A stretch of DNA of 64,000 nt from Hormiphora californensis (lineage: Eukaryota > Animalia > Ctenophora): the NCBI GenBank assembly GCA_020137815.1, contig CM035351.1, positions 9,796,001-9,860,000 on the forward strand, in the 5' to 3' direction. Positions 1-64,000 of the stretch are shown here, one piece after another. Position 1 is the stretch's first letter; every line of letters starts with the position of its first letter. Both the position numbers and the translations under genes were made by a program. The notes beneath the pieces are model-generated. The model made no database searches and was not told the DNA's origin. It saw nothing but the letters and a program-made list of their open reading frames with translations.

Positions 1-169
1 TGAACCTAAAGAAGCCTGTACTTAACGGAGTCGTGTGTGTAACTGGTTTCTTTCTCGGGACCATCTACCTTTTCGATTCTGGATTTTTTTATTTAGATAT
101 TGCTGATCACTTTGTGACCAGCTGGTGTTTGTTACTTCTTGGATTTCTTGAAACTGTCGCTGTTGGATG
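1..169 (+). CDS. SLC6/NSS sodium:solute symporter, penultimate coding exon (5' partial; TM9-TM10 region)
   Basis: Frame 3 reads NLKKPVLNGVVCVTGFFLGTIYLFDSGFFYLDIADHFVTSWCLLLLGFLETVAVGW, matching the SLC6 G-x-Y-x-x-x-x-D..E-x-x-x-x-G-W pattern. It ends at a TG|GTAAGT donor (phase 2). Confidence 0.85.
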
Positions 170-595
170 GTAAGTTATCACTGCGTTATTTGTAGATCTC
201 ATTGAGATCGATCGAAAACTTAAAGGTCATTTTTTGATTGGTTGCGAAATGAAGGAGCTATTATACAATGCGCATATCAAAGGTTGACAAGATACCTAAA
301 ACTTTTTTTCTATCTTATTTTTTCGATTTATCCGATGTGCGTGTTACACTGAATCTTCAGACTTTTGAAACTTAAGTCAATGACCCCGAGCACTCGAGCA
401 GGGTATACATTCCAAATTTAAAGTTAAACGGATGCAAAGGAGCCACGCTATAGCCTTCTGAAAACTGGTTTTTCAGTCAAACACCCGTAAAACGTATATA
501 AGCTGTGCGGCGCGGTACCGAGACCGGTGCTTTTCAGAAATATCAGTTCAGTAGGGCACGGCGGGGGATATTGGGGCAAAACTAATGCACTGTGC

Positions 596-1528
596 TGCCA
601 ATTTTCGATTTGCCGCATACGGCGTCTAGACGGATGTAGCAACGCCGTCTAGACGGTCTCTAAAATCCGCTAAAAACTGTACAAAATTGCTTGAAACGGA
701 GTAAAAGGTGTTTGATCAAGCTTGAGACGGGTTATAGACGGTATCAGACGGTGTTGCAACGGTATCAGACGGTCTCTAGACGGTACCGTTTCGGTGTCTA
801 GAAGGTGTCTATATATGAACTATGAACGCTGTAGCTTGGCGCGTTATCAAGTTGGCTGTCGCAAAATCTCGCGACTCGGTTTCAAATACCGTCAAAACAA
901 CTTCTACAGCGATTTCGATACAAATACCATCTAAACAACGTTTCAAGTACAGTCGGACCACGATTTATCGGCCCCCGATTTAACGGCAGGAAAATCTTCT
1001 CCCTATGTAGGAAATTAACAGTATTTGACCCCATCTAGACACCATCTAGACACCTTCTAGACCCCATCTAGAGACCGTCTGATACCGTTGCAACACCGTC
1101 TGATATACCGTCTATGACCCGTCTCAAGTTTGATTAAGCACCTTTTACTCCGTTTCAAGCAATTGTGTACCGTTTTTTGCGGATTTTATCTAAACCCGTC
1201 TAAACGGTTTAGGGGTCAGCAGTCAGCAGTCAGCACAAACCAAAGTTTAAATTAAAATTAAAATTTTGATTTTGACGCCGCACGTTAAAATTTCTCTCCC
1301 CCATTCTAAAAGTAACAATCTCGCGATGATTTTGTCATCCAACGCGACCGTTGAAATGGTGCGGGAGATTGTTACTTTTAGAATGGGGAGAGAAATTTTA
1401 ACAGCGCTAGTGTGCGGCGTCAAAATCAAAACTTTAATTTTACTTTTGGTGTGTGCTGACCCATACCGTCTAGATGGCGTTGCTACACCGTCTAGACGCC
1501 GTATAATGCGGCAAATCGAAAATTGCCC
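596..1528. mobile_element. Palindromic MITE (GGGCAA-ended family, gtctagacgg subrepeats) in the SLC6 intron
   Basis: Ends caattttcgatttgccgcatacggcgtctagacgg / ccgtctagacgccgtataatgcggcaaatcgaaaattgccc are inverted. Same family as 61992..63280. Confidence 0.75.
1213..1462. mobile_element. GGGTCA-ended MITE nested in the previous element
   Basis: Terminal inverted repeats gggtcagc..caaag / ttttggtgtgtgctgaccc. Same termini family as 48759..51878. Confidence 0.7.
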
Positions 1529-1598
1529 ACTAACCTTTACAGCTAATTTAATCATTGCAGCTGCAAGTTATCAATATTTTATTTTCCAAAATGTTCAG

Positions 1599-2283
1599 GT
1601 TGTTTCGAGTGAAGGACCAATTCGCGAAGGTTGGATATTTCTCAGTCATTCTTTATGACATTTGCTTTTTCGTGTCCATCACACTTGGGGTCATTATTGC
1701 TCTGAGTGGAAACAAGGACAGCGACGTGGATGTAATTTGGGTGGGGGTTTTCATAGGAGCGTTTGTTTGGATTTTCGGTCTTGTGGCCGCTGTATTGCTC
1801 TCAAAAAACAAGAGCAGGGGAGGAGGTATCCTGGAAAAAGTGTGGGATATTGCTGGATGGCATGGTCCTGATGTAATTCGGAACGTGATAAATAGCGAGT
1901 ACTGTGCAGATTGGATACCTAACGAACGGTTTGCGGAGATGCAGGCCTGTATTCGGGTAAATTACGTGTCAATTACACATGGTTTTCTTGTTAAGTACAT
2001 AATACCAGGCATTCTTCTGCTTTTACTCGGCCTTGAGGTCAATCAAGATATCCAACAAGGATACAATTCCTATCCCATGGAGATGCTAATTTTAGGGGTT
2101 ATCATTGTTACAACGGTCATTTTGACCATTCTGGTTGTCATGATATGGCCTAGAATTTGGTATGACCCACGCATGATAGGAGATGAAGGGAGTACATTTA
2201 CCAAGTGGTTAAACTGGATAGCTGTGCCATCTGTTATACGAGGAAAAGAAATCATAAGCCGGCAAGATAGCAACTTTGCCTGA
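1599..2283 (+). CDS. SLC6/NSS symporter, terminal exon
   Basis: The ttcag|G acceptor at 1598/1599 completes the split Trp codon in frame with ORF 1555..2283. It encodes four hydrophobic segments, including LVKYIIPGILL (TM11-like) and GYNSYP..LG (TM12-like). Stop TGA at 2283. Confidence 0.85.
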
Positions 2284-3114
2284 TTAAAAAATTATATTAT
2301 AGGACTATTATGTTTTCCATTTCAATTATATCTTTACATTTTGTCCTTAAAGTGAGAGTGGACAGAATCAGAATTGGACAAGTTTGTTGTAGGTAGTAGA
2401 GATTTAATTAATAAAATCGACCCATCTATCTATTGTTACTTGTGGGCAATTCCTGTGAGATCAATATTTATGAAACAGGATAGAAACAATCTTTGTTTTA
2501 CTAAAAAATCTCTATTATAATTTGGAGATGAACGACGTCGAAGTCGAAGTCGTTCGTTAGGCGGTATCTAAGCGACAGTGCTCCTTCATAAAACACTTTA
2601 TGTGACCAAAGCTGTAAAGCTGTCATTCACACTTTTTGAACTTCCAGTGGAAGTTTGTTAACATTTTCGAATGACTTTTAACATGCCAGTCCCCATAGTT
2701 ACCGATTCAGTTGCCATGGCAACCGTGTTATTGCCGTTGAAAGGGGCGAAAAGAACCGCCCGGCGAAGCCGGGTGGAATATCAAAAAGCCCTTACTTGAG
2801 GCGCACCTAATGGGTGCGCTAGTTCTTTGAATTTTTAATATGCTGACTTGCATTGCTCACTCAAACCGTATAGAACAAATCTTTGTGTTTTAGTAGCACT
2901 AAATTGCATGCCACATTGCGCGGCTCACATTTCCTGAAAAGGTGCCATTGAAGTATTTGATGAAGGAGCAACACTGTTGTCCCTCGCAACTGAGCGGGTT
3001 ACGTTATTGGTGACATAGGCGGGACACACACTGAAGTTGGGCGCACTCGTTCAAATCGCGACACACACTGAACTTCGAAGTTCGAAGTTTAGCGAAAACC
3101 CATTTTTGGCTGAC

Positions 3115-3517
3115 TGTTGTATAGTCGGTTTGTCGTCTTATCTGTTTTACTCATTCTCTCTGTATCTCATAAACTAATAATCACGGTAGTGCTCGGTATG
3201 TTGCCTAGACAACAGCTGAACACTGACATGAATACACCAAACCATAAACATGACGGCGTGACGTGTGGATCTGTATCTGTCGAGGATTCGGAGGACGTGG
3301 CGTACTGCATTTGTTGCATTGTTATTGAGATGACGAGTTGTTATGTCTACGGATGAGCTACGGAGGATCGATGGATGACGTAGAGGAGAACTATAAGAAG
3401 ACAAGCATTCTCTCTTTTCATTATTCCAATTCCAATCTATATTCCAATTTATATTCTCGTTCCCAAAACCCTTCACCGAGAGTCGTTACGTGTTTCACCC
3501 TATACGCGGTTACTTCA
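3115..3517 (-). mobile_element. Probable solo LTR
   Basis: TG..CA termini (minus strand TGAAGTA...ATACAACA), about 400 bp. It interrupts a host repeat ggctga|gaaat seen intact (inverted) near 6225-6250. Flanks tgac/tgag resemble a 4-bp TSD with one mismatch. Confidence 0.5.
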
Positions 3518-3684
3518 TGAGAAATCATTTATAAGAGGCTGCGGATTACGGGGGGCCCCGTACCAGTCGCCCGTACCAGTCGCCCGTTCATTTGCTTTGC
3601 GCATTACGTTTCACCACAACGAAACACATGTGCGTGAGTGTGATACACTTTGTGGTGAAAGTGCGATGAAACATTAAAACGTAA

Positions 3685-4873
3685 GGCTATAAGCATACTG
3701 ATCGTGATGATCATAATCAGGTCAGTGTGCGGAGATTTTGATGGTCACCATCAAAGAAGCGCACACACTGATGGTTATCATCATGATGGAGGCTTGATGC
3801 ATCATGATGCTCTCAAACCATAGTGTGTTCACGTTTGATCATCATAAACCATAGTGTGCGCAGGTTTGATCATCATAAACCATGCTCAACTTGTTGGAAC
3901 TTGCCTTTTGATCATGATCATCATGACCAGTGTGCTCAGCATGATGATGCTATCTCCCCCTTGCCTAGTCGCGCGCTCTGAGAGACTATTGCATATCACG
4001 TGACCTGTACAACAGCCTCTCGCGCGCGCGAAGTCGTACCACGTGGTACATATCACATGACTACAGTGCAGTCCTCCATAAGAATAAGATCAGAACGTGC
4101 GCACACTAGGTGTTGATGATCATCCAACTTAAGGCTATAAGCATACTGATCGTGATGATCATAATCAGGTCAGTGTGCGGAGATTTTGATGGTCACCATC
4201 AAAGAAGCGCACACACTGATGGTTATCATCATGATGGAGGCTTGATGCATCATGATGCTCTCAAACCATAGTGTGTTCACGTTTGATCATCATAAACCAT
4301 AGTGTGCGCAGGTTTGATCATCATAAACCATGCTCAACTTGTTGGAACTTGCCTTTTGATCATGATCATCATGACCAGTGTGCTCAGCATGATGATGCTA
4401 TCTCCCCCTTTGCGAGTCGCGCGCTCTGAGAGGCTGTTGCATATCACGTGACCTGTACAACAGCCTCTCAGTGCGCGCGAATTCGTACCACGTGGTACAT
4501 ATCACATGACTACAGTGCAGTCCTCCATAAGAATAAGATCAGAACGTGCGCACACTAGGTGTTGATGATCATCATCCAACTTAAGAGACGGCTCCAGGGC
4601 CAGCTCTTACGTGATGATCATAATGTTCCGCATACTGCAGTTTTTTGCAGATGATGATGATCAAAACCATGAGCACACTTCATCTTTTTAACTGATTATG
4701 ATCATCACGATCAGTATGCTTATAGCCTAAGAGACGGCTCCAGGGCCAGCTCTTACGTGATGATCACAATGTTCCGCACACTGCAGTTTTTTGCAGATGA
4801 TGATGATCAAAACCATGAGCACACTTCATCTTTTTAACTGATTATGATCATCACGATCAGTATGCTTATAGCC
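3685..4873. mobile_element. PIF/Harbinger-like MITE (GGCTATAAGC termini, TAA TSD), outer copy
   Basis: TIR of about 33 bp (ggctataagcatactgatcgtgatgatcataatcag), with TAA on both sides. Confidence 0.85.
4133..4727. mobile_element. PIF/Harbinger-like MITE inserted into a copy of itself
   Basis: Complete copy of about 595 bp flanked by TAA. The host sequence caact-taa|gagacggctcc resumes exactly. Confidence 0.9.
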
Positions 4874-5458
4874 TAATGAGCAAAGCAAAATATGCATATA
4901 TGTACGGGCGACTGACCTACGGGCGATCTATACGGGCGATCTATTCGTAATCCCCCGTGTAACTTATTTACTGGTACATTTCTCGAGGTGTCCTTTATCC
5001 ATACTGAGTCAATTTCACCGTTTTTGAAATTTTTGGCAAATCCGGTCACAGTAGTCCCAATTCACCAAAAATTTTAAAAACGGTGAAATTGACCCAGTAT
5101 TGATAAAGGACACCTCGTAGTAGGGTCGGTTGTGGAAAGTTGGGTCTGGAATTTTAAATTTGACTTGCTGATATGATTAGGGATTCTATAAAAAGTTCAA
5201 AGTACCATCCCACAGGTCTCTATAGTCTGATTTTAAATAACTGTCGTTTTTACAGCACTCGATTTTGCTCTATTACGACAATATCTCCAGTTCCTGATAA
5301 GATAGAGACTTGAAATTTGGAGGTTAGGAAGAACTTAGCATGTTCTTCGCAACCCCCAAGTTCAAGTCTTTATCTCATCAGGAACCGGAGTTATTGTAAT
5401 AATAGAGCAAAATCGAGTGCGGTAAAAACGACAGTTATTTAAAATCATACTATAATAA

Positions 5459-5692
5459 CACGGGGGATTACGGGGGCTCGAATAGATCGCCCGTATAGAT
5501 CGCCCGTACCAGTCGCCCGTACATTTGCTTTGCGCATTACGTTTCATCGTACTTTCACCACAAATAAGGTACATGCGCGTCACGTGCAGGTGTTTTGTTG
5601 TGGTGAAACGTAATGCGCAAAGCAAATGTACGGGCGACTGGTACGGGTGACTGGTACGGGCGACTGGTACGGGCCCCCGTAATCCGCTGCCT
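5459..5692. mobile_element. MITE family B, uninterrupted copy
   Basis: Internally palindromic (gcccgtaccagtc subrepeats). It splits a palindromic host element. Confidence 0.75.
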
Positions 5693-7043
5693 TAGAGACC
5701 TGTGGGATGGTAAAGTCGAATTTTTTATTTAAGCGACAGGCCGCCGCACACTCAATTAGTTAATTGGTCATATCTCCGGTTCCTGATAAGATAAAGAGTT
5801 GATCCTGGTTGCGTTGGAAAGATAAAATTTTTATCTTTCCAATGGCACCAAGAAAAAGTCGCTAGCTTATCAGGAACCGGAAATCAATTTTAAGCACTGC
5901 ATTTTGATGCGCGGCGGCCTGTCGCTTAAATAAAAAATTCGACTTTACTTTGAACTTTTTTAATCAAGGGACAGGGGCCGCGCATTTACAAAAGTCTTTT
6001 TGCGCGTGCTAAACGTTTTCGCTCATATCTCCTGTTCCTGATAAGATAAAGACTTGGTCTTTGTTGCGTTGAAAAGGTCTTAAAATTATCTTTCCATCGC
6101 TTCCGGGTTCAGGTCAGGAACTTGATCTCGATTATCACGCGCAAATACAAAGCCGCGCGACCCCTCTGAATGCGTGGCCCCTGTCCCTTGATTAAAAATT
6201 CGACTTTAGCATCTTTTACAAACAATTTCTCAGCCGAAAATGGGTTTTCGCGAAACTTTGAACTTTTCCGCGAAACTTCGAACTTCGAACTTCAGTGTGT
6301 GTCACGAGGTTGAGAGTTGAACGCGCGCGACTAACCTCAGTGTGTCTCCCCCCTTAGAATGGGGGAGAGAAATTTTAACCTTGGTGTGTGGTGACTGGTG
6401 ACCCTTAGTTAATTGGTCATAGTTTAGCAGAGTTTGAGTAGCTGAGGTTCCAGATTGGCTGAGTTTTATGCCGAAGAATGAAGAAAGAAGACCCATAATA
6501 CATACCGTTTTTCTCAATACGTTTTTCTCGATAAAAAACTTGTCAAGGACTCTTCAGTGAGTGTGTGTTTGAAGGACAGCTAATTTATAATTTATTACCG
6601 AATCTGTGTATACTAGAGTACCCGTTTGCTGGGAACCCGTGACCTGGTAAATGGTAATTTATCCTCATATAACCGGTGACATTTGTGTTTGATTTTTAAA
6701 AGATAATTTGTTTGTTCCTTAGAGCAATGAGTCTCATAGTAGGAGCGGTTAGATCAGCACGTGCAGAAAGTCGCGCGACGCGTGCCACCCTAATCTCAGG
6801 TTACTCTCACGGCTTCATTTCGCATCCAATCCAAAAGTGACCTTCATAAAACCTGCAGTAGATCTCCTTAAGGAGAAGCGAAAACTTGAGGGACATTTCT
6901 TGATTGGATGCGACCTCGAGGAGCTATGACAATGCGCAAAAAGGGGTGGCGCGTGACTTTAACACGGGGGATTACGGGGGCTCGAATAGATCGCCCGTAT
7001 AGATCGCCCGTACCAGTCGCCCGTACATTTGCTTTGCGCATTA

Positions 7044-7314
7044 AAGTCGAATTTTTTAATCAAGGGACAGGGGGCCGCGCATTCAGAGAGGTCGCGCGGC
7101 GTTGTATTTGCGCGTGACAACCGAGATCAAGTTCCTGGCAATCTTAAAACTTGAACCCGGAAGCGTTGGAAAGATAATTTTAAGACCTTTTCAACGCAAC
7201 CAAGATCAAGTCTTTATCTTATCAGGAAGAGGAGATATGAGCGAAAACATTTAGCACGCGCAAAAAGACTTTGTAAATGCGCGGCCCCCTGTCCCTTGAT
7301 TAAAAAATTCGACT
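7044..7314. mobile_element. TA-flanked MITE family C (aagtcgaatttttt termini)
   Basis: Inserted at gcgcat-ta|cgtttc of family B, duplicating TA. Related copies at about 5712..5947, 5955..6207 and 15620..15797. Confidence 0.75.
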
Positions 7315-8394
7315 TTACGTTTCATCGCACTTTGACCACAAATAAGGTACATGCGCGTTACGCACATGTGTTTTGTTGTGGTGAAAGTGTGGTGAAACGT
7401 AATGCGCAAAGCAAATGTACGGGTTGGGCACGTCGCGCCCCCCATGTTCGCGCGCCCGTAGGGCGATCCCCTCACATAGGGGGCACAGTCACGACTAGGG
7501 CACTCGTAGAATGCTTCGTTCTGCTAAACGGCGCTAGTTAGCGTTTTAATTTTTGGTTTTTCTGATCGGTCATGTTCTAAATGAATGCAACGAACATGTC
7601 TCGATTTGAAACTCTCAAAAACCGTGGCGTAATCGCCGATTTGCTCAAATCGGTTTTTTGGCAATTACGGGAGAACGGAATATCCATAAAATCCCAAATT
7701 CTGGGATATGTTAGAAGAGACAATTTGACACCTTCGTGTCGAAGGATTTGTCTCTTATTCTTCTGGTCTTCAACTGACGGCCATTTGAATTAATTTGACC
7801 TCTCTTCCCCCGACCCTTAGTCCCACTAAACGACAGCTTTATAAGTAACCATCTTTTTTTCCCAGGTAGAGAATCCCTTGAACTGGTGCAACGTATAGGT
7901 GGATAAGCCAGAAACGATTTCTGGACAGAGGAATCGACTCTCAAAGTTGGATGATTTCAAACAGTGATTGGACTTTTTGGGACACTTTGACTTGAAAAAG
8001 ATTGATACATTTATCATTTTCCGACATAATTTTACCTAATTTGACCAACTAAAGTGTTTAATTAATCGTTAATTGCTTAATTAAGAAAATCGGACGCGCA
8101 AATATACAAACGCGCTTGTTTTGGACAGAAATTGCGCGCGCTGAAGAATCTTCAAAGTGAATCGTGACGGCGCGAACTGAAAAAGTTGCGCGGTTTTTTT
8201 TCGAAACTCGAAAAGTCAAGAATATTTTGCGCACTATGCCACGGATCAGGACCCATCCTCTTCTAAGGGCCTGCAGCAAAGACAAAACTTTTCCGGAACT
8301 ATTGAAAATCTAAGCGATGAATTATTCTGAGGCTCGAGCGACCTATACACAGCGTATGGCGACATTTAAAGGATTCTGATCGAAACGTCTACAG

Positions 8395-8823
8395 AAAGTT
8401 CAGAACGTCTACAGAAAGTTCAGAACAGTGCGACACGATACATATATGGGAAAAGAGGAAAACGCGGTGTAACAAAACTTCGCATGAAATCACACTTCTT
8501 GCCTGTGTGTGAAACAGCGAATAGAGTACAAAATTTGCTCGATGGTATACAAGATTCTTCATGATCAATCCCCTCCATACATGTCTGAGATGTTAGTGAA
8601 GCGGCCCCAGAAAGTGAAATCACTCCGAGTGGATAATGACGTCACCGCTCTGAAAGAGGCGCGGAGGAGTGAGTACCACTACGAGAACACTAGAGGCGCT
8701 TTCAGTATTGCTGCACCTAAATTATGGAATCAGCTACCACGATCAATCGGGGACTCAGAATCCCTTACTACTTTTAAAACATCCCTGAAGACGCACTTGT
8801 TCTTTAGAGCATACAACCAATGA
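8395..8823 (+). mobile_element. LINE (L2/CR1-group) ORF2 C-terminal fragment, 5' truncated
   Basis: LQKVQNSATRYI..HFLPV / KQRIEYKI..VYKIL..P.Y..RGAFSIAAPKLWNQLP..FKTSLKTHLF, the typical L2/CR1-group C-terminus, with a frameshift near 8505. Confidence 0.85.
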
Positions 8824-8929
8824 CCGGCAAAATAATCCTCACTTCCCTACATCCACATGGATTCCTGAGTAACTACCGTCTCTAACTCCTATTCCTGATT
8901 CCTGGGCTCCCTTTTTCTCGTGTATTCCT

Positions 8930-9390
8930 TCACATCGATACCTGCATCCTTTCTCTCCTACATTATTCCATGTTGATCCCTGGGTCCTTTACTCCTACCT
9001 CCTCCACATCGCTCCCTGGGTCCTTTCCCAACCTTACTTCATATCGATCCCTGGGTCCTTTACTCCTACTTCCACTCCACATCGATCCCTGGGTCCTCTA
9101 CTCCTACCTCCTCCACATCGATCCCTGGGTCCTTTACTCCTACCTTACTTCACATCGATCCCTGGGTCTTTTACTCCTACTTCCACTCCACATCGATCCC
9201 TGGGTCCTTTACTCCAACCTCCTCCACATTGATCCCTGGGTCCTTTACTCCAACCTCCTCCACATCGATTCCTGGGTCCTTTCTCTACCTTGCTCCACAT
9301 CGATCCCTGGGTCCTTTCCAACCTCCTTCACATCGATCCCTGGGTCCTTTACTCCTACCTCCTCCACATCGATCCCTGGGTCCTTTTCCT
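8930..9390 (+). repeat. Minisatellite, 36-39 bp unit (cacatcgatccctgggtcctttactcctacctcctc), in the LINE 3' region
   Basis: About 11 tandem degenerate copies. Confidence 0.9.
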
Positions 9391-12300
9391 TGCGCTGCTC
9401 CATATCGAGCACATCCTCATTCCTCATTCTAAAAACTATTTACAACATCCCTTCTACACGCTACTCATCACCTGTTATCACGACAGTTGATTGATTCTGT
9501 TTTTTGTACATACATATACACACTGTGATATTGAAGAGTGTTTGAATTAGACGAGATAACCCAGCTAGAGGTAGCTACGGGCGGAAACGTCCGCATGTTG
9601 GACATATATATTTTTTTAAATTTGTGAACCAATATGTTTAGTGTGTTGGCGGGGTGTCAATAATAACATTTATTTAATTTATTGACATTATAAATATAAT
9701 TTTAATCTTGTAATCTTGTAATCTTGTAATCCATTTCAACTGAGATAAAAATTTGGAGCTCAGGAAGATCATGTTTAGTTCTTATTCCTTAATGAGCTGA
9801 GGTGACATAAACGAACTTCAGTTGGACCTGCTCAAGGTATCAGAGTGTTGTCAGGCACTGACTGTACAGTGTACAGGTTGTGCGGTGTACACTGTACACC
9901 GCACAACCTCACGTAGCCGCACCGGGCCTAAGGCTCGCCGCGAAGAGGACAGTTCACTTTATTGTATAAAACTTTTTATTTTTAAACATTGTAAACCTCT
10001 CTAGTGTGTTTCATGGCGAAACGAGGAAATCTGACGAGTGACGAAATGGATAAATCTGAATGAACGGTACAAAAACCCAGGATTTGATGCCCTCCAAACA
10101 TCAATTTTATCACTTTTCTAATTGGATACTGCGTTCTGGATACTGTGTTTAGTATCCCATGCTTGGCACTCTCTCAGATACTCAGCAGGTAAGATATGCT
10201 ATCACCACGAGAAGTGGGGGACACAAAGTCATAACCCAATTTGATCCAAGCGACAGTGCGCTCAGATGGGGTCGGCGGCGCAAGGCAGCACCCTTGACCC
10301 GTGATAACAATCTCCCCTATTTCAGAGAACCACAGCAGTGAGTAGCTGCAAGATACTTCCCAGTTATTATTCAACGTATCTTCCACAATGTTCACAGACC
10401 AGAACTTACAAGAAAGGAGAAGAAATTGAACAGCTACCATTACCCCCTGATCTCATCACCATCCCCTCACTCTGGTAGGTGATAGTTTTGTTTCTTGTTA
10501 AAGTCCACCTGGAATTTGTACATAAACTAAAGATACATATATTAAACACTGCCATTACAACTATTTTAGAACCCCTTCTACTCATCCCCTTGCCCTATCT
10601 CCAGGTAAACAAACATGAGTTTAGAAATCTGGTGTTGAGGTGACATGACAGCTGTGAGATGACAAGAGGGAATGGTGGGTGTGCCAGTCTCAATTCTCAT
10701 CTCTGTAAAACGGTAGGCACCACTGAAGTTATACCAAATTTAATGCACAGTATTTTTACACAGTACAGTTATACGCAGTTTAACAGTACACACATACGTC
10801 ATACATGTATTACCAACACTGCGGGTTCGTCACCAAGGGAATCTCAAAACACAGTGGTTCACCAAGTTTACAACTGTTTCGGGAGATAGTTTTGGTGTGT
10901 ATTTTGGGTGGGGTGATGTTCAAGAGGTCAGCCGAAATTTACACTGTAGTAGAGTCGATTAGCACACATGACTCTCGCAATTTTTACTGCCTCATCGTTA
11001 TTGCCTGGCTCTATCCTCTTTCCGTGCGCCCCGCCCTCTTTTACAAATGTAAAGGAGAGTTATAACATCGTTATGGGTCTTACGCAGCATGTTGAGAATT
11101 TATATATATATTTGCCATTTGCCAACCTGCTCTTGACGTTATATCTGTAACCCACACACTCAATTCCAGGTGTTCAACGGTTGTCCTTCTCAAAAATAGT
11201 CCATCAGAGGATAACTACTATCTCAGACCCTGCTAGTTATTGATGGGAAAAGTGGTTATGTTGCATGTCACGCTCCTCTGCTCGCCGTCAAGTGGTTATG
11301 GCATCGACATTATAAGGTGAGAGCAACCAGTAGTTTATACTTTGTAGTTCTCTATACTAGTAGTTGACAATTCAAAATATTTTAATTCTATATGTTTTCT
11401 CTCGCCCTACCTGCTACCATTCTATGAATTCTCTCTCTTTCACCCTCAGTAGCTGTCAGTCTCTCCCTCACTATCTCTCTAGCTCTATCTACCTCTCTCT
11501 CCGCCTCTCTCAATCTCCCCTCTCTTTCTTGCCCGCGTAGCGAACATGAGGGGCGCGACGTGCCCAACTCTCTTTCGTTGTAGTACTGGATTTAAGATAT
11601 CTCACATGTGATCCCATCCTTCTAGTTGTGGGTGGTTGTCTTGCGGGTGGTTGTGTTGCGGGACCGGATCACTAGAATTTGATGTTAGGTTTATCAATTG
11701 TTTAGCAGACATAGCCCCTGGCAACCGTGTATCTTCCCTGGGTGGTATTAATTCCACAACCTTCTTTTTCCATTTTTGGTGACCCCCTGAAATTTATAAA
11801 ACTTTCCTAGTAACCCCGTAGGGCTATTCCCAAGATAGCAGAAATGAAATCTAACCTATTCTCTCTACAGATAACTTTACGATAAGAGAGTCGAAGGATA
11901 TTTTAAACTGCACTGGGGAATCAATAATGAGTTGTCGAACCGAATGGTGAGTTTACAGCCCTCTAACACTGTCCCCCCCCCCTTTACCAACCCTCTAACA
12001 CTGTTCCTCCTCTAACACTGTCCCTTTTTACCAACCCTCTAACACTGTTCCCCCTTTACCAACCCTCTAACACCCCTTCCCTCTCAGGAAGGAGATCTTG
12101 AAGAGGAACAGTCAGGCCCAGCTGCAGTCAAGAGATCCCCACTGGAAGCTATGACCCAGACTGATAAGGAGCTAGATCGCATCTCGACCTGAAGCTGATG
12201 ATGTGGAGGATTACTGTGATAAGGTTTGTGTCCAGCTCTAACCCCATTTAGGTTGCTTTTTCAATCCCCTAACTGCTAATTTACACTCCCGTGTATGGTA

Positions 12301-13065
12301 AGCTGGGGCAAAAGTGGCCCATTTTTAATTTATACAGCAGGAGAAAAAAATGTATAGGCTACCCAATGAAACGTTTTCCTTTCAGCCGGGCTAAATTTTA
12401 AAACCTGCAAGTTTTATAATATTTAATGGGTTAGTTAATCAATTCAAATAATTTGGTGATGCTATATTTTATCCCACCCCAACACCCCTAACTCACCCCC
12501 TAATCAACCCCTAACACCCCATCTCCTCCTCTCCAGGACCACTCAGAGCCGGAATCCGAGTTGAATGTAACAAACTGCACCACATGTTATTATGACGGCA
12601 ACTGTGGGTGCTGTTGTGATGTCTGCTGTGATGTCAGGACATTGAAGAAAAAAATTCCTTACTCCCCTAACACTGCATACATCATCTACTGACTGCAGTA
12701 TTGATCCAGCTCCATTTTAGCTGGTTACATGGAATGGGAATAGAATTATAAATGCAGTGAATGGACTCATAAACAATACCGAACATTAGAAGGATCCCGT
12801 GGTAAAAATAGGACACTGGACACTCTTTGTTGGACACACATTTTTTGGATCGAATAATTTTTGAGAATAGTATGAGCAGCAAAACTGACCGTCCCATGAG
12901 GTGTTTTAGGATGTTCTCAATTCTTACTCTGTGATATTAAAAACACAAATCTTAGGTATCCATTTCTATATATTACAGCGGATGGAAATTGGAAAATTAG
13001 TTTTGAATACATAGAAATCATAAATATATTCCCCCCCCCCAAAAAGTGTGCTTTTTGCTAATATA

Positions 13066-13198
13066 CAGTCGGTTCCCGATTTACCGCGATGCTCGGGGGA
13101 AAGATATTGCCTGATAATTCGGGGTGCCCGGGTCAAATAATGTTAATTTCTTATCCCGGCTCGGGTATATCAACGACCGGTAAATTGGGGTCCGACTG
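13066..13198. mobile_element. Short Tc1/pogo-like MITE (CAGTCGG termini, TA TSD)
   Basis: ta-cagtcggttcccgattta ... taaattggggtccgactg-ta. Confidence 0.7.
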
Positions 13199-14525
13199 TA
13201 ACTTAATGAATAGTTCTATGTCCATCACAATCTTTTAACACTTATTTCCAGGTACTGATCATTGAGTTTCGAACAATGCCGTGTAAACTGTCCTCTATCA
13301 ATAATTATGAAGCTCCCATCATCCGGTGTAGGCTTTTTCCTGACAGAGGTATGTAGTAGGTAGTCATCACAACACTTTAGGGTGTGGCAAACATATGTTT
13401 GCCACAACCTAAAGTGTTTCAATTTGTATTCTGCTCCCTCTACACCCGGTCGAGCACTTTCGTGGCCGTCACTGCCCCGTACTGTATATTTTACAGTATA
13501 AATCCTAAATCGCATTCTCTCTTCACTCTAATTTAAAATTATATCTCAGATCTCTCTCCCCTAGTTTGATTCGGTCCTGACCAAGATGTTAACGTTGGTA
13601 CATATTTGTCCTTTTCCTTCTCATTACACATACCAAGTTTCGAATAATGCCATGTGAACTGTCCTTTCATCCCGTTCCCGAAAATGAGGTATGGTAACAA
13701 GATTTAAATATTTATTTTATGAGTTTTGAATAATGTTTAAGGGGTCATCAATTCAGCCCTAAATTACAAATTGGCTTAATTCAGTTTTCAGATGGTGTTA
13801 AAATGAACACACCATGTCACACCATGTCACACCATGTCACACTAATACCCTAAGATTTAATCGGGGCGCGCGCGGTTGTTTTTAAAATAAAAGTTGAAAC
13901 GTGTCAGCAGTTGGTAGCGTGGTCTGGTGTGCGCGTCTTAGCAACCCCTGAACTTATCCAGCGTGCAGGCCTACGCCCCTACGGGGCTTGCCTGCTTCGC
14001 AGGCAAATGTACGGGCGACTGGTACGGGCGTCTCATCCGGGCCCCCGTAATCCGCTGCCTCACCACGTGGTGATCTAACCGCTCCTACACATTGGGTTTT
14101 TGAAAAAACGGCCATTAAAAAAATTTTGGCGAGGCGGTTAAATCATTTATTGTAACGCGCGAATTTTCCCAAAAAAGCGCTGCTTTTTTACGCCGCGCGC
14201 GGAACCTAAAATTACGCGCGCAGTGTAAAATTTTAAAATTCATTGAAAATTTCCTCGCGTTTTATGTCGCCAAAAAAAAGGCCAGCGTTAAAATCTGGGT
14301 GTTTCGTCATCGCGATTAACTCTTCATACGGTTACCCCCTTTCTCTCTTCGGCAGCTTCTCTTCGGCTGTTGGAAAGTGATGCCAATCGGTGTTGGGGTT
14401 AGTGAATTTTCAAAGAAAAAAAAAAAAAAAAAAAAGGTGTTTCGTGAGTGCTGACAAACGGTTTTTTAGGGTTAGGGCTAAAGTGGGGTTAGGGTTAGGG
14501 CTGGGGTTTTGGTTGGGGTTAGGCC

Positions 14526-16172
14526 TTGACATTTCCTACCAGATAAACTTTGATTTAGCCAAAACGGTTGAGTGGTTTGGCAGTTAGAGCCATTTTAGTG
14601 AATCAACTTTTTTGGCAGCGCGCACCTGTAAACAGGCCACCAAACACCCAGATCGTAACGGCGCCCCAAAAAAAAGTCGACGAAAAATTCCAAATTCCGA
14701 ATTCGTGAATTATAGGAACTCCGGTCAGTTCTCATCTTGCCAATCCGTTTTCCGGGAAGTGGGAACCCCTGGCCAAAGGACATTAAAATTCACATACCGA
14801 CCAAGTTTCATATCGATTGGATAAGATTTTGGGTGGCTACGGTGAAAAATATCGTATTTTTTTTCCCGACGCGATTTACGACCGTTAAACATTGAGTTAC
14901 GGGAAATCGCTATCATGTAAAATGAAGTTCAAACGATTCTCTTTCCCCACTGTGGCGTTAGTTTTTTGATTTAGAGCCGTTTTCAGGGTCTTAGAAGCGT
15001 TTGAAAAAATGTAAGTATTTTTGGCGCAATGACGTCACCCCGTGACATCACTGTTGTAAAGATCGGATCAAAAATCTGAGCCCGTACTTACACCCGCCTT
15101 GGTCCAAAGTACCAGTGTACAAATTTTCAGGGGTCTAGCTCAAAAACTGTAGGAGGAGTAGGGAGAAAACAATTATCGGACTAACATTTTGGAAATTATT
15201 ATATGGATGTGTTTGTGATTGTTTGTTTGTCTGTGAATGTACTTGTAAGTTTGTTATCATGTTTTTGCATTAACCGTTTTGTATTGACTGTTGATGTTGT
15301 GTTTTGCGTCTGTGACTTTGTGTTTAATCTGTTTTTAATCTGTTTTTATGTCTGTCTGCTTGTTTTGTTTGTTCATCACCTTGTTTCAGTTTTCTATTTT
15401 CCATTGTTCCTCGTTTTTGTGCATCCAATGCTACTAGGATATGTTTCAATGTCTCTAAGTATTGTTTAAACCGCTTTATGAAACCGCTGATGTGAACTGT
15501 ATATTTTCACCTCTCAGCCTTGTATCACTTTTATTGGTGTATGGTGTAAGAGCGGGACGAAGTTATATATTAATGTGTGTGACTTTGTGATAAATTGTGC
15601 ATAAACTTAAACTTAAACTTATCTCCGGTTCCTGATAAGATAAAGACTTGATCCTGGTTGCGTTGGAAAGATAAAAATTTTATCTTTCCAATGGAAACCA
15701 AGAAAAAGTCGCTAGCCTATCAGGAACCAGAAATCGATTTCAAGCGCTGCATTTTGATGCGCGGCGGCCTGTCGCTTAAATAAAAAATTGGACTTTAATG
15801 TTATATCTAATCCAAGTGGGATAGTTCCCCACTAACTCACCGTTATCAGAGAACCGTGTTGAACACTTGTTGCACTTAGAGGCACAAAAAGACGTGTGAG
15901 CTCAGTCAGAGTGGAAGACGTTAACTTTCGAGATACGTGAGCAGAGAGAGAGGGAGAATGAGTGTATGAGGGTGTGTTGGTTATATATTGTGATTTTATC
16001 GTTTGTCAGATTTCGTTTAAAATTATTTTCAAAATAATAAAAAGATCTCGGTGTTTGGTGGCCTGTTTACAGGTGCACGTTGCCACAAAAGTTGGTTCAT
16101 TAAAATGGCTCTAACCGGCAAACCACTCAACCGTTTTGGCTAATTCAAAGTTTATCCGATAGGAAATGTCAA
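14526..16172. repeat. Inverted repeat pair (about 130 bp arms), probably the subterminal arms of a decayed TIR element
   Basis: 14526-14654 is the reverse complement of about 16043-16172. Confidence 0.6.
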
Positions 16173-16899
16173 GAAAATAAGAGACATTCAGGCCAAAACA
16201 GACATTACAAAATTTAGCCGGGAAAAAAAGAACTCGACGCCAATTTTCGAACAATAACTCACTTTCGAGTTACTGTTGAACACTTCATCGTAACAAGCAT
16301 GCTATTAGAGTCCCAAAAAACATAGGTACATGCCCCCGTGCCCAGGTGAGCCCAGGGGGATCCCCTCAAGTTGGGCCAGTTGGGATCCCCTTGTAAACGT
16401 GCTGGCACTCCTTGAAATGCTAACAATATGACCCTCTCTGAAATTTGAAGTTTTTGGTAAACTCCAGGAGATCTCTGATCTATTCGACGTGACACTGTAC
16501 AAATTTTACACCGATTGGTGCTGCAGTGGGGGCCTCGCTATGGGCCTAGCAAAATGCCATTTTTGGTTAAAAACTGAAAAAGTTATTACTGCTTTCTGGC
16601 ACACCCGGCTTTGGGGGGATGTCACCTTTGCGCTTGCCAGCGCTCTGATAACGTTGTACCTGAAAATAATGTTCCAGATTCTTACACTTTTAGACCACAC
16701 AGGCTCGGTGAAAAAGTTAAAAAGATCACACGCAGGCTTGTGCACTGAAGAATCTGCCTTGACCTGTGGTATCGAATCATTATTGCTGCACTTATATCAC
16801 TCGACCTTCGGTCTCGTGATATAAGTTTTCAGGTACAACTTATAGGCATGCATAATAAAATCATACAATATAAAATTATAAAATACATTTTATTTCAGG

Positions 16900-19314
16900 A
16901 TGAAGTTTTCGAAAGACTCCACCAAACACCCAGAGTTCAGAGAGCCTGTTTACCAACGTATCAAAGAAAAATATCACCACTTTCACCTTCCTTATTCATG
17001 GATCGAGTTTCGAAAGAAAGCTCCCAACGTAACAAGACTCCTCAATACTGGCATGGAAACGCCATCATCACAAAAAAATGCACCAAAGATGTTTAGCCCT
17101 GGCTGGGGTAAACAAAACTTGGTTAAGTCATTCGCAACTAAAGAAAATCTATTAACCAACTCATCATCTGTTCGTGTGCCTTACCAAACGATGCTTTCCA
17201 CTCAATTCAACAAAGATATGCAGAACACTATCCCACTGTTTAGTAACAACAATAATTGCACACTTGCTGATTCTGGATATTCTAACACTTCCGCGATTGA
17301 TGGAGATTTAATGTCAGAAACACCGTTTACTATTGGGTCACCGGAATCGATATACGATAATAACACACAAATCAAAGAAGCTGTTATTTACAAAGTTGCT
17401 AGTGGATATCGCACTCCTTCCTTGAAACCCCTATCACCAATATCGGTTAAAGAAGAATCAGTCACTCCTAAAAGAACTCTGGCACAGGAACCATTCGTTA
17501 GTATTTGTGAACTAACGGAGAGAGAGCGAGAAAATGTTTGCAAGATGTTAACAGAAAAAAATATTGCAGCAATATCGTTATTTTACTCTGATCAAACCTC
17601 AAATTTGCTGCTGCAAACGGGAACAAAATATCCATCTGAGAAAATAACTGTTTCTGGAATCGCTGTCTTAGTTAACGGATCTACCAGAAGCTGTTCTTAC
17701 AATATTTTTATCCCGATATCTGCAGTTGGTGATAACAACGAGCAGAGTGTTTCCTTTCTAAAGTGCCTTTTCTCATCAGCAATTCCTAAAGTTACTTTTA
17801 ACGCCTATCAGCTTTTGATTGTGTGTAGTGTCCTAATGAATAGACAGTCTGGTGCGTGTGTTAATCAACTTATGGACCTGAAGATTGCATCCTGGCTACT
17901 AAACTCCGATGATGTTCCAAAGAACCTTCCTGATTTCTTAACCCAGTATAATATTGCTCAACCTATGGGTCCAACAGTTTTAAACCGACTCCATTCTGCT
18001 TTGAAGTCTCTTCTAGTAGCACATACAATTATGGTTGATAGGTTAGCTAAAGAGAAGCTCACAAATATTTTCACCCTTCTTGAAACACCTCTGATGGAAA
18101 CAACATCTGCCATGGGCCAGTCGGGGATCTCAATAAATAACGAAAAACTTAGTGAAATCAGTCGGATTATATCAATAACATTAATTGAAGTTGAAAAGGA
18201 GGCATCATCATTGCTTGGCAGACCCGTTCTTCTTACCAGTCCAACACAACTGAGACAAATTCTATACGAGGAGTTACAATTGGATATGCAAATTTCTAAT
18301 AAGCTTACCAGAACTGCTGCTTTGAAAGAAAAAAGTACTTCTGAAGCATGTCTTTTAAAATTGACATCTGTTCACCCATTACCCAGACTGATTCTTCTTC
18401 ACAGGCGACTATCAAAAACGAAGTCTACTTATTTGGATGGTATCCTACCATACATTAAATATGGAAAACTGTACCCCTCCTGGGATCAGACCTCTGCATC
18501 CACAGGTCGCCTCGTATCATGTAATCCCAATATCCAAGCTTTTCCAAAAGAACCTTTAAGGCTAGGGTTTTCTAGAACTGTCACAGTCCGAGACGTAGTT
18601 GTACCGAGCCTTGGACATAAGTTTGTTGCTGTTGATTTTTGTTCAATTGAGTTGCGGATTCTAGCTCATTTCGCCAAAGATCAAGAACTAATTGATGCAA
18701 TAACAGCTGAAGGTGATGTGTTTATAAACCTTACCGCAAGCTGGAGGAGTATTGATATCAGCCAGGTCACATCGGAAGATCGAAACAAAACAAAACGGGT
18801 ATGTTATGCAATCATTTATGGCGTTGGAATACCAAAGCTCTCTGAAATACTAGAAGTACCCATCAGCGAAGCAAAAGTTCTGATGAACAGTTTTATCCAG
18901 CGTTTTCAGAATATTTCCCGGTTTACCAACGCAGTGATAAACAAAGTACGTCAAACAAAAAAGCTGCATACTATATTGTATCGGTTACGAAACTTTGCTG
19001 AAATTAACAGCCAAAACTTTCACCTTCGGAAAGCAATGGAAAGACAAGCCGTAAACTTTGTAATTCAAGGCTCGGCGGCCGACATCTGTAAGTTGGCGAT
19101 GCTGAAGGTTTCCGCTAAACCTGTTTCTAAGTTATTGATTCAAATCCACGACGAGTTGTTATATGAGGTTGTAGATGGAAGTGAGCTAAAATTTGCTCAG
19201 GAGATCTATCGTACCCTTGAGTCAACTGAGTTTGTAAAAGAAGCAAATTTGAGCATTCCCCTGAAGGTTAAAGTGCAAGTGGGGGAAAGCTGGGGCCAAA
19301 TGAGAGATTTGTGA
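16900..19314 (+). CDS. POLN: DNA polymerase nu (family A), 804 aa, uninterrupted ORF
   Basis: Motif A DFCSIELRILAHF, motif B RNKTKRVCYAIIYG, ERQAVNFVIQGSAADICKLAM, motif C QIHDELLYEV, STSEACL..HPLP and WDQTSASTGRL. These are closest to POLN as I recall it. There is no helicase region. A tttcag acceptor lies 1 nt before the ATG, and AATAAA occurs at the stop and near 19417. Confidence 0.88.
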   Translation: MKFSKDSTKHPEFREPVYQRIKEKYHHFHLPYSWIEFRKKAPNVTRLLNTGMETPSSQKNAPKMFSPGWGKQNLVKSFATKENLLTNSSSVRVPYQTMLSTQFNKDMQNTIPLFSNNNNCTLADSGYSNTSAIDGDLMSETPFTIGSPESIYDNNTQIKEAVIYKVASGYRTPSLKPLSPISVKEESVTPKRTLAQEPFVSICELTERERENVCKMLTEKNIAAISLFYSDQTSNLLLQTGTKYPSEKITVSGIAVLVNGSTRSCSYNIFIPISAVGDNNEQSVSFLKCLFSSAIPKVTFNAYQLLIVCSVLMNRQSGACVNQLMDLKIASWLLNSDDVPKNLPDFLTQYNIAQPMGPTVLNRLHSALKSLLVAHTIMVDRLAKEKLTNIFTLLETPLMETTSAMGQSGISINNEKLSEISRIISITLIEVEKEASSLLGRPVLLTSPTQLRQILYEELQLDMQISNKLTRTAALKEKSTSEACLLKLTSVHPLPRLILLHRRLSKTKSTYLDGILPYIKYGKLYPSWDQTSASTGRLVSCNPNIQAFPKEPLRLGFSRTVTVRDVVVPSLGHKFVAVDFCSIELRILAHFAKDQELIDAITAEGDVFINLTASWRSIDISQVTSEDRNKTKRVCYAIIYGVGIPKLSEILEVPISEAKVLMNSFIQRFQNISRFTNAVINKVRQTKKLHTILYRLRNFAEINSQNFHLRKAMERQAVNFVIQGSAADICKLAMLKVSAKPVSKLLIQIHDELLYEVVDGSELKFAQEIYRTLESTEFVKEANLSIPLKVKVQVGESWGQMRDL

Positions 19315-19564
19315 ATAAATGTATACATCGTGTCCCATATATAATATTCTCGGGGTCGGTTGGCGAGCTGTGTGATAGTTGTGTGAAAACAACTCACTTT
19401 AAACTTTTCAGATTAATAAATTTAACAAAACCGGAATAATGATGGTTATCATCATGATGGAGGCTTGATGCATCATGATGCTCTCAACCCATAGTGTGTG
19501 CACGTTTGATCATCATAAACCATAGTGTGTGCACATTTGATCATCATAAACCATGCTCAACTTG

Positions 19565-21965
19565 TAGTTAGGGGATTATAGGCGGATTTAGGCCCTGAAT
19601 GGGAAAAAATTTGCAACAAGCTAATTCCTTCACTAATGTGTTCCTAAGGGTCTCCACTAAGCCCCCAGAAAAGTGTAACCCAGTGTGAGGGGTGCAACAT
19701 GGTCATTTCCGGTTGGGCGTGGCCGTGCATGGTGAAGATTGACACTTTCGTTCCCTTTGGGTTAAATAGTAAAATGAGGGCATAAAAATGTGCAGAATCG
19801 ACGGGTTAGTGGGGGTAGAACATGTCAAAATTAAAATTCCACGATTATTTTTTGAGATAATTGCATAATTAGCATAATTAGTGCTCGCACAGGGTAAATT
19901 TGATGGTTAATGGGGTAGGATGGGTTTTGGACCCGGAAAAAGATCTACCCCGACCGGAAACATCGTGTTAGTGGGGGTAGAGCATGCCAGATTTGTAATT
20001 AAACCATTTTCTAATGAGATAATTGTATAATTAGAAGACTAATTATCGAAAAAGTTTAAAAATTGGAACTTTGGATCCGGAAAAAGATCTACCTCGACCA
20101 AAAACAACGTGTTAGTGGGGGGTAGAGTATGTCAAAATTACCCTCAAACCATTTTTTAATGATATGACCCTCCCAGATACCCCTCAGACCCTACCTAATA
20201 CCTCTCTGATCCTCCCAGACACCCTTCAGACCCTATCTAATACCCCTCTGATTCTCAGACATACCCCTCAGACCCTACATGATACCCCTCTGACCCTCTC
20301 AAATACTCCTCAGACCCTACCTGATACCTCTCTGACCATCCCACATACCCCTCAGACCCTACCTGATACCATTCTGATCCTCCCAGACACCCTTCAGACC
20401 CTACATGATACCCCTCTGACCTTTCCAGGAACCCCTCAGACCCTACTAGATACCTCTACGACCATCCCAGATGCCCCTCAGACCCTACCTGATGCCCCTC
20501 AGACCCTACCTGATACCCCTCTGATCCTCCCAGATACCCTTTAGATCCTACCTGATACCTGTCTTATCCTCCCAGATACCTATCAGATCCTCCCATATAG
20601 CCCTTAGACCGTGCTAGATATCCCACAGACCCTACAGGTAGATACCTCTCTGACCATCCCAGATACCACTCAGACCCTACCTGATAGTTCTCTGACCGTC
20701 CTAGATAGCCCTGAGACCGTGCTAGATATCCCGCAGACCCTACTAGATACCTCTCTGACCATCCCAGATACCCCTCAGACCCTACCTGATACCCAACTGA
20801 CCGTCCTAGATAGCCCTCAGGCCGTGCTAGATACCCGTCAGGCCCTATCTGAAACTCTCAGACCCTACTAGTCACCCCTGAGACCCTACCTGATACCACT
20901 AAGATCCAACTATATAGCCCTTTGACCCCACCTGATTCCCCTCAGACCGTGCTCAATGGGCTATCTAGAACGGTCTGAGGGTCTAACACCTAAATACTTC
21001 TCAAAGCATACTAGAAACAATTCAGATCCTTCTGCATCACCGTACGGTCTAAGGGCGATCTGGAAGGGTATGAGGGGTATCTGGGATGGTCATAGAGGTA
21101 ACGGGTAGGGTCTGAGGGGTTCCTGGAAAGGTCAGAGGGGTATCATGTAGGGTTTCTGGGAGGATCAGAATGGTATCAGGTAGGGTTTGAGGTGTATCTG
21201 GGAGGATCAGAATGGTATCAGGTAGGGTCTGAGGTGTATCTGGGAGGATCAGAATGGTATCAGGTAGGGTCTGAGGGGTATGTGGGATGGTCAGGGAGGT
21301 ATCAGGTAGGGTCTGAGGGGTATGTGGGAGGATCAGAGAGGTATTAGGTAGGGTCTGAGGGGTATCTGGGTGGGTCATATCATTAAAAAATGGTTTGAGG
21401 GTAATTTTGACATACTCTACCCCACTCACACGTTGTTTTTGGTCGAGGTAGATCTTTTTCCGGATCTAAAGTTCCAATTTTTAAACTTTTTTGATAATTA
21501 GTCTTCTAATTATACAATTATCTCATTAGAAAATGGTTTAATTACAAATCTGACATGCTCTACCCCCACTAACACGATGTTTACGGTCGGGGTAGATCTT
21601 TTTCCGGGTCCAAAACCCATCCTACCCCATTAACCATCAAATTTACCCTGGGCGAGCACTAATTATGCTAATTATGCAATTATCTCAAAAAATAATCGTG
21701 GAATTTCAATTTTGACGTGTTTTACCCCCACTAAACCGTCGATTCTGCACATTTTGATGTCCTCATTTTACTATTTAACCCAAAGGGAACGAAAGTGTCA
21801 ATCTTCACCATGCGCGGCCACGCCCAACCGGAAATGACCATGTTGCACCCCTCACACTGAGTTACACTTTTCTGGGGGCTTAGTGGGGACCCTTGGGAAC
21901 ACATTAGTGAAGGAATTAGCTTGTTGCAAATTTTTTCCCATTCATGAGCCTTTGTCCCCTAACTA
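19565..21965. mobile_element. Non-autonomous Academ-like element, 2.4 kb, with very long TIRs
   Basis: TAG...CTA termini and an exact 3-bp TSD (TTG) within a known host sequence. The inverted arms exceed 600 bp and run into a 21-bp tandem array. No transposase. Confidence 0.75.
20165..21376. repeat. 21-bp tandem array (cccagatacccctcagaccct-like) in both orientations inside the Academ-like element
   Basis: It produces the 7-aa periodic TLPDTPQ pseudo-ORFs on both strands. Confidence 0.9.
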
Positions 21966-22304
21966 TTGCTGGAACTTGCCTTTTGATCATGCTAATCATG
22001 ATCAGTGTGCACATGATGATGATGATATCTTCCCCTTGCAAGTCGCACGCTCTGAGCACGCAAATTCATACCACGTGGTACATATCACATGACTACAGCC
22101 CTCCATAACATCAGAACGTGCACGCACTAGGTGTTGATGATCATCATCCAACTTAAGAGACGGCTCCAGCGCCGGCTCTTACGTGATGATCAAAATGTTC
22201 CGCACACTGCAGTTTTTTGCAGATGATGATGAACAAAAACATGAGCACACTTCATCTTTTTAACTGATGTTGTTCATCACGATCATTATGCGTATGGCCT
22301 AAGG

Positions 22305-22805
22305 CTAACAAAGGAAAAACTACCGTTTAGTATAATAGTACACTGTCCCACTGTCTTTGCGTGACCTGTGATTTTGGGTCATGACCGGGCTCCATCAAAT
22401 TGATCAAAACTCATCGAAAAATAGGTCAAAATGGTTCTAACAAAACCCAGTGTTCTAGAGAATTGTCTGGCAAACATTTTGGTTGCAAGATTGACTTTCC
22501 AAGTTTTACCAATCGTCAGATATATCGTCTTAAAGTCAAAAATACGTGTTAATCTCACTCAGACATCACAGAATTTCTCCTAAGTGTACAATCTTTTTTA
22601 CAAAAATAGAGTTGCTACATAAGCTAGAGATGCTCTAGTTTATATAGCAACTCTATTTTTGTAAAATAGATTGTACACTTAGGAGAAATTCTGTGATGTC
22701 TGAGTGAGATTATCTCACTCAGACGTGGACTGTCCCCAGTACAAACTATCAAACTACAAACTATTAGTTTACTACTATACCAAACGGTAGTTTTTCCTTT
22801 GTTAG
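22305..22805. mobile_element. MITE with TIR ctaacaaaggaaaaactaccgttt
   Basis: Inverted ends at about 22305 and 22805, plus an internal hairpin at about 22550-22710. Confidence 0.6.
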
Positions 22806-23039
22806 TAACTAGCTCTCCGACGCCTATCGCGATCGAGCACTCTTCCTCCGTAACGGAATTAGTTGGTAAGGTCATAATATATCGATACTGTATGATATGT
22901 GATTCTCCATCTATCACCCCGATTAGTCGCCACATATTCATTGATTCACGATTCGATAGAGATCACATGTCTTGGCTAATTAAAAAATTCGAAAATCTGA
23001 GATTTTCAGTGAAAATGGACTAAAATATTTTGGGGAAGA

Positions 23040-23634
23040 TAGGGATCCCTAAAAAAGTTCAGTATTTACACAGCGTTTACACAGTCGTTACACCCAGAGC
23101 GCCTGTGCCGCTCTGGGTGTAAAGACTGCGTCTTTCGCACTCGATTTGCAGCGTTTTTGGAAACATTTTTCGCCACAGCGCTCAATTTACTCAACTAGCA
23201 AAACTGGGGCGATCGTACCGATCGCAAATCGAGGGGTCTGTTCCTATGTTTTTCTCTCTGCCTGTCTGCTATATGCTATGTGATGTGATTCCTCTCTTTT
23301 TCTCTTTTTCTCTCCCTTTTATACATGTGATGTGACCCCTCAAGTCGCAAGCAATTCTCAACACGTGTGATACGTGATACCTACGAATCACGTTGTTACA
23401 CTGACGGATCATGTCGTCACACTGACGGATCACGTCGTCACACTGACGGATCACGTCGTCACATTGACGATAGGGTGTCATATTTCCGTGCAAATTTGCA
23501 TTAGATATAGTTAGATTGTGCAGCACACAATCCAATAAAAAGCCGCAAAACGCAGCACGCTCCACTCTGGGTGTAACGACTGTGTAAAGACTGTGTAAAC
23601 GCTGTGTAAATACTGAACTTTTTTAGGGATCCCT
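23040..23634. mobile_element. MITE with TAGGGATCCC termini (hAT-like start)
   Basis: Inverted ends of about 55-65 bp (tagggatccctaaaaaagttcagtatttacacagcg). No clear TSD. Confidence 0.6.
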
Positions 23635-25488
23635 ATTACCCTCCCGGTAAATCGGGGCCCGTTTCATATTTTTCTTAATTTTCTTATCATTTTCATTTGG
23701 CCAGTTTATATATCACCATAATAATTGTATTATGTTAAAATTATGTTAATAACTAACAGAATTGTAATTTTGCAAATATTCTTGTTTTATTTAAAACGTT
23801 TGTAAGTGAGAGTGGACCGACACAGAATTACACAGAAGATTATTGTAGGTAGTAGAGAAAAGTTATCTGAGCATTTTGCATTTTCCCGCTTAAAATTGGC
23901 CCTTCGATCACGGAGATATTTTTGATACAACGGGAGAATTTCTTTCTGTGTATTCTCTCTGTAGGCAGCAAATTGGTGATGTCATTCTCCAATTTTAAGG
24001 CTAGAGGGGGGGGGGGTCGACCGATTTTTGACCCCTATTTTGGACCATTTTTGGGGTTACCATCATGTGATAGCGCTTGGCATACTGGACCAGATGGATA
24101 TGACAGAATCGATTTTGCACGAACGGTCTGGAAAAAAATGGTGTTAACTTTAGGTCTGAAATAAATGTAAACCCCATTATTTTAGGACTGGTAGATAGGG
24201 GTTAGAATACCCAATCAAGTGTCAAACACTTTGTCTTATCAAGAGGGATCACTCTGCAAGTTTTACATTATAAGTCCAACTGGTCTTTGAATTATTTGGG
24301 GTTAAAGGGCCTAAAAACCCAAATTATATTTATTATTTTGAACACTCCATCGTAACAAGCATGATATTGGAGTCCCAAAAAACATGGGTACATACCAAAC
24401 GGGCCCCAGGTGAGCCAGGGGGGAGCCCCTCAAGTTGGGGCCATTTGGGGTCCACTTGTAAACACGCTTGTACTACTTGAAATGCTAACAATATGATCCT
24501 CTCTCAAATATAAAATTTAGGATAGAAACTATCCTTGTGTTATAGTCGATTTCATAATCTTTCTCATCAATTATTATCCTTAAAAACTAGGAGAAAAAAT
24601 ACCAGAATACAGAGACAAGAAAGATTATGTGCTCACCTGAAAAACAAGGCTAAATTTTACCCAAAACTTCAAATTTCAGATAGGATCATATTGTTAGCAT
24701 TTCAAGGAGTACAAGCACGTTTACAAGGGGACCCCAACTCGGCGCCAACTTGAGGGGGCTCCCCCTGGGCTCACATTGGGCCCGTGGGGCGTGTGCCTAT
24801 GTTTTTTGGGACTCCAATAGCATGCTTGTTACGATGTAGTGTTCAAAATTAAGGTCAGAGGGGGGGGGTCCGGGGTATAAAAAGTCACTTTCGGTATCTG
24901 GTCCGGCTCGAAGAGCCGGACCAGATGACATACTTAGAATCGATTTAGCGCGCACCGTTAGGGAGAAAATTGAGGTTAACTTTTGGCCCAAAATCAATGT
25001 TAACCTCTCTAATTCTTAAAGATCAGGTATTGAAACAATAAAAACTATTCTAAAAGTAAGGTATCACTAACTAAGGAGAGCATGTGTGAGCAATTATATG
25101 GCGTAAAACTGTGTTTTGAGTGTAACGATTTTTGATTGAGGCTTCCGTTCTCAAGATATTGAGGTTAACGTCGAAAAAACATCAGGTGTGAAATATGTTA
25201 ACCTCAATATCTTGGGAACGGAAGCCTCAATCAAAAATCGTTACACTCAAAACAGGGTAGGTCTGAATTTAGGGTAGGTCCGTAACGTATCGTTTATCAA
25301 ACCATTGCAATTCGAGATTAGGTCGCTGGACCGAGTCCCGTATCTCGTATCAACTCATTACAATTCGAGGTTAGACACAAATTAGATCACTGAACCGCGT
25401 CCCATATCTCGTATTAAGGCCAGAGGGGGGGGGGTCCGAGGGTCAAAAAGTATACTTTTCTGAGGTTTACACATGTGAGAGCTTTCGG

Positions 25489-25514
25489 CACTACTTTAAA
25501 CAAATTAATTTGAG
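25489..25514 (+). other. Relict spliced-leader exon (3' 26 nt)
   Basis: CACTACTTTAAACAAATTAATTTGAG matches, from memory, the 3' part of the Pleurobrachia/Hormiphora SL. It is followed by GA, not a GT donor. Confidence 0.8.
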
Positions 25515-25584
25515 GACAATGTCCTTGGGTTAATCAGCCTGTTTTAGCATGGATTTTAGGATGGGCTGCTAGGATACCTCAAAT

Positions 25585-25998
25585 ATGGACCTAGACAACA
25601 CTCCCCTCGACCAAATCTTTACTCGTGTGTCCTCCCCTGCGTTGGAGAGAATCATACTACTGGCGCAACAGGAGTTGGAGAGAAGAAAGAAGTTTGGGGT
25701 TCCGAAAAAGGATCCCAGCAAGTATGTTACGTTTCATGGGAGGGGAGTCCCTGAAGTTGACTCAGAATCGTTACATTGGGAGGTCGAAGACTTTGACCAA
25801 AAAAATACCTGGTTGTCAAACACAGGACTCGGGTATGGATGGGGTAAAGTTCAACTGCCTCCTGTGGATATAGCCAAGTACCCCAACATCACGGGATTAA
25901 TGGGGAAATTGAACAGTGAGTTGGGCTGCGGATACAACTCGTGTCTGGTAACCAGGTATAGGAGAGGAGAAGGGGTGCACTACCACTCTGAGTATTAG
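25585..25998 (+). pseudogene. AlkB-like Fe(II)/2-oxoglutarate dioxygenase ORF, truncated at the HxD motif
   Basis: WLSNTGLGYGWG..YPNITGLMGKLNSELGCGYNSCLVTRYRRGEGVHYHS matches the AlkB NSCLxNxY..G..HSD pattern. The distal His and Arg ligands are missing because of the fusion at about 25991. Confidence 0.75.
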
Positions 25999-26540
25999 TT
26001 AAATGCCCCCTAAAGAAGAAGAACCTCTACATTAGTCTAGTTAGATCCCTGTTCGAACACTGTAGCCAAATATGGCGACCAGTAAGTGATTCAAGTCTGC
26101 TTAAGTTTGAAAGTTTGCAGAAACGTGCCACAAAATGGATATTAGGTGAAACAGACACTAGTTATAATTTAGAAACGTATGTAAAGAAACTCAGGGAGAT
26201 TGACGTACTCCCAATGAATCAAAAATTTCAATATAATGATCTTAAGTTGTTCCATAAAATATTCTATGAAACATCTCCTATAAAATTTCCATCTTTCCTA
26301 CAAAAATACGATCCGGAATCACATTTCAGACGCACCACCAGACAACAAACGAAACGAGACAGAACGAACATTATATGCATTGAACAACCCAGAGTGGACC
26401 TGTTCAAAAACTGTTACTTCTACCGCTGCCACCTTGAGTGGAATTTACTGCCTCAAGAACTGAGAAATACAACCGAACACAATTCATTTTCCTCCAAACT
26501 GAAAGACCATCTCTGGAACGCCTTACATGACACAACTTAA
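25992..26540 (+). mobile_element. LINE (CR1/L2-group) ORF2 C-terminal region, followed by a 3' UTR to about 26890
   Basis: Open frame LVKCPLKKKNLYISLVRSLFEHCSQIWRP..LKFESLQKRATKWIL..LP..DLKLFHKI..YFYRCHLEWNLLP..FSSKLK. Confidence 0.85.
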
Positions 26541-26935
26541 TTCGCCTCTGTGGTGGGGGTCCCTTTCTCTTCCTTTATTTCTGCTTTATCTCTCCCACCT
26601 CCACACATAGCTCATTCTTTACATTGTACTCAAATATGAGGTTTGGAGTGGTGTTGAACAGTTTGAAACAGGACGGGCGCCCCCACCACAGATATGAATT
26701 CTATCTGATATAAATCTCTACCAACAGCCGACGGTATACTAAATTTTGGATGGGGATCATGGGGGAGGGGTGGGGGACTAGGAAAAATGGGCAAGGGTAA
26801 GTAATTATTTTTATCATTAATGAGTGAATTAAAATTAACCAACTAGTCTAATGTGAATAGCCTTATAGCTATTTCTATTTTTATTTAGCTATTAAAAGTA
26901 TACTATATTAGTCTGTTTGTCCGTAGTGTGCGAGA

Positions 26936-27937
26936 CCCGGTGTCCCGATTTTTTTTTCACGTCTGGAATTTTCATTTTGGGAGCTCGTTTTGCTGCAGGA
27001 ATTTTACTATTTGCTGCAGTCATGGATAGGGATTTTACCGTCCTAAAATACCCCGGCAGTCCCAGTACCCCTAACATTGGAATATTTCCCTACTGCAGTC
27101 CCTATATAAGGTTGGAATATTCCTTGGAATATTCCATCTTTGCAGTGCCTGCTGCAGTGCTGCTGCATTAGTGGAAATTCCTTGGAATATTCCATATTTG
27201 CAGTGCCTGCTGCAGTGCTGCTGCAGCAGTGGAAATTCCTTGGAATATTCCATCTTTGCAGTGCCTGCTGCAGTGCTGCTGCAGTAGTGGAAATTCCTTG
27301 GAATATTCCATCTTTGCAGTGCCTGCTGCAGTGCTGCTGCAGCAGTGGAAATTCCTTGGAATATTACATCTCTGCAGTGCCTGCTGCAGTGCTGCTGCAG
27401 CGGTGGAAATTTCTTGGAATATTCCACTCAGGGACTGCAACAGTGACTATAACGATCTCACCCCTTTGTAAAGCTATGGGGAAAAAGAGAGCTATGTTAA
27501 AGTATGAATCTCTCTTTTCTTCCCCTTCCCTGCTGCAGTGCTGCAGCGACTGCAGAGATGGAAAATTCCGAGAAAATTCCACTCAGCCACTGCAACAGTG
27601 ACTATAACGATCTCACCCCTTTGTAAAGCTATGGGGAAAAAAGAGAGCTATGTTAAAGTATGAATCTCTCTTTTCTTTTCCCTTCCCCCTTACTCGACTG
27701 TTGTCGGTGCATTACGCACAACTGGAACATGCCCCAACATATTCTATCTCTGTTACACACTGTTAACACTGCAGCACTGCTGTATCTCTGTGTGTAAGTA
27801 TGGGAAATATCTTCTGCTGCTGCAGCAGCTGCTGCTGCAGTCCCCCAATATTTTTTCATTTTGCTGCAAGGATTTTGTTTTGCTGCAGAATTTTTGCATT
27901 TATCTTTCCTTCATATTCCAGAGATCGGGACACTGGG
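26936..27937. mobile_element. Non-autonomous TIR element with 8-bp TSD
   Basis: TIR ccc(g/a)gtgtcccgat; exact TSD GTGCGAGA on both sides. Confidence 0.85.
27113..27425. repeat. 59-bp tandem repeat, about 5 copies
   Basis: Unit cttggaatattccatctttgcagtgcctgctgcagtgctgctgcagcagtggaaattc. Confidence 0.9.
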
Positions 27938-29634
27938 GTGCGAGAACTGTCTGTGTGTGAATTTTTATAGTATTTTGAGGTGTAAGCGCTCCGTCTATAT
28001 TGACACTCCGTCAATAGGAGCCAACCGGGATATTGTCTTTATATATTGTATATCGATTTTTATCCTTTTTCAAATCAAATCATGATGTAACTCGGAGAAA
28101 GGAAAGTTTTTGGTGGGATAACTGCACACCAAGTGTATCAGAACCCCCTGTTTTTTGAGGTTAACTTTTGACCGAAAATGTAAGTTAACCTCAAAAATCT
28201 TGTATTTATGTCGCCTTCACAGATGAAAATGGTACCAATCGATAGATCTGATCAAGGAGACCAAATGTTTAAAGTTTCAGAGGTCTAAGCCATATAGTTG
28301 TTCGGATATTTGAGGTTAACTTATCACCCAAAAAACAACCTTTTTGGTCTTTTTCACACCTTACTTTTTAAATCGCCACTACATTCAGCTCATAAACGGC
28401 TAAGAGTTGGGCCTTGAAATTTGGCAGGCATGATCCTTAGATAATAAACTGTGCTTTGAGTGTAACGATTTTTGATTGAGGCTTCCGTTCCCAAGATATT
28501 GAGGTTAACATATTTCACATCTGATATTTTTTAGACGTTAACCTCAATATCTTGGGAACGGAGGCTCCAATAAAAAATCGTTACACTCAAAGCACAGTTT
28601 ATTATCTAAGGATCATGCCTGCCAAATTTCAAGGCCCAACTCTTAGCCGTTTATGAGCTGAATGTAGTGGCGATTCGTAAAAATGTTCCAAGTTATTCAC
28701 CAAAAGGCTACTTTTTGGTGAAATATGTTAACCTCAAAATTTAAAGAACTACCAGGAATATCGCCATAAAATTGCTCACAAATGCTCTACTTAGTGATAC
28801 CTTACTTTTAGAACAGTTTTTATTGTTTCAATACCTGATCTCTAAGAATTAGAGAGGTTAACATTGATTTTGGACCAAAAGTTAACCTCAATTTTCTCCC
28901 TAATAGCGCGCGCAAAATCGATTCCGAGTATGTCATACCAGATACCGAAAGTGACTTTTTATACCCCCGGACCCCCCCCCCTCTGGCCTTAACTCGTTAA
29001 CCTCAAATTTATTTCCAGCCATTATGCTCTCTTTTCGGAACGAGCTAACCCGGGTGGGCGAGCTAACAATAGTGAACTTCCATGCGATATCGCGTGCATG
29101 TAATTGCACTATTGTTAGCTTGTTCGCCCGGGTTTGGTACAGTCTGCGACGCGCAGTGTTGAGACGAACACGTTCCGAAAATGCAGGATTAGGTGTAGAG
29201 GTCTGAAACTTGAGCTGACCTTGTAACTAGATCTATCATTCAGTAGGGTATACACTGGCTATTTGAAACAGCTGCTAACTTGAAACAGTGTCTGACAATC
29301 TGAAACACGTGCACTGGTTATTTGAAACGGGTTCCCCCGATCATGTGTTTGATATTTTACATTGCGTGTTATCTGCTCTCTGATTGGGTGATATCGTGTG
29401 ACGTGTGCTGCTGCAGCAGAGGAGATGTATCTTACACACACTGCAGTGTGTGAAGGGTCTTCATGATTAGATAATAGATAAAATTATGTTGTGTGTAGCG
29501 GTGCCGTTTGTACACTGTACCCAGACAGACAGACAGAGGGAGAGATAGAGCCGTTAATTGTAGTATTGAACCTAAATACACACTTTTCACTTGTCAGAGT
29601 ACTACAATTGATTCTTTTTTACATTGAAAAGATC

Positions 29635-29691
29635 GAGAGACAGAAAGAGAGAGAGAGTGAGGGAGAGAAAGAGAGAGAGTGAGGGAGAGAA

Positions 29692-29764
<73 letters not shown>

Positions 29765-29781
29765 AAGAGAGAGAGAGAGAG
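29635..29781. repeat. (GA)n microsatellite
   Basis: Direct observation. Confidence 0.95.
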
Positions 29782-29826
29782 TTCAACTTACCCCTATGTA
29801 CATTGTTCTACCTACCTTTACTCCGC

Positions 29827-30200
29827 GGTAGGCGGTAAATGTTAACCAGATCTGTGAGAATTTCGCACGTTTTTGCCCATAACTCAGCCATTTCTTGACC
29901 AATTTGCAAAATCTTTGGCTCATTGGAAAGAGGACATTGAGAGATCTCTCAAATGAGCTCAAGAAAATGAAAATTGGCGAAAATTGCGCGGCGTGGTGGC
30001 AAAAATGCGCATTTTGCGCCATGACGCCGCGCATTTTGCGCCGATTTTAGTTTTTTTGGGCTCATTTGAAAGAGCTCAATGTCCTCTTTCCAACGCGCCC
30101 AAGATTTTGCAAATTGGTCAAGAAATGACTGAGTTATGGACAAAAACGTGGTTTTGCACGTACGTTTTCTCTCAGATATGGTTAACATTTACCGCCTACC
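29827..30200. mobile_element. Palindromic MITE with 9-bp TSD (MULE/Merlin-like)
   Basis: TIR ggtaggcggtaaatgttaacca; exact TSD TTACTCCGC. Confidence 0.88.
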
Positions 30201-30478
30201 TTACTCCGCAGGCCCTCTTCAACAAGATCCGGGGCCCGGGGGATTCAACCCTGCTATCGCATGGGACCTTACGGCAATATTATCATTCAATATGTAACAC
30301 AGAATGCATTTTTAAACCTCTGGTACCTTGTTTAAATAAGCAACACCAATGAAGCAGGTCGAAACCGGCAATATTATTGCTGGGCAAGTGATTCTGGTAA
30401 CTTGAAACACCGCGGAGGGCTATTTAAAACACTTTTCTCAAAATCCACTGTCGGAAATTTTGAGCATAGGGAGGATAT

Positions 30479-31263
30479 GAGGGACCTGGTTCCATAATGG
30501 TATAAGTGCAGATATACCAAAATGGAGATAACAGTGGGAGCATGTTTGGGATGGTCTAATGTACCTCCTGACCAATTTTGGTGAAGATCTGACCTCGGGA
30601 ACACAAAAAAAAACTTTGGTACATCTTAACTTATACCACCACTTTTGCAGTTTTTTGGCCTCCTTGGGATATCTTAAGATAGTACAAAGGCTATCCGATG
30701 CATTGGGGGTATATCTGCAGATATACCGATGCTTTGGGGGTATATCTGCAGATGTACCACCCTTAGACAGTTACCATGTATGGTATATCTGCAGATATTA
30801 TACCAATTATTAATAGAAGTTTTGGTATATCTGCAGATGTACCAATTAGAAATAGAAATTTTGGTATATCTGCAAAAATGCACCTTCAAAAAAATATAAA
30901 ACTAGGTACATCTGCAGATATACCAGCCAATATTTTTTATAAACGGTGGTATATCTGCATATGTACCACTTATCTAAAACAATAATGGTATATCTGCAGA
31001 TATACCACTTATAATAATAGGAGGTTGGTATATCTGAGACTAAACTTTTTCTACGGGCCGAGAATTTTTGCTGTTTTGTTGGAATCTGTTACTTTTTACT
31101 AGAAGTTGAGGATAATTGCTTGAGGTTTCTAAAATGCATAGGGTTGACGGGGTAAGATTGTATATTCAATGGAGTGCAACTGCTTGAAGTTTAAAAAACA
31201 GTTTTTTGCGATTATCTCAAAATGCACTTTCTGCAGATATACCATTATGGAACCAGGTCCCTC
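30479..31263. mobile_element. Sola-like MITE (GAG..CTC termini, ATAT TSD)
   Basis: 25-bp TIR gagggacctggttccataatggtat. The host gagg-atat|gaattatgag is intact at about 53721. Internal ggtatatctgcagatatacc palindromes. Confidence 0.8.
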
Positions 31264-32449
31264 ATATGAATTATGAGTTTAGCCAATTCCGCCAAAAATT
31301 GGTCGAATTTGGGGCAAAAACTGTTTTCCTGGCTATTTGAAATAATTTTTGGAAACATTCACTGCACCAAGCACATGTAACAAAATTCAGATTTAAGACA
31401 TGGAATGGCTCTGTACAACCCTTGTCTAACTATTCCTTGTCGAAAATCTCGGTTTCGTGGACGAATTGAGGGAGATACGGCTGTTTCAAATTAGCAGACT
31501 GAGGCGGGCTAATTGAAACAGCAAATTTGGATAGATATCACGTGACCTTGACCCCGGAAGACAAAATGAGACATCTCAACCCACTTCAAAAACGACCCTG
31601 GGACTGTCTCGGTAACATAGGGTGAAAAAATTTTGGGTTCGACTTGATTTGTGGACATGCAAAGGAAAAAAGTGAAAAACTGTTTCAAATAGCCAGTGTC
31701 TACCTTACTAAATTAAGCTTCGTAGCTATTGTGGTTCATGGATAAATGAGGTTAACATCAGATTTTGGACAAAAATTAACCTCTTTTTTTTTCTCCAAAA
31801 CAGCTTGCACAAAATCCATTCTGAGCACATCATCTGGTCCGGCTCTTCGAGCCGGACCAGATGCCGAAAGTGACTTTTATATCTCCGGACCCCCCCTCTG
31901 GCCTTAATCAGTATGTATAAAACAGAATAGAAACAATCGTGGTGTTTTACTAACACATTCTGAATATAAGCAGTGAGGTTGACATGTTCATGCACAGAAG
32001 CAGGGTAATACAAGCCAGCATATTAAAAATTTTAAGAAATTGTTAGTAAAACACAAGGATTTTTTTATCGTGTTTGATAAATATTGATCCAGCATGAATT
32101 CTCCCAACATAACAAAAATATCTCAATGATGGGTGGGTCGATTTTGAGCAGCAAAACGCAAAATGCTCAGAAAGCTAATCTCTACTACCTACAGTACCTA
32201 CAACAAACTTGGTCAAATCTGATCAGGTCCACTCTCACTTTAACAACTGCCTTGGTTATCATAGCAACTGTCTTGGTTATCATAGCAAGTGCTTTGATTA
32301 CCATAGCAACCACCCTAGATGACATAGCAACTAACAACGTATTAGCCAAAAATCGAGGGCAAAATTTATCGGGAAATCCAGTTTTGGAGCCTAGTGATTT
32401 ATTTTACATGGCAGGTAAACACCGCATTAATGAATACATTATAATATGT

Positions 32450-33002
32450 ATAGATAACCCCGGCTTGTGGAGGGCTGGTATATCAATATCGATATTCACG
32501 AGGAGCAACGTGACGAGGGGTATATCGTGTGATAATCCCCGTAGGGGATTATCAAATTTCATCACTTTACTAGCCGGGGGTATCTGTTATAAACCGACCC
32601 TGGGAATTATGAAAGGTGTGAATGGGCACTGAAAACAGAGGGAGGGAAGTATCTGATATACCATGACAGTAGACTGCGGGAAATATCAGCAGGGGGGGGG
32701 GGGTGGTTTATAATATAGATAACCCCGGCTAGTAGAGGGATGAAATCTGATATACCAGCCTGTCAGGCTGGTATATCATATCGATATCCACAAGGAGTGA
32801 AACGACGAGGGAAATATCGTGTGATAATCCCCGTAGGGGATTATCAAATTTCATCACTTTACTAGCCGTGGTTATTTGTTATAAACCGACCCCCGGAATT
32901 ATGAAAGGTGTGAATGGGCACTGATACTGACAACAGCGGGAGGGAATTATTTGATATACCATAGTAGACTGCGGGAAATATCAACAGGGAGGTGGTTTAT
33001 AA
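32450..33002. repeat. Tandem duplication of a unit of about 270 bp
   Basis: tagataaccccggc...gggaaatatca...ggtggtttataat occurs twice. Confidence 0.8.
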
Positions 33003-33175
33003 TGCAATAATTCTTGTTCTCCCAGACCGTTCCCGCAAATCGATTCTATCATATCCATCTGGTCCAGTATGTCCCCCCCTCTCTGGCCTTAAATCGGCAT
33101 GTCGAATTTCCTCTGCCGTTTTCAGAAAATTTTGATCCTTATCGTGCCTTCTTGTAGGAAGATATATGACGAGAA

Positions 33176-33571
33176 ATGTCCGATCGTGAGACGAATTATA
33201 CTGGTATAATTTTCACTGTTGTTGGTCTCTTTGCAACAACTGTTCTTCTGTCTGTATGTATGTCTTGTTACAAGTGCTTTGTGAGGCGTCGACGAAAGGC
33301 TCTTACTTCACAAGCAGCAGTTCAATACGAAGCAGGTGTGTTACCACTGGTGCCTAATGGTGGGGCTGCATTGAATCGAGGCTCTGTTAGTAAGCAAGGT
33401 GCACCCCGAAACAATGGAAGGAAATACCCCAAGCATATCACGAGTACTGTTCAAAATCTCGAACAGGAACCGCCAGGGCCAAGCAAAGAAAGCTCAGACT
33501 TTAATTTGATGAAACGTCATAGTATGTATTATAGTGTCGAGAGCATGGCATCTCTTGCCAGCGCTGTTTAG
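33176..33571 (+). CDS. Small single-pass (type III-like) membrane protein, 131 aa, paralog 1
   Basis: MSDRETNYTGII, then TM, CMSC and RRRRK. Acceptor cttgtag about 18 nt upstream. Homologous at both ends to 47566..48045. Confidence 0.8.
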   Translation: MSDRETNYTGIIFTVVGLFATTVLLSVCMSCYKCFVRRRRKALTSQAAVQYEAGVLPLVPNGGAALNRGSVSKQGAPRNNGRKYPKHITSTVQNLEQEPPGPSKESSDFNLMKRHSMYYSVESMASLASAV

Positions 33572-33880
33572 GAATATCCCTGATAGGTTTGGATTGGACA
33601 TGAATATTAATATAATGATTAGTGCAATATATAGATATTTTTACAACGTATGTATGATATAGAAATTAGAAAGTACAATAGTATTTTCATTGTACCACTA
33701 CGGTGTTACTATGAGCCTTTACGTTACATGTAAACAAGAGTGTGACTATTTACGGAGTTCCACTCTTATCTTTACTTAAACAACTGCATCTTTCACGCGT
33801 GTCGTGTTAGAGATGCAGTCGATCTAGTAGAGATATGAGTGTCAGGGGTAGTGTTATTAGCATATATATTTCAAAAGTAA

Positions 33881-33950
<70 letters not shown>

Positions 33951-33966
33951 CTGTTTGTTGCTAAAC

Positions 33967-34613
33967 TAGGAAATTCACGTATAGATAAAGAATGTAGAGG
34001 GTGATGCTCAACCTCTACCTTCTTCATCTGGTGGGCGGACTCTTGTGCTAACGGACTCTTTATCTAAATCCAAGGCGGACTCTATATCTAAAAACGGACT
34101 CTTTATCTACAGTTAGATTTTGAAAAAAGTTTAGATAAAGAGTCCTCCCTGTGTAGACTTGTTAGATAAAGAGTCCGCCCTGTGAAGAATTTTTAGATAT
34201 AGAGTCCTCTAGTACATTTTGGCGCCAAATCCTCCAACCCCTACTCTATGTCTGAAATCCTAACCCAACCCAAAACCTAACCCTAACACTAACCCTAACC
34301 TCGAACCCAAATAACGGCCCTAACACATCTAAATTAGTATAGGGGTAGAGCAAACTCTCGTTTCCGGCCTGACGGCCGAAATCTCGAGTTCGCAGCGAAA
34401 GGCGGACTCTATATCTAATTTAGATTTATGTAGATATAGAGTCCACTTTGTTTAGACTTTTTAGATAAAGAGTCCGCCCTGTGTAGACTTTTTAGATAAA
34501 GAGTCCTCCTAGAGTTTAGAATTATTTGGACTCTATCTAAATTTAAATTTAGATATAGAGTCCTCTTTAGACGCTAGAGTCCGCACACCCTTTATCTATA
34601 CGTGAATTTCCTA
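33967..34613. mobile_element. Nested MITEs: taggaaattcacg-ended element containing a GGTGGGCGGACTCT element (34030..34589)
   Basis: Two TIR pairs. The inner element is an inverted relative of 63356..63935. Confidence 0.7.
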
Positions 34614-35970
34614 CATAACAGGTGATACAATCCTTCTTTTTCTGTCCTATAGCTCATGGTACAATGCGAGAGTACCACTTACAGTGCAGTACTCATCATG
34701 CTTGTGAGTTCGTAAACTTAGCACACTCCCTTCGGTCGTGCACTAAGCAATCCTCTAACACTCCCTACGGTCGTGTCAAAGGTAATCTAAAAACACTCCC
34801 TGTGGTCGTGTTTTTAGAATAACAAACTCCGTTTGCCCTGCAGGCTCACGAGCTACTAGATACACTCGGGCTACGCCCTCGATGTATCTATTCACAGAGT
34901 ACCACGCCACCGCATGGTACTATCCTCCATAATGAATACCTTATTTCCGGAATTTAAGGAAACCTTCGATTAACGTGCAAGTGGGCAAATTTTCGCAAGC
35001 GTAGATTTAGGATTCCGCTTATTTTTTTGACATTTCTCCAAAATTGTTAGACTGTATGAAGGGCCCTTCGGGGTATCTGATAGGGTGTAAAATATATCAA
35101 TAGTGGCCTTAGATAGCTGAGAGGATAAGGTTGTATTTGGGTCTCTCATTCATGAAATTTTGGCTTTAATTAACTAATTAGCTAAATAACTCCGAAATTA
35201 AATCATCTGCTACCAACTGTGAGTCCCCTCTGAGGAGTGAGGTTATATATTAGAGCGACCTTATTGGGACCGAAAATATGTATTTTGATGACACTTGATA
35301 AAAGAAAATGTCATGATGCACGGTTTTTCTTCAAAATAAATATAATGTGCAACATCAATGTATGTCATTAATTCAATAATCAAGAGTCATTTATCATTTA
35401 TTTGACCAAACTAGATCTCTAATAGCATTCTACAATGAATAGGAAGATATTTTTAGACATTTGTAGACATTTGCGACCAACCACGGTCCACGACCCTCTG
35501 GGACAAATTTTCGACTTTTGACCAATTTTACCCAATTTTGGCATGTTCCTGATAACTAAGCACTATTTTATGGCCAGGATCGCTCAGCGATTCGAAAATG
35601 GTGAGAATCCTGAATCGGTGTGTATCATGACAGCAGTCGACTGGAAGCCAATTTTCATTTTTTTGACCTTAGAATGAACAATGAATGTTCATTTTGGGCA
35701 TTGTCCCCACTACTTACCTATGAACTAGATCTTGTTCAGCGGGTCAAAATTAGTCGGTTACAACCGGAATTTGCTTTTAGCCAATTATAGTGAGTCAAAA
35801 AATTAAGATTCGTCCCTATACTGTATACTAGTATTAGAACCTCCATTATCACAAATCAAAGGAGGTGAGTTTGCCTCCTGATCAAAACTAATCGGAGGTT
35901 TCCTTAAGTTCCGGCCCGAGAGAGAGGGCGAGCGAGGTAGAGAGATAGAGAGTGAAATTGAGAGTGAGAG

Positions 35971-36340
<370 letters not shown>

Positions 36341-38968
36341 TGCATGCTTGCATGTTCAGGATTACTGGCTCAATTAATACTGGGTTACTATACATTCCAA
36401 ATTCAGTTGCTTTGCTTTCTCTGAAGATTACTAGAGTCGATAAATACGTCGACCACCTCCCCTCCCAATTGTTCCAATTTTTGTTACATTCGTTTCTCTC
36501 GATATGACCTCTGAACACTCCTTGTTCATATATAAATAATAATAATTGTTGTTATTGTGTTGTTACGAAATCGGGAGAAACTTTTCAAATGCCGATTACC
36601 GATATCAACACGTCATATCAATAACAAGAATAACTGCATTATGTTTCATAATGCTATGACCTATGTTTCCCCGCCAACCTTTTTTTCATAACCATCTAAT
36701 GTGAAGGCGGGACAGACATTTCCGATTATTTATGAATCACTCAAACCGTATAGAACAAATCCTTGTGTTTTAGTAGCACTAAATTGCACGCCACATTACA
36801 CGGCTCAAATTTCCTGAAAACTTGTCATTGTATTTGATGAAGGAACAAACTGAGCGTGTTGCAGCCGGTTTTGTGACCGTGACACATCACTAGTATGTAA
36901 AATTGTCGAATACTAAACCCTCATTTTGCAAAAGGCATCTGCCTCTGGGCGAATGCCTTCGGCATTCACCTTGGCGGGGAAAAATAGTTTCAAAAAGACG
37001 TCAACTGTCATGGGTCCAAACAAATCTAATAAAAACTGGAACAATTCGGATCGGTCGATGAAGTTATCAAATATATATTTACTAGATGGCATGGGAGGAT
37101 TCAGGATAAATGGTTCGGACGTATCATATAATGCCTGAAACCCAATTTAAGGCCAAGGGGGGGGGGTCGACCCATTTTTGACCCCTATTTTGGGCCTTTT
37201 TGGGGTTACCATCATGTGGAAGCTCTTGGAATGCCGGACCAGATGGATACGACAGAATTTAATTTGTACAAACTGGTCTGGGAGAAAAATGAGGTTAACT
37301 TTTGGTCTTATGTCAGTGTTAACACATTTTGGATCGAAAAAAAATCCACGTTAACCTCCATAATTTTTGAACGGGGACCTAAATCAAAAATCGCTACATA
37401 AGTTTCAGGCTCCTAGGTCTGTAGAACAAGTGTACCAAACGACAAGGTCTAGATCATAGCCGTTATTTCAGGAATTGGCTTGTCCTGTGAAACAATGGGG
37501 TTTAGAGGAGAGCCATAATAGCCATTTTTACAGATTTAGTTAACCTCAAATAATTCAAAGATCAGTTGAATTTATGGTGTAAAAATTTGTAGAGTGATCC
37601 CTCTTGATAAGACAAAGCGTTTGACACTTAGTCAGATGTCCCTACCCCTACCAGTCTTAAAAAATCGAGGTTAACGCTGACATAAAACCAAAAGTTAACC
37701 TCCAACAATTGTTCGAGGACATCAAAATCAATACTGAAGCCCCACTCCAATCCCTGAACAACAAAAAAAAGTTAGCCTCATTTTTCTCCCAGACCAGTTT
37801 GTACAAATTAATTTCTGTCATATCCATCTGGTCCGGCATTCCAAGAGCTTTCACATGATGGTGACACCAAAAAAAGCCCAAAATTGGGGTCAAAAATGGG
37901 TCGACCCCCCCACCCTGGCTTTAAGAAACCCTACCCCCCCCCCCCCCCCAATAATCAATATACCCCTACATCCATCTCCTTCCCAATTGAAAGTTTTCCA
38001 GAAAATTGATTTAGTGGAAGCTCGTACGGTATTTCCCACGGACTGTGGGAAAGTTTTCGACCGTGGGAAAAGAGAGATCTACATAGATATATTTACTAAG
38101 AGAGAGAAATTTCTCTCTCTTACTTTTTCTTTCCCACGGTCGAAAACTTTCCCAAGGTCCATGGGGAAATACCGTAAGAGCTTCCACTAATTCATACACG
38201 AGAAAATTGTTTTTTTTTCGTCAGTAATCTCAATTTTTTGTAGTTAGGTGGCACCCTTGTTGGGACAGCTCTGCTTCCCAGATGTTCGAGACAGGGAGGA
38301 CTCATGGTTTTAACACACGTCCTCCCTGTGTCGAACAGCTGGGAAGCAGAGCTGTCCCAACAAGGGTGCCACCCAAAATACTAAGTGGCAAGTTTGAAAA
38401 ATACCCCCTCCCCCCAGTGGCATTATATACGTCCGAACCATTTATCCTGACCCCCTCCCCTGGCCTGGATGGCATGTTATGAGATTTTCTAGCATATTTA
38501 TGTGTTTTGTGGTTTGTTTTCTCACTCTACGTTCGATACAAAGGGGTGGCGGAACCGGAGGCTGGGGGCAGCTCCCTGATATTCGTACATGAGATAATTG
38601 CCAAACTGAGCTCAAAAGACTGAATATTTCGCCCGAAACTCTGTCTGTTGCTTTCCCAAATTAGAAATATGATACAAACAATGAAAAAAATCGATTTTTG
38701 GCTGTCGCTCAGCCTGAAGTACGGAATTTGCATCGAAAAAAATAGCAACAGAGATCAGTACCTTCAGCGTTCACCCAGCCGGGGAAAAAATCATTCCGCC
38801 ACCTCTAAGTTGAAGTTGAGTTGAATAAGACTAGTTAGATTTAGAAGTTTGTCTTCTGGTAGAGTGCTCGATCCGGGGATACGGAGAGCTGAACTATTGT
38901 GACAAGTAAAACAAGGTTTTACAAAATCAACAAATGTTTCACGCAGAAGCTGCGTTGTTTACATTTTT

Positions 38969-39010
38969 AATCCTGACGAATGCAGCTTCTGCGTGAAACA
39001 TTTGTTGATT
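38969..39010 (+). ncRNA. Candidate minimal type I hammerhead ribozyme
   Basis: aatc-CTGACGA-atgcag(ctt)ctgcgt-GAAA-catttg-TT-gatt: intact core, 6-bp stem II, 4-bp stem I and a short stem III. Confidence 0.55.
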
Positions 39011-40099
39011 TTGTAAAACCTTGTTTCACTTGTCACAAGAGTTGAATAAGATAATTTTATAGATAACCCTGGGAGTAAACCCGTTTTAGCACTCCCTATG
39101 GTTTTGTGCCCTCATACTGTAAATTGTGATTATATGCTGTGAACATAATCCCCCATTATAATCTTCATTCTTCTAGGTATACTGCGATATACCGGGATGT
39201 TTGGGGGGAAAGGGGTATTGCCCGGTATTCGGTAAATCGGGGTCCGAATGTAGGTCCTACTGCAATCTGCATTATATAATATATTGCAAAGAATACTTTT
39301 GGTGCTGCGATGTCTTATCCCTTTTTCGATTTATTTCTTTAATTTTAATTCTTTATTATAATAAGCTCATAATTCTTCGATTCGAAAAGAAGAGTATTTT
39401 TAGAACTCCATGCGTTCAAATAATTGTCATCGCTTCATCTTCACCTGATCACTCTGTGTTCTATTTTGTCTTTAATTTTTTCCCATTCTTTCTTCCTTCT
39501 CTCTATATCTCTGTTTTCGTCATCACAGAATAACAGTCGGGAATAACAGTCATGCAATTTTTCTTGGAGTCATTAGGGGTGAGAAAGTGGGCTCTCGATA
39601 GGGGTAAGGGTATTAAATTGGCAGTCAACAGGAGGGAGAGGACTCAATATGGGGTGGGAGGAGTCAGTTGGGGTGAGGGGACTTCCGACGCGATTTAAGG
39701 GTTCAAAATGATGAGCTACGAAAATCGCAATATATAGTATCTGAAAGTTCAGAAGATTTGTCGGTAACGATTATTCGTCAAATCAGAAACCGGAACACGT
39801 CTTCAGGGTGCTAGAGTACTTCAGGGTGCTAGGGTGCTCCAATATTTTGTCAACTGCTAGGGTTAGCACGCTGAAATTTTACAGTCACGCTCTCTTTGGT
39901 GAGATCTAACTTTTTGAACCATTTCTACTGTCTCAAGTCATCCCTTCTGTGATTTATTGAGGTTAACTTCTATTTTGGGGCAAAAGTTAACCTCAAATTT
40001 CTCCTTAACGGTGTGCGCTAAAACTATTCCAACTATTCCAACTATTCCAAACCTCGAACGTGACTTTTTAGACCCATCGACCCCTCCCCCCCTCTGGCC

Positions 40100-41640
40100 T
40101 TCCTATCCCTACTATTTCTCTTTGGACGTGGTATCCCTCTACACCAACTGTGATATATGCACACTGCCGTGGACACTGCCATCTCTCGCCTTGAGGAACA
40201 GCCTGACCTCCTACCTTCTCCTCTAACACCCCAAACCTTACGGACCCTTCTCCTCTTCTGCCTTGATAATGCCTACTTTGAATTCGACGGGAAGTTCTAC
40301 AAGCAGACCTCTGGTGGAGTTATGGGATCACATCTCACTGTAGCCCTAGCTGAAATCCGCACCTCCCAACTGGAACAAAACGCCCTGGATACCTTCTCCG
40401 ACCCCCTTCACTCTTACCAGCACTTTGTAGACGGCACTTCCTAAACCACATCAACTCCCTCTCTTCTGACCTCCAGTACACCATTGAAAACCCCAAGGAC
40501 GGCTACCTTCCCTATCTTGATGTCCTCATCCACCCTGATCTTTCTACTTCTATCTACAGGAAACCTACCCACACCAACCTCTACCTAAAATACAACTCCT
40601 CTACCCCAGCATCTACTCGCCGCTCCGTCATCCAGTCCCTCACCAGACGTGCCTACACTCTCTGCTCTCCTCAACATGTGGAACAGGAACTCGACACCGT
40701 CTACCCTATCTGCCTGGCTAATGGATTCCCTCCTCACGAGACACCCACCCTGATGAACTCTGTACGTGATAAACTACACATGATACCCACTATTGGTGAC
40801 TTCGACCGTGAATGGAGAGACTCTCAACGCATCACCCACAGGATCTCCCTTCCGTATCATCCTGACCTCCCAACCAACCCACTGAAGAGGATCCTCAACC
40901 GCTACAACATCGCTGTATCCTTCTCTTCTTCTTCTACCTCCATTAGGAACACCCTCACCCGAACCAAATCGTCTACTCCCTCTTCTTCAACGTGCAACGT
41001 TATCTACCGTATTCCCTGTCTGGACTGTCCTGCCTCCTACATTGGCCAAACCAAACGACCTGTTCTTACTCGCATCACGGAACACGAGCGCCATCACCGT
41101 CTTGATAACTCTACTGATTCCTATATTCCATAATATGGAAACATCAAATCCGCCCCAGCCCTACATACCCTAAAATCTTCACACACCATTGGCTGGAACA
41201 ACACGGAAATCCTAACTACTACTCCATCCTCTTCCCACTTGGATCTCCTAGAACACGCTGCCATTACTATCCTCAAACCTGAACTCAACCGTACCCTCAA
41301 GGGACCCGCCATCAATCCTCAGTGGAACTCCCTCCTTCCTCGGATCACCTCTTCCTTCCGTCCTAGACCCAGCAACATCTCCAAGTTCGGATCACCCACC
41401 GCTTCCTAGCTGCTCACCTCCCTGGATCACTTACCTCTCTCCCCTTCCTGGATCTCCTCTCCTTCCTCACCACGTCTCCTCCCTCTGGATCACCTACCTC
41501 TTCTCCTCCCTTACAAGGAATACCACCCTCACTCTCATTATAGCTGAAGACAGTGATCTCGAAAGCTTCTGTCAATTTATTTGAATTAGTACCAATATAT
41601 CGTTGTCTATCTTGTTAATAATAACTGAATGATAAAAGGC
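40100..41640 (+). mobile_element. Penelope-like retroelement (RT + GIY-YIG), 5' truncated and frameshifted
   Basis: FSLDVVSLYTN; YFEFDGKFYKQTSGGVMGS; FVD; LPYLDV..IYRKPTHTNLYL; NVIYRIPCLDCPASYIGQTKR..RITEH. Confidence 0.92.
41540..41572 (+). ncRNA. Degenerate minimal hammerhead motif in the PLE 3' repeat
   Basis: atag-CTGAAGA-cagtgatctc-GAAA-gc-TT-ctgt, with a palindromic stem III (agct). The first pair of stem II is mismatched. Confidence 0.5.
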
Positions 41641-42132
41641 TTTTGCAACCCAGCCGGCCCCAGCAGTAGATCCCAAAACACCACTAAACACCGCAGGAAC
41701 TCGCAACAAACAACCAACAACATGCACGTGCAGTATCCCCCATCACTTCCGATACCCCTCCCAGAGCACCTCCTTGGCAACCCCCCTCTATTTGCACGTG
41801 GGATAATCCATAATCCTCCTCATCACGCCACGAATTTGCATCTTTTAATTAGGGTACTACCATCAATTTATCAGTCATGAGCTGATATTTGGGCCATTTT
41901 TTATTTTGTCTGTTTGAAATGAATTTTATTTTATAACTGGGCACACAAAAAGCGATAGATATGAGGTTGAGGAAAAAGTAGAGGAGAAAAATTAACTTTA
42001 CTATGTTTCTCTCCATGCATGTACTCACCCTCTATTGCAACAGCAGTTCTCTCATTAGCAGCTATACATTATAGTTTACGACACGAGCCTGCGTTTCCTT
42101 AAGCAAGAGGGGATAGAGACAGGGTGTATGTT

Positions 42133-42453
<321 letters not shown>

Positions 42454-43983
42454 ACCGGTTGACGTTTTGTTGTTTCCGGTTTTTTTGACGGGTTTGGTGC
42501 GTGATGTTGGAGTGTTGGAGAGGGTGTGGTTTGTGTGGTTGTGTGTTGTGTGTGGTGGTGTTGTGTGTGTGTGTTTGTGTGGTGTGTGTGTGGTGTGTGT
42601 GGGTTTTGTGTGGGGTGTGTGTTTGTGTGGGGTGTGTGTGTGTGTTGTGTGTGGTGTGTGTGTGTGTGTGTGTGGTGTGTGTGTGTTGTGTGTGTGTGTG
42701 TGTGTGTGTTGTGTGGTGTGTGTGTGTGTTTGTCGTTTTTGTCTGCGGTGTTGTCCGGTGCTTGATGTTGGTGCATGTGTGGCGTGGTGTCGGTTGGTGT
42801 GTTGTGGGATGTGTAATGTTATTGGAGTGTGTGAGTTGTGTGGTGTGATGTGTGCCGTGTGTGTCCTTTGTTTTTTGTGGTTGGTGGGGCGTGGTGCCGG
42901 TGTGTGCGGGTGTTGTTTGAAGTTGTGGAGATGTTTCGTGTGTGAGTGTGTGTAAGGAAAATTTTTCCGGGTTTTCCTCAAGTTCTCCGGTGTCCCTCGA
43001 AAGAAGTGTGGTCGAGCATACCTTCGCAGCCAATCAGATGTTCAAGCTGTGCACCAGCTGGGCACAGAAAAGCCAATTTTAGTCAGGATGTTGTGAAGTT
43101 TTTCTATTTGGAGGGTGTGGGTTGTCTTTAGTTTGTGTGGGTTGTGTGTGGTGATGTACACACGGTTTTGCACCCGGGGGTTGACAGGTTTGAATGGACA
43201 CGGTTTGTGTGTGTGATGTGTGGTTTGGGTCTTTCCTGTTGTTCGGTTTTCGAGACGAGTTGGACAACGTTTTTATACTCAAGATTGCACGGGTTCCCCG
43301 GGCGTAGAATGTTGGATGCATAACCTGTCCGTCTATTAAGGCAGTGGTGTGGTTGTGGTGCTGTTGTTGGGGTATACACGGTATACACGTTTACGGTTAC
43401 ACGGCGGAGTGTGTGGAGTTTGTGTTGTGGTGTGTGGTTTAAGCCGGTTTGTCCTTTTAGTAAAATAATTCTCCTTCCCGGCGGTGAAATGTTGGGAGCA
43501 TAACCGCCACCGGGGGACCAGGGGTGTAGGTTTGAGATTTGGGGATAACATGTTAGTGAATGAATGATGTGTTTAAAAGGCCGGAGTTCCGGGTTGTTCT
43601 AATGTCTGGTGTGTAGGCAGCTAGCGGTTGTCCAGAAGATGTTTCGCAGTTAATACTTAATAACACGTTAAAGGGCCTGCACCGGGGGATTTAGAGATTA
43701 TGTCGTGGGGATGTTGGTGGAAACCGCGGTTTTCCTATTTTGGTGTTGGAGGCTTTGCAGTTTAGCGCATGTTAGTCGTCTATTAAGTTTGTTAAAAGTC
43801 TCGAAAGGCAGTACGATCTCAGGGGTTGGTCCCCGTTTCGTATTTTGAAAAAGGTTTGGGAGTTGGTTGTCGCTGTGTGTGAGATGGTGTGTGAGTGTGT
43901 GTGTGTTGTTGGTGGGGGTTGTTGTGAGGTGTTGTGGAGTGTGTGAGAGTTGGTTTGTGTGTGGTGTGTGTGTGTGTGTGTTG

Positions 43984-44016
<33 letters not shown>

Positions 44017-44255
44017 TTGTGTGTGTGTGTTTGTGTGTGTGTTGTGTGGTGTGTTGTGTGTGTGTGTGTGTGTGTGTGCACGGTGTTTTGTGTTTGGTGT
44101 TTGATGATAATTGTGCAGGGTTTTGTGTGTGTGTAGATGTTGGTAGTGGTGTGTCGAGTAAGGACACAGGGTTGTCAGGTTTTGTCACGGTTGGTTCAGT
44201 TTTGGGGTTTCCCGGTGTGTAGAATGTGTGGTGCCCTGTGGTGTTGTGGGTTGGT

Positions 44256-45197
<942 letters not shown>

Positions 45198-45231
45198 CAC
45201 GGTTTGACACGGTTTGACACGGTTTGACACG

Positions 45232-47334
<2,103 letters not shown>

Positions 47335-47565
47335 GGGGTTATGGAGCCTTCTGTAATAAACGGAGATGTACGCTAGTTATCGACAAATGCTCAATAAAAT
47401 TTTGAGATATGTGTGTAACTGGTTCGAGGTTAATAGCACCCTCATAAATATAATGACTAATGCTTATATAAAGCTCACACGTTTAACATTGCAGCACTAT
47501 AACAGATCTATGTAAGAAAGAAAGACAGGGTGGAAGAAGAAAGAAGATGGCTCGGTAAAACTGAC

Positions 47566-48045
47566 ATGTCAGGCGAAACAACAAACTATCTAGGAATCAT
47601 CTGTGCAGTTGCAGGACTCTTTTTTTTCGTTGTGATCGCTTCCATATGTATGTCCTGTATAAAATACTGTCGCAAACAACTTGCCAAAAAGAGGGCTAGT
47701 GCCCCGCCATCTAGTGTTCCCAACCGAATTTCATTGAGAAGACCTAAAGAAAGGAACCAAACATCACCTTCCAGAAGAGAATCTTATAACGATCCCTCGA
47801 CCATAGGGAGCAAAAAATCCCGCAAGGCCTCCCGTAATAGGAATAAATTCCTGTTAGGTATTCACCATGGCGGTTTATCACTGGAAGTAGAGAGCCCAAG
47901 TATCAGCGTTCCTGACCTAACCAGTGCACAGGAGCCAATGCCAGATTCAATCCTAAAAAAGACTTCCCAGTATTGCAGTTTTGAAAGTTTCAAATCTGTT
48001 TCATCAGCTGGTGGAGGTTGGATAACGCCCGATCAGGATAGGTGA
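47566..48045 (+). CDS. Small single-pass (type III-like) membrane protein, 159 aa, paralog 2
   Basis: Start taken at ATG 47566 (MSGETTNYLGII) by alignment to paralog 1. TM, CMSC and a basic cluster follow; the C-terminal region has ILKKTSQYCSFESFKSVSSA. Confidence 0.8.
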   Translation: MSGETTNYLGIICAVAGLFFFVVIASICMSCIKYCRKQLAKKRASAPPSSVPNRISLRRPKERNQTSPSRRESYNDPSTIGSKKSRKASRNRNKFLLGIHHGGLSLEVESPSISVPDLTSAQEPMPDSILKKTSQYCSFESFKSVSSAGGGWITPDQDR

Positions 48046-48545
48046 TGATAGGGAGAGACTAAAGATTCAGTAGTTTTGTGTGTATTTCAATGCTCCTGTT
48101 ATGACTGAGCTGAGATGTGTGAAATTGTACATTACGATATGGGTTTTTTCGCCATAGCGGACTCAAATCTCATCCAATCTCATCCAATCGATCTCAAAAT
48201 TTCGTGACGTCGCGTTATGACGTCAAAATGACGTCAAAATTGAATTTTTTTCAATCTAGCTATTCCAACCTCTCAGTACCTGTTCTTCTACATCTGAATG
48301 GATTAAAAATCCCAAAAATGATGCAAATTATACCAAAACTAATTGAACTGGTAGGCCGGAAAGGTTGCCCTATGATTTGAGCTACCTTAGGCACCAGTAC
48401 ATTCCCTTTTGAAGATAGACGAAGCATCTGTTATACCCTGTCTGTACCCCGTGAATGTTACGGTGGCAAAGGTAGCTCAAATCATAGGGCAACCTTTCTG
48501 GCCTACTAATTTCAATTAGTTTTGGTATAATCTATATAAAATATA

Positions 48546-51500
48546 GGGTAAACCGGGGCAAAATGGTTAACTTTTTACTTAATCGGTTCTCACCCCCGTT
48601 TAAAAAAAGATAAGACGAAAAAAACATATAGGATTAAAGTTCATTATTTTATCGTTCAAATAAGATAAATTTCAACTCTAGGGACCATTATTTACTTAAT
48701 TAAATACCTTTTTTAAAAATTTTGGTGGGCAAAATTGGTACCGGGGCAAAATGGTACAGGGTCACCACACACCAAAGTTAAAATTAAAATTAAAATTTTA
48801 ATTTTAACACCGCACACACCAGCGGCCGTTAAAATTTCTCTCCCCATTCTAAAAGTAACAATCTCACGCATGATTTTGACGGTCGCGTTGGATGATAAAA
48901 TTTTAACACACCGTTAACCCTTTGAGGCCCAGAGGGTCATATATGTCCAAAAGTTTGAGGCTTCCTAGCGACAAGCCTGATAAAGTTTTGGCCTAAAATA
49001 AAATGCCAGGTGGTAGCTTGAACGATTCTCTATCTATAAATCGGGACATTTTCATGCCAAGTTGTATGAGGAAGTTCCTAATTAGGACTAAATGAACCCC
49101 ACTTCGGTCATTTTTTCTAATTAGGTCTAATTTCCTGATGAATTGTCCTAAACTAATTTCCTTCTAGAATAATATACTAGTAGATTAAATGGAGCTGCTA
49201 GAACAAACGGCATCAAAAAATATTCATTTTTGACTGAGAAAACTCAATTTTTGGTTTCGGGTCATATATGACCCTCTGGGTCGTTTGGGAAGTTAAGAAT
49301 TTCAAACGGCCTGGGAGTCCTCCGTATGCTTTCAGAGTCTCAAAAACTGGTTAGTCAGTGCCCTAATGATTATACAAATCCACAGGAACCGTTTCATGAA
49401 CCGTATTGACCGATTTCTACGATTTAGTCTAGGTTTAGGGTCATATATGACCCTCTGGGTCGTTCACGGAAAACTACCTATCATATTAAATTCAGTCTTT
49501 AAACGCCGTTTATGATCAAACAAGATGCTAAACCCGCAGTAATTCATCACATTAGTGGGGGTAGATCATCAAATTAAGTCCCTATCTCGACCACTTATCG
49601 AGATAATTGGGTAATTATGTCATTATCTTCATGCGCATACCTCCAGATTTGGGAGAAGTTTTGGGGCAAATGAGGGCACTAAAACGTGTAGAATCATCGC
49701 ATTAGTGGGGGTAGAGCACAAAATTAAGTCCCTATTCCTACTTCTAACTGATATAATTGGATAATTAGGTAATTGAAGGTTGTGCAACTACCATGCTTCA
49801 CCAAAGCGCACGGTTCAGGCTGGTCCTGATCATACATCACTTCTGCATCAGGTTGTATCCTAACGGTGAAGTTCAGATTACTTTAAAGTGAAAAGAGGTG
49901 AAATACAACAGGTCAAAGGTCGCTAAAAATAGGTTTAGGTCAAGTATGAGGGTTATTAGGCTGTAGGGATGATCCTACCTTGCGCTTCGGTGAAGCATGG
50001 TAGTTGCACAACCTTCAATTATCCAATTATCCAATTATTTCAATTAGAAGTAGGAATAGGGACTTAATTTTGTGCTCTACCCCCACTAATGCGATGATTC
50101 TACACGTTTTAGTGCCCTCATTTGCCCCAAAACGTTTCCCAAATCTGGAGGTATGCGCATGATGATAATGACATAATTACCCAATTATCTCGATAAGGGA
50201 TCGAGATAGGGACTTAACTTAATGCTCTACCCCCACTAATGTGATGATTTACTGCGGGTTTGGCATCTTATTTGATCATAAACAGCGTCCAAAGCCTGAA
50301 TAACACATGTGAGGTGATGTGCAATGAACAACCCAGAGTGTCATATGACCTGAAACCTACCCCTAATTAGAGAAATCAGTCAATTAAGATCATGTAACGG
50401 TTCCTGTCAACTCGTTTCATCTCTAGGGCACTGACTAACCAGATTTTATGGCTTGGAAGGCATATGGAGGACCCCTAGGCCGCTTGAAATTCTTAACTTC
50501 CCAAACGACCCAGAGGGTCATATATGACCCATGCTGTATCTGAAAAAGTAATGAACCGATTTGAAAAACTATTTTTCCCCTAATCTTAGAGTATCATGCT
50601 GGGTATATCTGGGAAAAATTAGAAAATTTCGTTCAGCCAATCACTATGGGCGCGCGAGATTGTTGTGAGTTACATCATCCTGGTCACAGCACCATTTGTG
50701 CGTGTGTCTCTCTGTAGAGCCTATCTGTACCCTTGACCTTCTTCCGTGGTCCCAGGCTCACACAGCACACTACACAATAAATCCCGTGTCACTGCACCTC
50801 ATGTGTGTTACACCCAACACCACATATGGTCGTGTTTCATATTGATTGGTCGTTTGACCAAAAATTTTCAGAAGAGAATTGCGAATCAACCAAAAGGCTT
50901 GGCTGGTTACTCATATACTGCAATAAGTGCATAATACTTTGAACTATACTTTAGTGAAGAAACGGTTACTCTTATTCAACGGCTTTCAGAGATATAGGCT
51001 AAAACATCAGTGCGGTTCAAAGTTACGGCACAGGGCTCTCATAGTTTGCTAGTTGCGATTAAACTTTTGAAATTTCAGGAATTATTAGAAATAATTTTTC
51101 GTCAAAGGATTAGCTAGGTTTTGAGAAAAATTTACTCATATTGTGCGGCACACAGCTATTTTCTACCGAAAATCTTACTCCTAAGGTGTAAAATGAGTAA
51201 ATTGATGTTTAAGTTTTTGCACACATAGTTGATATATCAACTCAAGTCCAGGCTGTATCGGCTGTATCGTATAGTCATATCCTCCAAGTCCTAACCGGTA
51301 TTCCCATAGTGGCAGAACAAAGTTCTAAACAAGTTGACTGTTTTGTGGGTAAAGATAAAAGAAGGTAATATAACAGATCAACTTCCTCACGTCACACTAT
51401 CACTTGCACAACCAGATATTTAGTACAAGGGGGAAGATACCGGGAGAGCTAGCTCTGACCATGAACTCCATATGGCGCTCCAGAGTGCTCTGAGCTCTAA

Positions 51501-52653
51501 CAGTTATCTCACAGCTCTAACAGTTATCTCACAGCTTAAATACTCAACCACAATGGCTTCGCATTCAGACTACGAGGTACTGCAAGCCCGATAACCACCA
51601 ACTTGCACCAAACATGCTGACATCTCACACCTCGCTATCACTATCACAATCATACAAATGCAACTCACAATCTCATGCACTAAATAATAAACAAACGGAC
51701 AAACATACTCATACGGCAACAATCACTCACACTGCAATCACACATGACACACTAGGACATACACAGGTCCTACATTGTTACTTTTAGAATGGGGGAGAGA
51801 AATTTTAACGGCCGCTGGTGTGTGCGGCGTTAAAATTAAAATTTTAATTTTAATTTTAACTTTGGTGTGTGGTGACCCACACTCGCCCGTAGCGCCAAAA
51901 CTAAGCATTTTAGGGTATATGTTTGTTCATAAGTCATATATAAACCTGCCCATTCCGGAGCGGATTCTATAAGGAAAAAACAATTGGGTCACCCAATTAG
52001 CCATAATCAGCATACTCATCTTGGCACACACAAAAGACGTCATATTTCACTGGAATTTCACTAATTCGCCCATAACTCCAAAACTAAGCATTTGAGACCA
52101 CATTTTTCTTCATAAGTCATATATAAACATGTCCTTATGAAGCAACATTATATGGTATAAAATGCTTAGTTTTGGAGTTATAACTCATAAATGGCGAATT
52201 AGTGAAATCCCAGTGAAATATGACGTCTTTTGTCATTTGTGTGTGCCAAGATGGGTATGCTGATTGTGGCTAATTGGGTGACCCAATTGATTTTTCCTTA
52301 TAGAATCCGCTGCGGAATGGTCAGGTTTATATATGACTGACATCAGTTTCAATTTTGCAACTACATATACCAGTTACAAAATTTGAAACTGATGTCAGTT
52401 TCAATTTTGCAACTGGAGCGTTATGAACACCGATTTTGCCCCGGTGCAAATTTTCCAAAAAACGCCTCACCAAATTATTTGAATTGATTAATTAACCCAT
52501 TAAATAACAAGTTTGTAGATTTTAAAGTTTAGCTCGGCTGAAAGGAAAAGGTTTCATTGGATAGCCTATATATATTTTTTCTTCATGCTGTATAAATTGC
52601 GTATTTTAGAACCCAAAACGTTAAAAGTGGGCCACTTTGACCCCAGCTTACCC
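48546..52653. mobile_element. TA-flanked GGGTAA..GGGGCAAA MITE, outermost element of a nest
   Basis: ta-gggtaaaccggggcaaaatgg ... ccactttgaccccagcttaccc-ta. A related fragment lies near 12296-12440. Confidence 0.6.
48759..51878. mobile_element. GGGTCA-ended element with 3-bp TSD (ACA), expanded to 3.1 kb
   Basis: Inverted ends of about 105 bp with ACA on both flanks. It contains a TTAA-CCCT (piggyBac-like) end at about 48918 and a 1.27 kb palindrome at 49259..50530. Confidence 0.75.
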
Positions 52654-53033
52654 TATAATATTACTATGACATGCATTTTGTAATAAACGCGGATTGGGGA
52701 TTCACGGCCATTTTCCAATCTCGGATATCATTTGCGAATAATTAATATCACAGTATTCGCGGACAACCAATCGTGAATATAACTGATATAACTGATCACG
52801 AATCCGTTATGCTCTCTTTTCGGAGCGTGTTCGTCTACACATTGCGTGTCGCGGGTGAACGAGCTAACCCGGGTGAACGAGCTAACAATAGTGAACTTAC
52901 ATGCGATATACTGCATCGCGCGCATGTAATTGCACTATTGTTAGCTTGTTCACCCGGGTTTGGTACAGCCTGCGACGCGCAATGTTGAGACGAACACGTT
53001 CCGAAAATGCAGGATTATAAGTTATTGTGATTA

Positions 53034-54188
53034 GGGTAGCCACTGGCTATTTGAAACGCCTGCCAATGTGAAACAGTGTCTGACTATTTGAAACGCATGG
53101 TCTGGCTATTTGAAACGTAGTGCCGCGTATGTAGTAGCTTGTCTTGGGAGATGCATAGCAAACAGTAGGTACTCATGCCGTTTTAAATTCGTTGTTTTAA
53201 ATTCTGAAATAGAAACAATCCTTGTGTTTAAACAAAAAATTCAAAGATTTGCTCTTTATTTCAAAAAATGAAAATTGAGAAACTTAAATATAATTATGTA
53301 TAAATAGCTTTTTTAAACCTCTGGGCTCCGTCTCAGATCGGAAAAGTGTTCTAATTAAGCATAATTGGGTCTTATTTACCCCATTTACAACTTTTCACCT
53401 GGAAATGATTTATACTTATGTGAGGGCACTTTTCCGACTAATTTTGATACGCTGAATCATGTAAGCAACCTTTCCAATCCCTCAGAGGTCGAGAAAATGC
53501 CTTAATTGAGCAATTATACTCAATTAGGGACCTCATACGGATTGGAAAAGTTGCTTACGTGATTCAGCGTATCGAAATTAGTCGGGTTCAGTGGTTTTCG
53601 CTATGTTATGAGCTGCAGGGCAAGCGAGTCTGGTAACTTGAAACACTGCGGAGGGCTATTTGAAACACTTTTCTCCAAATCCGCTGTCGGAAATTTTTGA
53701 TGTTCATTTTGAGCATAGGGAGGATATGAATTATGAGTTTAGCCATTTTCGCCAAAAATTGGCCGAATTCGGGGCAAAAACCGTTTTCCTGGCTATTTGG
53801 AACAATTTTTGGAAACATTCACTGCACCAAGCCCCCCCCCCCCCCCCCACCAGGCACATGCAAACAAATTCAGATTTCAGACATGGAATGGCTCTGCACA
53901 ACCCTTTTCTAACTATTCCATGTCAAAAATTTCGGTTTCGTGGAGAAATTGAGGGAGATACGGGTGTTTCAAATTAGCAGACCGAGGCGGGCTATCTGAA
54001 ACACCAAATTTGGATAGATATCACGTGACCCTGGCCCCGGAAGACAAAATGAGACATCTCCAACCACCCAAAAAACTACCCAGGGACTGTCTCGGTAACA
54101 CAAGGTCAAAAAAATTTGGGTTCGACTTGATTTGTGAGCAGGCAAGGGAAAAAAGTGAAAAACTGTTTCAAATAGCCAGTGGCTACCC
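53034..54188. mobile_element. TA-flanked GGGTAGCCACTGG element, second copy
   Basis: Perfect 24-bp TIR with TA flanks. Confidence 0.85.
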
Positions 54189-54796
54189 TAGTTATCGCGA
54201 TTTGCTATCTGCGATTAGCTATCCGCGATTGGTTACTACAGTCGGACCCCGATTTACTGGGATCCTCGGGGGAAGCCATTTTGCCCGGTAAATCGGGGTG
54301 TCCGGTATATCGGGGTAGAGCATATTTGACCCATAAATCCTAATTTTGTCCAGAATTCTATACCAAGACACCTCTAACTGTATAGTATACATTTATTGAT
54401 GACAATATGATCATTGCTTCTGTCATTAGAAATAGAATTAAATTTAAAAAATTCAAAAAAAAATGTATAAACTTTTTCTAAGGTAAACCACCACGACCGA
54501 GTCCGAATCGTGTTTCGAATCGGTGCATCTTATCACGTTCCCTGCCGCTAATTAGACGGCCTCTATTGTGTACGCAAAAAAGTGGTTACTTTACGGTGGT
54601 TAGTCACGCTAAAAACGGCCTTTTTGTCTAAAACACGACCCTTTATAATAGCGTAACTCCGATTTGCATGAAATTTTGAACGTGGACTCTAGGTAACAAG
54701 GCAACACGAAGTACGAACTACCAAGCGGCAAGTTCGTAGGACAACGGGAAGGTTGTCTAAAACAAAGTTGAAATCGCCGATTTCAGACAATAAGTA

Positions 54797-55676
54797 CAGT
54801 CGGACCCCGATTTAGTGGCCCCCGATTTAGTGGCACCCCGATTTAGTGGCAGAATTTTTTTCCCCCAAAAATTTTTTTGATTTTTTTTGTGAAATTTTTT
54901 TGAAAATTTTTTGAAATTTTTTCAAAGGAATACCAGCCACGTCTGAATCGTGTTTCGAATCAGTGAATCTTATCGCATGTCCTGCTGCTAATTAGACGGT
55001 TCGGAACGAACCGATACGTGATCCCCATGGGGCCATTGAATCATAATAAGTTCACCAAGCGTCAAAATTTCGATTCGATGGGGATCACGTTTCGATTCGT
55101 TCCGAACCGTCTAATTAGCAGCAGGACATGCGATAAGATGCACCGATTCGAAACACGATTCGGATGTGGCGGGTATACCTTTAAAAAAAATTTACAACTT
55201 TTTTTTTGCAAAATTTTACAGTACGATCGTCAATGCTTTGATCGGTGCTCCCCATAAATTTTGAGAGAAAAAGTTATTTTGAAATTTTGATACTTCCTCA
55301 CCCGCTTAGGGTGCCCCGATTTGGCATGGTATCACGTATCAGTTCGTTTCGAACCCGCTAATTAGACAGGACATCCAGGAAGCTGCATGCACCGATTCGA
55401 AACACATCGGACGGGCTGGTATAACTTAGAAAATTTTTCACAATTTTTTTGAAAAATTTATTTGATAGTTTTCTATTTTTAATCAGAAATGATCATGTAA
55501 TCAATAAATGAATATTGCATATATAACAGTTAGAGGTGTCTTTAGTCTTAGTATGGCATTTTGGGCATAAAATAAATTTTTATGGGCCAAATATGGCTCA
55601 CCTCGATTTAGTGGCACCCCGATTTAGTGGCAGGATTTCTTTCCCCCGAGGATGCCACTAAATCGGGGTCCGACTG
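54797..55676. mobile_element. Tc1/pogo-like MITE (CAGTCGGACCCCGATTTA), uninterrupted copy
   Basis: TA TSD, TIR and subterminal ccccgatttagtgg repeats. Confidence 0.88.
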
Positions 55677-57094
55677 TATATATAATAGTAGCGCTGTCAA
55701 AATTTTTTTTTGCGTAATTTCGATTTTCTATTAACTGGAAGGAAAGATACTTCGAAGAGGGAAATTTTTAGGGAAATGATAGTTTGGGGAGGGAGGATTG
55801 GGCCCCGGGCGCTTGCCAGCGCTATGATACAAATTAAAAACAACGGTAGTTTTTAAGGTCTATACACATGTTTCATGATGTCCCACAAGTAGACACTGGA
55901 CACCAATCATCAGTAGGCAAAGATCAAAATGAGAATGAATTGTGATAAAGTATGACAAGTTGATATTGAAATAAAATCCATTAAAATTGAAAATTATTTG
56001 AAATTAAATCGAATTCAAATTAATTTAAATTAAAATTAAAAACGTTTTTAAATTGAAAACGATTTGAAAATGAAATCGTTTTGAAATTGAAATCGTTTTG
56101 TATTCGAATTGAACTCAAAATGGCGACCGGAAAGAGCTAGCAACTTCAAATTTTTACCGTCAGTAAAGGTCTATGTGAAGCTTAACTTCTTAAATCTTAG
56201 TACCAAATTTTAGCCTCCTAGCTCATCTGGTTCCGGAGTTAGGAGGGGTCGAAAAGTGTCAAAATGGGCTAAAACCTCAAAATTGTTATATCTCCCACGC
56301 TATTGGCAAGCGGGCCCACTTTTTCGGAAAAGTTTTTGGGGGGATGGGATAGGGCCACCTTTGCGCTTGCCAGCGCAGTTATATATACTTTTATTCTCCA
56401 AGCATGATCAAATGGTCAAGTTTGATCAGTCTGTGCGACTACATATGATATGGTCATGATCAAATTTGATCAGTCTGTGTGCGCCCTTCGTAGCCACTAG
56501 CCAAGCTCAAACACTGTCGATTTAAGAATATGGAGGATGCGGTTAGTTCTTGTATTTGATTGGTGGTACAGTCGGGCCCCGATTTACCAGGATGATCGGG
56601 GGAATTTTATCCTCCCGGTAAATCGGGGTCCGACTGTAATTGAATTGTAAATGAAAGGAGATTATATGGGATTGTATTTTTGTTTATTCATTTATCATTT
56701 GCAGTTTGCATGTATTAATATCAAATATGAATTTTTTGCACATTATATATTACAGTCCGACCCCGATTTAGGGACCCCCGATTTAGGGACACCCCGATTT
56801 AGGGACAGGATTTTTTTTCCCCAAAAATTTTTGAATTTTTTTGGGAAATTTTTTGTGAAATTTTTCAAAAAGATTCCAGCCATGTCCGAATCGTGTTTCG
56901 AATCGGTGCATCTTATCGCATGTCCTTCTGCTAATTAGACGGTTTGGAACGAACCGATACGTGATCCCCATGGTGCCCATGGAATCACAAGTTCACCAAG
57001 GTCCAAGCGTCAAAATTTCGATTCGATGTCTAATTAGCAGCAGGACATGCGATAAGATGCACCGATTCGAAACACGATTCAGACGTGGCTGGTA

Positions 57095-59094
57095 CAGTCG
57101 GACCCCGATTTAGGGACACCCTCGGGGGAAAGGGCCCTTAAGGGTCTTGTCCACTAAATCGGGGTGTCCACTAAATCGGGGTGAGCCATATTTGGCCCAT
57201 AAAAACATATTTTATTGCCCAAAATGCTATATGGTCACGGTCAAAAAGTCTGCTGAAATTTCTATTTTTTGGGGTTCGAAAAATTGACCAAAATTATTGA
57301 AACTAATTTTTATACCACCTAGACACCTTCTAGACACTTAAAATTTTGTAAGCATGTCAAAATATGTTTAAATTATATTAATTTTAAATAATTAAATCGA
57401 TTGCTCAACCGGTGTGGATAAAAACACAAGTTTTATGAATATCCACCTGGCTGAGTAATCTTTGTAACTATGCCTCCATTTTGTGGATAATTGCAATGAT
57501 AATTGTTCTGGGAACCTCGTCACATAAGGTTGAGTGAATTTTACTCAACCATGGTGGATACACAGCCTCCCAAACTTGACGGTGCGTAAATTATCCACAA
57601 TTTTGGTTACTCAACTTGCAAAATGTTCCTAATCCATACCTATTCGAAGGACAAGCTGGATTAGCTCCAATTCGATACTCAACTAGTGTGGATAACTTCC
57701 TTTTCCCGCTAAAATCCTCTATATTTGCCCTTGCAGTAAAGAGACGTTATCCACACAGGTTGAGTTAACTAATGCTCAGAAACTGTCCTGTTGGTTGAGG
57801 ACGGTCTCTAACTGTAATTTCCTGGTCATATAACTTACTCAATCGATGTGGATAATTGAGAATCGAAATGTTAAATGCTGACCAAAGGATACAAAAATAG
57901 TTATCCACGCCGGTTGAGTTATCCTTTTGTTAAAGTGGAAGCTTATTTTCCAAGAAAAATGTTAGCCCTAGCCAATAAACCCGAAATAAATACCAAATGT
58001 ACTCTCTTTCATACGGTTGAGTAACAATTTATGATTGAAACTGATGTTATCCACACAAGTTGAGTAAAAAGTTGACAAAACCAAGCTAATTCATATTGTG
58101 AGTACCCATTCTTGTGTATACTAAAATTTCATATTGCTAGCACGATCATCGTGAGGATGAGCCCGTTATCCACACGATTTGTTATCCACACTTTTTAAGT
58201 GTTGATTACAGAGAAACAGATAAAGCAATTAAATTGGACTTTTCAAATTAATTAAATTTGAACAATTTTGAGTGGGCTGAGTTCGGAAAATTAGACTATT
58301 GAGTGGATCTTATCCACGATTGAGTAAATTCAAAAATATATCAATTTTCAGCAGACTTTTTGACCGTGACCATATTATTAAGACTAAAGACACCTCTAAC
58401 TGTTATATGCAATATTCATGTATTGATGACATGATCATTTCTGATTAGAAAAATAAAAATATAAAATAATTATTTTTCAAAAAAATGTGAAAAATTTTCC
58501 AAGTTATACCAGCCCGTCCGGTTTGTATTTCGAATCGGTGCAACTTACTGGATATCCTGTCTAATTAGCGGGTTCAAAACGAACCGATACGTGATACCAT
58601 ACCGAATCGGGGCACCCTAAGCGGGTGAGGAAGTATAAAAATTTCAAAATAACTTTTTCTCTCAAAATTTATGGGGAGCACCGATCAAAGCATTGACAGT
58701 CGTACTGTAAAATTTTGCAAAAAGTTTAAAAAAGGTATACCAGCCACGTCCGAATCGTGTTTCGAATCGGTGCATCTTATCGCATGTCCTGCTGCTAATT
58801 AGACGGAACGAATCGAAACGTGATCCCCATCGAATCGAAATTTTGACGCTTGGACCTTGGTGAACTTGTGATTCAATGGGCACCATGGGGATCACGTATC
58901 GGTTCGTTCTAATTAGCAGAAGGACATGCGATAAGATGCACCGATTCGAAACACGATTCGGACATGGCTGGAATCTTTTTGAAAAATTTCACAAAAAATT
59001 TCCCAAAAAAATTCAAAAATTTTTGGGGGAAAAAAATCCTGTCCCTAAATCGGGGTGTCCCTAAATCGGGGGTCCCTAAATCGGGGTCCGACTG
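57095..59094. mobile_element. Same-family MITE inserted in inverted orientation
   Basis: TA duplicated at ggctgg-ta|tacctttaaa. Confidence 0.85.
57233..58371. mobile_element. Sola-like non-autonomous element (GGTCACGG termini, ATAT TSD)
   Basis: 26-bp TIR. Removing it restores the host aaatgct-atat|tattaaga. Many internal TTATCCACA/TTGAGT motifs. Confidence 0.8.
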
Positions 59095-59339
59095 TATACC
59101 TTTAAAAAATGTTATAACTTTTTTGCAAAATTTTACAGTACGAATGTCAATGCTTTGATCGGTGCTCCCCATAAATTTTGAGAGAAAAAGTTATTTTGAA
59201 ATTGTTATACTTCCTCACCCGCTTAGGGTGCCCCAATTCGGTATGGTATCACGTATCGGTTCGTTTTGAACCCGCTAATTAGACAGAATATCCAGTAAGT
59301 TGCACCGATTCGAAATACAAACCGGACGGGCTGGTATAA

Positions 59340-59943
59340 GGCTATAAGCATACTGATCGTGATGATCATAATCAGGTCAGTGTGCGGACGTTTTGATGGT
59401 CACCATCAAAGGAGCGCACACACTGATGGTTATCATCATGATGGAGGCTTGATGCATCATGATGTTCTCAAACCATAGTGTGTTCACGTTTGATCATCAT
59501 GAACCATAGTGTGCTCACGTTTGATCATCATAAACCATGCTCAACTTGCTGGAACTTGCCTTTTGATCATGATCATCATGACCAGTGTGCTCAGCATGAT
59601 GATGCTATCTCCCGGGAGCTCCCCCTTGCCTAGTCGCGCGCTCTGAGAGGCTGTTGCATATCACGTGACCTGTACAACAGCCTCTCGCGCGCGCGAAGTC
59701 GTACCACGTGGTACATATCACATGACTACAGTGCAGCCCTCCACAAGAATAAGATCAAAACCTGCGCACACTAGGTGTTGATGATCATCATCCAACTTAA
59801 GAGACGGCTCCAGGGCCAGCTCTTACGTGATGATCATAATGTTCCGCACACTGTAGTTTTTTGCAGATGATGATGATCAAAACCATGAGCACACTTCATC
59901 TTTTTAACTGATTATGATCATCACGATCAGTATGCTTATAGCC
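59340..59943. mobile_element. PIF/Harbinger-like MITE, complete copy
   Basis: TAA TSD; near-identical to 4133..4727. Confidence 0.9.
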
Positions 59944-61129
59944 TAACTTAGAAAATTTTTCACATTTTTTTGAAAAATAATTATTTTATATTTTTCTTTT
60001 TCTAATCAGAAATGATCATGTCATCAATACATGAATATTGCATATAACAGTTAGAGGTGTCTTTAGTCTTAATAATATAGCATTTTGGGCAATAAAATAG
60101 GTTTTTTGGGTCAAATATGGCTCACCCCGATTTAGTGGACACCCCGATTTAGTGGACAAGACCCTTTCCCCCGAGGGTGTCCCTAAATCGGGGTCCGACT
60201 GTACTGCTGTTAAAAAGCAAGAAATGAAAAAGAACAAAGTTTCCCGAATTGAATTATATTCTATCATTACGAAATTTCACGATTTTGGTCAAATATTGGA
60301 CCAAATAGGCAGTAATTTAGTGACGAGACTAGGCCAGGCCCGAGAGACTCTTCAGTGGTAATTAGGAGGTCATATGTGCTTGAAATGACAACTTGAGACA
60401 GATTTGAGTTGCATTTTAGGAGAAATTTTCAATTTTGGCATCTGAGACATGCGAAAGTGAAACGAATTGCAATGTTACAAGAGAGTAATGACAAGGATTA
60501 AGGATTCTCTGTTCTGAGACTTCTTAGTGCTCTTTTATGAAGCAAGAAATGACAAAAACAAACTTTCCCGTAGTGCATTTCACTACCTGACCGCTCCCAA
60601 CTGCACTACCTCAAATTTTCGTGATTTGCACTACCACGCCAAAATTTTTATCGAAATTGCACTACTACGGAGTTCGGTAGAACCGTTCGGTAGAACCGCC
60701 TCGCCCGCCACCAATATATATATATACCGCGAGTGCACATATCACTCCCGGGCAGGTCGGAAGAATCTCGACACGCTATTACAGTACTGTAATAACTCAC
60801 TATTATATGATTAGATGACTGGTTAAAATGGTCTATTACTTTTTAGTGTACGAGGCCGAAGGCCGAGTGCTCTAAATACAACAATAATGAACCGAGACCG
60901 ACAGGTCGAGGTAGATCCTTTTACTTAGCTACCGAGCCTGCGAGGCACGCTAAGTGTAACTACTGAGCGAGCCTGCGAGCTCTGTAGTTGTACTTTTGGG
61001 CCGAGCCTGCGAGGCCTAAAAGTGAAAGAATCTTTAACATTATTGTTGTGTAATAAAGCATGTAAAAGCAGTCATTCTAATTTTATTAGATGATTTTGGA
61101 AACAAACTGAGTGAAAGAGATAAAGATTG

Positions 61130-61547
<418 letters not shown>

Positions 61548-61991
61548 TAATCTTTATCCCGTTCACTCAGTTTGTAATGTTTGTAATGTTCACACTGTGT
61601 GCGTGTGACTAGAAAGTGTTTAAATTTTCACATACCACTGCAGCGGTATTTTACTTTATAATTACTAGTGTTTTTGCAGTGGTCTAAAATTTCACAGTAC
61701 ACTTTAACCACCGGAAACAGTGTACTGTGAAAATTTAGATGACTGGTCAAAATTGTCTAATACAGTACTGTAATAGTGAGGCCCTGTAATAGCGGCCCCT
61801 GTAATAACTCGCTATTACAGTACTGTAATAGCGATACCTTGTAATAGTGATTAGCTATTACAGCAGTACCCTCGTATCAGTTCACATTGTAAGCGGTTCC
61901 CCCGCTAATGAGGTTTACCGAATCGTAAGCAGTACCCCGTATCGGTTGATATTGTAAACAGTTCCGCCGCTAATGAACTACATTGAATCGT

Positions 61992-63280
61992 GGGCAATTT
62001 CTCATTTGCCGCATACGGCGTCTAGACGGCGTCGCAACGCCGTCTAGACGGTGTCTAGACGGTATACCGTCTGGACGGGTTTCGGTAAAATCAGCTAAAA
62101 ACGGTACCGAAATTGCTTGAGACGGGTTATAGACGGTATCAGACGGTCTCTAGACGGGTTATAGACTGTATCAGACGGTGTTGCGACGGTATCAGACGGT
62201 CTCTAGACGGTGTCTAGACGGTACCGTCCCGGTGTCCAGACGGTGTCTGGACGGTGTCTAGACGGTATCCGTCCGAAGTTGAGACGGCACGTCTGAAAAT
62301 TGTACCAGACGCTGAGACGGACTTTTAGAACTCCGTCTGTATTTCAGACGGAGTTTTAAAAGTACGTCTCAACGCAGTCTAAAGGAAAATCGATGAAAGT
62401 ACCGTCTAGACAACGTCTCAACTGAAACCGGTCAACATACCGTCTAAACAACGTCTAGACAACGTCTAAACAGAATCTCGCGATTCAGTTTCAAATACCG
62501 TCTAGACAACTTCTCCAGCAATTTCGATACGAATACCGTCTAAACAACGTCTAGACAACGTCTTAAGCAAATCCGATACAGATACCGTCTAAAAAACGTC
62601 TCATAACCGACACTATCTATCACTGATAGTATCAGCCATAGACAGTATCTCACAGTTGTATTACAACGCGATAGCTGGATGTAAGAGTGAATGTGGAGAT
62701 ACCAAAACAGTATCTGTATCGGATTCGCTTAAGACGTTGTCTAGACGTTGTTTAGACGGTATTCGTATCGAAATTACTGGAGAAGTTGTCTAGACGGTAT
62801 TTGAAACTGAATCGCGAGATTCTGTTTAGACGTTGTCTAGACGTTGTTTAGACGGTATGTTGACCGGTTTCAGTTGAGACGTTGTCTAGACGGTACTTTC
62901 ATCGGTTTTCCTTTAGACTGCGTTGAGACGTACTTTTAAAACTCCGTCTGAAATACAGACGGAGTTCTAAAAGTCCGTCTCAACGTCTGGTACAATTTTC
63001 AGACGTGCCGTCTCAACTTCGGACGGATACCGTCCAGACACCGTCTAGACACCGGGACGGTACCGTCTAGACACCGTCTAGAGACCGTCTGATACCGTCG
63101 CAACACCGTCTGATACCGTCTATAACCCGTCTAGAGACCGTCTGATACCGTCTATAACCCGTCTCAAGCAATTTCGGTACCGTTTTTAGCTGATTTACCG
63201 AAACCCGTCCAGACGGTATACCGTCTAGACACCGTCTAGACGGCGTTGCGACGCCGTATGCAGCAAATGAGAAATTGCCC
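61992..63280. mobile_element. Foldback MITE, 1.29 kb near-perfect palindrome
   Basis: gggcaatttctcatttgc ... gcaaatgagaaattgccc. Arms of about 590 bp around a spacer of about 120 bp. Confidence 0.88.
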
Positions 63281-63355
63281 TCTGTATCTGTCTCTCTCCC
63301 TCTGTCTCTGTATCTCTGTCTTTCTCACGTTGCACAAGCCTACAATGCTTAAATC

Positions 63356-63935
63356 GGTGGGCGGACTCTAGTGCTACACTCTAAGTCTACAGTGGACTCT
63401 ATATCTAAATTTAGATTTAGATAAAGAGTCCAAATAAGTCTAAACTCTAGGAGGACTCTATCTCTAAAAAGTCTAAACAGGGCGGACTCTTTATCTAAAA
63501 AGTCTACAAAGAGCGGACTCTATATCTACATAAATCTAAATTAGACATAGAGTCCGCCATTCTCAGCGAACTCGAGATTTCGGCCGTTAGGCCGGAAACG
63601 AGAGTTTGCTGTACCTCTATACTAATTGAGAAGTGTTAGGGCCATTATTTGGGTTCGAGGTTAGGGTTAGGGTTATGGTTAGGGTTAGGTTTTGGGTTGG
63701 TTTAGGAATTTAGACATAGAGTCCGGGTTGGGGGATTTGGCGCCAAAACGTACCAGGGGACTCTATGTCTAAAAAGTCTACACAGGGCGGACTCTATATC
63801 TAAAAAGTCTAAACTGGGCGGACTCTTTATCTAAACTTTTTTCAAAGTCTAACTGTAGATAAAGAGTCCGGTTTTAGATATAGAGTCCGCCTTGAGTTTA
63901 GATAAAGAGTCCGTTAGCACTAGAGTCCGCCCACC
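63356..63935. mobile_element. MITE with 9-bp TSD (Merlin/MULE-like), carrying TTAGGG-like repeats
   Basis: TIR ggtgggcggactctagtgcta; exact TSD GCTTAAATC. Confidence 0.88.
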
Positions 63936-64000
63936 GCTTAAATCATGACGGAGTGTATGCCGTTTATGCGATTGAACGTATAGGAGTGTGAGCGAGTATG

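Follow-up and report, generated by a model that had tools for sequence, protein, structure and literature searches.

The locus described here lies in a 64,000-nt stretch of the Hormiphora californensis genome (contig CM035351.1 of GCA_020137815.1, positions 9,796,001 to 9,860,000, forward strand; hereafter the window), in which positions 25481-28082 on the plus strand are a dead LINE copy, internally deleted and interrupted by another transposon. The copy opens with a head derived from the host spliced leader (SL; 25481-25514) that covers SL positions ~10-44 in a variant form (TTTCGG|CACTAC...); in the alignment of copies this head starts at ~25481, corresponding to SL position ~10, and has lost one T from the T-run. 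It is followed by a 70-nt 5′ UTR read from the sequence (25515-25584), 99% and 98% identical to those of two relatives (L049 and L050, respectively), and by the remnant of a first ORF (25585-25991), which preserves codons 1-135 of an ORF1 that encodes 469 aa and is 97% identical to ORF1 of L050. The open frame itself (25585-25998) thus holds the N-terminal 135 aa of an AlkB-type protein, loses its homology after the H-S of the HxD motif and closes on an out-of-context stop (25996-25998). Comparison with the full-length copy L050 places an internal deletion junction at 25990-25992 on the plus strand, with the break at 25991|25992, 4,026 bp missing and a 2-nt microhomology (GA); the loss may go back to a jump mediated by this microhomology or to a subsequent deletion. 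Downstream of the break 182 codons of the ORF2 C-terminus remain open up to the natural stop (25992-26540, plus strand), and this part is the domain downstream of the reverse transcriptase (RT), homologous to the ORF2 ends of L050 (1,152 aa) and of family 2.

The 3′ UTR is split. Its first part (26541-26935, plus strand) is 97-100% identical to 12 other copies, and its second part, together with the (CAAAT)n tail (27938-28082, plus strand), matches the 3′ end of copy L025 at 100%, so that the LINE copy in fact ends at 28082, within the tail typical of the family. Between the two parts sits a nested TIR element of 1,002 bp (26936-27937, no strand assigned) that is foreign to the LINE, with 14-nt TIRs, an internal tandem array (58-bp x 5.4) and an 8-bp TSD, GTGCGAGA, present at 26928-26935 and 27938-27945.

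Much of this anatomy had been seen in a first-pass annotation made from the letters of the window, which described a 26-nt SL-like sequence ending in TTTGAG, a 70-nt UTR, an AlkB-like ORF cut at its HxD motif, an abrupt join at about 25991, and an ORF2 C-terminus with 3′ UTR on the same strand. All of these are present, but the leader part is longer than 26 nt, and the element does not end at 26890 as had been thought, resuming past the TIR insertion. The annotation had also set the LINE inside MITE DNA; the surrounding repeats turned out to be separate, and the 3′ MITE has inserted into the LINE itself. A foldback at 25112-25254 is a separate neighbouring repeat. An Rfam search of 25000-28400 returned nothing within the LINE, the only hits being sub-threshold hairpin matches on this foldback.

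Two origins had been proposed for the abrupt join: an internally deleted copy of a LINE family that carries an AlkB domain in its ORF1 and whose RNA uses host trans-splicing, or a one-off chimera made when a LINE RT switched templates onto a trans-spliced host AlkB mRNA. LINE reverse transcriptases can switch templates, and the abruptness of the join and its 2-nt microhomology speak for such an event. However, comparison with L050 and L049 shows the join to be an internal deletion, with ~4.0 kb missing with respect to the former. The 5′ part has only three near-identical copies in the genome, with the two halves non-adjacent in the other two; all three are SL-headed LINEs, no host-gene-like copy is among them, and L050 continues into esterase, APE and RT. 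In full-length copies of four families, too, the AlkB ORF runs into the esterase and then into APE-RT. Since the AlkB ORF is linked to the LINE at ~35 loci, the chimera is refuted and we give it practically no credence.

What the first proposal predicted is found in the rest of the genome, namely multi-copy elements of ~5.6 kb that start with the SL and carry an AlkB-esterase ORF1 followed by an APE-RT ORF2 with the same 3′ end as the window copy. On 8 chromosomes a 5′ match is paired with a 3′ match at a distance of ~5.4 kb, and a protein search of the species' own genome finds ORF1 at the ~35 loci, many of them with open frames of 461-539 aa. There are at least four families of these AlkB-LINEs, and their copies are scattered across nearly all chromosomes. 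Pfam profiles recognize Exo_endo_phos (33.8 bits) and RVT_1 (107 bits) in ORF2 of L050, with similar results for L055; the family is an APE-type non-LTR retrotransposon. Copies of family 1 are 5′-truncated at differing points, and 1-4 units of the (CAAAT) tail close 11 family-1 and 15 family-2 copies, beyond which the flanks diverge. Consistent target-site duplications were not seen for the window copy or for 6 family-2 copies. The elements are candidate members of the CR1/L2 group by their features (esterase ORF1, tandem-repeat tail and C-terminal ORF2 motif), and the database names of ORF2 relatives do not allow a clade to be assigned. Another ctenophore, Pleurobrachia bachei, encodes a 90%-identical ORF1, and in the ESM Atlas the clusters that share this two-domain architecture come most often from Ctenophora. 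Four sequencing runs compared with the LINE gave no usable coverage, and in the sole species-labelled one (X4) the contigs barely cover the LINE body.

On its own the ORF1 fragment in the window scores 14.1 bits against 2OG-FeII_Oxy_2 (PF13532), below the cut-off of 31.2, so the AlkB assignment made from the window alone stands through its full-length relatives, which score 41-60 bits in four families; Lipase_GDSL_2 is likewise recognized in four families (36-47 bits, cut-off 32.9). Residues H134, D136, H195, R205 and R211, as well as the S, D and H residues of the SGNH domain, are invariant in 13 sequences, and the relatives keep both the HxD...H iron triad and the RxxxxxR 2OG-binding motif, inside the HxD of which the window copy is broken. 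Searching PDB with the family profile returns ALKBH3 (1e-10) and ALKBH2 (1e-9). An AF2 model of the AlkB domain has a pLDDT of ~80-90, and Foldseek matches it to ALKBH2 (TM 0.69-0.74, E 2e-11), followed by ALKBH3 and AlkB; in the model the domain is an AlkB-type double-stranded beta-helix. By its sequence, ORF1p is therefore predicted to be an ALKBH2/3-like Fe(II)/2-oxoglutarate dioxygenase joined by a Pro-rich linker to an SGNH esterase. Structural matches to the AlkB domains of viral polyproteins are about as strong as those to cellular ALKBH2, and comparison with a viral fold library did not tell whether the domain came from a virus or from a cell.

The 26-mer at 25489-25514, described at the outset as SL-like, has the same sequence as the 3′-terminal 26 nt of the leader, 44 nt long, printed for H. 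californensis (PMC8527503); it occurs 620 times in the genome, while its reversed control occurs 0 times. In full-length AlkB-LINE copies the first ~44 nt are the host SL exon, and the transition from SL to LINE falls precisely on the exon/intron boundary of the SL, with intron sequence absent after the junction. An exact exon-boundary join of this kind, without intron, indicates that the head arose from a reverse-transcribed, SL-trans-spliced LINE RNA. A genuine SL gene is provided by L117, a tandem SL RNA and 5S rRNA gene unit with the exon boundary TTTGAG|GTAAG, which belongs to an array located at C13:3189106-3195887. Real SL RNA genes number ~20, comprising this 5S-linked array and a few divergent pairs, and are located on C13, C5, C9, C11 and C12; among the 64 leader matches listed every dispersed one matches the exon only. 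The dispersed leaders that were inspected, 21 in this genome and 10 on marine-sample contigs with sequence upstream of the leader, head LINEs. The ~600-700 'leader loci' published for Hormiphora should accordingly be re-read, as the inspected dispersed ones are LINE heads, and this affects gene models that share such a 'first exon'.

Heads of this kind are not confined to the AlkB-LINEs, as other LINE families bear the canonical leader. On contigs L062 and L141 the leader stands at the contig end and is followed by an ORF without a Pfam match, which may belong to a coiled-coil, RRM-like group of LINE ORF1s, a placement made by a shared nucleotide motif only. In metagenomes the plain 26-mer is found on 96 contigs, on none of which there is an AlkB ORF1, and a hairpin-shaped search pattern for AlkB-LINE heads gave 0 matches there.

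The head could also have been acquired at the DNA level, either because SL genes are a specific target site of the element, as they are for SLACS, CZAR and NeSL, or because it captured an SL gene segment together with its stem-loop. In families 3 and 4 a GT follows the leader, and the head folds as a stem-loop in which the exon's 3′ end takes part, both of which would fit such an association. However, the AlkB-LINE 5′ ends are ragged inside the SL (positions 2-15) with unrelated upstream flanks in 18 aligned copies, none of which carries parental 5′ flanking sequence, and the copies are dispersed over nearly all chromosomes. Moreover, the sequence after TTTGAG is unlike the SL intron in L117, and in SL genes the anti-SL motif of the LINE UTR is missing within 14 nt of the GTA. 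We regard acquisition at the DNA level as highly improbable, and keep to capture through a trans-spliced RNA.

If the leader were simply added by the host each time the LINE is transcribed, the AlkB-LINE heads should carry the host's canonical leader. Instead, they carry a lineage-specific SL variant with A>G differences at leader positions 9, 10, 17 and 18. None of the 17 informative AlkB-LINE heads is canonical at positions 17-18, whereas TTTCAA is found at 14/14 gene sites where the SL is followed by GTA, and the canonical leader in 95 of 100 sampled genomic SL copies and in 43/43 contigs, metagenomic or transcript-like, on which the upstream letters are visible. Conversely, TTTCGG followed by the 26-mer occurs 15 times genome-wide, each time (15/15) at an AlkB-LINE head. 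In run X4 the match of SL-bearing contigs to the LINE head ends at the variant site. As neither the SL RNA genes examined nor the leaders of transcript-like contigs have this private variant, the leader appears to have been captured once and then inherited, and we strongly infer from these sequences that it is a heritable 5′ module that is not renewed by trans-splicing in each cycle. Of the proposal that LINE RNA uses host trans-splicing, the architecture and the splice-junction origin of the head are thus borne out, and the fresh addition of a leader in each cycle is not.

The alternative, in which each cycle brings a new trans-splicing of the SL onto LINE RNA (with, for instance, the AG closing the DNA-encoded leader as acceptor), has to explain the A>G differences as A-to-I editing or as an unsampled SL gene variant. 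Several observations suit it. The join is exact at the exon boundary, the other LINE families carry the canonical leader, and in Hydra TE transcripts do bear an SL (PMC12220107). In addition, every variant site is A>G with a mosaic of states there, and the two within-family deviations (L009 and L006) sit on the same four sites, which could be the footprint of A-to-I editing and counts against an inherited head, as does the possibility that variants of the SL RNA genes were lost in a collapsed assembly. However, with 0/17 heads canonical at positions 17-18 against the near-uniformity of the canonical form elsewhere, renewal would require near-complete editing at three sites in every copy. We consider it unlikely, and the inherited head remains the reading that we follow.

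A further feature of the head is a 13-bp hairpin on the plus strand (25505-25533; arms 25505-25517 and 25521-25533, loop 25518-25520). Its 5′ arm consists of the last 10 nt of the SL and the first 3 nt of the LINE, and its 3′ arm is an anti-SL stretch of the UTR. In the alignment 65/65 cells are paired, compared with 28-55% in slid controls; the duplex energy is better than that of shuffles in 4/4 families, and the hairpin is present in every MFE fold. Six of its pairs vary on the UTR side only and one is compensatory, and the leader's 3′ 26 nt do not change even between families with ORF1s only 40-66% identical. Both the invariance of the SL strand in such deeply diverged families and the restriction of change to the UTR strand would also be expected from a leader supplied in trans, and so count on the side of renewal; on the other hand, no robust helix is predicted around the variant sites, which speaks against renewal with editing. 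The whole 5′ region of family 2 folds no better than shuffles (z = -0.49), and the structural support, which comes from predicted folds, is limited to the local 13-bp hairpin. Long-range pairings of the variant G's were dropped, as they differ among families. A copied SL RNA stem-loop was likewise rejected as the source of the hairpin, because the genome has 0 matches for SL+GTA followed by an anti-SL within 14 nt and the LINE UTR does not resemble the intron in L117.

Together, the best explanation is a dead copy of an AlkB-esterase LINE whose SL head was captured via a trans-spliced RNA and is now inherited, along with the functions proposed below for the head and the AlkB domain, and we put the probability of this reading at roughly 70%. 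In such a scheme an SL-trans-spliced LINE RNA would have been reverse-transcribed, fixing the SL exon in the DNA of the element, and the template RNA would now begin at SL position 1-2. The SL and hairpin might then define or protect the 5′ end, either by serving as an internal start site or by imitating the 5′ ends of host mRNAs, while the putative AlkB activity might remove base methylation (of the m1A/m3C type, possibly m6A) from LINE RNA or first-strand cDNA, in which case lesions or host marks would no longer block reverse transcription. More tentatively, and with the odds rather against it, we suggest that the SL exon has been turned into a heritable 5′ module, with its 3′ 26 nt invariant and its hairpin co-evolving, that sets the transcript start or disguises the RNA without trans-splicing, and that these elements form the first LINE group on record with an ALKBH2/3-like nucleic-acid demethylase in ORF1p, which would clear methylated bases from their RNA or cDNA. 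A heritable SL head with a co-adapted hairpin would be a new answer to the 5′-end, or start-site (promoter), problem of LINEs. The AlkB domain would be a second enzymatic activity in a LINE ORF1p, these proteins having previously been known as RNA-binding chaperones with the esterase as sole enzymatic exception. That the AlkB motifs are intact in at least four families and two genera suggests that base methylation of LINE RNA or cDNA is a real barrier which a retrotransposon can evolve to remove; plant RNA viruses and one LTR element of orchids are parallel cases.

The closest known systems are the LINEs of the CR1/L2 group with esterase-type ORF1p, such as zebrafish ZfL2-1 (Kapitonov & Jurka 2003; PMC3905857). 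They share with the ctenophore elements two ORFs, an ORF1p plan with N-terminal helical part, disordered linker and SGNH esterase with its catalytic residues, an ORF2 that combines APE and RT and keeps a conserved domain at its C-terminus, a tail of short tandem repeats in place of poly(A), and frequent 5′ truncation. In contrast to ZfL2-1-type LINEs, the ctenophore ORF1 has an ALKBH2/3-like dioxygenase before the esterase, which has been called a unique enzymatic function among ORF1ps (PMC3905857), and the 5′ end of the element is a host spliced leader. The replicases of plant RNA viruses and orchid Ty3/Gypsy elements (PMC9289625) likewise carry the 2OG/Fe(II) AlkB fold in an element that passes through single-stranded RNA. 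Here, however, the carrier is a non-LTR retrotransposon with the domain in ORF1p and fused to an esterase, and its nearest solved relatives are ALKBH2/3, while the orchid domain is described as ALKBH5-like (PMC9289625).

For the 5′ end, the nearest parallel is Pr77 of the trypanosomatid L1Tc/ingi elements (PMC1874656, PMC8190864), also a short conserved 5′ module shared by diverged retroposon families in a host with SL trans-splicing. Pr77 sets the 5′ end as an internal promoter, to which TBP and SNAP50 bind (PMC1874656, PMC8190864), a role that is known for Pr77 and only hypothesized for the ctenophore module. Furthermore, Pr77 differs from the SL itself and its transcripts are unspliced, whereas the ctenophore module is an SL exon with an anti-SL hairpin. 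DNA-encoded leaders are also present at the 5′ ends of dinoflagellate retrogenes (Slamovits & Keeling 2008; PMC12014239), where reverse transcription of trans-spliced RNAs has made the leader part of the retrocopy, and TE transcripts receive an SL in Schistosoma (PMC5832876) as they do in Hydra. No stacked relict leaders were seen on the ctenophore LINEs, and a LINE combining an AlkB domain with an inherited SL head was not found in searches of an open-access collection of papers. What distinguishes the ctenophore elements from the dinoflagellate, Hydra and Schistosoma cases is that the leader is carried and passed on by autonomous LINE families, and that one lineage among them has a private leader variant together with a co-adapted UTR hairpin.

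The AlkB-like reading frame at the head of the window's LINE copy (25481-28082, forward strand) had been given two explanations in the first-pass annotation, as a domain of the LINE's own ORF1 or as a trans-spliced host AlkB mRNA acquired by template switching, and full-length copies elsewhere in the genome uphold the former. Paired 5′ and 3′ matches lie ~5.4 kb apart on chromosomes C1 (three times), C2, C3, C5, C7 and C11, and including its tail the full element measures ~5.6 kb, in line with the multi-copy element of 5-7 kb that had been predicted. In the full-length copy L050, ORF1 is open for 469 aa from its ATG and matches the Pfam profiles 2OG-FeII_Oxy_2 (41.0 bits, cut-off 31.2), the AlkB match that had been anticipated, and Lipase_GDSL_2 (46.5 bits, cut-off 32.9), while ORF2, open for 1,152 aa, carries the APE-RT pair Exo_endo_phos and RVT_1. 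The same ORF1 architecture recurs in three more families (L052, L054 and L055, with ORF1 identities to L050 of 66%, 42% and 40%, respectively, and Pfam AlkB scores of 47.6-59.8 bits). As the AlkB ORF is the LINE's ORF1, the template-switch model with a host AlkB mRNA is ruled out. Searching the species' own genome at the protein level gave ~35 ORF1-matching loci, spread over most chromosomes and in many cases open for 461-539 aa. Some copies match the window copy at 100% in the 3′ part, which points to recent activity of the group. Outside the Hormiphora genome, a database of 5.8 billion proteins gave only six clusters of ORF1 relatives, one of them a Pleurobrachia bachei protein at 90% identity, and Ctenophora supply more of the ESM Atlas clusters with both ORF1 domains than any other group. 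Another set of open frames, 561-601 aa long (C3:8293670-8294302, C5:1176766-1177398, C15:12904-13530, C1:10045788 and C2:9614385), match the AlkB part of ORF1 only, at 29-35% identity, and PF13532 is the sole domain in one ESM Atlas cluster of ~703-aa ctenophore proteins; such sequences may belong to other AlkB-bearing elements or to host genes.

Both ORF1 domains conserve their catalytic motifs and fold. The AlkB iron triad (H134, D136, H195), the RxxxxxR motif (R205, R211) and the SGNH serine, aspartate and histidine are invariant among 13 aligned ORF1 proteins. Against solved structures the family profile matches ALKBH3 (1.1e-10), ALKBH2 (~1e-9) and, weakly, E. coli AlkB. The AlphaFold model of ORF1 has a mean pLDDT of 68.8, with both domains mostly at 75-90, and Foldseek places ALKBH2 first (TM 0.69-0.74, E 2e-11), followed by ALKBH3, AlkB and SGNH esterases; AlkB domains of viral polyproteins match the structure about equally well. 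By analogy, the ALKBH2/3-like domain would remove m1A/m3C-type lesions or regulatory methyl marks from nucleic acid, the putative target being the single-stranded RNA template or the first-strand cDNA of the LINE.

For the window copy, direct reading of the sequence bears out most of the anatomy first described. The spliced-leader 26-mer (25489-25514) ends in TTTGAG with no GT donor, the next letters being G-A, and 70 nt of UTR lead to an ATG at 25585. The AlkB-like ORF is truncated by a stop at 25996-25998 directly past '...GVHYHS', and the abrupt join is to an ORF2 end whose frame is open from 25992 for 182 codons (stop 26538-26540). The eight bases preceding the 26-mer also belong to the leader, placing the 5′ boundary at ~25481; the 3′ end had been set too early, at 26890, as other copies extend beyond this point and the window copy ends at 28082. 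Genome searches with the 5′ half (25489-25990) gave two near-identical matches, on C9 (L002/L049, 99%) and C5 (L003/L050, 98%), and ~15 more distant ones; with the 3′ half (25992-26890) they gave, besides the window copy, 12 copies at 97-100% and ~15 at 84-85%. Relative to L050, 4,026 bp are absent between 25991 and 25992, and the dinucleotide GA is common to both sides of the join; L049 has a separate, smaller internal deletion of 3,229 bp, and L051 and L009 are internally deleted in still other ways. Agreement with other copies runs up to 26935 and resumes at 27938, ending in a (CAAAT)n tail. The intervening 1,002 bp (26936-27937) are a non-autonomous element inside the LINE 3′ UTR, with 14-nt TIRs (CCCGGTGTCCCGAT / ATCGGGACACTGGG), a 58-bp × 5.4 tandem array (27113-27426) and a 155-bp × 1.9 repeat, and its 8-bp TSD (GTGCGAGA) suggests a hAT-type origin. 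The window copy is probably non-functional, produced by a microhomology-mediated internal deletion with the DNA transposon inserting afterwards.

L050 (C5:8600500-8610499) was compared with the window copy and L052. Its first 510 nt are 98% identical to the window copy, but identity falls to 84% over the last 900 nt, a level that family 2 copies also reach there, suggesting that 5′ and 3′ parts have been exchanged modularly between subfamilies. Separate from the LINE copy is a foldback repeat at 25112-25254 (58-nt arms, 98% complementary, 27 nt apart), whose Rfam miRNA-precursor matches all fall under the gathering score; a second foldback copy lies at 28446-28500+, ~360 bp downstream of the LINE 3′ end.

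The 26-mer is, as expected, the last 26 nt of the species' published 44-nt trans-spliced leader, which is present on 56% of Iso-Seq reads (PMC8527503). A search of the 110.7-Mb genome that allowed up to one mismatch gave 620 occurrences of the 26-mer, against 0 for the reversed control, far beyond chance, and 718 genomic leader copies have been reported in the 110-Mb, 44-scaffold assembly (PMC8527503). Real SL RNA genes, characterised in the species' own genome through counts and short pattern matches, with metagenome contig L117 as proxy, number ~20. In L117 (1-1945) an SL RNA gene and a 5S rRNA gene (106 bits) form a unit that is present twice in tandem, the SL exon ending in TTTGAG and followed by an intron start GTAAG and a CUUUUGG Sm-like site. 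The corresponding genomic array is at C13:3189106-3195887 (unit ~750-810 bp); the gene proper (upstream region, exon, ~80 nt intron) recurs outside it at 93-96%, in three divergent pairs near C5:6431354, C9:4528298 and C11:221870 and at a single locus near C12:4023271. Among the dispersed matches listed the exon alone matches, which suggests that most of the ~600 other genomic copies are retrocopies rather than SL genes and has consequences for the published figure of 718 'leader loci'. Many exon-only copies form head-to-head inverted pairs just 15-75 bp apart (e.g. C1:3434329/3434370, C2:3466799/3466889, C2:6598744/6598799, C2:8210001/8210071, C3:400017/400066 and C3:1526725/1526768), an arrangement that independent retro-insertions should not produce.

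When the 5′ ends of 18 AlkB-LINE copies from four families are aligned, the leader is common to all of them as far as TTTGAG, and divergence sets in directly beyond it. The ragged 5′ truncations are confined to the leader (positions 2 to 15), and no copy carries a parental flank, since upstream sequences are unrelated from copy to copy. Because the sequence past the leader shows no resemblance to the SL intron as read in L117, the LINE head is a splice product fixed in DNA through reverse transcription. At least three further groups of LINEs have a leader at their head as well; it is the canonical one there, and the 5′ ends are likewise ragged. These leader-headed LINEs include a family with a putative PHD-finger-like Cys/His motif after the leader (L044:3547-3895); a group whose ORF1 was assigned by eye as coiled-coil and RRM-like, and whose relatives gave no Pfam domain (a second leader at L049:3192-3217 on the minus strand, with the sequence downstream; L146, L112, L104, L062, L141); and three families with an APE-RT ORF2 24-27% identical to that of AlkB-LINEs (L083/L150 with L071 and L143; L080; L099). 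One leader-headed group has overlapping ORF1 and ORF2. In L062 and L141 the leader is at the contig end, as expected of transcripts.

If the leader were added afresh in each cycle rather than inherited, AlkB-LINE heads should match the SL RNA genes, where TTTCAA precedes the 26-mer at 14/14 leader+GTA sites. None of the informative heads has AA at this position: TTTCGG plus the 26-mer occurs at 15 sites genome-wide, all AlkB-LINE heads of families 1-3, and the remaining heads have GA (L006) or AG (L018, family 4). Other long genomic leader copies are largely canonical (95 fully so among the first 100 listed of 409), as are 43/43 with visible upstream letters among 96 marine contigs, which have the 26-mer mostly at the contig end, like assembled transcripts; in contigs from run X4 (labelled as the same species) that carry the SL, the match ends exactly at the variant site. 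Comparison of 5′ ends including L005, L006, L009 and L014-L018 shows that the private variant differs from the canonical leader solely by A>G at leader positions 9, 10, 17 and 18. Most of family 2 reads GG..GG, family 3 and L009 read AG..GG, and family 4 reads ..AG. Such a distribution is consistent with substitutions accumulating step by step along the LINE tree, and the simplest reading is one leader capture in a common ancestor followed by vertical transmission. Fresh addition is the less likely alternative, and in its favour all changes are A>G, the two family 2 deviations (L009, L006) are reversions to A at the same four sites, and the leader's 3′ 26 nt do not vary even between families that can hardly be aligned elsewhere in the UTR; the A>G pattern could reflect either stepwise substitution or an A-to-I editing footprint. 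Of the SL-trans-spliced LINE RNA first proposed, the splice-junction origin of the head thus stands, and its fresh addition is at odds with the private, non-canonical variant. Under vertical transmission, new copies would be made from RNAs that start at leader position 1-2 and bear the element's own leader.

In all four families the leader's last 10 nt and the LINE's first 3 nt pair with a UTR stretch beginning 3-5 nt downstream (in the window, 25505-25517 with 25521-25533), forming a hairpin that buries the leader/LINE junction, terminal AG included. In a five-sequence alignment 65/65 cells form standard pairs. Variation at six pairs is limited to the UTR strand and is always a switch between Watson-Crick and wobble pairing, and one pair, within the three bases that the LINE itself contributes, has changed on both strands (A-U to U-A). 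Pairing falls to 28-55% if the partner is shifted by 1-3 columns, and in every family the leader 3′ end binds the 40 nt that follow more strongly than shuffled sequences do (p = 0.014, 0.042, 0.002 and 0.002 by family); when columns are shuffled, the observed score is reached in 33/500 cases. Support from four independent families is good but not overwhelming. Comparison with the SL RNA genes and L117 rejects the hairpin as a copy of the SL RNA's own stem. Leader and hairpin would together be a selected, heritable 5′ unit that fixes or protects the RNA 5′ end, perhaps as an internal start-site element or, alternatively, by imitating the 5′ end of a host mRNA, and the hairpin could also hide the junction AG from the splicing machinery.

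In the searchable open-access literature we found no report linking AlkB to a LINE ORF1 or to ctenophore retrotransposons, nor of a LINE lineage transmitting a private leader variant with a co-adapted hairpin. Esterase ORF1 proteins occur in CR1, RTEX and Penelope-like elements, and the esterase has been described as the sole enzymatic ORF1 domain (PMC3905857). Precedents for a leader entering DNA are SL on TE transcripts in Hydra (PMC12220107), SL-containing retrotransposon annotations in Schistosoma (PMC5832876) and relict leaders on dinoflagellate retrogenes (PMC12014239). The removal of methylation that the LINE AlkB domain may perform resembles the role proposed for viral AlkB domains, and the AlkB of an orchid Gypsy element is active in vitro (PMC9289625). 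Finally, the role proposed for the leader-plus-hairpin module may be likened to that of Pr77, the internal start-site element of trypanosomatid LINEs.
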